Assembly (NCBI GenBank): GCA_030829765.1
Contig: JAUROO010000094.1
Location: 1 to 52,267 of the forward strand
Length of the DNA: 52,267 nucleotides
Direction of reading: 5' to 3'
Source: Miltoncostaeales bacterium
GTDB taxonomy: Bacteria > Actinomycetota > Thermoleophilia > Miltoncostaeales > Miltoncostaeaceae
Shown here: positions 1-52,267 of the stretch, in pieces
How the letters are laid out: every line of letters starts with the position of its first letter
How positions within the stretch are numbered: position 1 is the stretch's first letter
Translations under genes and position numbers: made by a program
The notes under the pieces: model-generated
What the model was told of the DNA's origin: nothing
The model's database searches: none
Seen by the model: the letters and a program-made list of their open reading frames with translations, nothing else

Positions 1-1658
1 CACTTGGCCACGCTCTCCAGCTCGTTGATGTTGGTCTCGGCCTTGATGAGGCGGGCCAGCTGGCCGGTGTAGTTCACCTCGGGCACGATGATGCGCGTGG
101 CGTTGGCCACGAAGTCCTCGACGCGGCTGGCCGGGAAAGGCCCGAGCACGCGCGGGTAGAACGCGCCGACGGACAGCCCCTGCTCGGCCAGGCGGTCCAC
201 GGCCTCGCGCACCGGGCCGAAGGTGGATCCGAAGCCGATGAAGGCGACGTCGGTGGGCTGCTGCTCGCCGTGGGTGGCCACGCGCGAGGTCTCGCGGATG
301 GGCTCCAGCTTGCCCAGGCGCTTGGTCTGCATGCCCAGGTGGATCTCAGGCGTGTAGCCGGGGTGGCCGTACTCATCGTGCTCGATGCCCGTGGCCACGT
401 ACATGCCGTCCGGCTCGCCCGGAAGACCCATCGGCGACACGCCGCTGTCGGTGTACTCGTACCGCTTGTAGTCCTCGCGGGCGATGCCGGCTGAGGTGGT
501 GCGACGCTTGATGTCCAGCGCATCCACATCGGGCCGGTGGATCACCTCGAGGCGCGTGGCCAGGCCCTGGTCGGTAAGCAGCAGCACCGGAACCTGGAAT
601 TCCTCGGCGTAGTTGAAGGCGTCCACGATCGAGTAGAAGCAGTCCTCCACCGACACCGGGGCGATCACCACGCGCGGTGCCTCGCCGTGGCTTCCGTAGA
701 GCGCCTGGTTCAGGTCGCTCTGCTCGGTCTTGGTGGGGAGCCCTGTGGAGGGGCCGCCGCGCTGGGCGTCCACGATCACCACGGGAATCTCTGCCGTGCC
801 GGCGTACCCGATCAGCTCGTTCATGAGCGAGATGCCGGGACCCGAGGTGGCGGTCATGGCCTTGGCGCCGGTGTAGGAGGCCCCCACGACCGAGGCCAGC
901 GACGCGATCTCGTCCTCGCACTGGATGGTGAGGCCACCGACCTGCGGGAGGCGGACCGACAACCACTCCAGGATGTCGGAGGCCGGGGTGATCGGGTAGC
1001 CCGCGAAGTAGTTGACGCCCGCTGCCACGGCACCCACGGCGATGGCCTGGTTGCCCGAGATGAGCATGCGGTCGGCTTCGACCTCCACCGGGGGAGCCAG
1101 CGGGTAGCGACCCTTCAGGTCGGCCGACTCATCGGCGCCGGCGTGCAGCGCGGCGATGTTGGCATCGGCAACGCCCTCCTTGTGGGCGTAGCGGCGCAGC
1201 ACCAGCTCCTCGATGGGCGTGGTGTCGAAGTCGATCACGGCCGAGATGGCGCCGGCGGCCACCATGTTCTTGGCGCGGGTGGAGCCGCCGATCTCCTTGG
1301 CCAGCTCATCCATGCGCACCGGGCGGGCCCGGGGCAGGTACTCCTCGGGAAGGGCGACCTCCACCGAGTCGTAGAGGATGACTCCCTCGGGGCCCAGTGA
1401 GTCCCAGTTCAGGTCCCAGGCCTCCTGGTTGAAGCACACGAGGAGGTCGACGTCCTTGCCGTGGCTCCAGATGGGCTCGTCGCTCAGGCGGAACTGGTAC
1501 ATGCACGGCCCGCCCTTGATCTCGGCGGGGAATGTGCGGAACGTCTGGGTGTAGTACCCGCCGCGTGCGGCGGCCTGCGTCAGGATGTCCCCGCAGGAGA
1601 TGACGCCCTCACCGGACTCACCGGCAAGGCGGACTACGACGGAGTGTCGTGCGGACAA
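1..1658 (-). CDS. korA: 2-oxoglutarate/2-oxoacid:ferredoxin oxidoreductase alpha subunit; C-terminus lies beyond the window start
   Basis: My own minus-strand translation from TTG at 1658 (GGAGG 4 nt upstream) gives LSARHSVVVRLAGESGEGVISCGDILTQAAARGGYYTQTFRTFPAEIKGGP ... GNQAIAVGAVAAGVNYFAGYPITPASDILEWL ... TATSGPGISLMNE ... DAQRGGPSTGLPTKTEQSDL. The frame is open to position 1. It is absent from the ORF track because it has no stop in the window. Track ORF 537..1400(+) is its antisense shadow. Confidence 0.85.
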   Translation of the reverse strand, partial: MSARHSVVVRLAGESGEGVISCGDILTQAAARGGYYTQTFRTFPAEIKGGPCMYQFRLSDEPIWSHGKDVDLLVCFNQEAWDLNWDSLGPEGVILYDSVEVALPEEYLPRARPVRMDELAKEIGGSTRAKNMVAAGAISAVIDFDTTPIEELVLRRYAHKEGVADANIAALHAGADESADLKGRYPLAPPVEVEADRMLISGNQAIAVGAVAAGVNYFAGYPITPASDILEWLSVRLPQVGGLTIQCEDEIASLASVVGASYTGAKAMTATSGPGISLMNELIGYAGTAEIPVVIVDAQRGGPSTGLPTKTEQSDLNQALYGSHGEAPRVVIAPVSVEDCFYSIVDAFNYAEEFQVPVLLLTDQGLATRLEVIHRPDVDALDIKRRTTSAGIAREDYKRYEYTDSGVSPMGLPGEPDGMYVATGIEHDEYGHPGYTPEIHLGMQTKRLGKLEPIRETSRVATHGEQQPTDVAFIGFGSTFGPVREAVDRLAEQGLSVGAFYPRVLGPFPASRVEDFVANATRIIVPEVNYTGQLARLIKAETNINELESVAK

Positions 1659-1766
1659 CGTGCCTCCAAGGTGGATGTCGCCCGGGACGCGCGTGCCCGG
1701 GCGGCGTACCGGCGGGCCCTGGAGGATTCGGGACACCTGGGAGACGCCGGTTCGATTGCCGGCGGG

Positions 1767-1795
1767 ATGCTAGCCACGCCCCCGCGCGCGGGCAA
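1767..1795 (-). promoter_or_regulatory. candidate sigma-A-type promoter for korA
   Basis: On the minus strand: TTGCCC (1795-1790), a 17-nt spacer, then TAGCAT (1772-1767), about 100 nt upstream of the korA TTG. This is a pattern match only. Confidence 0.25.
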
Positions 1796-1829
1796 TGCGC
1801 CCGCCCACCGGGGGTGACGAAAGCCCCCC

Positions 1830-1854
1830 GACCCCGGTGCCCGGCACCGGGGTC
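1830..1854 (-). terminator. hairpin at the end of the heliorhodopsin operon
   Basis: Perfect 11-bp stem GACCCCGGTGC/GCACCGGGGTC with a 3-nt loop. It overlaps the stop codon (1853-1855) of the 112-aa ORF. On the minus strand it is followed by GGGGGGCTTTCG, which is only a weak U tract. Confidence 0.45.
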
Positions 1855-2191
1855 AGCCGGCGAGGCCCGCCATCAGCACGGGGACGAGCAGGATGCCTGC
1901 GATCAGGGCCAGGGTCGTGCCGCCGGCGACCAGCAGCGCGGGAAGGGGCGGGCGCGTCGCGGTGGTGGCTGCAGCGGCGCCGGCGATGATCGCGACGGTG
2001 CCGATGGCGCCGAGCCCGGCCAGCACGCCGGCGATCACATGCCACCCGGCCCCGTGGGAGCTGGTGACGATGGCGCCGAAGCCCATCACGGGGACCATCG
2101 CGGCGGGAATCAGCACAAACGCCGCGGCGACGATGACCGGCAGCCGGTAGTCGGCCGGGTCGCCGTCTCCGGCCCCCAGCCAGCGGATCAT
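1853..2191 (-). CDS. hypothetical small membrane protein (112 aa, about 3 hydrophobic helices), co-translated with heliorhodopsin
   Basis: The ATG at 2191 overlaps the heliorhodopsin stop (ATGA, 2188-2191). There are three long hydrophobic stretches (LPVIVAAAFVLIPAAMVPVMGFGAIV, WHVIAGVLAGLGAIGTVAIIAGAAA, LPALLVAGGTTLALIAGILLVPVLMAGL). GC3 is high. I recognise no family. Confidence 0.6.
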   Translation of the reverse strand: MIRWLGAGDGDPADYRLPVIVAAAFVLIPAAMVPVMGFGAIVTSSHGAGWHVIAGVLAGLGAIGTVAIIAGAAAATTATRPPLPALLVAGGTTLALIAGILLVPVLMAGLAG

Positions 2192-2949
2192 CCCGCGAGC
2201 GCCGAGGCGAAGATCTGCCAGGCCAGCAGCGACTTCGCCACCAGCGACAGCACCAGGTATGTCTTCTCATACGGGACGATGCCCGCCCACCGACCCTTGC
2301 GCGCGTAGTGCAGCCACATGTTCAGGGCGAAGGTGAAGAACAGGACGAACAGCGAGATGTAGATGGCCCAGATGGCGGCGGGCACCCCGGCGTCGATCTG
2401 CGCGCGCACCAGCACGATGCCGATGGCGATCCACGGGAACGCCCCGGTGATGCACCCGTAGATGAAGGGGCGCCAGTCCACGCGCTCGGTACCCGCCGGG
2501 TTGCGGTGCTCCATCGCCAGGCCGAAGAGGATCATCCCCACGTTGGCGCCGGCGATCGCGATGAGCGCCGTGACCTCCTGCACGCTGCTGACCAGCGCGA
2601 TCAGCACGATCATCAGCGATGCGCTGACCGAGTACTCCCACCAGCGCAGCGGGTTGGTGCCCCGCCCGAGGTTGGCGATGTACCAGCGGTCGATGCCGGG
2701 CAGCGCGCACAGCAGGTGATCGAGTGCTGCGAGGAACAGGAATACCGCCACGAACGTGGCGATGGGCACCTGCCACACCGGCTCCGTTCCGAGGATGGGG
2801 CTGCCGGGCGGGCCGACCATGTACGGGATGGTCACGCCCAGCGTGAACCCGTTGGAGAGCAGCAGGATGGCCACGCCCTGCGCCGCGTGCAGGATCGCGA
2901 GGGCGATGTTCCAGCGGCGGAGGTTTGGCGCGGCCTGCTCGGGCGTCAT
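2188..2949 (-). CDS. heliorhodopsin (retinal-binding 7-TM protein)
   Basis: The 253-aa product is similar along its full length to heliorhodopsin 48C12 as I remember it. Matching segments are AILHAAQG, ALDHLL, RWWEYSVSASLMIVLIA (TM3 Glu), ILFGLAMEH, GCITGAFPWIAIG, ISLFVLFFTFALN and YLVLSLVAKSLLAWQIF (TM7 Schiff-base Lys). Confidence 0.9.
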   Translation of the reverse strand: MTPEQAAPNLRRWNIALAILHAAQGVAILLLSNGFTLGVTIPYMVGPPGSPILGTEPVWQVPIATFVAVFLFLAALDHLLCALPGIDRWYIANLGRGTNPLRWWEYSVSASLMIVLIALVSSVQEVTALIAIAGANVGMILFGLAMEHRNPAGTERVDWRPFIYGCITGAFPWIAIGIVLVRAQIDAGVPAAIWAIYISLFVLFFTFALNMWLHYARKGRWAGIVPYEKTYLVLSLVAKSLLAWQIFASALAG

Positions 2950-2955
2950 GCCGCA

Positions 2956-2965
2956 ACCCTATCGT
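2956..2965. promoter_or_regulatory. overlapping divergent -10-like hexamers, suggesting leaderless heliorhodopsin and trmH-like transcripts
   Basis: Minus-strand TAGGGT (2961-2956) ends 6 nt before the heliorhodopsin ATG (2949). Plus-strand TATCGT (2960-2965) ends 7 nt before the GTG at 2973. Neither start has an SD. This is pattern only. Confidence 0.25.
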
Positions 2966-2972
2966 CCAGCGC

Positions 2973-3758
2973 GTGGACGACGACGCCCTGCGCCACATGT
3001 TCGCCGGCCTGCGCGGCGAGGAGCGCCGGGTGCGCCGCCCTCCCCCCGACGGACGGGGCGGACTGCTGCTGGCCGAGGGCGCGCGGGTGGTGGATCGCTG
3101 CCGGCAGGCAGGCCACCACCTGCGGGCACTGCTGGTGAGCACCGGCTATTCCGGTCCCCTCCCCTCCCCCGCCGTGCCGACGCTGGTCCTGGATCCGGAG
3201 GAGATCCAGCGGCTCACCGGGTTCGGCGCCATGCGGGAGATGCTGGGCGCCTTCGACAGGCCCCCGGACCCGGTGGCCGCCGACGTGCTGCCCGGCGCGC
3301 GGCGCGCCCTGGTGCTGGAAGGCGTGATGAACCCCTCGAACGTGGGCACGATCATCCGCAGCGCCACGGCACTGGGCGTGGATGCCACGCTCATCGGCCC
3401 GGGCTCTGCCGACCCCTTCGGCCGCCGGGCGCTGCGCACGTCAATGGGCGCAGCGCTGGTGCACCCGTGGGCCATCACGGCCGATCCCGTGGCCGATCTC
3501 CGCGCCGCGGGGTTCGCCGTGCTCGCACTCACGCCTGAGGCGGATGCCACCCCCCTGCCCCGGGCACTCGCTGCACGAGCGGGGGGACGCGTGGCGCTGG
3601 CGCTCGGCTCGGAGGGGCCGGGCCTCAGCCCGGGAATGCTGGATGCCGCCGATGCGCGGGTAACGATCCGCATGGCGTCCGGCGTGGATTCGCTGAACGT
3701 GGCCGCGGCGGCCGCGGTCGCATGCTGGCTGCTGGCCCAACCCGGCCCCGCGGAGTAG
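2973..3758 (+). CDS. SpoU/TrmH-family RNA 2'-O-methyltransferase
   Basis: SpoU motifs are present: LVLEGVMNPSNVGTIIRSATALG, LALGSEGPGLS, IRMASGVDSLNVAAAAAVACW. The track start at 2925 would overlap the divergent heliorhodopsin start, so I prefer the in-frame GTG at 2973 (VDDDALRHMF). The exact start is uncertain. Confidence 0.8.
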   Translation: MDDDALRHMFAGLRGEERRVRRPPPDGRGGLLLAEGARVVDRCRQAGHHLRALLVSTGYSGPLPSPAVPTLVLDPEEIQRLTGFGAMREMLGAFDRPPDPVAADVLPGARRALVLEGVMNPSNVGTIIRSATALGVDATLIGPGSADPFGRRALRTSMGAALVHPWAITADPVADLRAAGFAVLALTPEADATPLPRALAARAGGRVALALGSEGPGLSPGMLDAADARVTIRMASGVDSLNVAAAAAVACWLLAQPGPAE

Positions 3759-3830
3759 AGGCGACCACCGGAATCGAACCGGTTCATGGCGGTTTTGCAG
3801 ACCGCTGCGTTCCCACTTCGCCAGGTCGCC
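3759..3830 (-). tRNA. tRNA-Cys (anticodon GCA)
   Basis: Reverse complement: GGCGACC-TG-GCGA..ACGC-A-GCGGT-CTGCAAA-ACCGC-CATGA-ACCGG-TTCGATT-CCGGT-GGTCGCC-T. It folds as a cloverleaf with anticodon GCA and an A13:A22 mismatch, as in known tRNA-Cys. No CCA is encoded (CTA follows). The 3-prime end abuts the trmH-like stop codon. Confidence 0.95.
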
Positions 3831-3854
3831 GTGCGGGAGGAAGGCTAAACGACG

Positions 3855-3875
3855 AACGCCCCCGGTGGGGGCGTT
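3855..3875 (-). other. perfect hairpin between tRNA-Gly and tRNA-Cys (processing or termination structure)
   Basis: AACGCCCCC-GGT-GGGGGCGTT, a 9-bp stem with a 3-nt loop. On the minus strand it is followed by CGTCGTTTAGCC. Confidence 0.4.
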
Positions 3876-3883
3876 CCAGTGAG

Positions 3884-3957
3884 AGCGGATGAAGGGACTC
3901 GAACCCTCGACCTTCTGCATGGCAAGCAGACGCTCTAGCCAACAGAGCTACATCCGC
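3884..3957 (-). tRNA. tRNA-Gly (anticodon GCC)
   Basis: Reverse complement: GCGGATG-TA-GCTC-TGTTGGCT-AGAGC-G-TCTGC-TTGCCAT-GCAGA-AGGTC-GAGGG-TTCGAGT-CCCTT-CATCCGC-T. Length is 74 nt. No CCA is encoded (CTC follows). Confidence 0.95.
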
Positions 3958-3972
3958 AAGGCGGCGGGGAGC

Positions 3973-4764
3973 CTAGCAGGCATCCCGCCAGGGGTCGGTG
4001 TCGCCGCGCGCGAAGGCCACCTCCACGCCGTGCGGCGCAAGGGCCGCAGCCAGCACCGGGGTCCACATCCGCATGGCGTGCTGCTCCACGGCGCCATGGG
4101 CGATGTTCATCAGCCCCATGCCCTCGGCCGCGTCGGCGTCGTGGTACTTCAGGTCGCCGGTCACATAGGCGTCCGCCCCCCACTGCCGCGCGGCCGCGAT
4201 CAGCGACCCGCCCGATCCGGTGCACACCGCCAGGCGCGACACCAGCCGCCCGGGGTCACCCGCCACCCCCAGGTTGGCGCGGCGGGTGCAGAACACCTCC
4301 ACGCACCGCGAAGCCAGCTCGTCCAGCGGCGCCGGATCGATCATCCCCGCCCGGCCCAGCCCCATGGCCGGGTCATCCACGTCCGGCACCAGCGGCACGC
4401 GGTCGCGCATGCCGAGCGCGTCGGCCATCAGGTCGTTCAGCCCCCCGGCCACGGAATCGAGGTTGGTGTGCGCCGCCACCACCGCGATCCGCTCCTCGGC
4501 GGCGCGCAGCACCAGCGCCCCGGCAGTGCGCTGGTCGCTCACCGCCGACAGCGCGGGGAAGATGGGCGGGTGGTGCACCAGCACCAGGTCGGCACCGGCG
4601 CCCCGGGCCTCATCCAGCACATGCGCACGCAGGTCGAGCGCCACCAGCACGCGGGTGACCGGCCGGTCACGACGCCCCACCATCAGGCCGACGTTGTCCC
4701 ACTCCTCGCACAGGCGCATCGGCGCCAGGCGATCGAGCACCGCGAGCAGTTCGCCAACCCTCAC
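3973..4764 (-). CDS. Nif3-like dinuclear metal-centre protein (YbgI/YqfO family)
   Basis: VRVGELLAVLDRLAPMRLCEEWDNVGLMVG ... VLVHHPPIF ... AAHTNLD ... VTGDLKYHDA. The GTG at 4764 overlaps the upstream stop (GTGA). The track's longer N-terminus is Arg/Pro-rich junk. Confidence 0.85.
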   Translation of the reverse strand: MRVGELLAVLDRLAPMRLCEEWDNVGLMVGRRDRPVTRVLVALDLRAHVLDEARGAGADLVLVHHPPIFPALSAVSDQRTAGALVLRAAEERIAVVAAHTNLDSVAGGLNDLMADALGMRDRVPLVPDVDDPAMGLGRAGMIDPAPLDELASRCVEVFCTRRANLGVAGDPGRLVSRLAVCTGSGGSLIAAARQWGADAYVTGDLKYHDADAAEGMGLMNIAHGAVEQHAMRMWTPVLAAALAPHGVEVAFARGDTDPWRDAC

Positions 4765-5078
4765 GTGCGGCCGTCCTTCGCGGTGAAGAAACGCATCATC
4801 ACAAGCGCATCGATGGCGGCGATCACGCCAAGCACCGTCAGCACGATGAGCGACCCCGGCGTGAGGCTGCCCTGCTGGTCGAGGATCAGTCCGATCGCCA
4901 ATGCGCCGACGAACCAGATGAGCGCGCGCCCGAACCGCCCGATGTACACGTGCCCGAGCCCCGGGATGATGAGGCTGAGGATGATGGCGATGGCCACCGA
5001 CCGCCCCCGTGGCCGGCGGGCCGGGCCACGTTGCGGATCGGGGCTCACGCGGCGTAGGCCTGCCGCTCGCGCGCCCAC
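4761..5078 (-). CDS. small membrane protein with a PGLGHVYIG motif
   Basis: Two hydrophobic helices: AIAIILSLIIPGLGHVYIGRFGRALIWFVGALAIGLIL and IVLTVLGVIAAIDALVMM. The start may instead be the in-frame GTG at 4997, which would remove the 34-nt overlap with the upstream MBL gene. Confidence 0.55.
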   Translation of the reverse strand: MGARAAGLRRVSPDPQRGPARRPRGRSVAIAIILSLIIPGLGHVYIGRFGRALIWFVGALAIGLILDQQGSLTPGSLIVLTVLGVIAAIDALVMMRFFTAKDGRT

Positions 5079-5803
5079 TCGACCGGGCCGCCGAACGCCT
5101 GCGCGGCGATCTCCACCGAGCGCGCGCGATCCACGTCGGGCTGGCCGTGCACCAGCAGCAGGCGCCCCGCACCGGCCTCGCGTGCCATCTCGCCTGCCGC
5201 GCGCGCGTTCAGGTGCATCGCGCCGTCAGGGATGACCTGCTCGCCGAACGTGCACTCCAGCACCAGCAGGTCGGTGCCGCGCGCGAGCACCGGGAGTTCA
5301 TGGTTGGGCCGGCAGTCGGCTCCGTAGGTGATGGACCGGCCGCCGTGCTCCACCCGCACCGCATGCGTGGGAGGCAGGTGCGGTACCTCGGCGTGGCGCA
5401 CGATGAGATCGCCGATCCGCATCTCGCCCGCCCCTGCCGGCAGGTCGTGGGCCGTGATGCCCGCCCACGACTCCCCGCCCGCGATGCCCTCCAGCCGGTC
5501 CACCAGGCCGGGGGGCGCATGCACGTGGAGGGGGTGGCCCACGCCCGGGCCATGGGCCATGTACACGCGCGCGGCCAGCAGGTCGGCCAGGTGATCGGGG
5601 TGCAGGTGGCTGATGATCACCGCGTCGAGATCACGGGCGTCGACCTCCGCGGACAGACGGTTGAAGGTACCCGCCCCGAGGTCCAGCGCCACGGCCGTAT
5701 CGCCCGCCCGGATCAGGTAACCGCTCTGGGCCTGATCGGGCAGGCCATAGGCCGCACCGGTTCCGAGTGGGGTGAGCTCGAGGGTCGCGGGCACGCGCCG
5801 CAT
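5045..5803 (-). CDS. MBL-fold metallo-hydrolase
   Basis: HxHxDH motif ISHLHPDH. The N-terminus LTPLGTGAAY and later His/Asp ligands (HAEVPH, LVHGQPD) also fit. Confidence 0.8.
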   Translation of the reverse strand: MRRVPATLELTPLGTGAAYGLPDQAQSGYLIRAGDTAVALDLGAGTFNRLSAEVDARDLDAVIISHLHPDHLADLLAARVYMAHGPGVGHPLHVHAPPGLVDRLEGIAGGESWAGITAHDLPAGAGEMRIGDLIVRHAEVPHLPPTHAVRVEHGGRSITYGADCRPNHELPVLARGTDLLVLECTFGEQVIPDGAMHLNARAAGEMAREAGAGRLLLVHGQPDVDRARSVEIAAQAFGGPVEWARERQAYAA

Positions 5804-5817
5804 GGTATACCGGCCCT

Positions 5818-6657
5818 ATGGTCCGGTCCCTCATCACGCTCGCGGCCCTCGCCGCACTCGGCATCGGCCTCGCAGGCTGCGGTGGCGGCACGGATCTCAC
5901 CGCCGGCATGAGCGCACAGCAGGTGCTGGACGAGGCGTCTGCGAAGACCGACGCCATCACCTCTTACCGCTTCGGGGTGGACGTGAAGGCCACGGCCACC
6001 ATCCCGGGCACCGGAGTGCTGGCCGATGCGCTCCGCAACCCCGTGGAATTGTCCGGCGAGGGGGCGGCGAAGGACCCGGGCGACTTCACCCTCGACCTCA
6101 CCGCGAACCTCGGGCCGGGCGACATCCAGGCCAACATCACCAAGGTCGGTGGAGCGCTGTACGCGTCGGTGCTGGGGCAGGACATCAAGTTGGACGTACC
6201 GGCCGCCACCGTGCGCTCGCTCGACCCCACGCGGCTTGCCCCGGCCATCTCGTCGTGGATGGCCGACCCGGAGATCGTGGGCACCGAGGACATCGATGGC
6301 ATGCCCATGGTGCACCTGCGGGGCGACGTGGATGAGAAGGCGCTGGCCGAGGACCTGTCCGGGCTGGCCGACGGCCTTGGGGCGGATGGCGCCATCACCC
6401 CCGGTGCCGCCGGCGCATCGGGCGACCTGGAGACCGGGACCGTGGATGTGTGGGTGGGGCAGGAGGACCTGCTCATCCACCGGGCGGCCGCCCAGGTGAG
6501 CTCGAGCGACCGCCTGCGCGTGGCGCCTCAGGTGGCGGCCCTCGACCTCGATCTGAGCGCGAGCCTCTCCGACTTCGGGGCCCCGGTCGAGGTGACCGCA
6601 CCCACGGGGGCCCAAACCGTGGACCTCGGCTCCATCACGGCGCTGCTCGGCGGCTAG
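5818..6657 (+). CDS. lipoprotein, LppX/LprAFG-like (LolA-fold) by pattern
   Basis: Signal peptide plus lipobox LAGC|GGG. The layout resembles LprG (Q.VLDEA...T..I.S.RF, ..GALYA.., VDVWVGQEDLL, final VEVTAP). The family assignment is from memory of LprG, not from a search. Confidence 0.6.
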   Translation: MVRSLITLAALAALGIGLAGCGGGTDLTAGMSAQQVLDEASAKTDAITSYRFGVDVKATATIPGTGVLADALRNPVELSGEGAAKDPGDFTLDLTANLGPGDIQANITKVGGALYASVLGQDIKLDVPAATVRSLDPTRLAPAISSWMADPEIVGTEDIDGMPMVHLRGDVDEKALAEDLSGLADGLGADGAITPGAAGASGDLETGTVDVWVGQEDLLIHRAAAQVSSSDRLRVAPQVAALDLDLSASLSDFGAPVEVTAPTGAQTVDLGSITALLGG

Positions 6658-6659
6658 CA

Positions 6660-7799
6660 GTGCGCTTCGGGGCGTTCCTGGCACCGTTCCACGACCCGCG
6701 CGAGAACCCCACGCTCGCCCTCGAGCGCGACCTGGACCTCATCTGCCACATGGACCGCCTGGGCTTCGACGAGGTCTGGGTGGGCGAGCACCACTCCACC
6801 GGCTGGGAGTACATCTCGTCACCCGAGATCTTCCTCGCCGTGGCGGCCGAGCGCACCCGTCGCATCCGCCTGGGGACGGGCGCGGTGAGCCTCACCTACC
6901 ACCACCCCCTCATGGTGGCCGACCGCATCGTGCTGCTGGATCACCTCACGCGTGGGCGCGTGAACCTCGGCGTGGGGCCCGGCGGGCACCTGTCGGATGC
7001 CGCGATGCTGGGCATCCCACCCGCGGAGATCCGGGACCGCATGGAGCACGCCCTCGACGTGATCCTGAGGCTGATGACCACCACCGAGCCCGTCACGGCG
7101 TCCGGTCCCGGCTGGGAACTGCACGATGCCGTGCTGCAACTGCGCCCATACCAGCGCCCGCACCCGCCGCTCGGCATCCCCAGCCTGGAATCACCATTCG
7201 GCATGGCGCTGGCGGGGAGGGTGGGCGCCGCCCCGCTGTCGCTGTTCTTCGGTGCCGCCGACCTGGCCGCGCAGTGGGCCATCACCGAGGAGGCCGCGGC
7301 GCGCGCCGGGCGCGCCGCATCGCGCGGGGACTGGCGGGTGGTGGTGCCCGTGCACCTGGCCGAGACCCGCGAGCAGGCCATTGAGGAGGTCCGCGCCGGC
7401 GGCGGGGAGTGGATGTTCGAGTACGTCCAGGCGCTCACCGGCAGGCCCGCGCCCGTGCCCGGGCCGAAGGACCTCGCGGTCGACCAGATGCTGGAGGCCG
7501 GATCGTGGGTGGTGGGCACGCCGGATGACCTCCTCGCGTTCATCCGTGGGCTGCAGGAGCGCACCGGCGGCTTCGGCACCTTCCTGTGCTGGGGGCACGA
7601 GTGGGCCGGCCCCGAGGCCACCCTGCGCTCGTACGACCTGCTGGCCCGATTCGTGATGCCGGAGATGCAGGGGTCGCTCGAGGGGCTGAGGGCGTCGGGG
7701 GATGTCGCCCGCGCCAAGGCCACGGCGCTGCACCAGCAGCGCGTGGCCGGCGTGGAGGCCGCACGGGAACGGAACGCGCGCGACCGCGGCGACCGGTAG
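6660..7799 (+). CDS. LLM-class (luciferase-like) flavin-dependent oxidoreductase
   Basis: VRFGAFLAPFHDPRENPTLALERDLDLICHMDRLGFDEVWVGEHHS. The GTG at 6660 lies 2 nt after the lipoprotein stop. The track start at 6450 lies inside the lipoprotein gene. Confidence 0.8.
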   Translation: MRFGAFLAPFHDPRENPTLALERDLDLICHMDRLGFDEVWVGEHHSTGWEYISSPEIFLAVAAERTRRIRLGTGAVSLTYHHPLMVADRIVLLDHLTRGRVNLGVGPGGHLSDAAMLGIPPAEIRDRMEHALDVILRLMTTTEPVTASGPGWELHDAVLQLRPYQRPHPPLGIPSLESPFGMALAGRVGAAPLSLFFGAADLAAQWAITEEAAARAGRAASRGDWRVVVPVHLAETREQAIEEVRAGGGEWMFEYVQALTGRPAPVPGPKDLAVDQMLEAGSWVVGTPDDLLAFIRGLQERTGGFGTFLCWGHEWAGPEATLRSYDLLARFVMPEMQGSLEGLRASGDVARAKATALHQQRVAGVEAARERNARDRGDR

Positions 7800-7809
7800 C
7801 CCGTCGCGC

Positions 7810-8523
7810 GTGGGCGACGCCGGCGACAGGCCACTGCTGGTGGTGCGGCACGTGCCATGGGAGGGGCCGCACCGGATCCTGGATGCCTTCGCAGGCGTGC
7901 CCGTGCGCATGGTGGACGTGCTCGACGGGGATGCCGCGCTGCCGGCGCACGACGAGGTGCGCGGTGCGGTGATCATGGGCGGCCCGATGAGCGTGAACGA
8001 TGTCGCCGCGCATCCCGGGCTCGCCACTGAGGTGGAATGGGTGCGGCAGGCCCTCGCACGGGACCTGCCCATGCTCGGCGTGTGCCTGGGCGCGCAGGTC
8101 ATCGCCCGCGCCGCGGGTGCGCCCGTCGCCCCCGGGCCGCAGCCGGAGATCGGCTGGCTGCCCGTGGAGATCGGGGACGCCGACGACCCGGTGCTCGGTC
8201 TCCTCGCCCCCATGACCATGGCCCTGCACTGGCACGGGGAGGCATTTCCGCTGCCGTCCGGGGCCACCCCGCTGGCGCGATCGGCGCTCACCGAGGTGCA
8301 GGCATTCCGCATCGGGCGGGCATGGGGCGTGCTCTTCCACCCGGAGGCCGACGCCACCCTGACCCGGGAGTGGCTGGCCGAGCCGCTCATGCGCGATGAG
8401 GCACTCCGGGCTCTCGGGCCCGACGCCCCGGCGGCCCTCGAGCGGGGCGCCACCCGGCACGGCGAGGTGCTGGCTGCACGGAGCGCCACCGGCTTCGCGG
8501 CCTTCGCCCGCATGTGCGCGTAG
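7810..8523 (+). CDS. class I glutamine amidotransferase-like protein
   Basis: LLVVRHVPWEGPHRI, nucleophile motif MLGVCLGAQVIA, and FHPE near the C-terminus. GTG at 7810. Confidence 0.75.
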   Translation: MGDAGDRPLLVVRHVPWEGPHRILDAFAGVPVRMVDVLDGDAALPAHDEVRGAVIMGGPMSVNDVAAHPGLATEVEWVRQALARDLPMLGVCLGAQVIARAAGAPVAPGPQPEIGWLPVEIGDADDPVLGLLAPMTMALHWHGEAFPLPSGATPLARSALTEVQAFRIGRAWGVLFHPEADATLTREWLAEPLMRDEALRALGPDAPAALERGATRHGEVLAARSATGFAAFARMCA

Positions 8524-8573
8524 CCCTGCGGTTCCCCCCGGGTGGTCCACCGGACCGGTGATACGTTCGGCCC

Positions 8574-9665
8574 GTGTCCTACGCGCGCGCCCGATTGATG
8601 GTCGGAATCACCGGGGTGGGCACGTGGGTGGCCGTGGCGGTCGCATTCCTCGCCGCCGGTGGGCCGGACGCGCTTCCGGGCACCGACGCCACTGCCAGCG
8701 AGCAGGTTGCGGCCGTTGCCGCGGTCATCGGCGCGTACATCCTCGTGAGCCTCCCCTTCGACCTGCTGGGCGGCCTCATCCTCCCGCGGCGCCACGGCCG
8801 CGCCTGCCCGGGAACCGATGCCTTCGTGGTGGCATGGGCCCGGGGCGTGCTGGTGCAGGCGATCGCCATGGGCGGCGCGGTGCTGGCGGTGACGGCCGCG
8901 GGCCGCTGGGGCGGCACCGGTGCGGCCGTCGGGGTGATCGCCGCGCTTGCGCTGATCATCGGCATCGCGCGGGTGCCGCTGGCACGGATGGTGGCCGACC
9001 TGCCGGTGGGGGCGCCCGCCGCGGAGGGCGATGCGCTCACCGTCGATGCGACCGACCCCGGCTTCACCGGTGGCATCTCGGGCACGGGAACGCGCATGCT
9101 GCTGCCCCGTGCGTGGGACGGTGCCCTCGGACCCGGACTGGGGGTGGAGAAGGCGCGCCGGCAGTGGGCCATCGGCGCGCCGTACGCCCTGGGCATCCTC
9201 CTGGCTGCCGGATGGACCACGGCTGGCGCGGCGCTCGCGTTCGTGCTCCCGGGCGGCGGCGTGGAGTCGGCCGGGCAGGTGATCGCCGCAGGGGCATGGT
9301 TCACGCTGTGGTCGTTCGCCGGCCTGCTCGTGCTGCCCTCGGTGAGCCGGCCGGCCGTGTACGCCGCGGACGCCGCAGCGCTGCAGGAGCACCCCCCGGA
9401 GGAGGTCGCCCGGGTCATCCGCGCGCTGGACGCGCTTCAGGACGACGAGCCGGAGCGGCCCGGCGGTGTCGAGGTGATCTTCCATCCCATCCCCTCCGCG
9501 GGCCGGCGCATCCGCCGGCTGGGGCAGGCTGCACCGGGCATCAGGCCCTGGCACGTGGCCCGCCTGGCCCTGCCGATGTCGTGGTGCCTGCTGGGGGTGC
9601 TGGGGCGCGCGGTGCACTGCAACGCCGGTCGCCCGGAGCTATGGGTGCTGCTGCCGTCCGACTGA
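8574..9665 (+). CDS. polytopic membrane protein, apparently a degenerate (HExxH-less) M48-peptidase-like protein
   Basis: About 6 hydrophobic helices. The segments DATDPGFTGG..RMLLP, SRPAVYAADAAAL and IFHPIPSAGRRIRRL resemble the M48 blocks PNAFatG, sR..E..AD and sHPp...RI. No HExxH is present anywhere. Confidence 0.55.
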   Translation: MSYARARLMVGITGVGTWVAVAVAFLAAGGPDALPGTDATASEQVAAVAAVIGAYILVSLPFDLLGGLILPRRHGRACPGTDAFVVAWARGVLVQAIAMGGAVLAVTAAGRWGGTGAAVGVIAALALIIGIARVPLARMVADLPVGAPAAEGDALTVDATDPGFTGGISGTGTRMLLPRAWDGALGPGLGVEKARRQWAIGAPYALGILLAAGWTTAGAALAFVLPGGGVESAGQVIAAGAWFTLWSFAGLLVLPSVSRPAVYAADAAALQEHPPEEVARVIRALDALQDDEPERPGGVEVIFHPIPSAGRRIRRLGQAAPGIRPWHVARLALPMSWCLLGVLGRAVHCNAGRPELWVLLPSD

Positions 9666-9684
9666 GGTGGCCGGGGGGCCGGGC

Positions 9685-10122
9685 CTACGCGAGCCCGTCC
9701 ACCACCCGGACGTTGCGGATGTCGAAGTCGTCCTCGCCCCAGGGCGCTGCGAGGAACGCCTCGGTGGTCTCCACGGCCACGGCGGGCGATGTGGCGCGCA
9801 TGCTCATCACCAGCACGTTCGCATGGTTGTACTTGCGCGCCAGCCGGGCGGTCTCGGCATCCGCGCACAGCGCTGCGCGCGCGCCCTGCACCTTGTTGGC
9901 GGCGATGCACGCCCCCGTGCCGCTCCAGCAGAAGAGGACAGCGACGTCCGAATCACCCGACGTCGCGGCGCGGGCGGTGGCAGCGGACACCTCGGCCCAT
10001 TCGGTCTCGTCACCATCCACGAGGGGCCCGATCAGCGTGAGCTGATGGCCCTGGTCGCGCAGCCACTGCACCACGGCCTCGGTGACGGGCTGGCGCATGT
10101 CGGATCCCACGGCGATGCGCAT
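9685..10122 (-). CDS. rpiB: ribose-5-phosphate isomerase B (RpiB/LacA/LacB family)
   Basis: MRIAVGSD ... LFCWSGTGACIAANKVQGARAAL ... ARKYNHANVLVMSMR. ATG at 10122 (track residue M29). Confidence 0.85.
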   Translation of the reverse strand: MRIAVGSDMRQPVTEAVVQWLRDQGHQLTLIGPLVDGDETEWAEVSAATARAATSGDSDVAVLFCWSGTGACIAANKVQGARAALCADAETARLARKYNHANVLVMSMRATSPAVAVETTEAFLAAPWGEDDFDIRNVRVVDGLA

Positions 10123-10162
10123 GGTGCAAATGTACCGGCGCCCGGGCGCTACCGTGCCGCGC

Positions 10163-10798
10163 ATGATCGTTCGTGGAGGTACCTTCGGTCCGGTGGCCAC
10201 CAACACCTACGTGGTGGCCGACCGGGAGGGCGGCAGTGCCCTCATCGTGGACCCGGCGGCGGGCAGCAGCCGCTGGGTTGCCGAGACGCTGTCGGCGCTG
10301 GCGGTGGAGCCCGTGGCCGTGCTGGACACCCATGGGCACTGGGACCACGTGGTGGAGAACCACGTATGGGATGCCCAGGGCATCCCCGTGTGGGTGGGGC
10401 GTGGCGACGAGGGCTGGCTCGAGGCGCCGGCCCCGTTCAACCCCGCGCTGTTCGGCAACCCGCCGCCCACGCCGGGCGTGACGCCGGCCGCCGTCCTCGA
10501 GGATGGCGACACCATCACCTGCGGCGACCTGGTATTCCAGATGCTGGCCACTCCCGGGCACTCGCCCGGGCTGCAGGTGGCCTACAACGCGGAGGCCGGG
10601 CAGGCACTGGTGGGCGACCTGATCTTCGCGATGGGCATCGGCCGCACGGACTTCCCCGGCAGCGACCATGGCGACATGGTGCGATCGCTCACCCGCCTTT
10701 TCGACGAGGTCCCGGGCGACACGGTGATCTACCCCGGCCACGACCGGTGGGGGATGACCCTGGCCGAGGCCGAGCCCTACGCACGGATGTTCATGTGA
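10163..10798 (+). CDS. MBL-fold hydrolase (glyoxalase II-like)
   Basis: LDTHGHWDH motif, TPGHSPG, GRTDFPG, IYPGHD. ATG at 10163. Confidence 0.8.
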   Translation: MIVRGGTFGPVATNTYVVADREGGSALIVDPAAGSSRWVAETLSALAVEPVAVLDTHGHWDHVVENHVWDAQGIPVWVGRGDEGWLEAPAPFNPALFGNPPPTPGVTPAAVLEDGDTITCGDLVFQMLATPGHSPGLQVAYNAEAGQALVGDLIFAMGIGRTDFPGSDHGDMVRSLTRLFDEVPGDTVIYPGHDRWGMTLAEAEPYARMFM

Positions 10799-11895
10799 GC
10801 GTCACGCGTGATGAGGTGATCACCGCGCTCGATCGCGTTCTCGACCCCGAGCTGCATCGCAGCATCGTGGCGCTCGGCATGGTGGGCGCGGTGGAGGTGG
10901 ACGGTCCGCGGGTGGCAATCACCATCAAGCTCACGGTGGCGGGATGCCCGCTGAAGGCCGAGATCCAGCGGCGCGTGAGCGAGGCCGTGGCCGCCCTCCC
11001 CGGCGTGGAGGGCGTGCAGGTGGGCCTCGACACCATGACCGACGAGGAGCGCGCCGGGGTGCGCGAATCCATCATCGGCGGACCGCGCCGCGACAGCCCC
11101 TTCACGCCCGACGCGCGCACCCGGGTGATCCTGGTGTCATCGGGCAAGGGCGGCGTGGGCAAGTCGAGCGTCACGTGCAACCTGGCGGTGGCACTGGCCG
11201 CGCAGGGCCATTCGGTGGGACTGCTCGATGCCGATGTGTACGGGTACTCCATCCCGCGCATGATGGGCGCCACGCAGCAGCCGGTGATGCTCGACGACCT
11301 CATCATCCCGGTCGAGAGCCACGGGGTGCGGCTGATGAGCATCGGCTTCATGACGGCCGACGACAACCCCGTGATATGGCGCGGCCCGATGCTGCACAAG
11401 GCGCTGACGTCATTCGTGACCGAGGTGTTCTGGGACGACCCCGACGTGCTGCTGGTGGACCTCCCGCCGGGTACGGGCGACGTCGCCCTGTCGCTGGCGC
11501 AGTTGCTGCCCGCGGCGCAGGTGCTGGTGGTCACCACGCCGCAGCTCACCGCGCAGCGGGTGGCCCGCCGGGCGGCCGCGATGGCCAGCCGCGTGGAGCT
11601 GCCCGTGCTCGGCGTGATCGAGAACATGTCGTGGTTTGTGGCCCCGGACACGGGCGCCCGCTACGAGGTCTTCTCGGGCGGTGGAGGGCAGGCACTTGCC
11701 GCCGACCTGGGCGTCCCCCTGCTGGGGCAGGTGCCGCTCGAGTCGGACGTGGCCCGGGCGGGCGACGAGGGCCTGCCCGTGGTTGCAGCCCGTCCCGACA
11801 GCCCGGCCGCGCGGGCCCTGGCAGACATCTCCGCCCACGTGGGGCGCGCAGCGGGCATCCAGAGGGCATCGGGCATCCCCCTCGCGGCCGGGTAG
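10795..11895 (+). CDS. Mrp/ApbC/NBP35-family P-loop ATPase with an N-terminal DUF59 (MIP18) domain; the CXXC motif is absent
   Basis: DUF59 domain: VLDPELHRSIVALGMV...LTVAGCPL. Walker A: SSGKGGVGKSS. LDADVYGYSIP and VDLPPGTGD are present. Where ApbC has ENMS..CxxCG, this protein reads ENMSWFVAPDTGARYEVFSGGGG. The GTG at 10795 overlaps the upstream stop (GTGA). Confidence 0.85.
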   Translation: MSVTRDEVITALDRVLDPELHRSIVALGMVGAVEVDGPRVAITIKLTVAGCPLKAEIQRRVSEAVAALPGVEGVQVGLDTMTDEERAGVRESIIGGPRRDSPFTPDARTRVILVSSGKGGVGKSSVTCNLAVALAAQGHSVGLLDADVYGYSIPRMMGATQQPVMLDDLIIPVESHGVRLMSIGFMTADDNPVIWRGPMLHKALTSFVTEVFWDDPDVLLVDLPPGTGDVALSLAQLLPAAQVLVVTTPQLTAQRVARRAAAMASRVELPVLGVIENMSWFVAPDTGARYEVFSGGGGQALAADLGVPLLGQVPLESDVARAGDEGLPVVAARPDSPAARALADISAHVGRAAGIQRASGIPLAAG

Positions 11896-11957
11896 ACTGG
11901 CCTCCGTTCGGCGGACCCGGCTGGGGGTCTGCGAAGCGATCGCCTGAGGAGACTCCG

Positions 11958-12269
11958 TTGGCCTACGTCATCACCGAGCCCTGCATCGGCACGAAGGACA
12001 CATCCTGCGCGGATGTGTGCCCCGTCGACTGCATCCACCCCGCCCCGGGCGAGGAGAACGCCGACACGGCCACGATGCTCTACATCGACCCGTCCGAGTG
12101 CATCGACTGCGACGCCTGCGTCGAGGCCTGCCCGGTGGACGCCACGATGGCCGAGGACGACATCCCGGCCCAGTGGGAGGTCTTCAAGGAGATCAACCGC
12201 GCCTACTACGAGCAGGGCCACGAGGCCGGCGAGAAGATGGTGCAGGAGTTCCTGGCCGCCCGCGGCTAG
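11958..12269 (+). CDS. fdxA: 7Fe-type ferredoxin (3Fe-4S plus 4Fe-4S)
   Basis: TTG start with GAGGAG upstream. AYVITEPCIGTKDTSCADVCPVDCI and CIDCDACVEACPVDA cysteine patterns. Confidence 0.85.
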   Translation: MAYVITEPCIGTKDTSCADVCPVDCIHPAPGEENADTATMLYIDPSECIDCDACVEACPVDATMAEDDIPAQWEVFKEINRAYYEQGHEAGEKMVQEFLAARG

Positions 12270-12293
12270 CGACACCCCTCCACGCAGTACCCG

Positions 12294-12328
12294 CGAAGGG
12301 CGCCCAACGGGCGCCCTTCGTCGTTTGG
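12294..12328 (+). terminator. rho-independent-type terminator after fdxA, between convergent genes
   Basis: Perfect 12-bp stem CGAAGGGCGCCC/GGGCGCCCTTCG with loop AAC, followed by TCGTTTGG. Confidence 0.6.
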
Positions 12329-12347
12329 TACCGCCTCGGCCGGTCCG

Positions 12348-13127
12348 CTAGTTGAGGCGGGCGGCGCGGATGTCGTCCAGGGTTGCCTCCGCCACCCGCA
12401 TCGCGAGGGATGGCGGGGTGGTGGTGAGCAGGGAGCCCAGCAGGGCCTCGGCCTCATCGGCATCTCCCATCGCCAACAGCACCTCGGCCAGCCGCACGCG
12501 GGGCGCTGGATCGTCCGGGTTCACGAGGGCCTGCAGCCCGAGGCACCAGCGCACGTCGGACAACTGGTCCCGCCGCCGGTACGAGCCCTCGAGGTTCAGG
12601 AGCATCCGGGCAACGGTGACATCAGCCGGCGCCGGCGCGAGGTGCCCGGGCTCGAGGTCCGTGCCCGCGGTATCGCGCGCGATCCCGGCGAGCTCCTCCA
12701 CGCTACGCGGCACCCAGCCATGGAACGGATCCACGTACCGGGCCCGCGCCTCGGACACATCCGCCACGATGTAGTGGCCGGGCATCGCAACGCCCTCGAT
12801 GGCCGCCCCGGTACGCCGCCCCACCGCGACGGCGAGCGCCGACAATGCGATGGGAAGGCCCCGGCGCCTCTGCAGTACCTGGTCAAGGAATGAGTTGCGC
12901 GGGTCGTCATAGGTGTCGGCATCCCCCGCATAGCCCTCGTCGCGCAGCAGGTGGAAGACCGCGGTGGCATCCGTGCCCCCGGCCAGCACCGCGAGGCGGT
13001 CCACCTCGTCCAGCCATCGCTCGCAGTCGAGCCCCGGCCGCCCCTCCGCCGCGATGCGCAGGTTGGCCTCCGCCAGATCGGGGTCGGGCGCCCGCATCAG
13101 ATCGACCAGGCGGGCCCGGTTCTCCAT
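12348..13127 (-). CDS. SirB1-like transglutaminase-fold/TPR protein (UPF0162-like)
   Basis: YDDPRNSFLDQVLQRRRGLPIALSALAVAVGRRTGAAIEGVAMPGHYIV matches the SirB1 N-terminal domain pattern. The C-terminus is helical and TPR-like. ATG at 13127 (MENRARL). Confidence 0.7.
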   Translation of the reverse strand: MENRARLVDLMRAPDPDLAEANLRIAAEGRPGLDCERWLDEVDRLAVLAGGTDATAVFHLLRDEGYAGDADTYDDPRNSFLDQVLQRRRGLPIALSALAVAVGRRTGAAIEGVAMPGHYIVADVSEARARYVDPFHGWVPRSVEELAGIARDTAGTDLEPGHLAPAPADVTVARMLLNLEGSYRRRDQLSDVRWCLGLQALVNPDDPAPRVRLAEVLLAMGDADEAEALLGSLLTTTPPSLAMRVAEATLDDIRAARLN

Positions 13128-13129
13128 CG

Positions 13130-13393
13130 TCACGACGCACCGCCGAGGAGGTCGGCCTGCGCGTCCTGCAGGCCCATCCGGCACAGCGACAGGGCGGCCT
13201 GCCGCACGGCCTCGCGCTCGGGTGCCGCGCGCACCAGGCGGGCGGCCTCGGCCAGCACGTGGCCTGCCGGCATCCCGTCTGCCGCGCGCGCCGCCTGGGC
13301 CAGCAGCGGACCGGCCACGGTGTCACGGCGCACAAGGGCCATCTCGGCCTGGGCGGCCAGCGCAACCACGCGCAGGGAATCAGGGGCGCTCAC
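13130..13393 (-). CDS. hypothetical 87-aa Ala-rich helical protein
   Basis: The GTG at 13393 overlaps the amidohydrolase stop (GTGA). Its own stop lies 2 nt before the next ATG. GC3 is high. I recognise no family. Confidence 0.45.
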   Translation of the reverse strand: MSAPDSLRVVALAAQAEMALVRRDTVAGPLLAQAARAADGMPAGHVLAEAARLVRAAPEREAVRQAALSLCRMGLQDAQADLLGGAS

Positions 13394-14241
13394 GGCGCGA
13401 CGCCTCCGAGCAGGCGACGCGCATTGCCCCCCAGGACCGCCCGGAGAGCCGCGGCGTCCCATCCGGCCACGCGTGCGGCCGCACCCACCAGGTGCAGCGC
13501 CTGCGCATGGTCGCCGTAGGGCCGGTCCGACCCGAACACCAGGCGCTCGGGCGGCAACATCACCAGATCGGGAAGCGCCGCGATAGAGGTGTCGAACAGC
13601 ACGTCGGGGTACCCCGCGGTGACCGCCGCAAGCGCACGATGGTCACCGCGCCCGCCGTGGGCCAGGATCAGGCGCGCGCTGGGGACGCGCTCGAGGAGCG
13701 CGGCGAACGCCGGGCCCAGGGGCCGGGCGCCGAACCCGGCGTGGAACACCACCGGCCATCCCATGTCGGTCGCCAACCGCACCGCCGCCACGCATGCGTC
13801 CGACTCGGGCCGGAAGCGCTGCGCCACCGGATGCAACTTGAGGCCACGTGCGCCGCCACGGTGCGCCTCCTCCATCGCGGCCTCGAACGGCCCGGCGGGA
13901 TCCACCCGGCAGAACGGGATGATGCGCCCCGGGTGCGCGGTCGCGGCGGCGCACACCCGGAGGTTCGGTTCGCGGAAGTCACCCGAGGCACCCGGCTCAT
14001 CTGCCGGGAACGCCACCGCGGCGGTGATGCCGTTGGCGTCGAGGTCGCGGGTCAGGTCATCCGCACCCAGCGCATGTCCGTCGCGGTCGATCCCGAGGTG
14101 CACGTGCATGTCCACGATGCCGGTGCCATCGGGCACCACCACGCTGCGCCGCGCCCACTGCTCGATCCCCGCAAGCGCGTCCACGTCCGCCCCGGCCGCG
14201 CCGAGCACCGATGCATCCTGGCCGAGCAGGCGCCCGCTCAA
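13390..14241 (-). CDS. amidohydrolase-2-type TIM-barrel metal-dependent hydrolase
   Basis: IVDMHVHLG, GLKLHP, VVFHAGF, LILAHGG, LVFGSDRPY. The TTG at 14241 overlaps the upstream stop (TTGA). The exact start is uncertain. Confidence 0.7.
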   Translation of the reverse strand: MSGRLLGQDASVLGAAGADVDALAGIEQWARRSVVVPDGTGIVDMHVHLGIDRDGHALGADDLTRDLDANGITAAVAFPADEPGASGDFREPNLRVCAAATAHPGRIIPFCRVDPAGPFEAAMEEAHRGGARGLKLHPVAQRFRPESDACVAAVRLATDMGWPVVFHAGFGARPLGPAFAALLERVPSARLILAHGGRGDHRALAAVTAGYPDVLFDTSIAALPDLVMLPPERLVFGSDRPYGDHAQALHLVGAAARVAGWDAAALRAVLGGNARRLLGGVAP

Positions 14242-14690
14242 TGCGTGCGCGCCTCGAAGTCCGCGATGCTGCGGCGGAACCCATCGGGCATCGGCGTGGC
14301 GTCGCCGCCCTCCCACGACTCCACGCCCACGATCACCGCACGGGCGTCGGCCACGTGCAGCGCGCCGTCGGCATCGATGCGCTCGAGGCGGGCTTCCATT
14401 GCGTGGCTCGTGGTGCCGAGGTGCGCGCACCTGATGAACACCTCGACGTCGTCGTCGAACCGCAGTGGCGCATGGAAGTCCACCCCCAGCGACCGCACCA
14501 TGAAGACGTGGCCGGGCTCGCCGACCAGGGGCAGCCCCGCGGCGCGCCGGTATTCGATGATGGCGCGCTCCAGGTACCTGCCGTAGCGCCCGAAGTACAC
14601 GACGCCGCCCGCATCGGTGTCGGCGAAGTCCACGCGCATCCGGGTGCTGAAGCCGAACGGCGGATGGTCATGGTCGCTAGCCGACGACAC
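14238..14690 (-). CDS. 4HBT-family acyl-CoA thioesterase
   Basis: RMRVDFADTDAGGVVYFGRYGRYLERAIIEY. There is no start codon between the SDR stop and MRV, so the start is either the GTG at 14690 (14-nt overlap with the SDR) or the ATG at 14639. Confidence 0.7.
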   Translation of the reverse strand: MSSASDHDHPPFGFSTRMRVDFADTDAGGVVYFGRYGRYLERAIIEYRRAAGLPLVGEPGHVFMVRSLGVDFHAPLRFDDDVEVFIRCAHLGTTSHAMEARLERIDADGALHVADARAVIVGVESWEGGDATPMPDGFRRSIADFEARTH

Positions 14691-15450
14691 GGCTCTCCCC
14701 TCCGTCGATGAGTACCGACGCGCCCGTGATGAAGGCCGCGCGCTCGGACGCGAGGAATGCCACCAGGTCGCCCACCTCCGCCGGATCCCCCACGCGCCCG
14801 GTGGGGTTGCGCGCACCGCGCTCGGCAATCGCCGCCTCGAGATCCGGAGCCGCGGAGAGCAGCTCGCGCATGCGATCGGTGAGGATGGGGCCGGGCAGGA
14901 CGTTGTTCACCGTGATGCCGTCCCCCGCCACCTCCCGGGCCACTGTGCGCACCGCACCGGCCACCCCCGCGCGCGTGGCGTTCGACAGCGCGAGGCCGTC
15001 GATCACCTCACGCACCGATGTGCTGGTGATCGTGACGATCCTCCCCCACCCCCGGTCACGCATCGCGGGCAGCGCGGCGCGCATCAACCGCACCGTGCCG
15101 AGCAGGTTCTGCTGCACGGCGAGGTCCCACCCGGCGTCATCCGATCCCATGAACGGTCCCGGCGGCGGACCCCCGGCATTCGCCACGACGATGTCCACGG
15201 CACCGAGGGCATCCTGGGCCCCGGCGAGCGCGCGTGCCGGACCCGCGGGGTCACTCATGTCGGCCACCACGCCGTGGGCGTCGGCCCCGGCGGCACGCAG
15301 CGCTGCCACTGTGGCATCCACTCCAGCGGCGCCCCGGGCGGCCACCACCACGCGCACGCCCTCGCGCACCAGCGACTCCGCCGCCGCCCGGCCCATGCCC
15401 CGGGTGCCGCCGGTCACGAGCGCTGCCCGCCCTGTGATTCCGAGGTCCAT
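14677..15450 (-). CDS. SDR-family oxidoreductase-like protein lacking the YxxxK catalytic pair
   Basis: VTGGTRGMG and VANAGG are present. The expected S-x12-Y-x3-K reads ITSTSVREVIDGLALSNATRAG, with Ser at the Tyr position and Arg at the Lys position. Confidence 0.8.
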   Translation of the reverse strand: MDLGITGRAALVTGGTRGMGRAAAESLVREGVRVVVAARGAAGVDATVAALRAAGADAHGVVADMSDPAGPARALAGAQDALGAVDIVVANAGGPPPGPFMGSDDAGWDLAVQQNLLGTVRLMRAALPAMRDRGWGRIVTITSTSVREVIDGLALSNATRAGVAGAVRTVAREVAGDGITVNNVLPGPILTDRMRELLSAAPDLEAAIAERGARNPTGRVGDPAEVGDLVAFLASERAAFITGASVLIDGGESRVVG

Positions 15451-15505
15451 CGCCCCCCTTGCCCGTACGCGGCCATGTCGCCGCGTGGTCCGTCACGATA
15501 CGCCC

Positions 15506-16069
15506 ATGAGCAGCATGCAGATCCTCGCGCAGCTGGTCGGTGCCGTCGGCATCGCCCTGCTCCTGTCGTCCACCTTCATGCGCCGCAGGGTGCTGCTGCT
15601 CGCGCTGGACGCCGCCGGTTCCGCCGTGATGGGCGTGCACTGGGCACTGCTCGGCGGCACTGCCGGAATCGCCATCAGCGCCGTCGTGGTGGTGATGGAC
15701 CTGGCCGGCACCGACCCGCGCAACCCGCGAGGACGACTCGTCCTCATCGCGAGCCTCCCGGTCACCGCCGTGCTGCTGGCGCTGCTCTGGACCGGCCCCG
15801 TCGACATCCTCGCCGGCCTCGGACTGCTGGGCATCGCCCTGTCGCGGCTATCGGCGGGACAGATCCGGCTGCGTGCGCTTTCGATGGCCGCGTGCGTGCC
15901 GTGGATCAGCTACGGGGTACTGATGGTGTCGATTCCGCAGATCGCGTTCAGCGCCGCATACTTCGTGTTCATGGGCGTCAGCATCCTGCGCATCCGCAGC
16001 GGCCGGTGGCCCATGCCCGTGGCCACCACCGCCGCCGATGCCGCTATCCTGCCCGCCGATGGCCCCTAA
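15506..16069 (+). CDS. YgjV-like inner membrane protein
   Basis: 187 aa and multi-pass. The N-terminus ILAQLVGAVGIALLLSSTF...VMGVHWALLG resembles E. coli YgjV as I remember it. Confidence 0.55.
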   Translation: MSSMQILAQLVGAVGIALLLSSTFMRRRVLLLALDAAGSAVMGVHWALLGGTAGIAISAVVVVMDLAGTDPRNPRGRLVLIASLPVTAVLLALLWTGPVDILAGLGLLGIALSRLSAGQIRLRALSMAACVPWISYGVLMVSIPQIAFSAAYFVFMGVSILRIRSGRWPMPVATTAADAAILPADGP

Positions 16070-16352
16070 GGAGAAGAACAAGCCGAAGCGCGCCGGCGGA
16101 CGCCGCGCCAACTATGCGCCGCTTGCGCACACCGTTGGCGCGCGGCGCTTCTTCCCGTTCGGCTGGATCATGTGGGTGGGCTGGCTCATGTTCGGCCTGC
16201 TCGCGGCGGCCATGTTCGTGGAGATCTTCATCGCGGCTGCAGCGGCCACCCAGGACGGCTACTGGGGCGACGTGTTCGGGGCGGTCCTCATGACCGTCCT
16301 CTTCGGCTGGATCTTCTGGCTGTTCGGCACCAGCCGACTGAAGGAGCTCTAG
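16059..16352 (+). CDS. hypothetical small membrane protein (basic N-terminus, 2 TM helices)
   Basis: MAPKEKNKPKRAGGRR, followed by two hydrophobic helices. It overlaps the ygjV-like gene by 11 nt. The track start at 16038 is also possible. Confidence 0.5.
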   Translation: MAPKEKNKPKRAGGRRANYAPLAHTVGARRFFPFGWIMWVGWLMFGLLAAAMFVEIFIAAAAATQDGYWGDVFGAVLMTVLFGWIFWLFGTSRLKEL

Positions 16353-17089
16353 GGCCCGTCGTCCTCCACAACCAGGGCGGCGCACGCCGCATCGCCCTCG
16401 GCCGTGGAGCTCGCCCCCGATAGCGTGGCGTCGGGATTGAACGCCGACAGCACGCCGCGCCAGATCGCGCGGTCCAGCCCGCACACCCGCTGCGGGTCCA
16501 CCTTGGCCATCTCCTCGAACGGGCACGCGCGCAGCGTGATGCGGCCGTCGTCGTTCGCCGTCGCGCCGAACCCGAAGCGCGTGAGCACGCCCACGACCCC
16601 GGCCACGGCGTCGGTGGTCGATGAGTACGACGGGCTGCGGCCGGCATCGCGCTCCGCCTGCCCCAGTTCGCGGCCGAACTCGTACCCCACCCGCTCCAGC
16701 ACCTCCTGCGGGTCCTCGCCCGAGCGGTCGCTCATGGCCTTCAGCAGGAGCTCGGCGAGCAGGTCGTAGTGCTTCACCTGCAGGCGCGAGTCCACCTCCG
16801 CCTCATCCAGCGCATACAGCTTCGCGGGGCGCCCCGCGCCGGGGCCGCTGCGCCCCGTGCGGCGCTGGAACTCCGCGCGCAGGAAGCCCTGCTCCACCAG
16901 CTTGTCGAGGTGGAACCCCGCCAGCCGGCGCGTGATGCCCACCGCCTCGGCCACCTCGTCCTTGCCCATCAGCACCCCGGCCTCGCGCACCGTGAAGAAC
17001 ACCCGGCGACGGGTGGGGTCGCCGAGCGCGGAGACCATCCGCTGGATCTCCTGCTCGTCGTCGGGAAGGGTTGCCGGGTCGGTCGTCAC
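16349..17089 (-). CDS. sufR: SufR-like winged-helix (ArsR-type) transcriptional regulator
   Basis: HTH region ALGDPTRRRVFFTV...EVAEAVGITRRLAGFHLDKLVEQGFL. C-terminal cysteines (RACPFEE, RVCGLD, AACAAL). It is divergent from sufB. Confidence 0.65.
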   Translation of the reverse strand: MTTDPATLPDDEQEIQRMVSALGDPTRRRVFFTVREAGVLMGKDEVAEAVGITRRLAGFHLDKLVEQGFLRAEFQRRTGRSGPGAGRPAKLYALDEAEVDSRLQVKHYDLLAELLLKAMSDRSGEDPQEVLERVGYEFGRELGQAERDAGRSPSYSSTTDAVAGVVGVLTRFGFGATANDDGRITLRACPFEEMAKVDPQRVCGLDRAIWRGVLSAFNPDATLSGASSTAEGDAACAALVVEDDGP

Positions 17090-17126
17090 GCGAGTCCTCT
17101 CGGGTGCCTGCCTCGCACAAGGATAC

Positions 17127-17158
17127 GACGACCGGGCGATGGCATCGAACCAGTCGTC
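17127..17158. promoter_or_regulatory. composite palindrome in the sufR-sufB intergenic region (candidate operator)
   Basis: GACGAC-N4-CGATG-G-CATCG-N5-GTCGTC, centred at 17142. A second palindrome, CCGTACGG (17167-17174), abuts the predicted -35. Confidence 0.3.
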
Positions 17159-17175
17159 CCACCCGTCCGTACGGC

Positions 17176-17203
17176 TTGATTGTTCGGGAAATGCACGTAG
17201 CCT
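17176..17203 (+). promoter_or_regulatory. candidate promoter of the suf operon
   Basis: TTGATT, a 16-nt spacer, then TAGCCT. SD GAAGGAG (17228-17234) lies 8 nt before the sufB TTG. Confidence 0.35.
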
Positions 17204-17242
17204 TTAGAGCCGACTGACGTCCACCCCGAAGGAGCGTCCGCA

Positions 17243-18649
17243 TTGTCGACGGCGAAGCCCGAACTCGAGATCGACACCACATACAAGTTCGGCTGGCATG
17301 ACCCGGCCAACTACGTCTTCGAGCCCAAGAAGGGCCTGAACGCCGACATCGTCCGCGAGATCTCCATGCTCAAGGGCGAGCCCGAGTGGATGACCAAGTT
17401 CCGCCTCCGATCGCTGGAGATCTTCGAGAGCCGTGAGATCCCGGACTGGGGCGGCGACCTCGCCGAGCTCGACTACCAGGACATCTACTACTACATCAAG
17501 GCGGCCGAGGAGCAGGGCCGCTCGTGGGACGACGTGCCCGATGACATCCGGAAGACCTTCGACCGCCTGGGTATTCCCGAGGCCGAGCAGAAGTTCCTGG
17601 CCGGGGTCTCGGCGCAGTACGAGTCGGAGGTCGTCTACCACTCCATCCGCGAGGACCTGGAGCAGAAGGGTGTCATCTTCTGCGACACCGACACCGCGCT
17701 GCGCGAGCACCCGGACCTCTTCCGCGAGCACTGGGCCACGGTCATCCCCCCGGGCGACAACACCTTCGCCGCGCTCAACTCGGCCGTGTGGTCAGGGGGC
17801 TCCTTCATCTGGGTGCCCGAGGGCGTGGAGGTGGAGATCCCACTGCAGGCCTACTTCCGAATCAACGCCGAGAGCATGGGGCAGTTCGAGCGCACGCTCA
17901 TCATCTGCGAGCCGAACTCCTACGTGCACTACGTGGAGGGCTGCACCGCCCCCACCTACTCCGCCGACTCGCTGCATTCCGCAGTGGTCGAGATCATCGT
18001 GAAGAAGGGTGCCCGCTGCCGGTACTCGACCATCCAGAACTGGTCGAACAACGTCTACAACCTCGTGACCAAGCGAGCCGTGGCGCACGAGGACGCCGTG
18101 ATGGAGTGGATCGACGGCAACCTGGGCAGCAAGCTCACCATGAAGTACCCGGCGGTGTGGATGGTGGGCCCGCGCGCACGCGGTGAGGTGCTCTCGGTGG
18201 CCATGGCCGGCGAGGGGATGCACCAGGACGCCGGCGCCAAGATGGTGCACGTGGCACCCGACACCTCCTCCACCATCGTCAGCAAGTCCATCTCGCAGGG
18301 CGGTGGCCGCACCAGCTACCGCGGACTGGTGAAGGTGGAGCCCGGCGCACGGCGCGTGAAGGCGTCGGTGGTGTGCGACGCGCTGCTGCTGGACGAGGAC
18401 AGCCGGTCGGATACCTACCCCTACATGGACATCCAGGAGGAGGACACCTCCATCGGCCACGAGGCGACGGTCAGCAAGGTGGCCGACGACCAGATCTTCT
18501 ACCTCATGAGCCGCGGGCTCAGCGAGGAGGAGGCCATGGCCATGATCGTGCGCGGGTTCATCGAGCCCATCGCGAAGGAGCTGCCCATGGAGTACGCGGT
18601 GGAGCTGAACCGACTGATCGAGCTGCAGATGGAGGGCTCCATTGGCTGA
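17243..18649 (+). CDS. sufB: Fe-S cluster assembly protein SufB
   Basis: 468 aa. YKFGWHD..., [53 protein letters not shown]. Confidence 0.95.
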
Positions 18650-19865
18650 GGCACCCTCCTGGGCCGCCGAGGCCCGCAGCGCCGCCACGGCGGCGCTCGA
18701 CGACCTGCCCGCACTCACCGGCACGGAGGAGGAGTGGCGCTTCACACCTCCCACGGATCTCGGCATGAACGGCGATGCCGCCTCGGGCGGCGCGGCCACG
18801 GGCACCGTGGAGATGCCCGCCGCCGCAGGACGTGCTGCGCGACTGACGTTCACCGACGGCGCACCCGCACCGGCCGAGGTGGCCGGGCTGCCCGATGGGG
18901 TGATCGTCTCCGAACTGGGCGAGGCCCTGGCCACGCATGAGGCGCTGGTGCGCGACCGCCTGTACTCGCTGGCCGGATTCGATGACCGCCCGGGGGCGCT
19001 GAACGCCGCCGGGTGGGACGCCGGCACGTTCGTGTACGTGCCGCGCGGGGTCGAGGTGGAGCTTCCGATCGAGGCCGTCCTCACCGCAACGGGTGACCGG
19101 GGGCAGGTGTTCGGCCGCACGCTCATCGTCGTGGAGGAGGGAGCCCGCGCGACGGTGGTCGACCGCTACCTCTCGCCGGACCTCGACGGCGCCGTGAACG
19201 TCTCGACCGTGGTCGAGATGTTCGTCGCCGACGGTGGCGAACTGGAGCACGTGTCGTACATCGGCTGGGGGCGCGGCGTGCGCCACCAGGCCACCATCCG
19301 CGCGGCCGCCGGCAAGGACGCCCGCGCGCGCTCGGTCAACGTGACCCTGGGCGGCGACGTCGTGCGTGTGGAGCCCACCATGTACTGCCGCGGCCCGGGC
19401 TCCGATGCCCGCGCGCTGGGCCTGTACTTCGCCACCGGCTCGCAGCACTTCGAGCACCGCGTGGTGTCGCGCCACGAGGCGCCCCAGGCGTACTCGAACC
19501 TGCTCTACAAGGGGGCCATCCAGGACACCGCCCACACGGTGTTCTTCGGCAACCTCGTGGTGCCCCCGGGTGCCCCGGGCACCGACGCCTACCAGACCAA
19601 CCGCAACCTCATCCTCAACGAGGGCGCGCGCGCCGACACGATTCCATTCCTCGAGATCGAGACCGCGGAGGTCAAGTGCTCGCACGCGGGCGCCGTGGGC
19701 CGGGTGGACGACGAGCAGCTCTTCTACCTGATGAGCCGTGGCGTGCCCGAACTGGAGGCCAAGCACCAGATCGTCTACGGGTTCTTCCAGGAGGTGCTCG
19801 ACGAGATCTCGTTCGATGAGCTCCGCGAGGAGCTCGAGGCCGCGGCCCGCGCCAAGGTGCGATGA
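18642..19865 (+). CDS. sufD: Fe-S cluster assembly protein SufD
   Basis: [45 protein letters not shown]. It overlaps sufB by 8 nt. Confidence 0.9.
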
Positions 19866-20206
19866 GCCAGGTGGACGTCGCGGCGGCCGACGAGGTGCCG
19901 CCGGGAGCCATGGTGCGGGTGGAGGTGGATGGCCAGCCGGTATGCCTGGCCAACGTGGACGGCACGTTCCATGCCGTGCACGACACCTGCACCCACGGCA
20001 TGGCATCGCTCAGCGCCGGCTGGCTGGACCCCGACATGGGGCGGGTGGAGTGCCCGCGGCATGGCGCGTACTTCCGCCTGGACGACGGCGCCGCCATCAC
20101 CCCGCCCGCTACCGCACCGCTACCGGTGTTCCCGGTGGAGGTCCGCGACGGCCGCGTGCTCGTCGGCACCACCCCCAGCACCCCGCATCCGTTCGATACC
20201 CCGTAA
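19862..20206 (+). CDS. Rieske [2Fe-2S] ferredoxin-like protein inside the suf operon
   Basis: CTHGMASL ... CPRHGAYF (CxH...CxxH). ATGA overlap with sufD. Confidence 0.85.
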   Translation: MSQVDVAAADEVPPGAMVRVEVDGQPVCLANVDGTFHAVHDTCTHGMASLSAGWLDPDMGRVECPRHGAYFRLDDGAAITPPATAPLPVFPVEVRDGRVLVGTTPSTPHPFDTP

Positions 20207-20227
20207 CGCACAAGGAGAACCGCTTCC

Positions 20228-20992
20228 GTGGCTGACCCCATCCTGAAGATCGAGGGCCTCGAGGTGGCCGTTGATGACAAGCCCATCCTGAAGGGCGTCG
20301 ACCTCGAGGTGCCACAGGGCGAGGTGCACGCGCTGATGGGGCCGAACGGCTCGGGCAAGAGCACGCTGGCCTACGCACTCGCCGGCCACCCGCGCTATGA
20401 GATCACCGGCGGCTCGGTGCTCTTCGACGGCAAGGACCTGGCCGAGATGGAGGCCGACGAGCGTGCCCAGGCAGGGCTGTTCCTCGCCATGCAGTACCCG
20501 GTCGAGGTCCCCGGAGTGTCGGTGATGAACTTCCTGCGCAGCGCCGTCAACGCCACGCGGGGCGAGGAGCTTCCCGTGCGCGAGTTCGCGAAGCTCTTCA
20601 AGGAGAAGAGTGCGCTCCTGCAGTTCGACCCGTCGTTCGCCGACCGCTACCTGAACGAGGGCTTCTCGGGCGGCGAGAAGAAGCGGCACGAGATCCTGCA
20701 GATGGCGCTTCTCGAGCCCAGGTTCGCGATCCTCGACGAGACCGACTCGGGCCTGGACGTGGACGCCCTGCGCATCGTGTCGGAGGGCGTGAACGCCCAG
20801 CGCGGGCCCGACCTCGGCGTGCTCATCATCACGCACTACACGCGCATCCTGAACTACATCCAGCCGGATGTCGTGCACGTGATGTTCGAGGGCCGCATCG
20901 CCCAGACCGGTGGCCCCGAGCTCGCGGAGCACCTCGAGGAGAAGGGCTACGTGGAGTTCGGGTCGGCCGAGGCAGCGAGCTCGCCCCGCTAG
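20228..20992 (+). CDS. sufC: Fe-S cluster assembly ATPase SufC
   Basis: GPNGSGKSTL Walker A, LNEGFSGGEKKR signature, ILDETDSGLD Walker B. AAGGAGAA SD. Confidence 0.95.
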   Translation: MADPILKIEGLEVAVDDKPILKGVDLEVPQGEVHALMGPNGSGKSTLAYALAGHPRYEITGGSVLFDGKDLAEMEADERAQAGLFLAMQYPVEVPGVSVMNFLRSAVNATRGEELPVREFAKLFKEKSALLQFDPSFADRYLNEGFSGGEKKRHEILQMALLEPRFAILDETDSGLDVDALRIVSEGVNAQRGPDLGVLIITHYTRILNYIQPDVVHVMFEGRIAQTGGPELAEHLEEKGYVEFGSAEAASSPR

Positions 20993-20999
20993 CGCGCCC

Positions 21000-22250
21000 A
21001 TGGGGAACCCCGCGCAGATCGCACTCGACCCCGCGGCCCTCCGCGCGGAGTTCCCCATTCTCGCCGCGCCGCGCCCGGGCGGCGGCGCGCTTCACTACCT
21101 CGACTCCGCGGCCACCTCGCAGAAGCCGCAGCGGGTGCTCCACGCCATGGACGCCTACTACCGCGAGGCCAATGCCAACGTGCATCGCGGCGTGTACCAC
21201 CTTGCGGCCGAGGCCACCGATCGGTTCGAGGCCGGACGCGACGCCGCGGCCCGGCTGGTGAACCACCCGCGCGAGGGAACGGTGTTCACCAAGAACGCCA
21301 CCGAGGCCATCAACCTTGTGGCGTGGGCATGGGGCGCCCGCGAGCTCCGGGCCGGCGACGAGATCGTGCTCACCATGATGGAGCACCACTCCAACACCGT
21401 CCCGTGGCAGCTGGTGGCGGCCATGACGGGCGCCGTCGTGCGGTTCTGCCCGGTCACGCCCGAGGGCGACCTCGACATGGACGCCCTCCGCGGCCTGATC
21501 GGCCCGCGCACACGCATGGTGGCCGTGGTGCACGTGTCGAACACCCTCGGCACCATCAATCCGGTCGGGGAGATCGTGGACATGGCCCATGCCGAGGGGT
21601 CGCTCACGCTGGTGGATGCCACGCAGAGTGTTCCCCACATGCCGGTGGATGCCGCGGCCATCGGCAGCGACGTCCTGGTGTTCACCGGGCACAAGATGTG
21701 CGGGCCCACCGGCATCGGCGTACTGGCCGCAGTACCCGGCCTGCTGCGCGAGATGGAGCCCTTCCTGGGTGGCGGAGAGATGATCTCCGACGTCACCACC
21801 GACGGCTCCACGTGGAACGACATCCCGTGGAAGTTCGAGGCCGGCACCCCGCCGATCGCCGAGGCGGTCGGCCTCGGCGAGGCCGTGCGCTTCCTGGAGG
21901 ACGTCGGCCCGGAGCGCATCCGCGCCCACGAGCAGGAGATGGCCCACGCCATGATCGACGCGCTCGATGAGGTGCCGGGGCTCACCCTGTACGGATCGCG
22001 CGATCCCCAGCGCCGTGGGGCATCGGTCAGCTTCGCGCTGGACGGCGTGCACCCCCACGACATCGGCCAGTTCCTCGACAGCCGCGGGGTGTGCGTGCGC
22101 GCCGGCCATCACTGCACCAAGCCGCTCATGCGGGCGCTGGGCGTGCAGAGCACCGCGCGCGCCAGCGCATACCTCTACACCACGATGGACGACGTCCTGG
22201 CGCTTCGCGATTCCCTGGTGGAATGCCGCCAGTGGTTCGGGGCCGCCTGA
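21000..22250 (+). CDS. sufS: cysteine desulfurase SufS
   Basis: YLDSAATSQKP, FTGHKMCGPTGIG (PLP Lys), RAGHHCTKPL (catalytic Cys). ATG at 21000. Confidence 0.9.
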   Translation: MGNPAQIALDPAALRAEFPILAAPRPGGGALHYLDSAATSQKPQRVLHAMDAYYREANANVHRGVYHLAAEATDRFEAGRDAAARLVNHPREGTVFTKNATEAINLVAWAWGARELRAGDEIVLTMMEHHSNTVPWQLVAAMTGAVVRFCPVTPEGDLDMDALRGLIGPRTRMVAVVHVSNTLGTINPVGEIVDMAHAEGSLTLVDATQSVPHMPVDAAAIGSDVLVFTGHKMCGPTGIGVLAAVPGLLREMEPFLGGGEMISDVTTDGSTWNDIPWKFEAGTPPIAEAVGLGEAVRFLEDVGPERIRAHEQEMAHAMIDALDEVPGLTLYGSRDPQRRGASVSFALDGVHPHDIGQFLDSRGVCVRAGHHCTKPLMRALGVQSTARASAYLYTTMDDVLALRDSLVECRQWFGAA

Positions 22251-22699
22251 TGGGCGGCCTCGACGACCTCTACCAGCAGCTGATCCTCGACCACTACCGC
22301 AACCGGCGCGGCCGCGGCCGCATCGACGGCGCCTCGGCGTCGGTGCACGAGAACAACCCGGTGTGCGGGGACGAGTGCTTCCTGGACATCCTGGTGGAGG
22401 ACGGCCGCATCGCCGACATCCGCGCCGACGGGGACGGCTGCTCCATCTCGCAGGCCGCGGCATCGATGCTCACCGAGGCCGCGCGGGGACGGGACCTGGA
22501 CGACGCGCTCACCTTGGTGGAGCACTTCCGCCTGGTCATGCACGGCGACGCCGAGCCGGACGAGGACCTGCTGGGCGATGCCGTGGCGCTCGAGGGCGTG
22601 GCCCGCTACCCGGTCCGGGTGAAGTGCGCGCTGCTGTCGTGGCTTGCGCTGCGTGATTGCATTGCCGAATACCGCGAGACGACTGCGATGGGAGGGTGA
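22250..22699 (+). CDS. sufU: SufU-type Fe-S scaffold / sulfur acceptor
   Basis: LYQQLILDHYRNRRG, NPVCGDE, DGCSISQAAASM, VKCALL. The ATG shares one nt with the sufS TGA. Confidence 0.9.
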   Translation: MGGLDDLYQQLILDHYRNRRGRGRIDGASASVHENNPVCGDECFLDILVEDGRIADIRADGDGCSISQAAASMLTEAARGRDLDDALTLVEHFRLVMHGDAEPDEDLLGDAVALEGVARYPVRVKCALLSWLALRDCIAEYRETTAMGG

Positions 22700-22701
22700 C
22701 G

Positions 22702-23013
22702 ATGGTGGACCAGGACGACATCCGCGAGGCCATGAAGCAGGTGGATGACCCCGAGCTCGGCATCAACGTCGTGGACCTCGGGCTGCTGTACGGCGTATCC
22801 ATGGACGAGGGCGGGGCGGTCACCCTCGACATGACCCTTACCTCCATGGGATGCCCCCTCACCGACCAGATCATCGCCGACGTGCGCAAGTACGTGGAGC
22901 CGCTCGACGGCGTCACGTCGGTGGACGTCAACTGGGTATGGGACCCGCCGTGGGGCCCCGACAAGATGACCGACGACGGCAAGCTCATGATGAAGGTGAT
23001 GGGCTATGGCTGA
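22702..23013 (+). CDS. sufT: SufT/DUF59 Fe-S assembly protein
   Basis: DDPELGINVVDLGLLY ... LTSMGCPL. ATG at 22702. Confidence 0.85.
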   Translation: MVDQDDIREAMKQVDDPELGINVVDLGLLYGVSMDEGGAVTLDMTLTSMGCPLTDQIIADVRKYVEPLDGVTSVDVNWVWDPPWGPDKMTDDGKLMMKVMGYG

Positions 23014-23446
23014 GTCCGCGGCCCCGGATCACCCCCTTACGCTGGACGAGAAGAAGGCGGCGGCGCGTGCCCGTGCGCGGGCGGCGCGCGAGGCCCAGCA
23101 GGAGGGCGCAGGCGCGGGCCTCACGGTCACCGACGACGCCGCGGCCTACATCGGGGAATGCGCCGACCGCGACGGGCTGCCGCATGCGGTCCGGCTGCGC
23201 ATCCACGCCGGCGGGTGCTCGGGGCTCGAGTACTCGATCGACCTCGCCGGCGGCGATGCGGCCCCGGGTCCGGCTGAGCGCACCATCGAGAGCAACGGCG
23301 TGACCGTGCTGCTCGACCTGAAGAGCGCCATCTACGTGAGCGGATCGGTCATCGACTACACCTCGTCACTCATGCGCCGGGGCTTCGTCATCCGGAACCC
23401 CAACGCCACCACCACCTGCTCGTGCGGCGACTCCTTCGGGGTGTGA
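23006..23446 (+). CDS. HesB/IscA/SufA-type A-type Fe-S carrier with an N-terminal extension of about 35 aa
   Basis: RIHAGGCSGLEY and the C-terminal CSCGDSFGV. Confidence 0.85.
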   Translation: MAESAAPDHPLTLDEKKAAARARARAAREAQQEGAGAGLTVTDDAAAYIGECADRDGLPHAVRLRIHAGGCSGLEYSIDLAGGDAAPGPAERTIESNGVTVLLDLKSAIYVSGSVIDYTSSLMRRGFVIRNPNATTTCSCGDSFGV

Positions 23447-23447
23447 T

Positions 23448-24314
23448 GTGTCGCGGCTGAGACAGGGCTTCGAGCTCGCGGGCGTCAGCTGGCGCACCAT
23501 CCGCGGGGACCGGTCACTCGCGGTATTCCCCATCCTCGGCGGCGCCTCGGCCGTTCTGCTGACGGCCGCATTCGTGATCCCCGGCCTGCTGCTCGTGACC
23601 GACGAGTCCCTCGGTGCGGCAGCCTGGTCGGGGCTGGTGCTGTTCGCCGTGGCCGCCTACCTCGCGGCCTTCGCGGGCATCTTCTTCTCGGTCGCCCTGG
23701 CGACCTGCGCGGAGCGGTCGCTGCAGGGTGAGGACACCACCGTGCGGGAAGGGATCGCCACCGCACGCACGCGCATTCCGCAGATCGCCGGGTGGGCGCT
23801 CGTGACCACCACGGTCAACCTGGTCATCCGGGCCATCGAGGCCCGGTTCGAGGGCGTCGGCGGGGCCATCGTGGCCGCGCTCGGCGGCCTTGCGTGGGCG
23901 CTCGTCACGTTCCTCGCCGTGCCCGTCATCGCCTTCGAGGGCACCGGCCCCTGGGCCACGCTGAAGCGCTCCGCAGGGCTCTTCCGCCACCGGTGGGGCC
24001 AGCAGGTGGCGGGCCTCGCCGCCACCAGCGGCGTGGTGGCGCTGATCGGCGTGCTCCCCGGCGCCGTGATGATCGGCATCGGCGTGGTGGTCCTCCCCGC
24101 GGCGGGGGGAATCGTCCTCATCGCCCTGGGCGCCCTGCTGGTGATCATCGCGTCGGTCATCGCGAGCACCCTGTCGCAGATCCTGGCCGTGGCGCTCTAC
24201 CGCTTCGCCGCCGATGGCATCGCGGTGGGACCATTCACCGAAGCCCAACTGCAGTCGGTCATCCGCACCCGCCGCGCCCCACGCTTCGGGCGCCGGACCG
24301 GCGAGCCCACCTAG
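23448..24314 (+). CDS. polytopic membrane protein (DUF6159-like by pattern)
   Basis: 288 aa with 5-6 hydrophobic helices. N-terminus RQGFELAGVSWRTIRGDRSLAVFPILGG. The GTG lies 1 nt after the upstream stop. The family name is from memory only. Confidence 0.55.
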   Translation: MSRLRQGFELAGVSWRTIRGDRSLAVFPILGGASAVLLTAAFVIPGLLLVTDESLGAAAWSGLVLFAVAAYLAAFAGIFFSVALATCAERSLQGEDTTVREGIATARTRIPQIAGWALVTTTVNLVIRAIEARFEGVGGAIVAALGGLAWALVTFLAVPVIAFEGTGPWATLKRSAGLFRHRWGQQVAGLAATSGVVALIGVLPGAVMIGIGVVVLPAAGGIVLIALGALLVIIASVIASTLSQILAVALYRFAADGIAVGPFTEAQLQSVIRTRRAPRFGRRTGEPT

Positions 24315-25744
24315 CGCACGGGGATGGCGTCACCCTCCGATGCCCCCGGGCCGGGGGCATCGTCCACGGGTTCGGCATCCAGCAGCAGCGCCCCGGCCGC
24401 GGGCACGTGGCCCGTCGCCTGCGTGGCGGCGGTGAAGGCCTGCGGCACGGCGGCGTTGCGCTCCCAGGCCATCAGGTAGGGATACGGATTGACGCTGTCA
24501 CCACCGCCGGGATGGATCTCGAAGTGCAGGTGCGGAGGAGTGGTGATGGCCTGCCCCGTGTTGCCGAGGAAGGCGATGACCTGGCCGGCGCGCACACGCG
24601 CGCCATCCGCCGTGGCGGGCGCATAGGCCGAGAGGTGCGCGTAGTAGTACCCGGTGCCGGCATCGTCGGTGAGCCACAGGCGGTTTCCACCCAGCGTGTT
24701 GACGCCCACCTTCGACAGCGTGCCGTCCGCCACGGCCACCACCGGGGTGCCCATGGCCGCGAACAGGTCGGCCCCGTGATGCCATCCCGTGCCCGCGCGC
24801 GGCGCGCCGTAGTCGTCGCTGTAGCCGACGCCATCGCCGAGCACCGGGAACACGTAGCCCTGCGGCGAGGGCGTGCCCGCCGCGGCACCCGGGTCGCGAC
24901 GGGGAAGCCCGAGCGAGGGAGATGCATCGGGTGCCGAGGCGACTGGCGGCACGTAGCCCCCCGCGCCAGGCGCGGTGGACACGGGGGGCGCCGTCGGCAG
25001 CGGTGCCCCCGCCTGCGCCCCATCCGCCGAGGGCGTGGCGGCACCGGGTGCCGACGGCGCGCTGCCGGGGTCGGGCGACGGCGCATCCGGAAGCACCTCC
25101 CCGGTTTCCGCCTCCACGCGGCCGATCACCACCTGCGTGCCGGGCGCAAGGCCCGTGGCCGGGTCGGTCACCTCGATGCGCAGCGCATTGGCGGTCACCT
25201 CGCCGCCCGTCACCAGTCGCTCCACCAGCACCATGGTGCCGAGGCCGGGGATCTCCACCGGCGCCCCGGGCTGCTCCTCGATGGCACGGCCGTCCACCAC
25301 GATGTCCGCGGCCCACTCGGTAACGCCCGCCGTGGTGCCCTCCCCGCCGGTGTCCGACCGCACACCCACGCGCAGCGAGTTGACCACCACGCGACCGCCC
25401 ATCAGGCTCACGCCCGATGCCTCGGCGATCGTGGCCGCAAGTTGCCCGCCCCCACGTGGCCCGGCCGCAGCGCGCACCGACACGCGGCCGCCCGATGCCA
25501 CGGATCCGCGCGGCTCCGCCGCAGCCGTGCGCACTGGGTTGCGCGGCGATGCTGCGGCCGAGGCCACATTGCCCCCCGGAAGGATCGCCCCGATGCCGCG
25601 GGCCGAGGGATCCGCCATCCCCGGGGCAACGGCGAGCGAGGCCGCACACAGCAGGCCGGTGCCGCAGGCACCCAGCACCAGGAGTCGACGTGCGCCGATC
25701 ACGACACGATTGTGACCGTGTCGCCGGACGGGGTCAACGCGCAA
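24311..25744 (-). CDS. secreted M23 (LytM-type) metallopeptidase
   Basis: The C-terminal domain has WHHGADL (HxxxD) and PHLHFEI (HxH). The N-terminus carries a signal-like RRLLVLGACGTGLLCAASLAVAPG. The start may be the GTG at 25702. Confidence 0.85.
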   Translation of the reverse strand: MRVDPVRRHGHNRVVIGARRLLVLGACGTGLLCAASLAVAPGMADPSARGIGAILPGGNVASAAASPRNPVRTAAAEPRGSVASGGRVSVRAAAGPRGGGQLAATIAEASGVSLMGGRVVVNSLRVGVRSDTGGEGTTAGVTEWAADIVVDGRAIEEQPGAPVEIPGLGTMVLVERLVTGGEVTANALRIEVTDPATGLAPGTQVVIGRVEAETGEVLPDAPSPDPGSAPSAPGAATPSADGAQAGAPLPTAPPVSTAPGAGGYVPPVASAPDASPSLGLPRRDPGAAAGTPSPQGYVFPVLGDGVGYSDDYGAPRAGTGWHHGADLFAAMGTPVVAVADGTLSKVGVNTLGGNRLWLTDDAGTGYYYAHLSAYAPATADGARVRAGQVIAFLGNTGQAITTPPHLHFEIHPGGGDSVNPYPYLMAWERNAAVPQAFTAATQATGHVPAAGALLLDAEPVDDAPGPGASEGDAIPVR

Positions 25745-25794
25745 TGCATACGGGTGTCACGTGCAACCGTGATTTCCCTGCTCAGGATCAATTC

Positions 25795-26871
25795 ATGAAA
25801 GGGTCGTCGACCGTGCGGCACGCAAACGCCACAAAACCCCTGCGCGGCCTCGCGGCCGCCATCGCCGGATGCGCCGTGATCGGTGCAGCGGCCCTGCCCT
25901 CCACCGCGATGGCCGACCCCGCCTCTGTCGCCGCGAAGAAGCGCGAGGTGCGCGAGCTGAAGGCCAAGCTCGACAGCATCGGCGCGCGCGTGGGGGTCGT
26001 GGCAGAGCGCTATAACGGCGCGCGGTGGCGGCTGTCGGTGATCCAGGGTCGCCTCGACAAGAACCAGAAGGTGCTGGCCCAGGCGATCGAGGACATGAAG
26101 GCATCCCAGCGCATCCTGGGCGACCGCCTCGACGCCCTCTACCGCCGCCCCGAGCCGAACCTGGTCGAGGTGCTGGTGTCCAGCGGCAGCCTCACCGATG
26201 CCATGAGCGAGATGGAGGGGATCGAACGGGCCGGCACCGAGGACGCGCGCGTCGTGGGCAAGGTGCGCCGGTTCCGCGACCGCACGCGCACGGTGCGCGT
26301 GGAGCTTGCCAAGGACCGCGAGTCCGCGAAGGTCCAGGTGCGCAAGGCGGCCGCGGCCAAGCGACGCGCCGAGGCCATCCTCGCCGAGCGCAAGCGCCTG
26401 CTGGAGAACGCGCGCGCCGACCTGCGTCAGGCCATCGCCGACGAGCGCCGACGCCGCGCGGCGCAGGCCCGCTCACTGGCGTCATCCGGCTATTCGACGT
26501 TCCGCGGCCCGCTGCCCGACGGCGCCGGTAATGCCGAGGCCGCGCGCATCGCACTGTCATTCCAGGGCGTGCCCTACGTGTGGGGCGGCGCGTCGCCATC
26601 AGGCTTCGACTGCTCGGGGCTGGCGTCGTACGCATACGCGCAGATCGGCAAGAGCGTGCCGCACTACACCTACGCCATCTGGGGCCAGTTCCCGCAGGTG
26701 CCGTCCGATCAGCTGCAGGCGGGTGACCTCGTGTTCTTCAGCGGCCTCGGCCACATGGGCATCTACATCGGCGGCGGGAACTTCGTGCATGCGCCCCAGA
26801 CCGGTGACGTGGTGCGCGTGCAGTCGCTCGCCAGCCGGTCCGGCAACTACGTGGGGGCCGTCCGCCCCTAG
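25795..26871 (+). CDS. NlpC/P60 peptidoglycan endopeptidase with an N-terminal coiled coil (RipA-like)
   Basis: Signal peptide, long coiled-coil region, then VPYVWGGASPSGFDCSGLASYAY and GHMGIYIGGGNFVHAP. ATG at 25795. Confidence 0.85.
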   Translation: MKGSSTVRHANATKPLRGLAAAIAGCAVIGAAALPSTAMADPASVAAKKREVRELKAKLDSIGARVGVVAERYNGARWRLSVIQGRLDKNQKVLAQAIEDMKASQRILGDRLDALYRRPEPNLVEVLVSSGSLTDAMSEMEGIERAGTEDARVVGKVRRFRDRTRTVRVELAKDRESAKVQVRKAAAAKRRAEAILAERKRLLENARADLRQAIADERRRRAAQARSLASSGYSTFRGPLPDGAGNAEAARIALSFQGVPYVWGGASPSGFDCSGLASYAYAQIGKSVPHYTYAIWGQFPQVPSDQLQAGDLVFFSGLGHMGIYIGGGNFVHAPQTGDVVRVQSLASRSGNYVGAVRP

Positions 26872-26931
26872 CCGGGACGGCGGCGACACGCGGGCGGCTG
26901 ATGGCGCCGCCAAACGTGGCAAGATCGGCGC

Positions 26932-27705
26932 GTGCTTCCCGAGCTCGGGTCCATCGGGCCCTTCACCTTCTATTCGTTCGGCCTCATGGCCGCGCTCGCG
27001 ATTGTCGTCGCGGCCGTCTTCCTCGCCGTCGACCTGCGTCAGCGCGGGCTCGATGCGGGCATGGCCGTGGAGGTCGCCATGGCCGCGGGCATCGGCGGGT
27101 TCCTGGGCGCGCGCATCTACTACGTGGTCGAGCACTGGGGCGAGCCCGGGGAGGGCTTGCTCACGGGGGCCGGACTCGTCTGGTACGGGGGCGTGGCCGG
27201 GGGCGTGATCGGGGTGACCCTCGTGTCCCTGTGGAGACGGCTGCCCATCGGGCTGATGGCCAACATGACCGCCGCACCGCTGGCCCTGGGGTATGCGATC
27301 GGGCGCATCGGATGCCAACTGGCGGGCGACGGCGACTACGGCGACCTCACCACCCTGCCATGGGGCATGGCATACCCCGAGGGCACGGTGCCAACCACCG
27401 ACATCGTCCACCCCACTCCGGTGTACGAGACCCTCGCGGGCCTCGTGATCTTCTGGATCCTCTGGCGCATGAGGGGCCGCCTCACCGCGCCCTGGGCGCT
27501 GTTCGGCCTGTACCTGGTGCTGGCGGGGGCCGAGAGGTTCCTCGTGGAGTTCGTGCGGGCAACGCCGATCGTCGCCGGTGGACTCACGACGGCGCAGTTC
27601 ATCTCCCTGGGGATCATCGCCATCGGCGCGATCCTCGTGTGGCGGGGCTGGAACCGCCGCGACCCGGCGTGGGTCGGCGAGCCCGCAGGGAGCCCGGCGG
27701 GCTAG
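26932..27705 (+). CDS. lgt: prolipoprotein diacylglyceryl transferase
   Basis: GPFTFYSFGLM, GARIYYV, WYGGVAGG, GRIGCQLAGD, HPTPVYE. Confidence 0.85.
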   Translation: MLPELGSIGPFTFYSFGLMAALAIVVAAVFLAVDLRQRGLDAGMAVEVAMAAGIGGFLGARIYYVVEHWGEPGEGLLTGAGLVWYGGVAGGVIGVTLVSLWRRLPIGLMANMTAAPLALGYAIGRIGCQLAGDGDYGDLTTLPWGMAYPEGTVPTTDIVHPTPVYETLAGLVIFWILWRMRGRLTAPWALFGLYLVLAGAERFLVEFVRATPIVAGGLTTAQFISLGIIAIGAILVWRGWNRRDPAWVGEPAGSPAG

Positions 27706-28283
27706 GAGCCGCCCCCCGGAACCCAGAGCACGTCCGGACGGCCCGCGGACGCGTTGGCACCACGCGCGAGGATGAAGAACAGGTCGGAGAGCCGGTTGAG
27801 ATAGGCGATCACGTTTTCGCCCACCGCGCCCGTGGGCTCGTGATCGGCCAGCATCACCACCGCGCGCTCGGCGCGGCGGCATACCGTGCGCGCCACATGC
27901 AGGTGCGCCGCGGCGGGGCTGCCACCGGGGAGCACGAAGCTGGTCAGCGCCTCGAGCCCGGAATTCACCTCATCACACCACTGCTCCAGCCACGCCACCC
28001 GCTGCGGGGCGATGCGCAGGCGCCCCTCCGCCGACTCCGGATCAACGGGCACGGCGAGGTCGGCACCCACGTCGAACAGGTCGTTCTGCACCTGCCCCAG
28101 GCGGGAATCCCACCCGTCCGGCAGGTCGCACAGGCGCACCACACCGACCACGGCGTTCAGCTCGTCCACCTCGCCGTATGCGTTCACCCGCAGGTGGTCC
28201 TTGCGCACCAGCGTCATGTCACCGAGGCGGGTGTCGCCCTGATCACCTTGGCGTGTGTAGATCTTGGTCAGGTGGATGCCCAT
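27702..28283 (-). CDS. PduO-type ATP:cob(I)alamin adenosyltransferase
   Basis: KIYTRQGDQGDTRL, NAYGEVDELNAVVG, LQNDLFDVGADLA, FVLPGG. Confidence 0.85.
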   Translation of the reverse strand: MGIHLTKIYTRQGDQGDTRLGDMTLVRKDHLRVNAYGEVDELNAVVGVVRLCDLPDGWDSRLGQVQNDLFDVGADLAVPVDPESAEGRLRIAPQRVAWLEQWCDEVNSGLEALTSFVLPGGSPAAAHLHVARTVCRRAERAVVMLADHEPTGAVGENVIAYLNRLSDLFFILARGANASAGRPDVLWVPGGGS

Positions 28284-28322
28284 GGCGGCACCATAGACCC
28301 TGCGCCGGTCGGAACCCCGCTG

Positions 28323-29747
28323 CTACGGATCCGCGGGGTGGCGGGCGTCCCAGCCGCGGGCGAACACCGCGGCGGTGCGGGCGTCATGCACGCGCCCCAT
28401 CAACTGCTCCCCACGCATCGCAAGCAGCAGCTCGGTGAGCCATGGGCCGGGAGGGCGTTCGAGCATCATGGCCAGTTCGCGGCCGTCCAGCGGGGGGCGG
28501 ATCGGCTCGAGGCCCGCGATGTGCCCATGCGTGGCCAGCATGTCGCGGGCCAGGGCCAGATGCCGCGTGATCTGGATGGGCGTGGTGCGCGGTCCATCCG
28601 TGGCAAGGCGGTCCGCCACCGAGAGCACGATGGCCTCGACCGGGTCGGGGGCAACCCGCCGCAGGTAGCGGTCGTACTGGGCCAGAGTGAGCGGCTGGCG
28701 ATGCACCAGGAAGCCCAGGGCCAGGTGGTGCCGCACGCCGCGCACCACGAACTCGCGCAGGTCGTTGGACGTCCGCATGTGCCGGAACCACGCATCCGCC
28801 ATGTCGGCGCCCACCCGGTCGTGGTGGGGGAAGATGACGCGCCCGCTGTCCAGCACCCCCCGCGTCCCGGCCTTGGCCATGTCATGGAGGAGGGCGGTGA
28901 TACGCAGCGCCTCGCCACGGGTGAGGCCGTCCGCAAGGGGCGCCGCGAGCGAGGCGGAGACCAGGTGCGCGTCGGAGCGGAACACCTCCCCGGGGTCGCG
29001 CTCGATCGCGACCACGTTGTCCAGTACCTCGAGGGTGTGACCGAGGACATCGAGATGGTGATACGCGCTCTGCTCCACCCCGCGGCAGTCCTCCAACTGG
29101 GGAACCAGGCCGCCGAGGCCACCGACCGAATCAAGGGCCCGCACGGCCCGCCCCGGGTCCGGCGCGGTGACGATGCGGGCGAACTCCTCCATGACGCGCT
29201 CGCCGGGGGCATCGGCGATCCCCGCGGACGCCACGCGCGCCGCGTCCACGGCGGCGGTATCCATCGAGAAGCCGAGGGCGTCGGCGATGCGCGCGAGGCG
29301 CAGCACGCGCACCGGGTCGTCGCGGAGGGCGGCCGGCCCCACAAGCGCCATGCGCTTCGCGCGCAGGTCGTCCAGGCCGCCGTGGCGATCGATGACGCCC
29401 CCTGTGCCATCGGCCCGCAGGGCCAGGGCGTTGACGGTGAAATCCCGGCGCGAGAGGTCGTCCTCGAGCCCCTCGCCCAGCACGGGCATGATGTCCACCT
29501 GGCACGGGAGGTCGCCGCCCGAAAGGCGCCACGCCCCGAAGTCCCGCGACAGCCGGAACCGGGATGCCCCGTGCGCGCGCCCGAGCGCGCGCGCCTCGGC
29601 CTCCGGATCCCCTGCGGTGACCACGTCGAGGTCGGCCACCGGCCGGCCCAGCAGGGCGTCGCGCAACCCGCCGCCCACCACCCATGCGGGCGCGGTGAGC
29701 GGCGCGAGCGGCGCGGTGAGGCCACGGGCGTCGAGGTCGGCCGTCAC
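28323..29747 (-). CDS. cca: CCA-adding tRNA nucleotidyltransferase (pol-beta head plus HD domain)
   Basis: WVVGGGLRDALLGRPVADLDVV, RRDFTVNALA, RDDPVRVLR, HHLDVLGHT, LLHDMAK. The GTG at 29747 overlaps the alr stop (GTGA). Confidence 0.8.
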   Translation of the reverse strand: MTADLDARGLTAPLAPLTAPAWVVGGGLRDALLGRPVADLDVVTAGDPEAEARALGRAHGASRFRLSRDFGAWRLSGGDLPCQVDIMPVLGEGLEDDLSRRDFTVNALALRADGTGGVIDRHGGLDDLRAKRMALVGPAALRDDPVRVLRLARIADALGFSMDTAAVDAARVASAGIADAPGERVMEEFARIVTAPDPGRAVRALDSVGGLGGLVPQLEDCRGVEQSAYHHLDVLGHTLEVLDNVVAIERDPGEVFRSDAHLVSASLAAPLADGLTRGEALRITALLHDMAKAGTRGVLDSGRVIFPHHDRVGADMADAWFRHMRTSNDLREFVVRGVRHHLALGFLVHRQPLTLAQYDRYLRRVAPDPVEAIVLSVADRLATDGPRTTPIQITRHLALARDMLATHGHIAGLEPIRPPLDGRELAMMLERPPGPWLTELLLAMRGEQLMGRVHDARTAAVFARGWDARHPADP

Positions 29748-30865
29748 CCCCGGTGGTCCCGCGCGACGCGCGGACTCACCCCGCACGTCACCTCGTAGGA
29801 GATGGAGCCACGCCACGCCGCGACCTCCTCGGCCGTGATGCGCTCAGTGCCCTGGCGGCCGACGATCACCACCTCCTCCCCACCCCGCTCATCCGCCTCG
29901 GGGCCGAGGTCCACGGCGAGGAGGTCCATCGAGACCGTGCCCACCACGGGCACGCGGCGGCCACCCACCAGCACCTGCGCCCGGTTGGACAGGTCACGGG
30001 CGAACCCGTCCGCGTATCCCACGGGAACGATGCCAACCCAGGTGCCGCGCGCGGCCCGCCAGGTACGCCCGTACCCCGCGCTCATCCGGGACGTGAACGG
30101 CTTCACCACCGCCAGGCGCGAGCGCCATGTCATCACCGGCACCAGGTCATCATCCGAGGGGTCCCCGCCGAAGGGCGAGCACCCGTACAGCGCGATGCCG
30201 CACCGCACCATGTCGAACGCGGCGGACGGATCGCGCAGGGTGGCGGCGCTGTTGGATGCATGCACGATGACCCCGGGGAACCGCTCGCGCATGCCGGGCA
30301 CGACCTGGCGGAACCGGATGAGCTGCTCGCGCATGAACCCCGCCTCCGGCCCATCGCACTCATCCGCGGTGGCGAAGTGCGTCATGAGGCCCGCCACCTC
30401 GCACCCGGCTGCTGCCGCGGAGTCGGCCAGGGTGCGTGCATCCGCGGGCGCCACGCCAAGGCGACCCATCCCCGTATCCACCTCCACGTGCACGCGCGCA
30501 CTGCGACCCGCATGCGCTGCGGCGTCGGCGATGGCGCGCACGCAGACGGCGCTGCCGACCACCACCTCGCAGTCCGCGGCCACGGCACGGGCCGGGGCCG
30601 CCCCGGTGAGCGGACTCATGATGAGAATGCGCGCGGAGATGCCGCCCAGGCGCAGCTCCTCGGCCTCCTCCACGCTCGCAACGGCCAGGCTGCCCGCACC
30701 GCCATCCAGGGCGGCGCGGGCGCAGGCGACGGCGCCGTGGCCGTAGCCGTTGGCCTTGACCACGGCCATCAGCTCCGCGTCACCCGCTGCACGCGCGAGG
30801 CGGGCCGCGTTGTGGCGCAGGGCGTCCAGGTCGATGACGGCCGTGGAGCGCGCGTCGGACGTCAT
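29744..30865 (-). CDS. alr: alanine racemase
   Basis: AVVKANGYGHG (PLP Lys), THFATAD, YGRTW, VPVGYADG, SMD. The ATG at 30865 overlaps the upstream stop (ATGA). Confidence 0.9.
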   Translation of the reverse strand: MTSDARSTAVIDLDALRHNAARLARAAGDAELMAVVKANGYGHGAVACARAALDGGAGSLAVASVEEAEELRLGGISARILIMSPLTGAAPARAVAADCEVVVGSAVCVRAIADAAAHAGRSARVHVEVDTGMGRLGVAPADARTLADSAAAAGCEVAGLMTHFATADECDGPEAGFMREQLIRFRQVVPGMRERFPGVIVHASNSAATLRDPSAAFDMVRCGIALYGCSPFGGDPSDDDLVPVMTWRSRLAVVKPFTSRMSAGYGRTWRAARGTWVGIVPVGYADGFARDLSNRAQVLVGGRRVPVVGTVSMDLLAVDLGPEADERGGEEVVIVGRQGTERITAEEVAAWRGSISYEVTCGVSPRVARDHRG

Positions 30866-32388
30866 GCAGCGACCTCCATGCGCGCCCGGGGAAGGGCCTC
30901 GACGATGTCGCTGGCGATCGTGCCCTCGCCGAGACCGGCAATCTCCCCGGCCCGGGCATGCAGCGCCGCGCCGCAGATGGCGGCGTCGGCCGGCGGCAGG
31001 CCGCGTGCGAGCAGCGCCGCGAGGACCCCGGACAGGACATCGCCGGAACCGGCCGTGGCCAGCACGGCCGAGCCCTCGTCGATCACCACGGGCAGGGCGC
31101 CGGGTGCGCAGACGAGCGTGCCCGGCCCCTTCAGCAGCGCCACCGCATCCGAGCGCCCGCACAGGTCACGTGCCGCCTGCAGCCGGGACGCCGTGACCTG
31201 CTCCCGCGTACGCCCGAGCAGCCGCGCCGCCTCGCCCGCATGCGGAGTGATGACCGTGGGCCCCGGGCGCCCACGCAGCGCGCCGAGGTCGTCGCCAAGG
31301 TGCCACAGACCATCGGCATCGAGAACCACGGGGAGCTCCAGCGCGGCGAGCAGTGCGCGCACGAGCGGGGCGGAACCGGGATCCCGGCCAAGCCCCGGGC
31401 CGACGACCACCGCGCCGGCGCGCGACGCCTGGTGCATCACCGCGTCAAGCGACCGTGGCGATACCCCGGAGCCAGTCGGCACCCCCACCACCATCACCTC
31501 AGGCGTGCCCATTGCCACCTCCGCGCGGACGGCCTCGGGCACGCATGCCACCACCAGGCCGGCACCCGCGCGCAGCGCCGCCCGTGTGCACAGGCGCGCG
31601 GCGCCGCTCATCCCCGGGGCGCCCGCCACGGCGAGCACGGCCCCTGCGCGGTACTTGTCCGCCGCAGGGTCACGCGAAGGGATGGCACCGATCACCCCAC
31701 GGGTCGCGCGCCACGCGCAGGGCTCCGGCCGCAGGTCGCGCGGGATGCCGATGTCGGCCACCACGACCTCGCCGGACAGCTCACGCCCGGGCGCGATGCG
31801 AAGCCCGGCCTTCTCCTCCGCGAAGGTGACCGTGAGGCAGGCGCGCACGGCGGGCCCGGGCGCCTCGCCGGTGTCGGCGTCCACGCCGGTCGGTACATCC
31901 AGGGCTGCAACGGGCGCACCGGATGCGCGGAGCGCCACGACGGCCTCGGCCACCATCCCCCGCGGGGCACCGCGCGTGCCCGTGCCGAGCAGCGCATCCA
32001 CCACCACCCTCCCACCGGCCCGCAGCGCATTGAGGTCGACGTCATGGATGGCGATGCCGGCATCGGCGGCCCGGGCCGTCATGAGCGCGCCATCCGGGGA
32101 CTCCGGCGCGCGGGCTCCGGGAGCCTGCACGCGAACGTCCCACCCGGCCTCCGCGAGATGGCGCGCCACCACCATGCCATCGCCGCCATTGTTGCCCGGG
32201 CCCACCAGCACGGTCACCGCCGAGCCGGCAGGGAATGCCCCGGCGATCACCCGCGCCGCTCGTAAGCCGGCGGTCTCCATGAGGACCTCGCCCGGTGTGC
32301 CCGCGGCGACCGCGCGCGCATCCGCGTCGCGGACGGCGGCGGCATCGAAGAGCGGGAGCATTCCAGCGAGCGGCGGCATGCCCCACAT
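30862..32388 (-). CDS. nnr: bifunctional NAD(P)H-hydrate repair enzyme (epimerase/dehydratase)
   Basis: The N-terminal domain has LMETAG and GPGNNGGDG. The C-terminal domain has KYRAGAVLAVAG, ITPHAGEAARL and AGSGDVLSG. The start could be an internal ATG (MLPLFD). Confidence 0.85.
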   Translation of the reverse strand: MWGMPPLAGMLPLFDAAAVRDADARAVAAGTPGEVLMETAGLRAARVIAGAFPAGSAVTVLVGPGNNGGDGMVVARHLAEAGWDVRVQAPGARAPESPDGALMTARAADAGIAIHDVDLNALRAGGRVVVDALLGTGTRGAPRGMVAEAVVALRASGAPVAALDVPTGVDADTGEAPGPAVRACLTVTFAEEKAGLRIAPGRELSGEVVVADIGIPRDLRPEPCAWRATRGVIGAIPSRDPAADKYRAGAVLAVAGAPGMSGAARLCTRAALRAGAGLVVACVPEAVRAEVAMGTPEVMVVGVPTGSGVSPRSLDAVMHQASRAGAVVVGPGLGRDPGSAPLVRALLAALELPVVLDADGLWHLGDDLGALRGRPGPTVITPHAGEAARLLGRTREQVTASRLQAARDLCGRSDAVALLKGPGTLVCAPGALPVVIDEGSAVLATAGSGDVLSGVLAALLARGLPPADAAICGAALHARAGEIAGLGEGTIASDIVEALPRARMEVAA

Positions 32389-32389
32389 C

Positions 32390-32788
32390 CTATTGACGGG
32401 GCTCGCCGCCCCTCAGGATCGCGACGGCGGCGGCCATGCCCCGCGAGTGCGTGAGGGACAGCATCACCTCGACCACGCCGAGCATGGACGCCCGGTGCAG
32501 GCAGCGGCCCGCCAGTATCACCGTGGGCGCGCCGCGCCCACGCACGACCTCGGCCTCATGCCAGCGGGTCATCCCGATGCCGAGGGCCTTCCCCACCGCC
32601 TCCTTGGCGGCGAACCGCGCGGCGAAGTGCTGCGGCGGGTAGGCACGCGACTCGCAGTAGGCCTGCTCCGCGGGGGTGAAGCACCGCTGGGCAAAGCGGG
32701 GGTGGCGCTCCAGCGCACGCTCGATCCGTTCGATCTCGATGAGGTCGATGCCGACCCCCACGATGCCCGGGCCCATCGGCGGGCTCAT
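32390..32788 (-). CDS. acpS: holo-[acyl-carrier-protein] synthase
   Basis: IVGVGIDLIEIERI, FAAKEAVGKALG, LSLTHS. ATGA overlap with the glmS stop. Confidence 0.85.
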   Translation of the reverse strand: MSPPMGPGIVGVGIDLIEIERIERALERHPRFAQRCFTPAEQAYCESRAYPPQHFAARFAAKEAVGKALGIGMTRWHEAEVVRGRGAPTVILAGRCLHRASMLGVVEVMLSLTHSRGMAAAVAILRGGEPRQ

Positions 32789-34623
32789 TCCACCGTGACC
32801 GTCTTCGCGAGGTTGCGGGGCTGGTCCACATTCAGCCCGCGGGCGCGCGCCACGGCATAGGCGAATAGCTGGAGGGGCACCACCGCCAGCACCGAGGCCA
32901 GGAGCGGCGGGGTGCGTGGCACGAACAGCACCTCATCTGCGTGCGCCGCGATCTCCTCGTTGCCCTGGCTGGCCACGACGATCACCTCGGCGCCGCGGGC
33001 CCGGACCTCCTGGATGTTCGAGACGACCTTGTCGAACACGTGGCCATCGGTGGCAACCACGACCACCGGCGACCCGTCGTCCAGCAGGGCGATGGGGCCA
33101 TGCTTCATCTCACCGGCGGGATAGGCCTCGGTGGGCACGTACGAGATCTCCTTCAGCTTCAGGGCGCCCTCGTACGACACCGGCATGCCCACGTGCCTTC
33201 CGAGGTACAGGAAGAACGGGCGGTCCGCATACTTCGCGCCCACGGCGAGCGCATGCGCGGCATCGTCGGAGGCCAGGTATTCCTGCACCAGGTCCGGCAC
33301 GCGGTGGAGCTCCTCGCCGAGGTCCGCGGCGCCCGCGGCGGAGAGCACATGGCGCGCGCGACCCATCTTCAGGGCGAGAAGGGCCAGCGCCACCACCTGC
33401 GCCGTGTGGGTCTTGGTGGCGGCCACGCCGATCTCCAGCCCCGCGCGGGTGTAGAGCACCCCATCGGCGTCGCGGACGGCCTGCGACCCCATGATGTTCG
33501 TAAGCGCCACGACGTGGGCACCGCGCTCGCGGGCCACGCGCATGGCGGCGAGGGTGTCGGCGGTCTCGCCGCTCTGGGTTATGCCGATCACCAGGTCGCC
33601 GGGCCCGGCGAGGCAGGTCCGGTACCGGTACTCGCTGGCCACTTCGACGTGCACCGGCACCTGCGCCCAGTCCTCGATGAGGTAGCGCCCCACCAGGCCG
33701 GCATGGAACGATGTGCCGCAGGCGACGATATGCACCCGTTCCACGCGACCCAGGGCGGCATCATCGAGGCCCAGCCCCGGCAGGTCGATCTCCCCCTCGG
33801 GGCGCAGGCGGTCGCCGATGGTGTCGCGCAGGGCGGCGGGCTGCTCGTGGATCTCCTTGAGCATGAAGGTGTCGTAGCCGCCCTTCTCGGCGGCGTCCTC
33901 GTCCCAGTCGACCCGGGTGATGTCGCGCGCGATGGCCACGTCACCCTCATGGATGGTCACCGAGTCGCGCTCCACCACCACGATCTCGCCCGATTCGACC
34001 GCGATGGTGTCGCGGGTCTCGGGCAGGAACGCAGGGATGGCCGAGGCCACGAATCGCTCGCCCTCGCCCACCCCCACCACCAGCGGGGTCTCCTGCCGAT
34101 ACGCCACGAGCCGGCCGGGTTCATCGGCAGCGGACGACACGATGGTGAAGTGGCCCTCCAGGCGGTCGATCGCCGCGCGCATCGCCGCCACGAGGTCGCC
34201 CGCGTAGTACCGGGCGATGAGATGCGGGATCACCTCGGCATCGGTCTCGCTGCGGAACACCACGCCCTCGTCCTGCAGTTCGGCGCGAAGGCGGGCGTAG
34301 TTCTCGACGATGCCGTTCATCACGACGTTGATGCGTCCCGTCGCGTCTGCGTGCGGGTGCGCGTTGGCCTCGGTCACGCGTCCATGAGTGGCCCAACGGG
34401 TGTGCCCCATGCCGACGGTCGCGGTGGAGGCGTCCGCGCCGCGGTCATGCACCGCCCGGCGCAACTCGGCCAGGTTTCCCACCGCGCGCACGGTGCGCGG
34501 GCCGTCGTCGTCCATCAGCACCACGCCTGCCGAGTCGTACCCCCGGTACTCGAGGCGTTCGAGGCCCGCGAGGATGAGCTCCTCGCATGGCCGCCCGCCC
34601 ACGTATCCGATGATGCCGCACAT
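32785..34623 (-). CDS. glmS: glutamine--fructose-6-phosphate aminotransferase
   Basis: MCGIIGYVG N-terminus (nucleophilic Cys2), two SIS domains, C-terminal LAKTVTVE. The ATG shares one nt with the glmM TGA. Confidence 0.95.
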   Translation of the reverse strand: MCGIIGYVGGRPCEELILAGLERLEYRGYDSAGVVLMDDDGPRTVRAVGNLAELRRAVHDRGADASTATVGMGHTRWATHGRVTEANAHPHADATGRINVVMNGIVENYARLRAELQDEGVVFRSETDAEVIPHLIARYYAGDLVAAMRAAIDRLEGHFTIVSSAADEPGRLVAYRQETPLVVGVGEGERFVASAIPAFLPETRDTIAVESGEIVVVERDSVTIHEGDVAIARDITRVDWDEDAAEKGGYDTFMLKEIHEQPAALRDTIGDRLRPEGEIDLPGLGLDDAALGRVERVHIVACGTSFHAGLVGRYLIEDWAQVPVHVEVASEYRYRTCLAGPGDLVIGITQSGETADTLAAMRVARERGAHVVALTNIMGSQAVRDADGVLYTRAGLEIGVAATKTHTAQVVALALLALKMGRARHVLSAAGAADLGEELHRVPDLVQEYLASDDAAHALAVGAKYADRPFFLYLGRHVGMPVSYEGALKLKEISYVPTEAYPAGEMKHGPIALLDDGSPVVVVATDGHVFDKVVSNIQEVRARGAEVIVVASQGNEEIAAHADEVLFVPRTPPLLASVLAVVPLQLFAYAVARARGLNVDQPRNLAKTVTVE

Positions 34624-35990
34624 CAGTGGCCTCCCCCGACCAGGCCCAGGGCATGACCCGCGGCCTCGGCGATCCCTGCGGCGATCTTCTCGCACTGCTC
34701 GGACGTCGGTGCCTCCACCATCACGCGCACCAGGGGCTCCGTGCCCGACGCCCGCAGCACGATGCGGCCATCGTCACCCAGATCGGCCTCGTGGGCGCGC
34801 ACCAGGTCCCATACCTCCGAAGCATCGCCCAGGTCGCCCTTGCGCTCCACGCGGATGCTCACGAGCCGTTGCGGCATGCGGGTCATCACGGCCGCGGCGG
34901 TGGCGAGGGTGAGGCCGCGCTCCGCGAGCGCGGCCAACAGCATGAGCCCGCCGGCGAGGCCGTCGCCGGTGGGACCGCTCGCCAGGTTGATGAGGTGCCC
35001 GCTCTGCTCGCCCCCGAGGACGAACCCGTGCTCGCGCATCTCGGCCAGCACGTAGCGGTCGCCCACGTCGGTCCAGCGCACCTCGATCCCGTGCTCGGCC
35101 ATCGCCCGGCGGAACCCCAGGTTGGTCATCGTGGTGGTGACCACCGCCGGGCCGGGCAGCTCGCCGCGCCCGTTCAGCCACAGGGCAAGAATCGCCAGGA
35201 TCTGGTCGCCATCCACCACCGCCCCGGTGCCGTCGACGGCCAGCACGCGATCGCCATCGCCATCGAAGGCGAGGCCGAGCGCGGCGCCCTCCGCCACCAC
35301 GCACTCCTGGAGCGCATCGAGGTGGGTCGATCCGCACGCGACGTTGATGTTCACGCCGTCGGGCTCCGCCCCGATCACCACCAGGTCGGCCCCGAGCGCC
35401 CGGAGCACGGCGGGCGCGGCGCTGACGGTGGCGCCGTTCGCGCAGTCCACCACGATGCGCTGCCCGGACAGGTCGAGCGGGAAGCGCTGCACCAACCGGG
35501 CGCGGTAGGCCTCGACGGCGTCGTCCCACCGGGTGATGGAGCCGACCTCGCCGGCGATGGGGCGGGCTCCGTCGTCGGACCGGATCAGGGCCTCGAGCGC
35601 GGCCTCCACGTCGTCGGGCAGCTTGAAGCCGTCCGGCCCGAATACCTTGATTCCGTTGTCGGGGAATGGGTTGTGCGAGGCGCTGATGACCACGCCGTTG
35701 GTGAAGCGCGCGTCATGCGCCACCAGCTCGGCCACCGCGGGAGTGGGCATGACCCCGCCCAGCACCACGTCGGCACCGGCGGACGCGATGCCCGCGGCCA
35801 GCGCGGCCTCCAGCATCGGGCCGCTCCGGCGGGTGTCCTGGCCCACCAGAACCGTGCCCCGGCCCCCGGGCGCGCGGCCGAGGGCACGCCCGATGGACAT
35901 GGCCAACTCGGGCGTGAGGTCGGCGTTCGCGACCCCGCGGACGCCGTCCGTCCCGAAGAGGCTCCGGGCCGGGGGCGCCTGTCTGCTCAG
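34623..35990 (-). CDS. glmM: phosphoglucosamine mutase, probably initiating at a CTG
   Basis: ISASHNPFPDNGIK (phospho-Ser loop). The conserved N-terminal LFGTDGVRGVAN is encoded at about 35960-35925, upstream of the first canonical start (TTG at 35906). The only near-cognate in-frame codon upstream is CTG at 35990-35988, which forms a CTGA overlap with the rpsI stop. Confidence 0.85.
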   Translation of the reverse strand: MSRQAPPARSLFGTDGVRGVANADLTPELAMSIGRALGRAPGGRGTVLVGQDTRRSGPMLEAALAAGIASAGADVVLGGVMPTPAVAELVAHDARFTNGVVISASHNPFPDNGIKVFGPDGFKLPDDVEAALEALIRSDDGARPIAGEVGSITRWDDAVEAYRARLVQRFPLDLSGQRIVVDCANGATVSAAPAVLRALGADLVVIGAEPDGVNINVACGSTHLDALQECVVAEGAALGLAFDGDGDRVLAVDGTGAVVDGDQILAILALWLNGRGELPGPAVVTTTMTNLGFRRAMAEHGIEVRWTDVGDRYVLAEMREHGFVLGGEQSGHLINLASGPTGDGLAGGLMLLAALAERGLTLATAAAVMTRMPQRLVSIRVERKGDLGDASEVWDLVRAHEADLGDDGRIVLRASGTEPLVRVMVEAPTSEQCEKIAAGIAEAAGHALGLVGGGH

Positions 35991-36385
35991 CGCTTCGAGA
36001 ACTGCGGACGCTTGCGGGCGCCCTTGAGGCCCGCCTTCTTGCGCTCCTTCTCGCGCGCGTCGCGCGTGAGGAAGCCCTCGCGCTTCAGCTCGGGCCGCAG
36101 GTTCTCGTCCATCTCCACCAGCGCGCGGGCGACTGCGTGGCGCAGGGCGCCGGCCTGGCCGGAGATCCCGCCGCCGTCGAGGCGTGCGGTCACGTTGAAC
36201 TGGCCGTCCACGCCGGCGATCACCAGCGGCGAGCGGGCCTCGGTGACCAGCACCTTGCGGCCGAAGAAGTCGTCGATGGGGCGCCCGTTGCAGGTGATGG
36301 TTCCATCGCCGGGCTCGAGCACGATGCGGGCGACCGACGTCTTGCGCTTGCCGGTTGCCTGGATGCGGACCTGGACGGTGCTCAT
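35987..36385 (-). CDS. rpsI: 30S ribosomal protein S9
   Basis: GKRKTSVARI ... GGGISGQAGALRHAVARAL ... TRDAREKERKKAGLKGARKRPQFSKR. Confidence 0.95.
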   Translation of the reverse strand: MSTVQVRIQATGKRKTSVARIVLEPGDGTITCNGRPIDDFFGRKVLVTEARSPLVIAGVDGQFNVTARLDGGGISGQAGALRHAVARALVEMDENLRPELKREGFLTRDAREKERKKAGLKGARKRPQFSKR

Positions 36386-36849
36386 GCGGTGACCTTCCTC
36401 TCGAGCCGGAGGGGCTCGGGCGACTGCGCCTCGTGCGGGTGATCGGGACCGGCGTAAACCTTCATCTTCAGCAACTGCTTCCGGCCCAGCGAGTTCTTGG
36501 GGAGCATCCCACGGACGGCCATGCGGATGACCTCCTCGGGACGGCGCTCGAGCTGCTCACGCAGCGTGCGCTTGCGGATGCCGCCCGGGTAGCCCGAGTG
36601 GCGCCAGTAGAGCTTGTCGTCCATCTTCTGGCCCGTGACCGCGATCTTCTCGGCGTTCACGACCACCACGAAATCACCGCAGTCGGCGTGCGGCGTGAAG
36701 AACGGCGACCGCTTTCCGCGGATCGTCTCGGCGATGGTGGCGGCGAGGCGGCCGAGGTTCTGTCCCTCGGCGTCGACGATGTACCAGCGGCGATCCACAT
36801 CGCCGGGCTTGGCGCTCTTCGTCGACTTGGTGGGGTGAGCGGTGGGCAC
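36382..36849 (-). CDS. rplM: 50S ribosomal protein L13
   Basis: KPGDVDRRWYIVDAEGQNLGRLA ... GKRSPFFTPHADCGDFVVVVNAEK ... YWRHSGYPGG. GTG at 36849 is preceded by GGAGG. Confidence 0.9.
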   Translation of the reverse strand: MPTAHPTKSTKSAKPGDVDRRWYIVDAEGQNLGRLAATIAETIRGKRSPFFTPHADCGDFVVVVNAEKIAVTGQKMDDKLYWRHSGYPGGIRKRTLREQLERRPEEVIRMAVRGMLPKNSLGRKQLLKMKVYAGPDHPHEAQSPEPLRLERKVTA

Positions 36850-37033
36850 GATCCTCCGATGGGTGAGCAGGCAGAAGCGATTCCGCCCGGGAACGACGGC
36901 GAATCGTAGGGAAGCCCCCGCGTCGTCGCAACCGACCATGGCGCAGGGGCACAGGACGCACCGGAACCACGCATCCGGCCAGCCTTACACTGTCTGGTAG
37001 GGTAGTGCGAAATTCAGCACCGCGGAGTGCCCC

Positions 37034-37285
37034 ATGCGCCGATCCACATCCACCATCAATCGCTGCCAGGCCGTCGCCACCCATGGGCGTCGCTGCCGGC
37101 AGACGCCGTTCATGACGAGCCCGTTCTGCTGGCACCACACGGCAGCCGCTGACCGCGATGCGCTGCGGCGGCAGTCCCTGCGTGGCGACGATCAGGCGAA
37201 GGAACTCGTGGACCGCATCGTGAACGCCGACCTCACCGAGGAGCAGGTGGAGCGCATCGAGCGCGCGCTCGCGGCGCGCTCCTAG
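37034..37285 (+). CDS. hypothetical 83-aa protein with an N-terminal C-x9-C-x10-C-x-H motif and an acidic helical tail
   Basis: RCQAVATHGRRCRQTPFMTSPFCWHH. GC3 is high throughout. It is divergent from rplM and convergent with guaA. Confidence 0.55.
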   Translation: MRRSTSTINRCQAVATHGRRCRQTPFMTSPFCWHHTAAADRDALRRQSLRGDDQAKELVDRIVNADLTEEQVERIERALAARS

Positions 37286-37286
37286 T

Positions 37287-37374
37287 ACCGGCACGACCTC
37301 GCGGGAGCGCTACTCCCACTCGATGGTGGGACCCGAACCGGCACGACCTCGCGGGAGCGCTACTCCCACTCGAT
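37287..37374. repeat. two perfect 38-bp direct repeats at a 50-bp period, duplicating the guaA 3-prime end plus its stop codon
   Basis: 37287-37324 is identical to 37337-37374 (ACCGGCACGACCTCGCGGGAGCGCTACTCCCACTCGAT). Copy 2 contains the real guaA stop (37360-37362) and the codons for IEWE. Copy 1 lies downstream of guaA and ends 2 nt short of the convergent ORF stop. Confidence 0.95.
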
Positions 37375-38928
37375 CGTGCCGGGGGGCTTGCTGGTCACAT
37401 CCAGCACCACGCGGTTCACGCCGGGCACCTCGTTGATGATGCGGCTCGAGATCTTCTCGATCAGGTCGTAGGGCAGGCGGGCCCAGTCGGCAGTCATGGC
37501 ATCGTCGCTGGTGACGGCACGGATCACGATGGGGTAGGCGTATGTACGGCTGTCGCCCTGCACGCCCACCGACCGCACCGCGGGGAGAACGGCGAACGAC
37601 TGCCAAAGGTCCCGATACATGCCGGCGAGGCGGATCTCCTCCTGCAGCACGAAGTCCGCATGCCGCAGGATCTCCAGGCGCTCCGCCGTGACCTCGCCGA
37701 TGATGCGGATGGCAAGGCCGGGGCCGGGGAAGGGCTGACGCCACACCATGCGCTCGGGAAGGCCGAGCTCCTCGCCCACGAGCCGCACCTCATCCTTGAA
37801 CAGCTGGCGCAGCGGCTCCACGAGCTCCATCTCCATGTCATCGGGCAGGCCCCCGACGTTGTGATGGCTCTTGATGGTGGCCGCGTTCGTGCCGCCGCCC
37901 GACTCGATCACGTCGCTGTAGAGCGTGCCCTGCACCAGGAACTTCTCGTTGCCCAGCCGGGCGGCCTCGGCGTCGAAGGTGTTGATGAACTCGGCGCCGA
38001 TGATCTTGCGCTTCTGCTCCGGATCGGTCACGCCGACAAGCCTCGACAGGAACTGCTCCTGCGCGCGCACATGAACCAGCGGTACGTGGAAGTGGTGGCC
38101 GAAGGCCTCCTCCACCTGCTCCCCCTCGTTCATGCGGAGCATGCCGTGGTCCACGAACACGCAGGTGAGGTTGTCGCCGATCGCGCGGTGCACCAGCAGG
38201 GCCGCCACGGCGCTGTCCACGCCGCCCGACAGCCCGCAGATGGCCCGGCGGTCGCCCACCTGCTCGCGGATGCGCCGCACCTGGTCGTCGATGACGTTGG
38301 CGGGGGTCCACGTGGGCGCCAGATCGCACGCGTCGAACAGGAATGCCTTCAGCAGGTCCGTTCCGAAGGGCGTGTGCACCACCTCGGGGTGGAACTGCAC
38401 GGCAAAGCGCCGGCTGGCCCGGTCCTCCATCGCCGCGATGGGAGCGCCCTGCGTCTGGGCGGTGACGCTGAAGCCATCGGGTGCGCCGGTGACCGCGTCG
38501 CGATGGCTCATCCAGCACGTCTCGGCCGGGAGGTCCCGGAACAGCCCCTCACGCGATAGCACGCGGATGTCGGTGCGGCCGAACTCACCTGAGCCATTGT
38601 TGGTGACCACGCCGCCCAGCGCCTGCGCCATTGACTGCATGCCGTAGCAGATGCCCAGAACGGGAATCCCGAGCTCCAGCAGACGGCGATCCAATGTGGG
38701 CGCGCCCTCCTCGTACACCGATGCCGGCCCGCCCGAGAGGATGATGCCGCCGGGGGCGATGCGCGCGACCTCGGCAGGGTCGATGTCGTGCGGCACGATG
38801 GCCGAGAACACCCGGCATTCGCGCACGCGGCGCGCGATCAGCTGGCTGTACTGGGCGCCGAAGTCGACGACCAGGACGCCCCCTGCGGCCTGGTGCTCGA
38901 GCTCGGGGGCGAGATGGAATGCCCCCAC
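37360..38928 (-). CDS. guaA: GMP synthase (glutamine-hydrolysing)
   Basis: [14 protein letters not shown]-loop, and C-terminal KPPGTIEWE. Confidence 0.95.
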
Positions 38929-38929
38929 G

Positions 38930-40126
38930 TCAGCCCATGCCGACCGACTGCGCCTGCTGCAGCTTCTTGCCCTCGGTCTTCAGCGCGGGGGCGATCATGA
39001 CCTCGCACTTCTGGAAGCTCTGGATCGACTCGTAGCCGCAGGTGGCCAGGGCGTTGCGCAGTCCGCCGATCAGGTTGAGGGACCCGTCGTTCTCATGGGC
39101 CGGCCCCATCAGGATCTCCTCGAGGGTGCCGATGGCGGTGGTGCGCACGCGGGTTCCGCGCGGCAGCTCGGGGTGGAACGTGGCCATGCCCCAGTGGTTG
39201 CCGTGTCCGGGGGCCTCGGCCGCCTTCGCCAGCGGGGACCCCACCATGCGGGCGTCCGCACCGCACGCGATGGCCTTGGCCAGGTCGCCGCCATAGGCCA
39301 TGCCGCCGTCAGCGATCACGTTCACGTACTGGCCGGTCTCAAGCAGGTGCTGCATGCGCGCGCCCGCGGCATCGGCAATGGCCGTGGCCTGCGGCACCCC
39401 TACGCCGATCACCTGGCGCGTGGTGCACGCCGCGCCCGGACCCACGCCCACCAGCACTCCCACCGCGCCGGTGCGCATGAGGTGCAGGGCCGTGGAGTAC
39501 GACGCGCACCCGCCCACGATGACCGGGACCGGCAGGTCGGCGATGAACTGCTTGAGGTTGAGCGGCTCCACCGATGAGGAAACGTGCTCAGCCGACACCA
39601 CCGTCCCCTGGATCACCAGGATGTCGAGGCCGGCATCGAGGGCCGGGCCGATGAACTGCTCCACCCGCTGCGGCGTGAGCGACCCCGCGGTGAGCACCCC
39701 CGACGCCTTGATCTCGCGGATGCGCTCCACCATCAGGTCGGGGTTGACGTCGCGGGCGCGGTAGATGTCCTGCAGGCCCGCCGTGGCGGTCTCCGGCGGG
39801 TACCCGGCGATCTTTCGCAACTCGGCGTCGGGGTCCTCGTACCGGCTCTGGATGCCCTCGAGGTTCAGCACTCCCAGGCCGCCCAGCTTCCCGATCGCGA
39901 TCGCCGTGGCCGGCGACACCACGCCGTCCATCGCCGAGGCCAGCAACGGGATCTCGAGCGGGTGGGGACCGAGCTGCCACGAGAGGTCGACGTCCTCGGG
40001 ATCGCGGGTGCGCCTGCTGGGGACGATGGCGATCTCGTCCAGCCCGTATGCCCGGCGCCCGCGCTTGCCCCGGCCGATCTCGATCTCCACCCGTGCCCCC
40101 CGTGTATCGCTCGCTTGGGCGGGCAA
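38930..40126 (-). CDS. GuaB3-type IMP dehydrogenase-related protein (no CBS insert)
   Basis: [37 protein letters not shown]. The start is either the TTG at 40126 or the GTG at 40090 (VEIEIG). Confidence 0.8.
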
Positions 40127-40183
40127 CCTACCACCCCCGCCCGGACGGCCGGACGGGGCATTCGGGGGGGCCGAGGGGGCCCC

Positions 40184-41143
40184 TCAGACCCCCTCGGGGA
40201 CCTCTTCCACGGTCACCTGGCGCGCCAGCGCATCCACGTCGGCGCGGTCCACCACGCCGGCACCGAGCAGCTGGGTACTGGCGGCGCCGGACGCCACGCC
40301 GCGGCGCAGCGCCTCCTCCTCCCCCGCACCGTCGTAGGTGCCGGCCAGGTAGCCGGCCAGGAAGGCGTCGCCCGAGCCCACGCTGCTCACCACGTCGGTG
40401 CGCACGTCGATCCGCGCGCGCAGGGTGCGACGGCCATCGCCGTCGGGCTCCGCGAGGCGCGCCACGCACCCGCTCTCGTCGTGCACCAGCGACGAACGCG
40501 CGCCCAGCCCGCACAGGGCCTCCGCGCCCACCACCGCATCCTCCTCATCGGAGAACTCGTTCCCCACTACCTCCTCCGCCTCGCGGGCGTTGGGGCTGAC
40601 CAGCCATGGCTCGGCCGCCAGGGCGGCCCGCATCGCGGGGCCCGGCACGTCCACCACGATGGGCAGGTCGGGACGGCCGATCTCACCGGCCATGGCCGCG
40701 TAGAAGTCCACCGGGACATCACGCGGCAGGGACCCCGCGAACACCACGATGTCGGCGCCCTTCGACAGGTACGCCAGCTTCTCCATCAGCAGTTCCAGTT
40801 CCGAATCGGCCACCGACGGGCCGTACTCGTTGATCTCGGTCTGCTGCATCGACGTGGGGTCCACGACTGCGGTCGACGTCCGTGATTCGTCCCCGATGCG
40901 CACGAAGTCGTTGAGGATCCCCTCCGCGGTGAGCTGCTCGATGATCGACGTGCCGGTGCGCCCGCCGGCGAGCCCGGTGGCGATGACCGGTTGCCCCAGG
41001 TTGCGCAGCGCGCGCGCCACGTTCACGCCCTTGCCGCCCGGCAGGGTGAGCGCGTCACTCGCGCGGTGCCGCCGGCCGGCCTGGAAGTTCGGCACGCTCA
41101 GGGTGCGGTCGAGCGCGGCGTTGAGGGTGACCGTGAGGATCAT
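40184..41143 (-). CDS. PfkB-family sugar-phosphate kinase (1-phosphofructokinase-like)
   Basis: ILTVTLNAALDRT, PGGKGVNVA, VGSGDAFLAG. Confidence 0.8.
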   Translation of the reverse strand: MILTVTLNAALDRTLSVPNFQAGRRHRASDALTLPGGKGVNVARALRNLGQPVIATGLAGGRTGTSIIEQLTAEGILNDFVRIGDESRTSTAVVDPTSMQQTEINEYGPSVADSELELLMEKLAYLSKGADIVVFAGSLPRDVPVDFYAAMAGEIGRPDLPIVVDVPGPAMRAALAAEPWLVSPNAREAEEVVGNEFSDEEDAVVGAEALCGLGARSSLVHDESGCVARLAEPDGDGRRTLRARIDVRTDVVSSVGSGDAFLAGYLAGTYDGAGEEEALRRGVASGAASTQLLGAGVVDRADVDALARQVTVEEVPEGV

Positions 41144-42279
41144 GTGAACACGGACCCTATCCCGGCGAACGCGGTCCTGACCGAATCGGTGAACCCCGGC
41201 GCGGCCACCGCGCGGTCCGCCGCGAGGGGTGCGCCACCCACCACGCGGTCCCCCTGCATCACCTCCACGCGCCCGATGGGCTGGCCCTGCGTCACCGGGG
41301 CCATGGCCATCGCCGGGGCGGTCACCCGCAGGCGGATCGGCTCACCAAGGCGCACGGTTGCCGCCAGCGGAACCCGTGGCGCGAGCCCCACGGTCGCGCC
41401 CGGCACCCCCTGCACCTCCAGCGATGCCACGGGCTGGCCGCGTCGCACCACCACCGGCCGCGAGAACTGCCCGAAGCCCCACTCGAGCAGCGCCTTCGCG
41501 TCCCGTGCCCGCGTCTGGCGATCCGGCTCGCCCATCAGCACCGCGTACATGTCGCGGTCGAGCGCCGGCGAGGTGGCATGGGCCACCAGGGTGTACCCGG
41601 CGTCGTCGGTGTGGCCGGTCTTGATGCCGTCCGCCGCCGGCATGATCGCCAGCAGGTCGTTCTGCGACTGCAACCGTCGCGACCCCTCACCACCCGGACC
41701 GGGCAGCGTGACGACGCGACCGCCCACCAGCGACCGCAGCAGGGGCACCTTCATCACCTCGCGCCCGAGCGCGGCCAGGTCGCGCGGTGACGACTCGTGC
41801 CCGGGCTCGTCGAGCCCGTGCGGGTTCGCGAACCGCGTGCGGCTGAGGCCCATGGCGGCGGCGCGTTCGTTCATCCGCTGCACGAACTCGGCCTCGGAAC
41901 CCGACACCGCATAGGCGATGGCGATGGCCGCGTCGTTGCCGCTGCCCACCATGAGGCCGCGGACCAGGTCGCGCATCGTGATGCGCTCACCGGCGCGGAG
42001 ACCCGCCGAGGACTCCCCCACCGCCACGGCGCCCGGCGCCACGGTGACGACGCGGTCGAGATCACCAGACTCGATCGCCACGAGGGCGGTCATCATCTTG
42101 GTGAGGCTGGCCATGGGCCGGGCGGTGTCGGCGGCCCGCTCGGCCAGGACCTCGCCCGTCGGGCCATCCACCAGCAACCACGCCGACCCCGCCGGGGACG
42201 GTGGCCGGTCCGCGGCGAGCGCTGTGGCCGCGGGGGCCATGAGCACGGCTGCAAGGGCCGCCCGGAGGACGCGTCGCAC
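41140..42279 (-). CDS. D-alanyl-D-alanine carboxypeptidase (S11 low-MW PBP)
   Basis: Signal peptide, ASLTK (SxxK), GSGND (SxN), IKTGHT (KTG). Confidence 0.85.
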   Translation of the reverse strand: MRRVLRAALAAVLMAPAATALAADRPPSPAGSAWLLVDGPTGEVLAERAADTARPMASLTKMMTALVAIESGDLDRVVTVAPGAVAVGESSAGLRAGERITMRDLVRGLMVGSGNDAAIAIAYAVSGSEAEFVQRMNERAAAMGLSRTRFANPHGLDEPGHESSPRDLAALGREVMKVPLLRSLVGGRVVTLPGPGGEGSRRLQSQNDLLAIMPAADGIKTGHTDDAGYTLVAHATSPALDRDMYAVLMGEPDRQTRARDAKALLEWGFGQFSRPVVVRRGQPVASLEVQGVPGATVGLAPRVPLAATVRLGEPIRLRVTAPAMAMAPVTQGQPIGRVEVMQGDRVVGGAPLAADRAVAAPGFTDSVRTAFAGIGSVFT

Positions 42280-42348
42280 ATGTTCGATCGTACCAGCGAC
42301 CCCCCTCCGGACGAGGCACGCCGGGCGCGCGGGTGCAACGCTTCAGGG

Positions 42349-44790
42349 GTGGCCACCGACACCGCCGAGACGGTCGTGATCCCCGCGGCAACGGGGCCGC
42401 GCGGGCTGACGGAGGATGAGGCACGCGCCCGCCGGCCCGCGCGCCGGCGGCGTGCCGCCGGCCGGTCGTACGCGAGCATCGTGAGGGCCAACGTCTTCAC
42501 GCTGTTCAACCTGATCCTCGCGACGTTCGCGGTGATCACGCTGTTGTTCGGTGACTGGCGCGATGTGTTCTTCCTCGCGATCCTGGTCATCAACATCTCC
42601 ATCGGCATCGCCCAGGAGGTGCGCGCCAAACGCGCCGTGGCACGGCTGGCCGCGCTGGTGGCGCCGACCGCCCGCGTCATGCGCGATGGCACCGAGCGCC
42701 CCGTGGATGTCGACGACGTCGTGCCCGGCGACCTGGTGCTGATCGGCACAGGCGACCAGCTCATCGCCGACGGCACCCTGCGCGAGGCGGCGGGGCTGGC
42801 GCTGGACGAGGCGGTGCTCACCGGGGAGTCCCGGCCCGTCACCCGCGAGGCCGGGGATCCGGTGCGCGCCGGGGCCTTCTGCGCCGAGGGCTCCGGTGCC
42901 TACGTGGCCGAGGCCGTGGGCGACGACTCATACGCGGGGCACGTCTCCGACATCGCGCGGTCGTTCCGCCACCCGCTCTCGCCCCTGCAGCGCGCGATGA
43001 ACCGTCTGCTCATCGCGATGGTGGCGATCATGATCCCGCTCGGGGCCGTGCTGGCACTTGCCCTCTGGCGCACCAGCCCCGACCTGGAGGAGGCCGTCTC
43101 CACGGCCACGGCGGCCATGGTCACGCTCATCCCCGAGGGGCTCATCCTCCTGGCCAGCATCACCTACGCGGTCAGCACCATCCGCATGTCGAGGCGCGGG
43201 GCACTCGCGCAGCAGCTCTCGGCCATCGAGGCACTGGCGTCGGCCGACATGGTCCTGGTGGACAAGACCGGCACGCTCACCACCGGCGAGGCGCGGCTGG
43301 TGCACCGCCAGCCCGCGGATGACGGCAACCCCGCCGCCCTCGACGACGCCCTGGCCATGTACACGGCCTGCTGGCGCGACCGGGACGAGACGCTCGGCGC
43401 CATCGCCGCCGAGCTGCCGCACGATCCCGTGACTCCCGCCGAGGCCGTCCCCTTCACCTCGCGCCGCCGCTGGGCCGGGGTGCGCCTGGAGGGCCGCACG
43501 CTGGTGCTCGGCGCCCCCGGGGTGGTGAACCCCGGTCCGCTTGCCGATGTGGTCCACAGGGAGTCCGGCCACGGGCGACGGGTGCTGGTGCTCGCCACCG
43601 GCGAGGCCCCCCTCGGTGCCCCGGGCCCGGACGATCCGCCACCCGCCGGCCTGCGCGCCCTGGGGGTGATCGCCCTGGCCGAGACGCTGCAGCCGGGGAT
43701 CAAGGGGGCGATCGAGTTCCTCGGGCGCGAGGGGATCCCCGTGCACGTCGTCTCCGGCGATGCGCCTGCCACGGTCGGCGCCATCGCGGCCGACTGCGGC
43801 ATCCATTCGAGCTCGCCCATCCTCGCCGCGGAGCTTCCCACCGACCCCGCCGCGCTATCCCGCGTGGTCACCGGGGCCGGCATCGTGGGGCGCGCGACGC
43901 CCGACGACAAGGAGCGAATCGTCAGCGCGCTTGCGGATGAGGGCTACAACGTCGCGATGATCGGTGACGGCGTGAACGACGTGCCGGCCCTCAAGCGATC
44001 GCGCATCGCCATCGCCCCCGCCGAGGCCAGCCAGATGGCGCGGGCGGTCGCCGACATCGTGATGGTGCGCGGGGGGTTCGCGTCCCTCGCGCCGATGATC
44101 CTCGAGGGCCGCCAGGCCCTGCGGAACCTGCAGCGGGTCAGCAAGCTGTTCGTGGCGAAGTCGTTCCTGGCCGCGTTCCTCATCCTCACCATCGGGCTGG
44201 TGCCCACCACCTACCCGTTCCTGCCGCGGCACCTGACGCTGCTGTCGTTCCTGACCGTGGGCATCCCCGCGTTCTTCCTGGCCCTCGCCCCCAGCACCGG
44301 CGCATGGAAGGCGCGTGACTACCTGGGGTCCACATTCCGGTTCGCCCTGCCCGCGGGCGTCGCCGCGGGGCTGGGCGTGGTGTCGAGCTACCTCTTCGCC
44401 CTGAACGTGGTGTTCACCGACATCCCGGTCGCGCGCACCGTGGCCGTGACGGCCCTGATGGCCATCGGCCTGTGGCTCGTGCTCATCCTGGAGGTGTCCG
44501 GCGTGAAGCGGAGCGCCTGGGTGATCATCATGTGCATCGCCATGGCCGGCCTGTACCTGATGTTCATCCTGGTCGCGCCGCTCCGCGAGTTCTTCGAGCT
44601 CACCACCATCGGCGCCATCGACGCCGTCGTGGCGCTCTCCGGCGCCGCCATCACGGCCACCGGCCTGTGGATGCTCGACCGCCGGTTCCGCCCGGAGCCC
44701 CTGCGCGGCCCCCTCCCCCGCTGGCTCGCGCGACTCCTGCCAGACTCCTTCCGCGCGGACCCCGACCCCGTGGTGCCGCACGACGACTGA
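42349..44790 (+). CDS. cation-transporting P-type ATPase (PEGL-type, no CPx motif)
   Basis: GLTEDEA, LTGESRPV, TLIPEGL, VDKTGTLT, MIGDGVNDVPAL. I prefer the GTG at 42349. The ATG at 42280 would leave zero intergenic bases to the divergent dacB-like gene, and codons 42280-42348 have only 17 of 23 G/C third positions. Confidence 0.85.
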   Translation: MATDTAETVVIPAATGPRGLTEDEARARRPARRRRAAGRSYASIVRANVFTLFNLILATFAVITLLFGDWRDVFFLAILVINISIGIAQEVRAKRAVARLAALVAPTARVMRDGTERPVDVDDVVPGDLVLIGTGDQLIADGTLREAAGLALDEAVLTGESRPVTREAGDPVRAGAFCAEGSGAYVAEAVGDDSYAGHVSDIARSFRHPLSPLQRAMNRLLIAMVAIMIPLGAVLALALWRTSPDLEEAVSTATAAMVTLIPEGLILLASITYAVSTIRMSRRGALAQQLSAIEALASADMVLVDKTGTLTTGEARLVHRQPADDGNPAALDDALAMYTACWRDRDETLGAIAAELPHDPVTPAEAVPFTSRRRWAGVRLEGRTLVLGAPGVVNPGPLADVVHRESGHGRRVLVLATGEAPLGAPGPDDPPPAGLRALGVIALAETLQPGIKGAIEFLGREGIPVHVVSGDAPATVGAIAADCGIHSSSPILAAELPTDPAALSRVVTGAGIVGRATPDDKERIVSALADEGYNVAMIGDGVNDVPALKRSRIAIAPAEASQMARAVADIVMVRGGFASLAPMILEGRQALRNLQRVSKLFVAKSFLAAFLILTIGLVPTTYPFLPRHLTLLSFLTVGIPAFFLALAPSTGAWKARDYLGSTFRFALPAGVAAGLGVVSSYLFALNVVFTDIPVARTVAVTALMAIGLWLVLILEVSGVKRSAWVIIMCIAMAGLYLMFILVAPLREFFELTTIGAIDAVVALSGAAITATGLWMLDRRFRPEPLRGPLPRWLARLLPDSFRADPDPVVPHDD

Positions 44791-44813
44791 TCGCGGCCAT
44801 GAGCCCCGGGGAG

Positions 44814-45001
44814 GGTGTTACCCCCGGCGATAACCACAGCAGTGCGGCTGGCCCCGGTGTATCGGTTGGCGACAACTCGCCGACGCCGCCGCGTGCGAAC
44901 GGGCTCCGCCCGTGCGCTCACGCGGGTGACCCGCCTGCGGTAGTCGCCAACCGATACACCGGCGCCATCCGCCTCTCGCGCTTTTCGCCAGGGGAAACAC
45001 C
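44814..45001. other. about 190-nt rod-like structured element (candidate ncRNA or palindromic repeat element)
   Basis: Nested pairings seen by eye: 44814-44824 with 44991-45001 (10 of 11), GGCGA 44826-30 with TCGCC 44985-89, 44844-47 with 44969-72, 44849-52 with 44964-67, then a perfect 20-bp helix. The apical 69 nt contains local hairpins (ACGGGC-TCC-GCCCGT and GCGGG-TGA-CCCGC). Confidence 0.4.
44854..44962. repeat. perfect 20-bp inverted repeat separated by 69 nt
   Basis: CCGGTGTATCGGTTGGCGAC (44854-44873) and GTCGCCAACCGATACACCGG (44943-44962). Confidence 0.95.
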
Positions 45002-45038
45002 GAACCCATCGGCTGCGCGCCACGGTTCGGGGCGGGGG

Positions 45039-46259
45039 CTACTCCGCGCGGAAGGATGCTCCGGTCAGCGCGCCCGACGGGTCGCGGCGCACGATGCGCA
45101 GGGTGAGGGCGTCGCGGTTGCGGCGGGTCATGCGGGCGCGGATGGCGATGTCGTCGCCGGCGGACAGGTTCAGGACGGCGGCGTAGGTGGTGCGCCGCAG
45201 GGCGCGGGTGCCGAGCGACGACCGGCGTGACATCGGCACGCGGGCACCGGTGGGGGACTCGTAGAAGACCGAATAGCGGCCGGCGTCATTGACCTGTATG
45301 CGGTCGGTGGTGGTGATGGCGCGTCCGTAGCGGCGAAGGCGTGATGACGAGGCCATGCGGGTCGCGACCGGGCGACGCGTGGCGACGGCGACCGGCGCGG
45401 CGACTGCCGGCGTGCCGGCATCGGGGGTGGCGACCGGAGCCGGCACCTCGTACCGGAAGCCGCTGGCAAGCGCGGTCGTGCCGCCGCCGGTGGTGACCGC
45501 CACGTCCACGTCACCCGCGGCGGCTCCGGCGGGGGAGACCGCGGTGATCTGGGTGGCGGAGTCCACGGTGGATGATGTCGCCGCGGTGCCGGCGAAGGTG
45601 ACCGCGGTGGCGCCGGTGAAGCCGGTGCCGGTGATGGTCACGGTCGTGCCGCCGGCGGTGGTGCCGCGGTCAGGGGCGAGCGTCGAGACGGTGGGCGCGG
45701 TGATCGCGGTGCCGGTGATGCGGAACTTTGCGAAGTACGTGCTCGTGAAGCCGGTCTTGCTCGCACCGTTCAGGTACCAGGTGCCGGCGGCGATGGTCCA
45801 CGGGCTGGGGGTGCCGGGGTTGCCCATGCGGATCCACACACTCTGGCCGGCGGGGAGATCGCGCCACTTCGCCCAGTACGAGCCCGCGCCCGGTACTGCG
45901 ACCGATCCGGTGAACGCCACGCGGCTCCGGCCGCTGTCCGCGGCGATGGAGTCGTAGGACAGCGTGCCCAGCAGATCGCCCGCCCCGGTGGGCGCGGTCG
46001 GGTGGTTGCCGTAGATGTCCACGGATGAACCCGTGATGGCGGCCGATGTGGTGCTGCCGACCAGGATCGAGAAGCCATCCACATGCGCCGGCCCGGTCGA
46101 CGTGAAGCCGAGGGCGAAGTAGGACGAGCTGAAGTTCCAGTTATCGAACGACGAGGTGCCGGTGTCCGCCAGCGTGGCCGCCCCGCCGAGGGCCGGAATG
46201 GCGGCGGCGGTGCCTGCGCAGAGGGTGGCGATACGGATACGGGACGCGGCGCTGGGCAT
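45039..46259 (-). CDS. secreted protein with one IPT/TIG Ig-like domain
   Basis: ATG at 46259 followed by a signal-like RIRIATLCAGTAAAIPALGGAATLA. IPT/TIG-like block PTVSTLAPDRGTTAGGTTVTITGTGFTGATAVTFAG...ITAVSPAG...VDVAVTT. The C-terminal region is Arg-rich. Confidence 0.65.
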   Translation of the reverse strand: MPSAASRIRIATLCAGTAAAIPALGGAATLADTGTSSFDNWNFSSSYFALGFTSTGPAHVDGFSILVGSTTSAAITGSSVDIYGNHPTAPTGAGDLLGTLSYDSIAADSGRSRVAFTGSVAVPGAGSYWAKWRDLPAGQSVWIRMGNPGTPSPWTIAAGTWYLNGASKTGFTSTYFAKFRITGTAITAPTVSTLAPDRGTTAGGTTVTITGTGFTGATAVTFAGTAATSSTVDSATQITAVSPAGAAAGDVDVAVTTGGGTTALASGFRYEVPAPVATPDAGTPAVAAPVAVATRRPVATRMASSSRLRRYGRAITTTDRIQVNDAGRYSVFYESPTGARVPMSRRSSLGTRALRRTTYAAVLNLSAGDDIAIRARMTRRNRDALTLRIVRRDPSGALTGASFRAE

Positions 46260-46370
46260 GGGTGGACTCGCAGGATCGGGGAGCGGTGGAGGCACGAAAG
46301 TAATCCACGACCCGCGTGGCGCCCAAGCCCTCCGGAGCGGTGTGGGGTTACCCTCAACGAAGAAGAATCT

Positions 46371-46400
46371 TTGATTACTCGCATAAGGAATGCTTAGATT
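46371..46400 (+). promoter_or_regulatory. candidate promoter giving a leaderless ABC-operon transcript
   Basis: It lies in the only AT-rich patch of this region: TTGATT (46371-76), an 18-nt spacer, then TAGATT (46395-400). That leaves 7 nt to the in-frame ATG at 46408. Confidence 0.3.
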
Positions 46401-47244
46401 GAATGCGATGCGTGAACGACCCGGATCCCGCCGCGGTGGCCACGACGCGGATGCGCCCGCCATCCGGGTGGATGGTGCGTGCAAGACCTATGAGGGCGGT
46501 GACCGTCCGGCGCTCCTGCCCACCTCCTTCACCGTGGAGCGTGGGGAATTCGTGAGCCTCGTGGGGCCGAGCGGGTGCGGCAAGTCGACACTTCTCGGCA
46601 TGATCGCCGGGCTGCTGCGCCCCGATGCCGGGTTCGTGGAGGCCCTGGGCCGCCCCGTCGAGGGGCCGGGGGAGGGGCGCGCCATGGTGTTCCAGGACGC
46701 CGCGCTGTTCCCGTGGCTCACCGTGCTGGGCAACGTGGAGTATGGGCTGCGCGCGCATGGCGTGGCCCGGGCCGAGCGGCGCGAGCGCGCCCTCGAGGCG
46801 GTGCGGCTGGTGCACCTGGACCACGTGGTGGACCGGCACCCGCATGAGCTCTCGGGCGGCATGCGCCAGCGCGCCTCCATCGCGCGTGCGCTGGTGATGC
46901 GCCCGGAGATCCTGCTGATGGATGAGCCCTTCAGCGCCCTGGACGCCCAGACGCGCACGATCCTGTCGGACGAGCTGCAGCGGATCTGGCTGGAGACGCG
47001 GCCCACCGTGGTGTTCGTGACGCACAACCTCATCGAGGCGGCCTTCCTGTCGGACACGGTGCACCTGCTCTCGTCGGGGCCCGGTCGGATCGTGCGCACC
47101 TACGACATCGACATCCCGCGGCCGCGGGACGAGGCCGACCCGGCCCTGCTCGATCTGCGCCACGACATGCTCGAGCGCCTGCGCGCCGAGGTGGACGACG
47201 CCGCCGAGCGGCGCGCCCAGGTAGCCGAGGTCGTCGCCCTGTGA
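46390..47244 (+). CDS. ABC transporter ATP-binding protein (NitT/TauT family)
   Basis: GPSGCGKSTLL, LSGGMRQRASIARAL, LLMDEPFSALD. The true start may be the ATG at 46408. Confidence 0.9.
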   Translation: MLRLNAMRERPGSRRGGHDADAPAIRVDGACKTYEGGDRPALLPTSFTVERGEFVSLVGPSGCGKSTLLGMIAGLLRPDAGFVEALGRPVEGPGEGRAMVFQDAALFPWLTVLGNVEYGLRAHGVARAERRERALEAVRLVHLDHVVDRHPHELSGGMRQRASIARALVMRPEILLMDEPFSALDAQTRTILSDELQRIWLETRPTVVFVTHNLIEAAFLSDTVHLLSSGPGRIVRTYDIDIPRPRDEADPALLDLRHDMLERLRAEVDDAAERRAQVAEVVAL

Positions 47245-48080
47245 GCACCGCGGCAGGGGGTGCGGGCGCCGCGGGTGGCCGCGCGGTCCGGGCCTCGCGG
47301 GGAGCCCGGGCGGCGGCGATCGGGTTCCTGCGCCGCAGTTGGTTCGTGCTGCTCATCCTGCTGGTGTGGTGGCTGGTCACTGCCGCCGGGTGGGTGGACC
47401 CCTACAAGCTGCCCTCCCCCGGCGATGTACTCGGCACCCTCGGCACGCTGCTCACCGAGCGCGCGCTGCTGGTGGATCTCGGGGCAACGCTCCTCCGGCT
47501 GGTGGAGGGGTGGGCGATCGGCGTCGTCGCGGGGGTGCTGCTGGGCATCCTCACGGGTGGGTCACGGGTGCTGGAGGACGGCATCCGTCCGGTGATCGCC
47601 GGCCTGCAGGCCGTGCCGACCATCGCCTTCCTGCCGCTCGCCATCCTCTGGTTCGGCTTCAACGGCACCGCCGTGCTCGCCATCACCGCCTTCGGCACGT
47701 TCAAGCCCATGGCGCTCGCCACCTACGGCGCGATGCACCAGATATCGCCCACGCTGCTGATGGCGGGGCGCGCGCTGGGCGCGCGCGGACTGTTCCTGCA
47801 GCGCACCCTGGTGTTCCCGGCCATCGTCCCGAGCCTCGTGACGGGTCTGAAGATGGGGTGGTCGTTCGCGTGGCGGGCGCTGATGGCGGCCGAGATCGTG
47901 GTGACAGGCGCAGCCGGGCTGGGTGGCGTGCTGGAACTGGGCCGCGAGATCGGGGCCATCGACGTGGTGATGGCGGTGATCCTCGTGATCCTGGTGGTGG
48001 GCATCGCCACCGAGCAGCTGGTGTTCGCGCGCCTCGAGCGCTGGGTGAACCGGCGGTGGGGCCTGGTGGGTGCGCGCTAG
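47241..48080 (+). CDS. ABC transporter permease (NitT/TauT family)
   Basis: Six hydrophobic segments. The EAA-like loop region is LMAGRALGARGLFLQRTLVFPAIVP. GTGA overlap with the ATPase gene. Confidence 0.85.
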   Translation: MSTAAGGAGAAGGRAVRASRGARAAAIGFLRRSWFVLLILLVWWLVTAAGWVDPYKLPSPGDVLGTLGTLLTERALLVDLGATLLRLVEGWAIGVVAGVLLGILTGGSRVLEDGIRPVIAGLQAVPTIAFLPLAILWFGFNGTAVLAITAFGTFKPMALATYGAMHQISPTLLMAGRALGARGLFLQRTLVFPAIVPSLVTGLKMGWSFAWRALMAAEIVVTGAAGLGGVLELGREIGAIDVVMAVILVILVVGIATEQLVFARLERWVNRRWGLVGAR

Positions 48081-49041
48081 GTTCACCGCTGCCATGGCTG
48101 CCGTGGCGGTCCTCGCCACCGCGGTCGCCGGATGCGGGGGCGAGGCGCCCGACGCGGTGCGCGTGGGCTTGATGCCCACCATCACCCACGGCCCGGCCCT
48201 GATCGCGTTGGAGGACGAGTTCACCCCGGGGCTCGCCGGCCTTCCCGTGGACGAGCAGGTCTTCGCCAGCGGGCCCGAGGAGGTCAGCGCGCTCCTCAGC
48301 GGATCGCTGGATGCCGCGTACATCGGCCCCGGTCCCTACGTGCTTGCGGAGGGCAGGGCCCCCGGCCGCCTGCGCCTGCTCGCGGGCGTCGTGAACGGCG
48401 GGCAGGCGTTCGTGGCCCGGCCGGGCACCGGCATCGTGGATGCCCGCGACCTCGCCGGGCGGCGCGTGGCGGTGCCCGCGCACGGCAACACGCAGGACCT
48501 GACCTTGCGCCTGCTGCTCGACCGGGCCGGACTCCGGGCGTCCGATCAGGGCGGCGACGTGGAGGTGGTGCCGGTGAAGAACGCAGCGCTGGTGGAGGCA
48601 TTCCGACAGGGGGTCGTGGACGCCGCGCTCGCGCCCGCGCCCTTCGGCGAACTGCTCACGGCCCGCGGCCTGGCAGCGCCGGTACCCGCCATGGACCGGA
48701 CGATCGCGGAATGGGAGATCCCGGCGACAGTGCTGGTGGCGACCGAGGAGTTCGCGCGGGCGAACCCCGCGGCCACGCTTGCACTGGTCCGCGCGAGCGC
48801 CCGGGCGGTGGCCCGGGCCGATGCCGCGCCGCGCGCGGTGGCGCGGGCGTTCAACGACCTGCTGGATGAATCGACCGGAACGCGCCTGGATGGCGGGGTG
48901 CTGCTCAAGGCGCTGGACGGCACCCACGCCTCCACGGCCGTCGCACGCGGCGCCATGGCGCGGATGGTGCGGGCAGCCGAGGGCGCGGGGTATGCCGGGG
49001 GCCCCGTGGCGCCCGCGGCGCTGGTTCCGCGAGCGGGGTGA
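48070..49041 (+). CDS. ABC transporter substrate-binding lipoprotein (SsuA/NMT1-like)
   Basis: Lipobox VAGC|GG. RVGLMPTITHGPALIA and later blocks are typical of aliphatic sulfonate/nitrate/HMP-type binding proteins. The substrate is unknown. Confidence 0.75.
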   Translation: MRARFTAAMAAVAVLATAVAGCGGEAPDAVRVGLMPTITHGPALIALEDEFTPGLAGLPVDEQVFASGPEEVSALLSGSLDAAYIGPGPYVLAEGRAPGRLRLLAGVVNGGQAFVARPGTGIVDARDLAGRRVAVPAHGNTQDLTLRLLLDRAGLRASDQGGDVEVVPVKNAALVEAFRQGVVDAALAPAPFGELLTARGLAAPVPAMDRTIAEWEIPATVLVATEEFARANPAATLALVRASARAVARADAAPRAVARAFNDLLDESTGTRLDGGVLLKALDGTHASTAVARGAMARMVRAAEGAGYAGGPVAPAALVPRAG

Positions 49042-49114
49042 CGCGGCGCGGGAGGAGTCGGCACGCGCGCGTGGAAACGACAGGCGCACCGGCACACTTC
49101 CTGGAGGGCATGAG

Positions 49115-49963
49115 ATGACGCGTCAGGCGCGCGTTCTGGCGATGGCGAACCAAAAGGGCGGGGTCGCGAAGACGACCTCGTCGCTGAGCCTTGCCGCCGC
49201 CCTCCACGAGAAGGGGCAGCGGGTGCTGGTGGTCGACCTCGACCCGCAGAGCAACCTCTCGATGAGCCAGGGCATCGACGTCGAGAACCTCCGCGATGGC
49301 ATGTACGACGTCCTCGTGAAGTCGCTGCCCATTGCGGACATCGTGCAGGTGCGCGAGATCGACATCGCGCCCGCCGGCATCGAACTCGCGAGCGCGGAGC
49401 TGTCGCTGTCGTCAATGATCGGCCGCGAGCGCGCACTTCAGCGCGCGCTCGAGCCGGTGCGCTCACAGTACGACTACATCATCCTCGACACCCCGCCGTC
49501 GCTCGGGCTGCTCACCATCAACGCGATGGTGGCCGCACAGGGAGTGATCGTCCCCGTGCAGTGCGAGTACCTGTCGCTGCGCGGGCTCGCCCAACTCACC
49601 CACACGCTCGAGCAGGTGCGCGAACACCTGAACCCCGAGGTGCACATCTTCGGGATCCTTCCGACCATGTACGACGGCCGCACCATGCACTGCCGCGAGG
49701 CCGTGGACGTGCTGATGGACAACTTCGGGGACACCGTCTTCCGCACGCGCGTGGGCAAGACCGTGCGATTCGCCGAGGCCCCCGTGCAGGGTCGCAGCAT
49801 CCTCTCGTTTGACCCCAGTGGGCAGGCGGCGCGGTGGTACCGGCAGATGGCGCGCGAGGTCCTGGAGCGCGATGGGAAGTGGACCGATGAGCTCGAGCGC
49901 ATGCGGCGTCCGGTGCGCGAGGTGAGGCCGCAGTCCGGGCCAGGCCTTAGACTGGCCTCGTGA
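49115..49963 (+). CDS. ParA/Soj-family (deviant Walker A) ATPase with no adjacent parB
   Basis: VLAMANQKGGVAKTT, VLVVDLDPQSNLS, YIILDTPPSLGLLT, FGILPTMYDGRT. GGAGGG lies 6 nt upstream of the ATG. Confidence 0.9.
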   Translation: MTRQARVLAMANQKGGVAKTTSSLSLAAALHEKGQRVLVVDLDPQSNLSMSQGIDVENLRDGMYDVLVKSLPIADIVQVREIDIAPAGIELASAELSLSSMIGRERALQRALEPVRSQYDYIILDTPPSLGLLTINAMVAAQGVIVPVQCEYLSLRGLAQLTHTLEQVREHLNPEVHIFGILPTMYDGRTMHCREAVDVLMDNFGDTVFRTRVGKTVRFAEAPVQGRSILSFDPSGQAARWYRQMAREVLERDGKWTDELERMRRPVREVRPQSGPGLRLAS

Positions 49964-51384
49964 AGAAGCAGTCCATGCGCGAGGGGCCACTCGCGGATCT
50001 CTTCAGGAGCACTACCCCCGGTGAGGGCGGGGCGCAGGGCCTCCAGTCCGAGAGCCCCGCCGAGACGCGCCAGGAGGTGCCGCTGCGCGCCGAGGGCCAT
50101 GCGGTTGTCCGCGTGGTGGGCGTGGGCGGCGGCGGGTGCAACGCCGTCGATCGCATGATCGAGGCCGGCGTGCACGGCGTTGAGTTCATCGCGATCAACA
50201 CCGATCGCCAGGCGCTGGACAGCAGCCGGGCAGATGTGGTGATCCCCGTGGGCGCCGAGGTCACCCGCGGGCTGGGCACCGGCGGAGATCCCGCACTGGG
50301 GGAGATGGCCTTCCGCGAGAGCGAGGAGCACCTGCGCCGCGTCCTGCGCGGTAGCGACCTGGTGTTCATCGCCGCCGGCGAGGGGGGCGGCACCGGTACC
50401 GGTGGCGCGCCGATCGTCGCGAAGGTGGCGCGCGAACTGGGTGCGCTTGCGGTGGCGGTGGTCACGAGGCCGTTCGGCTTCGAGGGCAACAAGCGGTCCG
50501 GCACGGCCGACCAGGGCATCCAGCACCTGGGCGAGGCCGCCGACACCGTCATCGTGATCCCCAACGATCGTCTGATGAGCGTGCTGGAGCGCGGTACCAG
50601 CGTGGTGCAGGCGTTCGCCGTGGCCGACGACCTGCTGCGGCAGGGTGTCCAGGGGATCAGCGACCTGATCACGCTGCCCGGGCTGATCAACGTGGACTTC
50701 GCCGACGTGCGCACCATCCTGAAGGATGCAGGCACGGCGCTCCTGGGCATCGGGTATGCGAGCGGTGGCAGCCGTGCCACCGACGCCGCGACCGCCGCGA
50801 TCTCCTCGGCACTGCTCGAGACGCCGATCGATGGTGCCAGGGGCATCCTGCTGGGCATCACCGGGGGCCCCAGCATGTCGCTGATCGAGGTCACCGAGGC
50901 CGCACAGGTGGTGGCGGACGCCGCCGACCCGGACGCGAACATCATCTTCGGCGCCACCATCGATGACGACTTGGACGATCAGGTGTGGGTGACGGTGATT
51001 GCGGCCGGCCTGTCGGGCGTGCCCGCGAAGTCGTCCGGCTCCGTAACGCGTACCCCCGCGACCCGCGTGGAGCGCGGCCGCCGTGCCCGTCCGGCGCAGG
51101 CTGCGCCTGCCGCGATCGGGGGCGGCAGTGACATCGCCGAGCCGCCCGAGGCCCCGGACCTCTCCGCCGACGTCCCGCCGCCCGTTGCCCCGAAGGCACC
51201 GCCCGAGGCGCCACCCGCGCTGGCCGCGGCACCCGACCCGCCCGCCGACCCGTCGGCGGCGCGCGAGCTTCCCGCCCCGCCCGAGGGCTCGCCCCCGGGG
51301 CCGGCGGATGCCGAATCCACCCGCCTGTTCTCCGTGGGCGACGACCGGGAGCCATCCGACCCGGACGGCGGCCCGGCCGCCTAG
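49960..51384 (+). CDS. ftsZ: cell-division GTPase FtsZ with a long N-terminal extension and a Pro-rich C-terminal linker
   Basis: VVGVGGGGCNAVDRM, GLGTGGDPALG, AAGEGGGTGTGGAPIVA, VIPNDRL, INVDFADVRT. The GTG at 49960 overlaps the ParA-like stop (GTGA). Alternative starts are the ATG at 49975 or the GTG at 50077. Confidence 0.9.
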   Translation: MKKQSMREGPLADLFRSTTPGEGGAQGLQSESPAETRQEVPLRAEGHAVVRVVGVGGGGCNAVDRMIEAGVHGVEFIAINTDRQALDSSRADVVIPVGAEVTRGLGTGGDPALGEMAFRESEEHLRRVLRGSDLVFIAAGEGGGTGTGGAPIVAKVARELGALAVAVVTRPFGFEGNKRSGTADQGIQHLGEAADTVIVIPNDRLMSVLERGTSVVQAFAVADDLLRQGVQGISDLITLPGLINVDFADVRTILKDAGTALLGIGYASGGSRATDAATAAISSALLETPIDGARGILLGITGGPSMSLIEVTEAAQVVADAADPDANIIFGATIDDDLDDQVWVTVIAAGLSGVPAKSSGSVTRTPATRVERGRRARPAQAAPAAIGGGSDIAEPPEAPDLSADVPPPVAPKAPPEAPPALAAAPDPPADPSAARELPAPPEGSPPGPADAESTRLFSVGDDREPSDPDGGPAA

Positions 51385-51397
51385 GCCGCACCGCCCG

Positions 51398-52267
51398 GTG
51401 ATCACGGGCGCGGTCGCCGCAGGGCATCCCCTGTCGGCACGCGCGGGGGCGATGGCGCTCGCCGCGGGCGGGACGGCAACCGATGCCGTGATCGCGGGCG
51501 CACTCACCTCTGCGGTGGCGGAGGCGGTGCTCACGGGCCCCGGCGCCGGTGGCTTCCTCATGGTCCGGCCGCCCGGCGGGCCGGCGACCATCCTCGACTT
51601 CTTCGTGGCCGTGCCCGGACTGGGTCCCGCGGGCCATCGGCTCGACCCCGCCGACCTGCACGCGTTCACGGTGCCCTTCGGCACCGCGGAGCAGGTATTC
51701 CATATCGGCCCCGCATCGGTCGCCGTGCCCGGGATGCTCGCGGGCCTGGATGAAGCCGCGCGGAGGTTCGGCCGCCTGCCGCTGTCCGATCTGGTGGCAC
51801 CCGCGGTGGCGCTGGCACGTGCAGGCGTGGCGGTGGGCGAGGAGGCCGCCTACCTGCACCGGATCCTCGCCGAGATGCTGGGACACACCCCGGCGAGCGC
51901 GGCGCAGTTCCTGCCGGCGGGCCGCGTCGCGGACGTGGGCGAGGCGCTGGTCTTCGAGGATCTGGGGGACACGCTCGAAGCCTTTGGCGCGCAGGGTGCA
52001 CGGTGCCTCTATGACGGCCCCGTGGGTGATCGCATCACGGCGTACCTCGCCGCCACCGGCGGGTTGGTGACGGCAGACGACCTGCGCGCCTACCGGGTGG
52101 TGGAGCGCACGCCCGTGCAGGTGACATTCCGGAACACGACCGTGCTGACCAACCCGCCGCCGTCCAGTGGCGGCGTGCTGATCGCCGCGGCGCTCGAGCA
52201 CCTGCAGCGGCTTCCCGTGGGCGGCGGGGACCCCGGGTTCTACGCGCGCATGGCGGCCGCCCAGGCC
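51398..52267 (+). CDS. gamma-glutamyltransferase-family protein; C-terminus lies beyond the window end
   Basis: My own translation from the GTG at 51398 gives VITGAVAAGHPLSARAGAMALAAGGTATDAVIAGALTSAVAEAVLTGPGAGGFLMV ... TNPPPSSGGVLIAAALE. It is open to the window end and absent from the track because it has no stop. Confidence 0.75.
   Translation, partial: MITGAVAAGHPLSARAGAMALAAGGTATDAVIAGALTSAVAEAVLTGPGAGGFLMVRPPGGPATILDFFVAVPGLGPAGHRLDPADLHAFTVPFGTAEQVFHIGPASVAVPGMLAGLDEAARRFGRLPLSDLVAPAVALARAGVAVGEEAAYLHRILAEMLGHTPASAAQFLPAGRVADVGEALVFEDLGDTLEAFGAQGARCLYDGPVGDRITAYLAATGGLVTADDLRAYRVVERTPVQVTFRNTTVLTNPPPSSGGVLIAAALEHLQRLPVGGGDPGFYARMAAAQA

Follow-up and report, generated by a model that had tools for sequence, protein, structure and literature searches.

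An orphan three-helix membrane-protein gene overlapping a heliorhodopsin gene in Miltoncostaeaceae-type Thermoleophilia, and its product as a candidate heliorhodopsin partner

The 52,267-nt stretch of Miltoncostaeales DNA analysed here (the window, meaning the stretch at its whole length) encodes a heliorhodopsin (HeR) whose stop codon overlaps the start codon of a gene for a small membrane protein of no recognised family. As an operon arrangement within a known family of photoreceptors the pair is new, and it carries an orphan candidate partner. Given its nearly constant association with HeR in one bacterial family, the small protein is a reasonable candidate partner of HeR, and our preferred but tentative reading, to which we assign a probability of about 0.45, is that it may be produced along with HeR and serve it as an accessory membrane subunit. 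The features on which the argument is built are collected in Table 1.

Table 1. Features of the heliorhodopsin locus (positions in the window).
Feature	Position	Strand	Basis
Heliorhodopsin (HeR) gene, 253 aa	2188..2949	minus	Pfam PF18761, NCBIfam NF038020, 6su3 alignment
Orphan small membrane-protein gene, 112 aa, three TM helices	1853..2191	minus	conservation, dN/dS, AF2
ATGA overlap: HeR stop TGA and small-gene start ATG, sharing 4 nt	2188..2191	minus	sequence
-10-like box TAGGGT, 6 nt upstream of HeR ATG	2956..2961	minus	conserved TAnnnT
Hairpin, 11-bp stem and 3-nt loop, over small-gene stop codon	1830..1854	minus	RNA fold
Promoter-like element TTGCCC (1795-1790), 17 nt, TAGCAT (1772-1767), upstream of korA	1767..1795	minus	alignment

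The HeR ORF matches the Pfam model PF18761 from end to end (E=1.1e-81; 274 bits, cutoff 26.7; all 242 model positions covered) and scores 248 bits against the NCBIfam HeR equivalog NF038020 (cutoff 100), and a phmmer search of the PDB retrieved 48C12 (6su3, 6uh3) at E=8e-51 and the heliorhodopsin 6is6 at 2e-47. In the alignment to 48C12, residues H21, H78, E105 and K239 fall on H23, H80, E107 and K241, the register being free of gaps over the first 150 residues, in which H21, H78 and E105 lie. E105 thereby takes the place of the counterion Glu of TM3, and K239, within SLVAKSLLAWQIF of TM7, sits on the Schiff-base Lys of 6su3. Three of these residues (K239, E105 and H78) are invariant across 25 HeR relatives and H21 is kept in 24 of the 25; the gene has a GC3 of 0.95 and a dN/dS of 0.13. 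The initial annotation had named this ORF a HeR from four quoted motifs (TM1 His, TM2 His, TM3 Glu and TM7 Lys), all of which were found; the Pfam, NCBIfam and PDB matches agree with it, and the check that it had proposed, an HMM search with alignment to solved HeRs, returned a strong hit with the Schiff-base Lys in register. Judged by these matches the ORF is a full-length bona fide heliorhodopsin, and its product is expected to have an inverted topology with a cytoplasmic N-terminus, to bind retinal and to run a slow photocycle without ion pumping. It resembles 48C12 and TaHeR (6su3, 6uh3, 6is6) in the Lys, the Glu, the two His, the length and the seven TM helices, but comes from an uncultured Thermoleophilia (Miltoncostaeaceae) lineage and is apparently leaderless. 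It also differs from other HeRs in the overlapping orphan membrane-protein gene that follows it, an arrangement undescribed for them.

The two genes plausibly form a self-contained unit, because a conserved -10-like box stands before HeR and a promoter-like element stands before korA. The TAnnnT box, its 6-nt spacing and the start codon are kept together in 10 loci, including those with starts 5 codons further upstream, and only 23 bp lie between the HeR ATG (2949) and the GTG (2973) of the divergent SpoU-methylase gene. A TAnnnT box 6 nt ahead of the start is typical for leaderless actinobacterial mRNAs, and the HeR mRNA appears, from this pattern, to be leaderless. The stop/start overlap described in the initial annotation is present in the sequence, and the same ATGA recurs in relatives (loci L001-L003, L008-L013, L080-L085 and L088-L097). 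As the spacing ahead of the small gene does not allow a usable Shine-Dalgarno site, the ATGA is a likely site of termination-reinitiation coupling. On the downstream side, the element upstream of korA is invariant in six aligned loci, including ones without the small gene, and plausibly marks the boundary of the unit; korA itself has an untranslated leader of about 100 nt, a GGAGG at 1667-1663 and a TTG start at 1658. An Rfam scan of positions 1500-3200, including the conserved korA leader, found no known RNA. The hairpin that had been thought to close the unit is real but not conserved: L002, a 98%-identical locus, lacks 14 nt of it, and other loci differ too. Its reading as an intrinsic terminator was downgraded to a possible one on three grounds, namely the missing U-tract, the silence of the terminator scan and the lack of conservation. 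The earlier proposal of a two-gene unit is thus supported by the -10 box, the ATGA and the korA promoter-like element, but not by the hairpin.

The surroundings of the pair are core-genome housekeeping genes. Close by are korA, SpoU, tRNA-Cys, tRNA-Gly, NIF3, MBL and LppX, and further along the window are Suf, GlmS, GlmM, RplM, GuaAB, Alr and FtsZ. Carotenoid, retinal, histidine-kinase and chemotaxis genes were not found among the scanned ORFs of the 52-kb window.

To follow the pair across relatives, HeR sequences were taken from 66 species-representative genomes, in which the close HeR clade comprises MAGs labelled Thermoleophilia or Miltoncostaeaceae, and HeRs of at most 55% identity belong to Solirubrobacterales and others. 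HeR is followed by the small gene in L001-L003 and L007-L013; L003, L007 and L010 derive from datasets of the Chesapeake and Delaware Bay, Lake Mendota and the Rimov reservoir. Counting from the small gene, HeR lies upstream in every intact context that was read, on about 40 contigs, usually with the overlap; among the loci recovered with the small-protein profile it is directly upstream in 11 of 11 from genomes and 13 of 13 from JGI metagenomes, and the contexts obtained by exact protein look-up (L076-L085), together with L087, again gave HeR linkage. An apparent exception, L079, is explained by a scaffold gap. The contig of L073 begins 49 nt before the small gene, and the MAG carries the HeR half on a separate contig. 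Counting from HeR, the small gene is absent in about 45 more distant loci, in which a search for an analogous, non-homologous small TM gene after HeR also found none. The synteny tabulation suggested in the initial annotation therefore cuts both ways: linkage of the small gene to HeR is very strong, but HeR occurs without the small gene in about 45 loci. On this distribution the partner is not general to HeRs and is limited to Miltoncostaeaceae-type Thermoleophilia. The adjacency is also partly inherited synteny, since the whole order NIF3-SpoU-HeR-small-korAB is conserved across the family and all the data come from that one family.

The two genes are not everywhere adjoining. In a subclade with HeRs of about 70% identity they are separated, and they lie 21 nt apart in L017. 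L014 and L015 have the order HeR, a 472-aa gene on the other strand, a gene for a FUSC_2-type (ArAE-like) membrane protein, and the small gene, which in L014 starts 16 nt after FUSC_2 and 2.7 kb from HeR; L018 has HeR, a 51-codon FUSC_2 relic, the small gene and korA. Both L014 and L018 retain, ahead of the small gene, a stretch of about 36 nt homologous to the 3' terminus of HeR, indicating that the HeR-small overlap is ancestral, and the small gene seems, on this relic, to have originated at that end of HeR. The relic holds an in-frame ATG that would give the N-terminus MAGIRHGARWL. The matching ATG lies 33 nt inside HeR in L007, L078 and L001, and the window has CTG, not ATG, at this position, so that the start at the ATGA is taken to be the one used. 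The start codon of the small gene thus seems to have shifted between lineages, with positions at -33, -3 and +21.

The small gene has also been lost. In the HeR tree, the loci that lack it (L004-L006) group as a single clade inside the loci that carry it, and in the DNA alignment the gene is cleanly missing from the interval that runs from the HeR stop to the conserved sequence upstream of korA. The pattern is that of a single secondary loss that HeR tolerated, and it shows the small gene to be dispensable for HeR. The HeRs of this clade keep all key residues; the only changes tracking the loss are five conservative clade-specific substitutions, which are uninformative. The sole HeR-less context, L086 (GCA_039746675.1), lies next to prophage genes and holds a degenerate distant homologue without the conserved TM3, which fits decay in the absence of HeR as a single case.

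These separations and losses bear on the strongest competing explanation, according to which the small protein works independently of HeR, as a partner of FUSC_2 or in an unrelated membrane role, and its position reflects only its birthplace and inherited synteny. FUSC_2 is a second recurrent neighbour of the small gene in relatives, in the order FUSC_2-HeR-small in L078 and HeR-FUSC_2-small in L019, L014 and L016, and the relic in L018 adds to this recurrence; yet the lineage of the window, whose 52 kb hold no FUSC_2, and most other lineages have none nearby, and in them the small gene is overlapped with HeR and under purifying selection all the same. The short spacing to FUSC_2 and the distance from HeR in L014 would likewise suit a FUSC_2 partner, but L006 has FUSC_2-HeR without the small gene, so that FUSC_2 does not need it. 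The survival of HeR in L004-L006 and the wider gene order conserved across the family are both what independence would predict, against which stands the fact that the one locus without HeR has only a degenerate copy. Overall, we regard independence from HeR as possible though not probable.

The accessory-subunit reading has to be squared with what the small protein looks like, and family searches place it nowhere. Pfam and NCBIfam returned no family for the window protein or for any of the 27 members of its alignment, with sub-threshold noise only (Ureide_permease at E=0.003 is one example). A word-indexed search of 5.8 billion proteins yielded 33 relatives, none of them named and none below 60% identity, and an exhaustive profile (HMM) search of 1.84 billion representative proteins yielded 10 hits, all of them from Miltoncostaeaceae-type Thermoleophilia, an actinobacterial family of freshwater and estuarine habitats. 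No HeR-small fusion occurs among the hits, of which the longest has 146 aa. The small protein is therefore a lineage-restricted orphan of a single bacterial family. In the papers searched there was no mention of a small membrane protein alongside HeR, and papers naming both Miltoncostaeaceae and rhodopsin held nothing relevant to it. Two specific readings were considered and rejected: derivation from duplicated HeR helices, as BLASTP against HeR gave no similarity, and a CrtYc/CrtYd lycopene cyclase subunit, which would have a similar size (about 100-120 aa), three TM helices and a link to the retinal that HeR needs, as there was no Pfam or NCBIfam hit. Nor did the small protein match, at E<=1, the Pfam families of the ten HeR-neighbour groups of Cho et al. 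2024 (PMC11109279), which are glutamine synthetase (GS), NAD+ synthetase (NadE), photolyase, MerR, TerC, ABC transporter, SDR, alpha/beta hydrolase, DUF2177 and DUF2238.

AlphaFold2 (AF2), run on the 27-sequence family alignment, models the small protein as a three-helix bundle (pLDDT 88.7, pTM 0.80; helices H12-43, H48-76 and H83-111), in agreement with the three hydrophobic helices of the initial annotation. Its proposed family and structure check thus yielded a confident model but neither a family nor a fold, the best Foldseek match in the PDB being a designed helical bundle at E 0.66. Conservation is concentrated in R16-x-P18 before TM1, PVMGFGAI in TM1, G-x-G-W in loop 1, and, towards the C-terminus, P82-x-P84 and ALLVAGGTTLAL.AGILLVPVLMAG in TM3 (PxPALLVAGGTTLAL.AGILLVPVLMAG), where G91xxxA95xxxG99 resembles a glycine zipper, a packing motif of the small-xxx-small kind. 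The protein offers few tryptic sites. The HGAGWH loop singled out earlier does occur in the window protein, but only its G-x-G-W part is conserved, and the His is Asn in several homologues. The N-terminal tail varies in length and start codon; the tails have at most 17 aa and loop 2 about 8 aa, and there is no soluble domain.

This architecture weighs on a second competing explanation, in which the small protein would be a phototransducer like HtrI or HtrII, passing conformational changes of HeR on to a pathway in the cytoplasm. Membership of the same operon with likely translational coupling, as in sensory rhodopsin-transducer operons (PMC11109279), and conserved TM helices that could contact HeR would suit such a role, but a transducer of the Htr type is contradicted by the missing soluble domain, the short N-terminal tail and loop 2 leaving no cytoplasmic domain, by the lack of HAMP, MCPsignal or other family hits, and by the lack of histidine-kinase and chemotaxis genes noted above for the window. 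SRI/HtrI and SRII/HtrII are alike in pairing a rhodopsin with a membrane partner in one operon, with TM-TM contacts expected, but an Htr has two TM helices with large HAMP and MCP domains, whereas the small protein has three TM helices and no soluble domain, and HeRs also have the inverted topology. We consider the phototransducer reading very improbable and, given how the small protein is built, for the most part refuted; the 'transducer or effector' candidate of the initial annotation finds no domain support in a 112-aa protein of three TM helices with no family and no fold match.

A GC3 of 0.92 and a median dN/dS of 0.25 in frame, against at least 0.43 in every other frame, show that the small ORF is a genuine gene under conservation and not a chance ORF of this 72% GC genome. 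The frame is open at equal length in 10 species-level loci, so that the conservation check proposed for it came out in its favour, and 59% of pairwise differences among its relatives fall at third codon positions. By helix, dN/dS is 0.10 for TM1, 0.11 for TM3 and 0.44 for TM2, so that TM1 and TM3 are constrained as tightly as HeR. In MAGs of Miltoncostaeaceae and Thermoleophilia the NCBI pipeline calls the gene too, under the label 'hypothetical protein'. The weakest alternative, that the frame is a spurious product of high GC or that the stretch is just 3' untranslated sequence of the HeR transcript, could appeal to long chance ORFs being common at 72% GC, to the many overlapping ORFs listed for the window and to an antisense frame that is also partly open over the small gene, but we give it next to no credence and regard it as refuted by the substitution pattern, given an open frame of conserved length in all relatives, a dN/dS of 0.43 in that antisense frame (which shares third codon positions) and of 1.5-2.5 in the other three frames, constraint that is unequal between the helices, and survival of the frame with its own start codon where it is split from HeR.

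The accessory-subunit role is considered the most likely because HeRs are documented to bind proteins encoded next to them, a membrane ABC transporter among these. AbHeR binds and regulates glutamine synthetase (PMC9529153) and TfHeR binds and regulates photolyase (PMC9769723), each the product of a neighbour gene, and OcHeR regulates the ABC transporter OmrDE (PMC11109279), so that a HeR can act on another integral membrane protein. The window pair shares with these operons the co-transcription of HeR with a neighbour gene (predicted, in the window, from the arrangement of the two genes), but its neighbour is a 112-aa protein without an enzymatic or transport domain and is a candidate partner.

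In the accessory-subunit reading, HeR and the small gene would be transcribed as a leaderless bicistronic mRNA, and reinitiation at the ATGA would cause the small protein to be made near HeR in place, time and amount. Following the positive-inside rule it would insert N-in/C-out, in the same orientation as HeR, with the invariant R16 before TM1 and the Arg of loop 2 facing the cytoplasm and the GxGW loop outside. TM1 and TM3 would then pack against HeR, and the small protein could modulate the assembly, stability or photocycle of HeR or bridge it to another membrane protein, rather than act as a signal-relaying transducer with an output domain of its own. It would be an optional add-on to HeR, because HeR persists without the small gene in one clade.

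A further comparison is offered by small, purely hydrophobic proteins, such as KdpF, AcrZ and CydX, that share an operon with a bigger membrane protein. Often such a subunit can be dispensed with, is confined to a lineage and has no domain family, and it usually consists of a single TM helix of fewer than 50 aa. The small protein of the window differs from them in having three helices and 112 aa, and its association with HeR is putative.

A bolder and more detailed version, which we hold to be unlikely, is that the small protein would be the first dedicated membrane-embedded HeR subunit, having arisen de novo in Miltoncostaeaceae where the 3' end of HeR was overprinted or extended, binding HeR via TM1 and TM3, and either tuning the output of HeR or coupling it to the FUSC_2-type exporter of an ancestral three-gene cluster. 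If such coupling of HeR to FUSC_2 via the small protein were true, it would amount to light-modulated efflux.

The cellular roles of HeRs are so far known case by case, from glutamine synthetase, photolyase and one ABC transporter. The reach of the present finding is limited to one uncultured family, and the small gene is dispensable for HeR in one of its clades; within that family, a small protein that would be made with HeR and hardly ever occurs without it provides a cheap, testable lead to what HeR does there. Beyond the photoreceptor itself, the small gene may serve as a clear-cut case of an orphan gene for a membrane protein that originated at another gene's 3' end and was afterwards kept, moved or lost.

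In two relatives in which the heliorhodopsin gene (HeR) and the small gene, the orphan gene for a 112-aa three-TM membrane protein, lie apart (L014 and L018), a relic of the HeR 3' end adjoins the small gene on its 5' side, and it is from this relic that the ATG and the first 11 codons of the small gene come. The small gene is entirely missing from L004, L005 and L006, three related MAGs forming one HeR subclade. In these MAGs HeR ends in ...ALAG*, with final bases (GGCTGA) identical to those at the small gene's own end; from the sequences, these shared bases are compatible with a deletion between the similar ends of the two genes. In L086 (1-4315; GCA_039746675.1), neither HeR nor SpoU was found near P0039, a degenerate small-gene homologue lacking TM3 and located upstream of korAB. 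Phage-like genes, including a TerL terminase, lie immediately 5' of the P0039 gene, and HeR may have been lost through an event linked to prophage integration.

A 358-aa FUSC_2 (PF13515, ArAE-like) membrane protein is a recurrent third neighbour of HeR and the small gene. Its gene occupies two placements among the relatives, either immediately 5' of HeR or in the order HeR-FUSC_2-small gene, and is absent from the window. The homologue P0036 (146 aa) is a chimera that joins TM1-TM2 of the small protein to the C-terminal 60 residues of FUSC_2. Another variant, found in P0022, L098 and L099, carries a 9-residue deletion in TM2, which fits the weaker constraint on this helix.

Coordinates of neighbouring genes, relics and putative regulatory elements
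Feature	Locus	Position	Strand	Remark
FUSC_2 gene	L078	2187-3263		directly upstream of HeR, 9-nt gap
FUSC_2 gene	L006	2889-3947
FUSC_2 gene	L014	5088-6164
FUSC_2 gene	L019	742-1812
FUSC_2 relic	L018	4800-5012		51 codons
HeR 3'-end relic	L014	about 6165-6215		~36 nt; equivalent to ...AWQVFA..AG*
HeR 3'-end relic	L018	about 5020-5070		~36 nt; equivalent to ...AWQVFA..AG*
Small-gene-less region	L004	1255-1620
Small-gene-less region	L005, L006	4690-5020
~356-aa gene	L007	5110-6180
~356-aa gene	L013	5098-6168
~356-aa gene	L076	3304-4386
~356-aa gene	L079	1503-2573
korA upstream non-coding region	window	1659-1795	minus	high conservation across loci
TAnnnT box TAGGGT	window	2961-2956	minus	6-7 nt before HeR start
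TAnnnT box TATCGT	window	2960-2965	plus	6-7 nt before SpoU methylase start
tRNA-Cys (GCA), tRNA-Gly (GCC)	window	3758-3957	minus
DUF6677-like small membrane protein	window	4761-5078	minus	105 aa

Only 23 bp (window 2950-2972) separate the HeR ATG at 2949 (minus strand) from the GTG of the divergent SpoU methylase gene at 2973 (plus strand). The TAnnnT boxes of the two genes overlap, sharing a central TA, and by their sequence and spacing resemble two leaderless promoters that face each other. Immediately 3' of the SpoU gene, and convergent with it, lie the two tRNA genes; the DUF6677-like gene shares 4 nt with the start of NIF3.

On the other side, an inserted ~356-aa gene separates the small gene from korA in several relatives (L007, L013, L076 and L079); its product has a signal-peptide-like N-terminus and belongs to no Pfam family. 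In the region upstream of korA, a promoter-like element (TTGCCC and TAGCAT, spaced by 17 nt) precedes a ~100-nt leader; the region matched no family in an Rfam search. It is near-invariant among loci both with and without the small gene, and may act as a regulatory leader of a new kind for the 2-oxoacid:ferredoxin oxidoreductase operon.

Follow-up and report, generated by a model that had tools for sequence, protein, structure and literature searches.

In a 52,267-nucleotide stretch of DNA from a Miltoncostaeales bacterium (the window), the gene for a ParA-type ATPase is translationally coupled to ftsZ, and the encoded FtsZ begins with a short basic peptide that recurs in relatives sharing the arrangement. 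Based on comparison of these sequences, we tentatively propose that FtsZ is a direct partner or cargo of nucleoid-bound ParA, a reading to which we give somewhat less than an even chance. The parA-coupled ftsZ with its N-terminal peptide suggests a variant of ParA/MinD positioning for which we located no prior description: a literature search returned no paper describing such an arrangement and none on ftsZ in Thermoleophilia. To our knowledge, the choice of division site in actinobacteria, which lack Min and Noc, is an open question, and an orphan ParA-like ATPase (PldP/Rv1708), with no known partner, is the one conserved candidate for this role. The conserved gene order described here suggests a contact that is both specific and inexpensive to test, between FtsZ residues 1–18 and ParA.

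The features of the locus are collected in Table 1. The parA stop codon and the ftsZ start codon share a GTGA sequence, and the two genes are translationally coupled. An ABC importer comprising an ATPase, a permease and an NMT1-type binding protein lies upstream of parA (46390–49041), and a gamma-glutamyltransferase gene (ggt) starts 13 nt past the ftsZ stop codon; a scan of positions 48800–52267 detected no promoter or terminator. The flanks out to approximately 10 kb were read from contigs that run beyond the end of the window and match it exactly over the ParA, FtsZ and GGT stretches. Gene picking based on GC3 often took antisense frames in this DNA (72% GC) and served as a rough view of the context. 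Within 10 kb on either side of ftsZ no dcw gene was found, including the mur genes, ftsW and ftsQ of the canonical location, and no sepF or divIVA gene. An earlier note, prepared from the sequence of the window, had described the overlap, the 13-nt spacing, the upstream importer and the missing division neighbours, and each of these descriptions is borne out; its designation of ParA as an orphan holds for the 10 kb on either side, in which no parB gene was found.

Table 1. Features of the parA–ftsZ locus, in positions of the window
Feature	Position	Strand	Remarks
Shine-Dalgarno-like GGAGGG	49103..49108	+	6 nt 5' of parA ATG 49115; read from sequence
parA, ParA/Soj-type deviant Walker A ATPase, 282 aa	49115..49963	+	ATG 49115, TGA 49961-49963; Pfam AAA_31
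KGGVAKT deviant Walker A motif in ParA	residues 14-20, encoded 49154-49174	+	
GTGA overlap, ftsZ GTG / parA TGA	49960..49963	+	read from sequence
ftsZ, 474 aa	49960..51384	+	GTG 49960, TAG 51382-51384; TIGR00065, Pfam Tubulin, FtsZ_C
FtsZ N-terminal peptide KKQSMREGPLADLFRST, residues 2-18, proposed ParA-docking motif	49963..50013	+	homolog alignments
FtsZ linker between peptide and core, residues 19-47, low-complexity, variable	50014..50100	+	homologs, AlphaFold2
FtsZ GTPase core and C-terminal domain, residues 48-350	50101..51009	+	
EPPEAPDLSADVPPP motif inside FtsZ C-terminal linker	51139..51183	+	recurs in Miltoncostaeaceae-like homologs
FtsZ C-terminal motifs STRLFSV ... SDPDGGPAA, in place of canonical D-[IV]-P-x-F-L-[RK]	51316..51381	+	
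Gamma-glutamyltransferase gene (ggt), 5' part, runs past window end	51398..52267	+	GTG start; G_glu_transpept 188.8 bits (Pfam); TIGR00066

The product of the downstream gene passes the equivalog threshold for FtsZ, scoring 397.6 bits against TIGR00065 (cutoff 295.2), and Pfam places the Tubulin domain at residues 50–209 and FtsZ_C at residues 258–351. The GGGTGTG nucleotide-binding loop (residues 142–148; 50383–50403) and the T7-loop NVDFADV (residues 244–250; 50689–50709) are both invariant in the clade. The canonical C-terminal peptide, D-[IV]-P-x-F-[LI]-[RK], is absent from the window protein, which ends in STRLFSVGDDREPSDPDGGPAA, and is missing from its lineage as well; the ParA-linked FtsZ of Solirubrobacterales retains it in the form D-[IV]-P-E-F-[IL], and it is also present in FtsZ of the dcw type.

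The upstream protein was assigned to Pfam AAA_31 (204 bits), with additional CbiA and partial MipZ and ParA matches. Every NCBIfam equivalog model scored below its cutoff, among them NF041546 ParA_partition (114.7 bits, cutoff 180) and the MinD model TIGR01968 (48.2 bits, cutoff 212.9), while the MipZ family PF09140 aligned over part of its length, covering residues 7–165 and profile positions 2–146 of 262 at 44 bits. The C-terminal tails are short and unrelated among orthologs, and ParA thus lacks a conserved amphipathic membrane-targeting helix at this end. Among solved structures, the ParA/Soj proteins 8ray (E 2.7e-59) and 4pfs (E 5.7e-59) are closest. Identity to the ParA-like protein of 4pfs is 45.5%, versus 40.7% to ParA of M. 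xanthus, and the segments KGGVAKTT and RFAEA are common to 4pfs and the window protein.

The coupling recurs in 21 distinct loci from Miltoncostaeaceae, Solirubrobacteraceae, Thermoleophilaceae and other lineages, representing soil and marine Thermoleophilia; at each of them an in-frame ftsZ start overlaps the stop codon of parA. The overlap measures 4 to 29 nt in all 20 loci examined; the twenty-first (L091) was read from another large contig, and its gene calls share 14 nt. An AGGAGG sequence precedes the ftsZ start in the Solirubrobacterales loci. The gene ggt follows ftsZ in 18 of the 20 ParA-linked loci, and after ggt comes a conserved ORF of approximately 100 aa that is confined to one subgroup and has no Pfam match at E ≤ 1. 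Conservation of the adjacency in relatives, on which the earlier note had made its interpretation depend, extends across order-level divergence, and the recurrence of the arrangement and its peptide there exceeds chance. The coupled pair with its N-terminal peptide is a trait of the whole clade, beyond the window alone.

FtsZ in the 21 loci starts with the consensus [KR]xSMREGPLxxLF[RK]xT, after which comes a variable, disordered linker. Alignments identify ten invariant residues (S5, M6, R7, E8, G9, P10, L11, L14, F15 and T18), and residues 1–18 of the window protein carry a net charge of +2. The motif is present in 20/20 loci with ParA directly upstream of ftsZ and in L091, and in 0/62 FtsZ loci without an upstream ParA; the peptide was found in every homolog with a complete N-terminus. 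The linker (residues 19–47) differs in length and sequence among homologs, and the first core strand begins at residue 48–49, which agrees with the extension of about 48 residues given in the earlier note. AlphaFold2 assigns pLDDT values below 50 to residues 1–46, within a full-length model that is poor overall (mean pLDDT 56.7, from a 26-sequence alignment). In Solirubrobacterales the extension spans 107–166 residues, counted from the motif Met to the first core glycine motif, and contains two further motifs.

The earlier note had judged this extension to be coding, with G or C at the third position in 35 of 39 codons, a count that we reproduce, and had named a start at GTG 50077 as the finding that would leave it untranslated. 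GC3 across the extension is 0.89 in the FtsZ frame, versus 0.74 and 0.54 in the other two. At the fixed residues of 20 loci, Ser, Gly, Pro, Leu and Thr are each specified by 3–4 codons, and the Ser before the motif Met draws on both the AGY and TCN families (AGC/AGT and TCC). Invariance of the residues despite synonymous variation in their codons shows that the extension is translated, with selection acting at the protein level. A GTG is indeed present at 50077, but synonymous codon variation at the invariant residues upstream excludes it as the start. The broader reading, in which the extension is untranslated or owes its conservation to an RNA or translation-coupling signal, is given almost no weight, as the motif is also held in frame in more than 100 homologs with differing linkers.

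A profile of the motif, run against 1.84 billion representative proteins, produced 1078 matches (about a thousand protein clusters), of which the best 150 were inspected. The classifiable matches among these carry an FtsZ core or the extension motifs of Solirubrobacterales FtsZ; 62 were too short to classify, and no other protein family bearing the peptide was recognisable among the best 150 of the 1078. The motif thus appears, from this survey, to be specific to FtsZ.

The ParA-linked FtsZ proteins form one clade, so that their co-occurrence with ParA represents a single retained origin and not many independent associations. A single origin would also be expected if the gene order were an inherited accident with no functional link between ParA and FtsZ, the peptide being intrinsic to FtsZ and serving, for example, to control polymerisation as in Anabaena. 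In filamentous cyanobacteria, FtsZ has a conserved N-terminal peptide that affects polymerisation with no need for ParA (PMC6175996). We nevertheless regard this account as rather improbable, as the stop/start overlap has been retained at every locus between lineages whose FtsZ cores are approximately 50–65% identical and whose flanking genes differ. The AlphaFold2 model does not dock the peptide on the FtsZ core, but it is too poor to weigh on docking.

Turning to the features that may connect FtsZ with ParA, a ParA/MinD ATPase is in general contacted by the disordered, positively charged N-terminus of a partner whose gene lies beside its own (bioRxiv 10.1101/2022.06.09.495121). The FtsZ peptide is basic, N-terminal and disordered, and its gene adjoins parA; it therefore matches this general rule. 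The residues that form the ParB pocket in M. xanthus ParA (V116, L150, L152, L155, L187 and L192) align with L/I96, L130, L132, I/V135, Q/M167 and L172 in 20/20 FtsZ-linked ParA proteins, so that five of the six hydrophobic positions are kept, the exception being the L187 position. The non-specific DNA-binding residue R238 aligns with R218, which is R or K in 20/20 orthologs. No ParB-family gene was found in the Pfam-annotated flanks of the ParA-linked loci, and no ParB-type GLGRGLxALI (GLGRGL-type) motif in loci L001–L086 or the window.

We propose that parA–ftsZ(–ggt) may act as one translationally coupled unit in which FtsZ itself partners the ParA-type ATPase. An ATP-bound ParA dimer would reside on the nucleoid, as inferred from the conserved DNA-binding Arg/Lys, and docking of the FtsZ peptide would stimulate ATP hydrolysis and thereby limit the lifetime of the contact. 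Because an FtsZ filament displays many peptides, it would behave as multivalent cargo and could be placed relative to the nucleoid in the manner of plasmids, carboxysomes and the PomXYZ cluster. Alternatively, ParA may act on the Z ring in the opposite sense, with FtsZ kept out of ParA-rich regions.

Several observations weigh against FtsZ as the ParA partner. Its co-occurrence with ParA has a single origin; the Arg stands two residues further from the L-x-x-L-hydrophobic element than it does in ParB; the Glu, Pro and Asp/Glu residues of the peptide are foreign to the ParB motif; and the L187 position of the pocket is Q or M. The pocket might just as well accommodate the ParB of the organism, and the conserved third gene, ggt, has no role in the proposed mechanism.

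The conserved pocket is shared ground with another explanation, in which ParA regulates FtsZ in a MipZ-like manner by contacting its core, in a cycle driven by chromosomal ParB, while the peptide recruits a different factor such as a membrane anchor or bundling protein. Mycobacterial Rv1708 has been reported to bind ParB (PMC10482377), and the P-L-x-x-L-F-R segment of the peptide loosely recalls the C-terminal D-I-P-x-F-L-R. Loss of the canonical anchor-binding C-terminal peptide from the window-lineage FtsZ makes a new anchor docking site plausible. The FtsZ of Solirubrobacterales, however, has both the N-terminal peptide and the canonical D-[IV]-P-E-F-[IL] C-terminus, so the former is no replacement for the latter. 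Furthermore, no candidate third protein is conserved beside the pair across the clade, GGT being of periplasmic type and the ~100-aa ORF limited to a subgroup. On this evidence we consider a MipZ-like arrangement unlikely.

A further question is whether the ParA-linked gene is an accessory paralog with a specialised role, ordinary division being carried out by a dcw-cluster FtsZ in the same genome. Some MAGs labelled Solirubrobacterales do carry murC-murB-ftsQ-ftsZ, with an FtsZ that has a short N-terminus and a DIDVPxFL C-terminus. This dcw-type FtsZ groups with those of Rubrobacter and Coriobacteriia, the place expected of a vertically inherited Thermoleophilia gene, and the ParA-linked proteins form a clade apart from it. 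Both types also occur in a single ENA metagenome sample (ERZ25039555), on different contigs. Against a paralog stand the contigs themselves: among the best 120 matches per list, no contig size found for the dcw type recurs in either of the two lists for the ParA-linked type. Contigs larger than 1.8 Mb number 4 for the dcw type, and a dcw-type gene lies on a 2.57 Mb contig (ERZ25039492 contig_1689); for the ParA-linked type, 16 contigs exceed 1 Mb, one of them a complete chromosome of 3.03 Mb (OY969935.1), and the gene is also carried by BFBZ01000011.1 of GCA_003427375.1 (4.16 Mb). Among the matches listed, all 7 named dcw-type entries bear the order-level label 'Solirubrobacterales bacterium', while 5 of 7 named ParA-linked entries of the Solirubrobacterales type are labelled at family level, a difference that points to different genomes. 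The ParA-linked FtsZ also passes the equivalog cutoff and, in Solirubrobacterales, keeps the canonical C-terminal peptide. Co-occurrence of the two types in one genome was not seen among the 600 matches listed, a small sample without weight in either direction. This indirect evidence favours the assignment of dcw-type and ParA-linked ftsZ to different genomes, and an accessory role for the ParA-linked gene seems to us improbable.

If FtsZ is the ParA partner, as we tentatively favour, the contact would be the most direct link from ParA to the cytoskeleton known, since the activating peptide would be part of FtsZ. Such a contact would also mean that ftsZ can leave the dcw cluster, which is among the most conserved bacterial gene arrangements. 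A bolder formulation is that the Z ring of Thermoleophilia positions itself: filaments with ParB-like N-terminal peptides would be direct cargo of nucleoid-bound ParA, with no MinC, PomX/PomY or ParB adaptor, and ftsZ would have left the dcw cluster for co-translation with the ATPase. It would further indicate FtsZ, or a divisome protein bearing such a peptide, as the long-sought partner of PldP/Rv1708 in other actinobacteria. This formulation is possible, but on balance we doubt it. Isolates exist for Miltoncostaea, Solirubrobacter and Conexibacter, which are possible test organisms.

Among known systems, the resemblance to ParB had been raised by the earlier note as a weak similarity to the basic N-terminal ParB/Spo0J peptide, and it stands at the level of pattern, homology not being claimed. 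The M. xanthus ParB peptide uses L11, R13, L15, L18 and I19, an Arg being followed there by hydrophobic residues in an i, i+3, i+4 spacing (PMC12462528). FtsZ residues M6, R7, L11, L14 and F15 likewise provide an Arg followed by hydrophobics with this spacing; each motif is short and lies in an unstructured, positively charged extreme N-terminus, and each partner gene adjoins parA. The FtsZ peptide differs in its longer Arg-to-Leu spacing (+2), in the replacement of a Gly-rich context by E-G-P and in acidic residues inside the block, and its carrier is FtsZ and not a CTP-dependent DNA clamp.

MipZ of Caulobacter is similarly a ParA-family ATPase tied to placement of the Z ring, with nucleoid or DNA binding in its cycle; the MipZ gradient depends on ParB. 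The window ParA is unlike MipZ in that its Pfam match to this family is partial and weak (44 bits over residues 7–165, versus 204 bits for AAA_31). We know of no coupling of mipZ to ftsZ, nor of such a peptide in Caulobacter FtsZ.

In Myxococcus, nucleoid-bound PomZ positions the Z ring and is activated by an N-terminal peptide of PomX (PMC7993993, PMC13170346). An ATPase on the nucleoid and activation by the N-terminal peptide of a partner would be common to that system and the one proposed here. The Myxococcus peptide, however, lies on separate scaffolds that recruit FtsZ, whereas here FtsZ bears it directly; the vicinity of the window parA–ftsZ contains no gene resembling pomX or pomY.

PldP (C. 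glutamicum Cg1610), Rv1708/MSMEG_3743 and 'ParA2' of actinobacteria are second ParA-like ATPases that influence placement of the division site. PldP localises both to septa and over the nucleoid, DNA stimulates it slightly, and no partner has been identified for it. Their scpA/scpB context differs from that of the window parA, which adjoins ftsZ: MSMEG_3743 is numbered beside scpA (MSMEG_3742), and pldP presumably also adjoins scpA and not ftsZ. The structure 4pfs is one that we take to be of a Mycobacterium smegmatis protein, though its chain of 273 residues disagrees in length with the 297 aa of MSMEG_3743. In organisms with PldP/Rv1708 the FtsZ N-terminus is short, as judged from the Streptomyces loci examined.

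MinCDE offers a further parallel, as MinD shares its ATPase superfamily with ParA and is activated by a short peptide of MinE; the window ParA, in contrast, falls far below the TIGR01968 cutoff and lacks a conserved membrane-targeting helix, and no minC or minE gene is adjacent to the window parA–ftsZ. For cyanobacterial FtsZ, we assume, to the best of our knowledge, that the peptide is unrelated in sequence and that the gene is not coupled to parA. The likeness there lies in the extension itself, which in heterocyst-forming cyanobacteria is also N-terminal, lineage-specific and conserved, and is needed for normal FtsZ function (PMC6175996).

In the window, whose G+C content is 70–75%, parA and ftsZ have the tetranucleotide GTGA in common, since the open reading frame that follows parA begins at GTG 49960. 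This overlap had been described in an earlier note, together with a gamma-glutamyltransferase gene (ggt) 13 nt on and an ABC importer upstream, and all three were seen. On metagenome contigs that reach past the window end, with ParA, FtsZ and GGT stretches identical to those of the window, no dcw cluster, sepF, divIVA or parB lies within ~10 kb on either side of the pair, which bears out the note's statements that the usual division-gene neighbors and a parB partner are absent. The three genes of the ABC importer and a gene for a TIG-domain protein stand upstream of parA, and in close relatives (L002) they separate a response regulator from it. In more distant relatives (L001, L006), an M48 peptidase, a HisKA_3 kinase and a GerE-type regulator abut parA, or a small cupin gene intervenes; because these genes reach parA there without the importer, the block in the window looks like an insertion.

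Positions of the features discussed (window coordinates unless one of the compared loci, L numbers, is named)
Feature	Position	Size	Remarks
Importer block	45039-49041		three-gene ABC importer and TIG-domain protein, 5' of parA
parA	ATG 49115 to TGA 49961-49963	282 aa	ParA/Soj-type ATPase; GGAGGG ahead of start
ftsZ	from GTG 49960	474 aa	TIGR00065 397.6 bits (cutoff 295.2)
FtsZ C-terminal part	51013-51381		conserved short motifs EPPEAPDLSADVPPP, STRLFSV, SDPDGG.AA
ggt	51398-52267		gamma-glutamyltransferase, 5' part (gene continues beyond the window); start 13 nt past ftsZ stop
ORF overlapping ggt stop	L002:13843-14145 (just past window end); L001:12930-13235; L006:13218-13532	~100 aa	
Extra ParA/ArsA-like ATPase genes	L090:8021-9157 (-); L091:6810-8848 (-)		
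Long Solirubrobacterales extension	L010-L018, L025, L028, L034, L074		N-terminal region of ftsZ

Looking up proteins and scanning species-representative genomes yielded 21 distinct loci in which parA lies directly upstream of ftsZ, labeled Miltoncostaeaceae, Solirubrobacteraceae, Thermoleophilaceae, Solirubrobacterales, Thermoleophilia or "uncultured Actinomycetes". In all 20 loci checked by script, the parA stop and an in-frame ftsZ start overlap, and in L091, the 21st, the called genes share 14 nt. Loci of the window's group have GTGA or ATGA at this junction; most Solirubrobacterales-type loci have the ftsZ ATG 8–14 nt ahead of the ParA stop (26 nt in L017), with AGGAGG before it. The N-terminal peptide of FtsZ described below occurs in the 20 scripted loci and in L091, and in none of 62 FtsZ loci lacking an upstream ParA (Streptomyces, Bacillus and relatives, Chloroflexi, Rubrobacter, Coriobacteriia and others). 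Both the adjacency and the extension are thus conserved in relatives, as the earlier note had asked of its proposal. The ParA-linked FtsZ proteins form a single clade in a neighbor-joining tree, so the association arose once and was then retained, while FtsZ core identity within the set fell to ~50–65% and ParA identity to 57–69%.

Directly after ftsZ, ggt follows in 18 of 20 ParA-linked loci, often after a gap of a few bases; its product is a periplasmic-type enzyme, yet it stays joined to a division gene pair. Members of the Miltoncostaeaceae-like group share the ORF that overlaps the ggt stop (RTSLTD...LWGF.VQV...KTCFVGRV...ILFA), for which Pfam gave nothing at E≤1; its place in Solirubrobacterales is taken by an unrelated 159-aa ORF that by eye looks like a lipoprotein. 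One record, L013 (CAMCUD010000008.1), is titled "MAG: Bifidobacterium breve" yet holds a Solirubrobacterales-type parA-ftsZ-ggt, and is probably mislabeled or contaminated.

Turning to the FtsZ extension, the counts of ~48 residues ahead of the first core strand and of 35 G/C-ending codons out of 39 were both correct. Among the best 120 FtsZ homologs, labeled Miltoncostaeaceae, Miltoncostaea or Thermoleophilia, every sequence with a complete N-terminus opens with [KR]xSMREGPL[AS][DE]LF[RK][SN]T and continues into a linker variable in length and sequence. Residues M6, R7, E8, G9, P10, L11, L14, F15 and T18 are as invariant as the GTPase residues in a 26-sequence alignment, and a basic residue always stands three positions ahead of the motif Met. 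Across 20 loci, each invariant residue is encoded by 2–4 different codons, and the Ser preceding the Met by AGC, AGT or TCC. Fixed residues with differing codons show that selection acts on the peptide at the protein level and that translation starts upstream of the motif Met, in keeping with the earlier view that the extension is coding. In the window the start is therefore GTG 49960; the GTG present at 50077 is excluded, since residues upstream of it are kept while their codons differ. Residues 1–46 have an AlphaFold2 pLDDT below 50 in a model that is poor as a whole (mean pLDDT 56.7). A 666-aa FtsZ of the ParA-linked clade (P0100) carries an unrelated 260-residue N-terminal part without the motif, and is probably a chimeric assembly or gene-calling artefact.

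A 30-column profile of the peptide, run against 1.84 billion representative proteins (E≤0.001), gave 1078 matches. Among the best 150, 62 could not be classified because of their short length, the sequences of sufficient length had an FtsZ core or Solirubrobacterales-FtsZ extension motifs, and no non-FtsZ family was recognizable; from these matches the motif seems specific to FtsZ. In Solirubrobacterales, the extension spans 107–166 residues from the motif Met to the first core glycine motif and holds two further motifs, P.P.ERL[RK]..F (ERL[RK]xxF) and [YWF]GR[ED], the latter of which certain relatives of the window group also have, as PPAWGRE. In place of the canonical C-terminal D-I-P-x-F-L-R peptide, FtsZ of the window's group carries EPPEAPDLSA and TRLFSV or PRVFDVE motifs.

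Could the ParA-linked ftsZ be a paralog beside a canonical dcw-type ftsZ in the same genome? Such a gene exists in other MAGs labeled Solirubrobacterales, at the end of murE-murF-mraY-murD-ftsW-murG-murC-murB-ftsQ-ftsZ and followed by gcvT-gcvH-gcvP; its product, with a short N-terminus and DIDVPxFL at the C-terminus, groups with Rubrobacter and Coriobacteriia FtsZ in the neighbor-joining tree. However, among the best 120 matches of each search, no equal-sized contig is common to the dcw-type list, with four contigs of 1.9–2.8 Mb, and the two ParA-linked lists, with sixteen larger than 1 Mb, one of them the complete chromosome OY969935.1. Within the same best 120, all seven named dcw-type matches are labeled to order only ("Solirubrobacterales bacterium"), whereas five of seven named Solirubrobacterales-type ParA-linked matches are labeled to family. 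Moreover, Solirubrobacterales ParA-linked FtsZ keeps the anchor-binding C-terminal peptide, as the canonical D-[IV]-P-E-F-[IL]. Coexisting paralogs are rated unlikely, and the distinct contigs, label depth and retained C-terminus indirectly favor the two ftsZ types residing in different genomes. In the dcw-type, Thermoleophilia-like loci L024, L027, L041, L068, L079 and L087–L089, gcvT-gcvH-gcvP directly follows ftsZ, unlike in Rubrobacter (L059), where a pgeF-sepF-divIVA set does; in L088, the gene ahead of scpA encodes a class-I tRNA synthetase, and no parA-like gene separates the two.

The window ParA matches Pfam AAA_31 (204 bits) and CbiA, with KGGVAKT at residues 14–20. Among solved structures it is closest to M. 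xanthus ParA (8ray, 40.7% identity) and to 4pfs (45.5%), a ParA-like protein that was deposited under the name "cobyrinic acid a,c-diamide synthase" and shares KGGVAKTT and RFAEA with it. MinD was rejected (TIGR01968 score 48 bits, cutoff 212.9; no conserved C-terminal helix), as was MipZ, whose Pfam model matches in part, with 44 bits. The M. xanthus ParA pocket for the ParB N-terminal helix, defined by mutagenesis and NMR, comprises V116, L150, L152, L155, L187 and L192 (PMC12462528); in 20 FtsZ-linked ParA proteins these columns hold, in the same order, L/I, L, L, I/V, Q/M and L, and the DNA-binding R238 aligns with R/K218. Solirubrobacteraceae-type loci encode one or two more ParA/ArsA-like ATPases (295–383 aa), divergent from parA-ftsZ and near T2SSE, PilM and PilO genes; those of L090 and L091 may be TadZ/CpaE- or Ssd-like.

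Genes for ParA/MinD ATPases usually adjoin those of their cargo, and the partner proteins bind via a disordered, positively charged N-terminus (bioRxiv 10.1101/2022.06.09.495121). The ParB motif (L11, R13, L15, L18, I19) places an Arg before hydrophobics at i, i+3 and i+4 along a single face of the helix (PMC12462528). The likeness to this peptide suggested earlier holds for the pattern, which M6, R7, L11, L14 and F15 of FtsZ reproduce, but not for the spacing, as FtsZ has two extra residues between Arg and the first Leu (E-G-P for G). Given these partner rules and the ParB-like pattern, we tentatively favor a mechanism in which the FtsZ N-terminus would dock directly on a nucleoid-bound ParA dimer, with FtsZ filaments as multivalent cargo; the ParA–FtsZ contact, any stimulation of the ATPase and the way in which the Z ring would be affected are inferences.

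The nearest functional analogues of the pair are MipZ, PomXYZ, MinCDE and PldP/Rv1708; to our knowledge, none has its ATPase gene coupled to ftsZ or an activating-type peptide on FtsZ. A second parA-like gene is reportedly universal in actinobacteria (PMC4255298), and PldP influences division-site placement, is stimulated by neither ParB nor liposomes, and has a partner still to be identified (bioRxiv 10.1101/2025.07.02.662783). Full-text literature searches returned no description of the parA-ftsZ arrangement, and the pair, set beside these systems, would be a form of ParA/MinD positioning in which the partner is bound through an N-terminal peptide.
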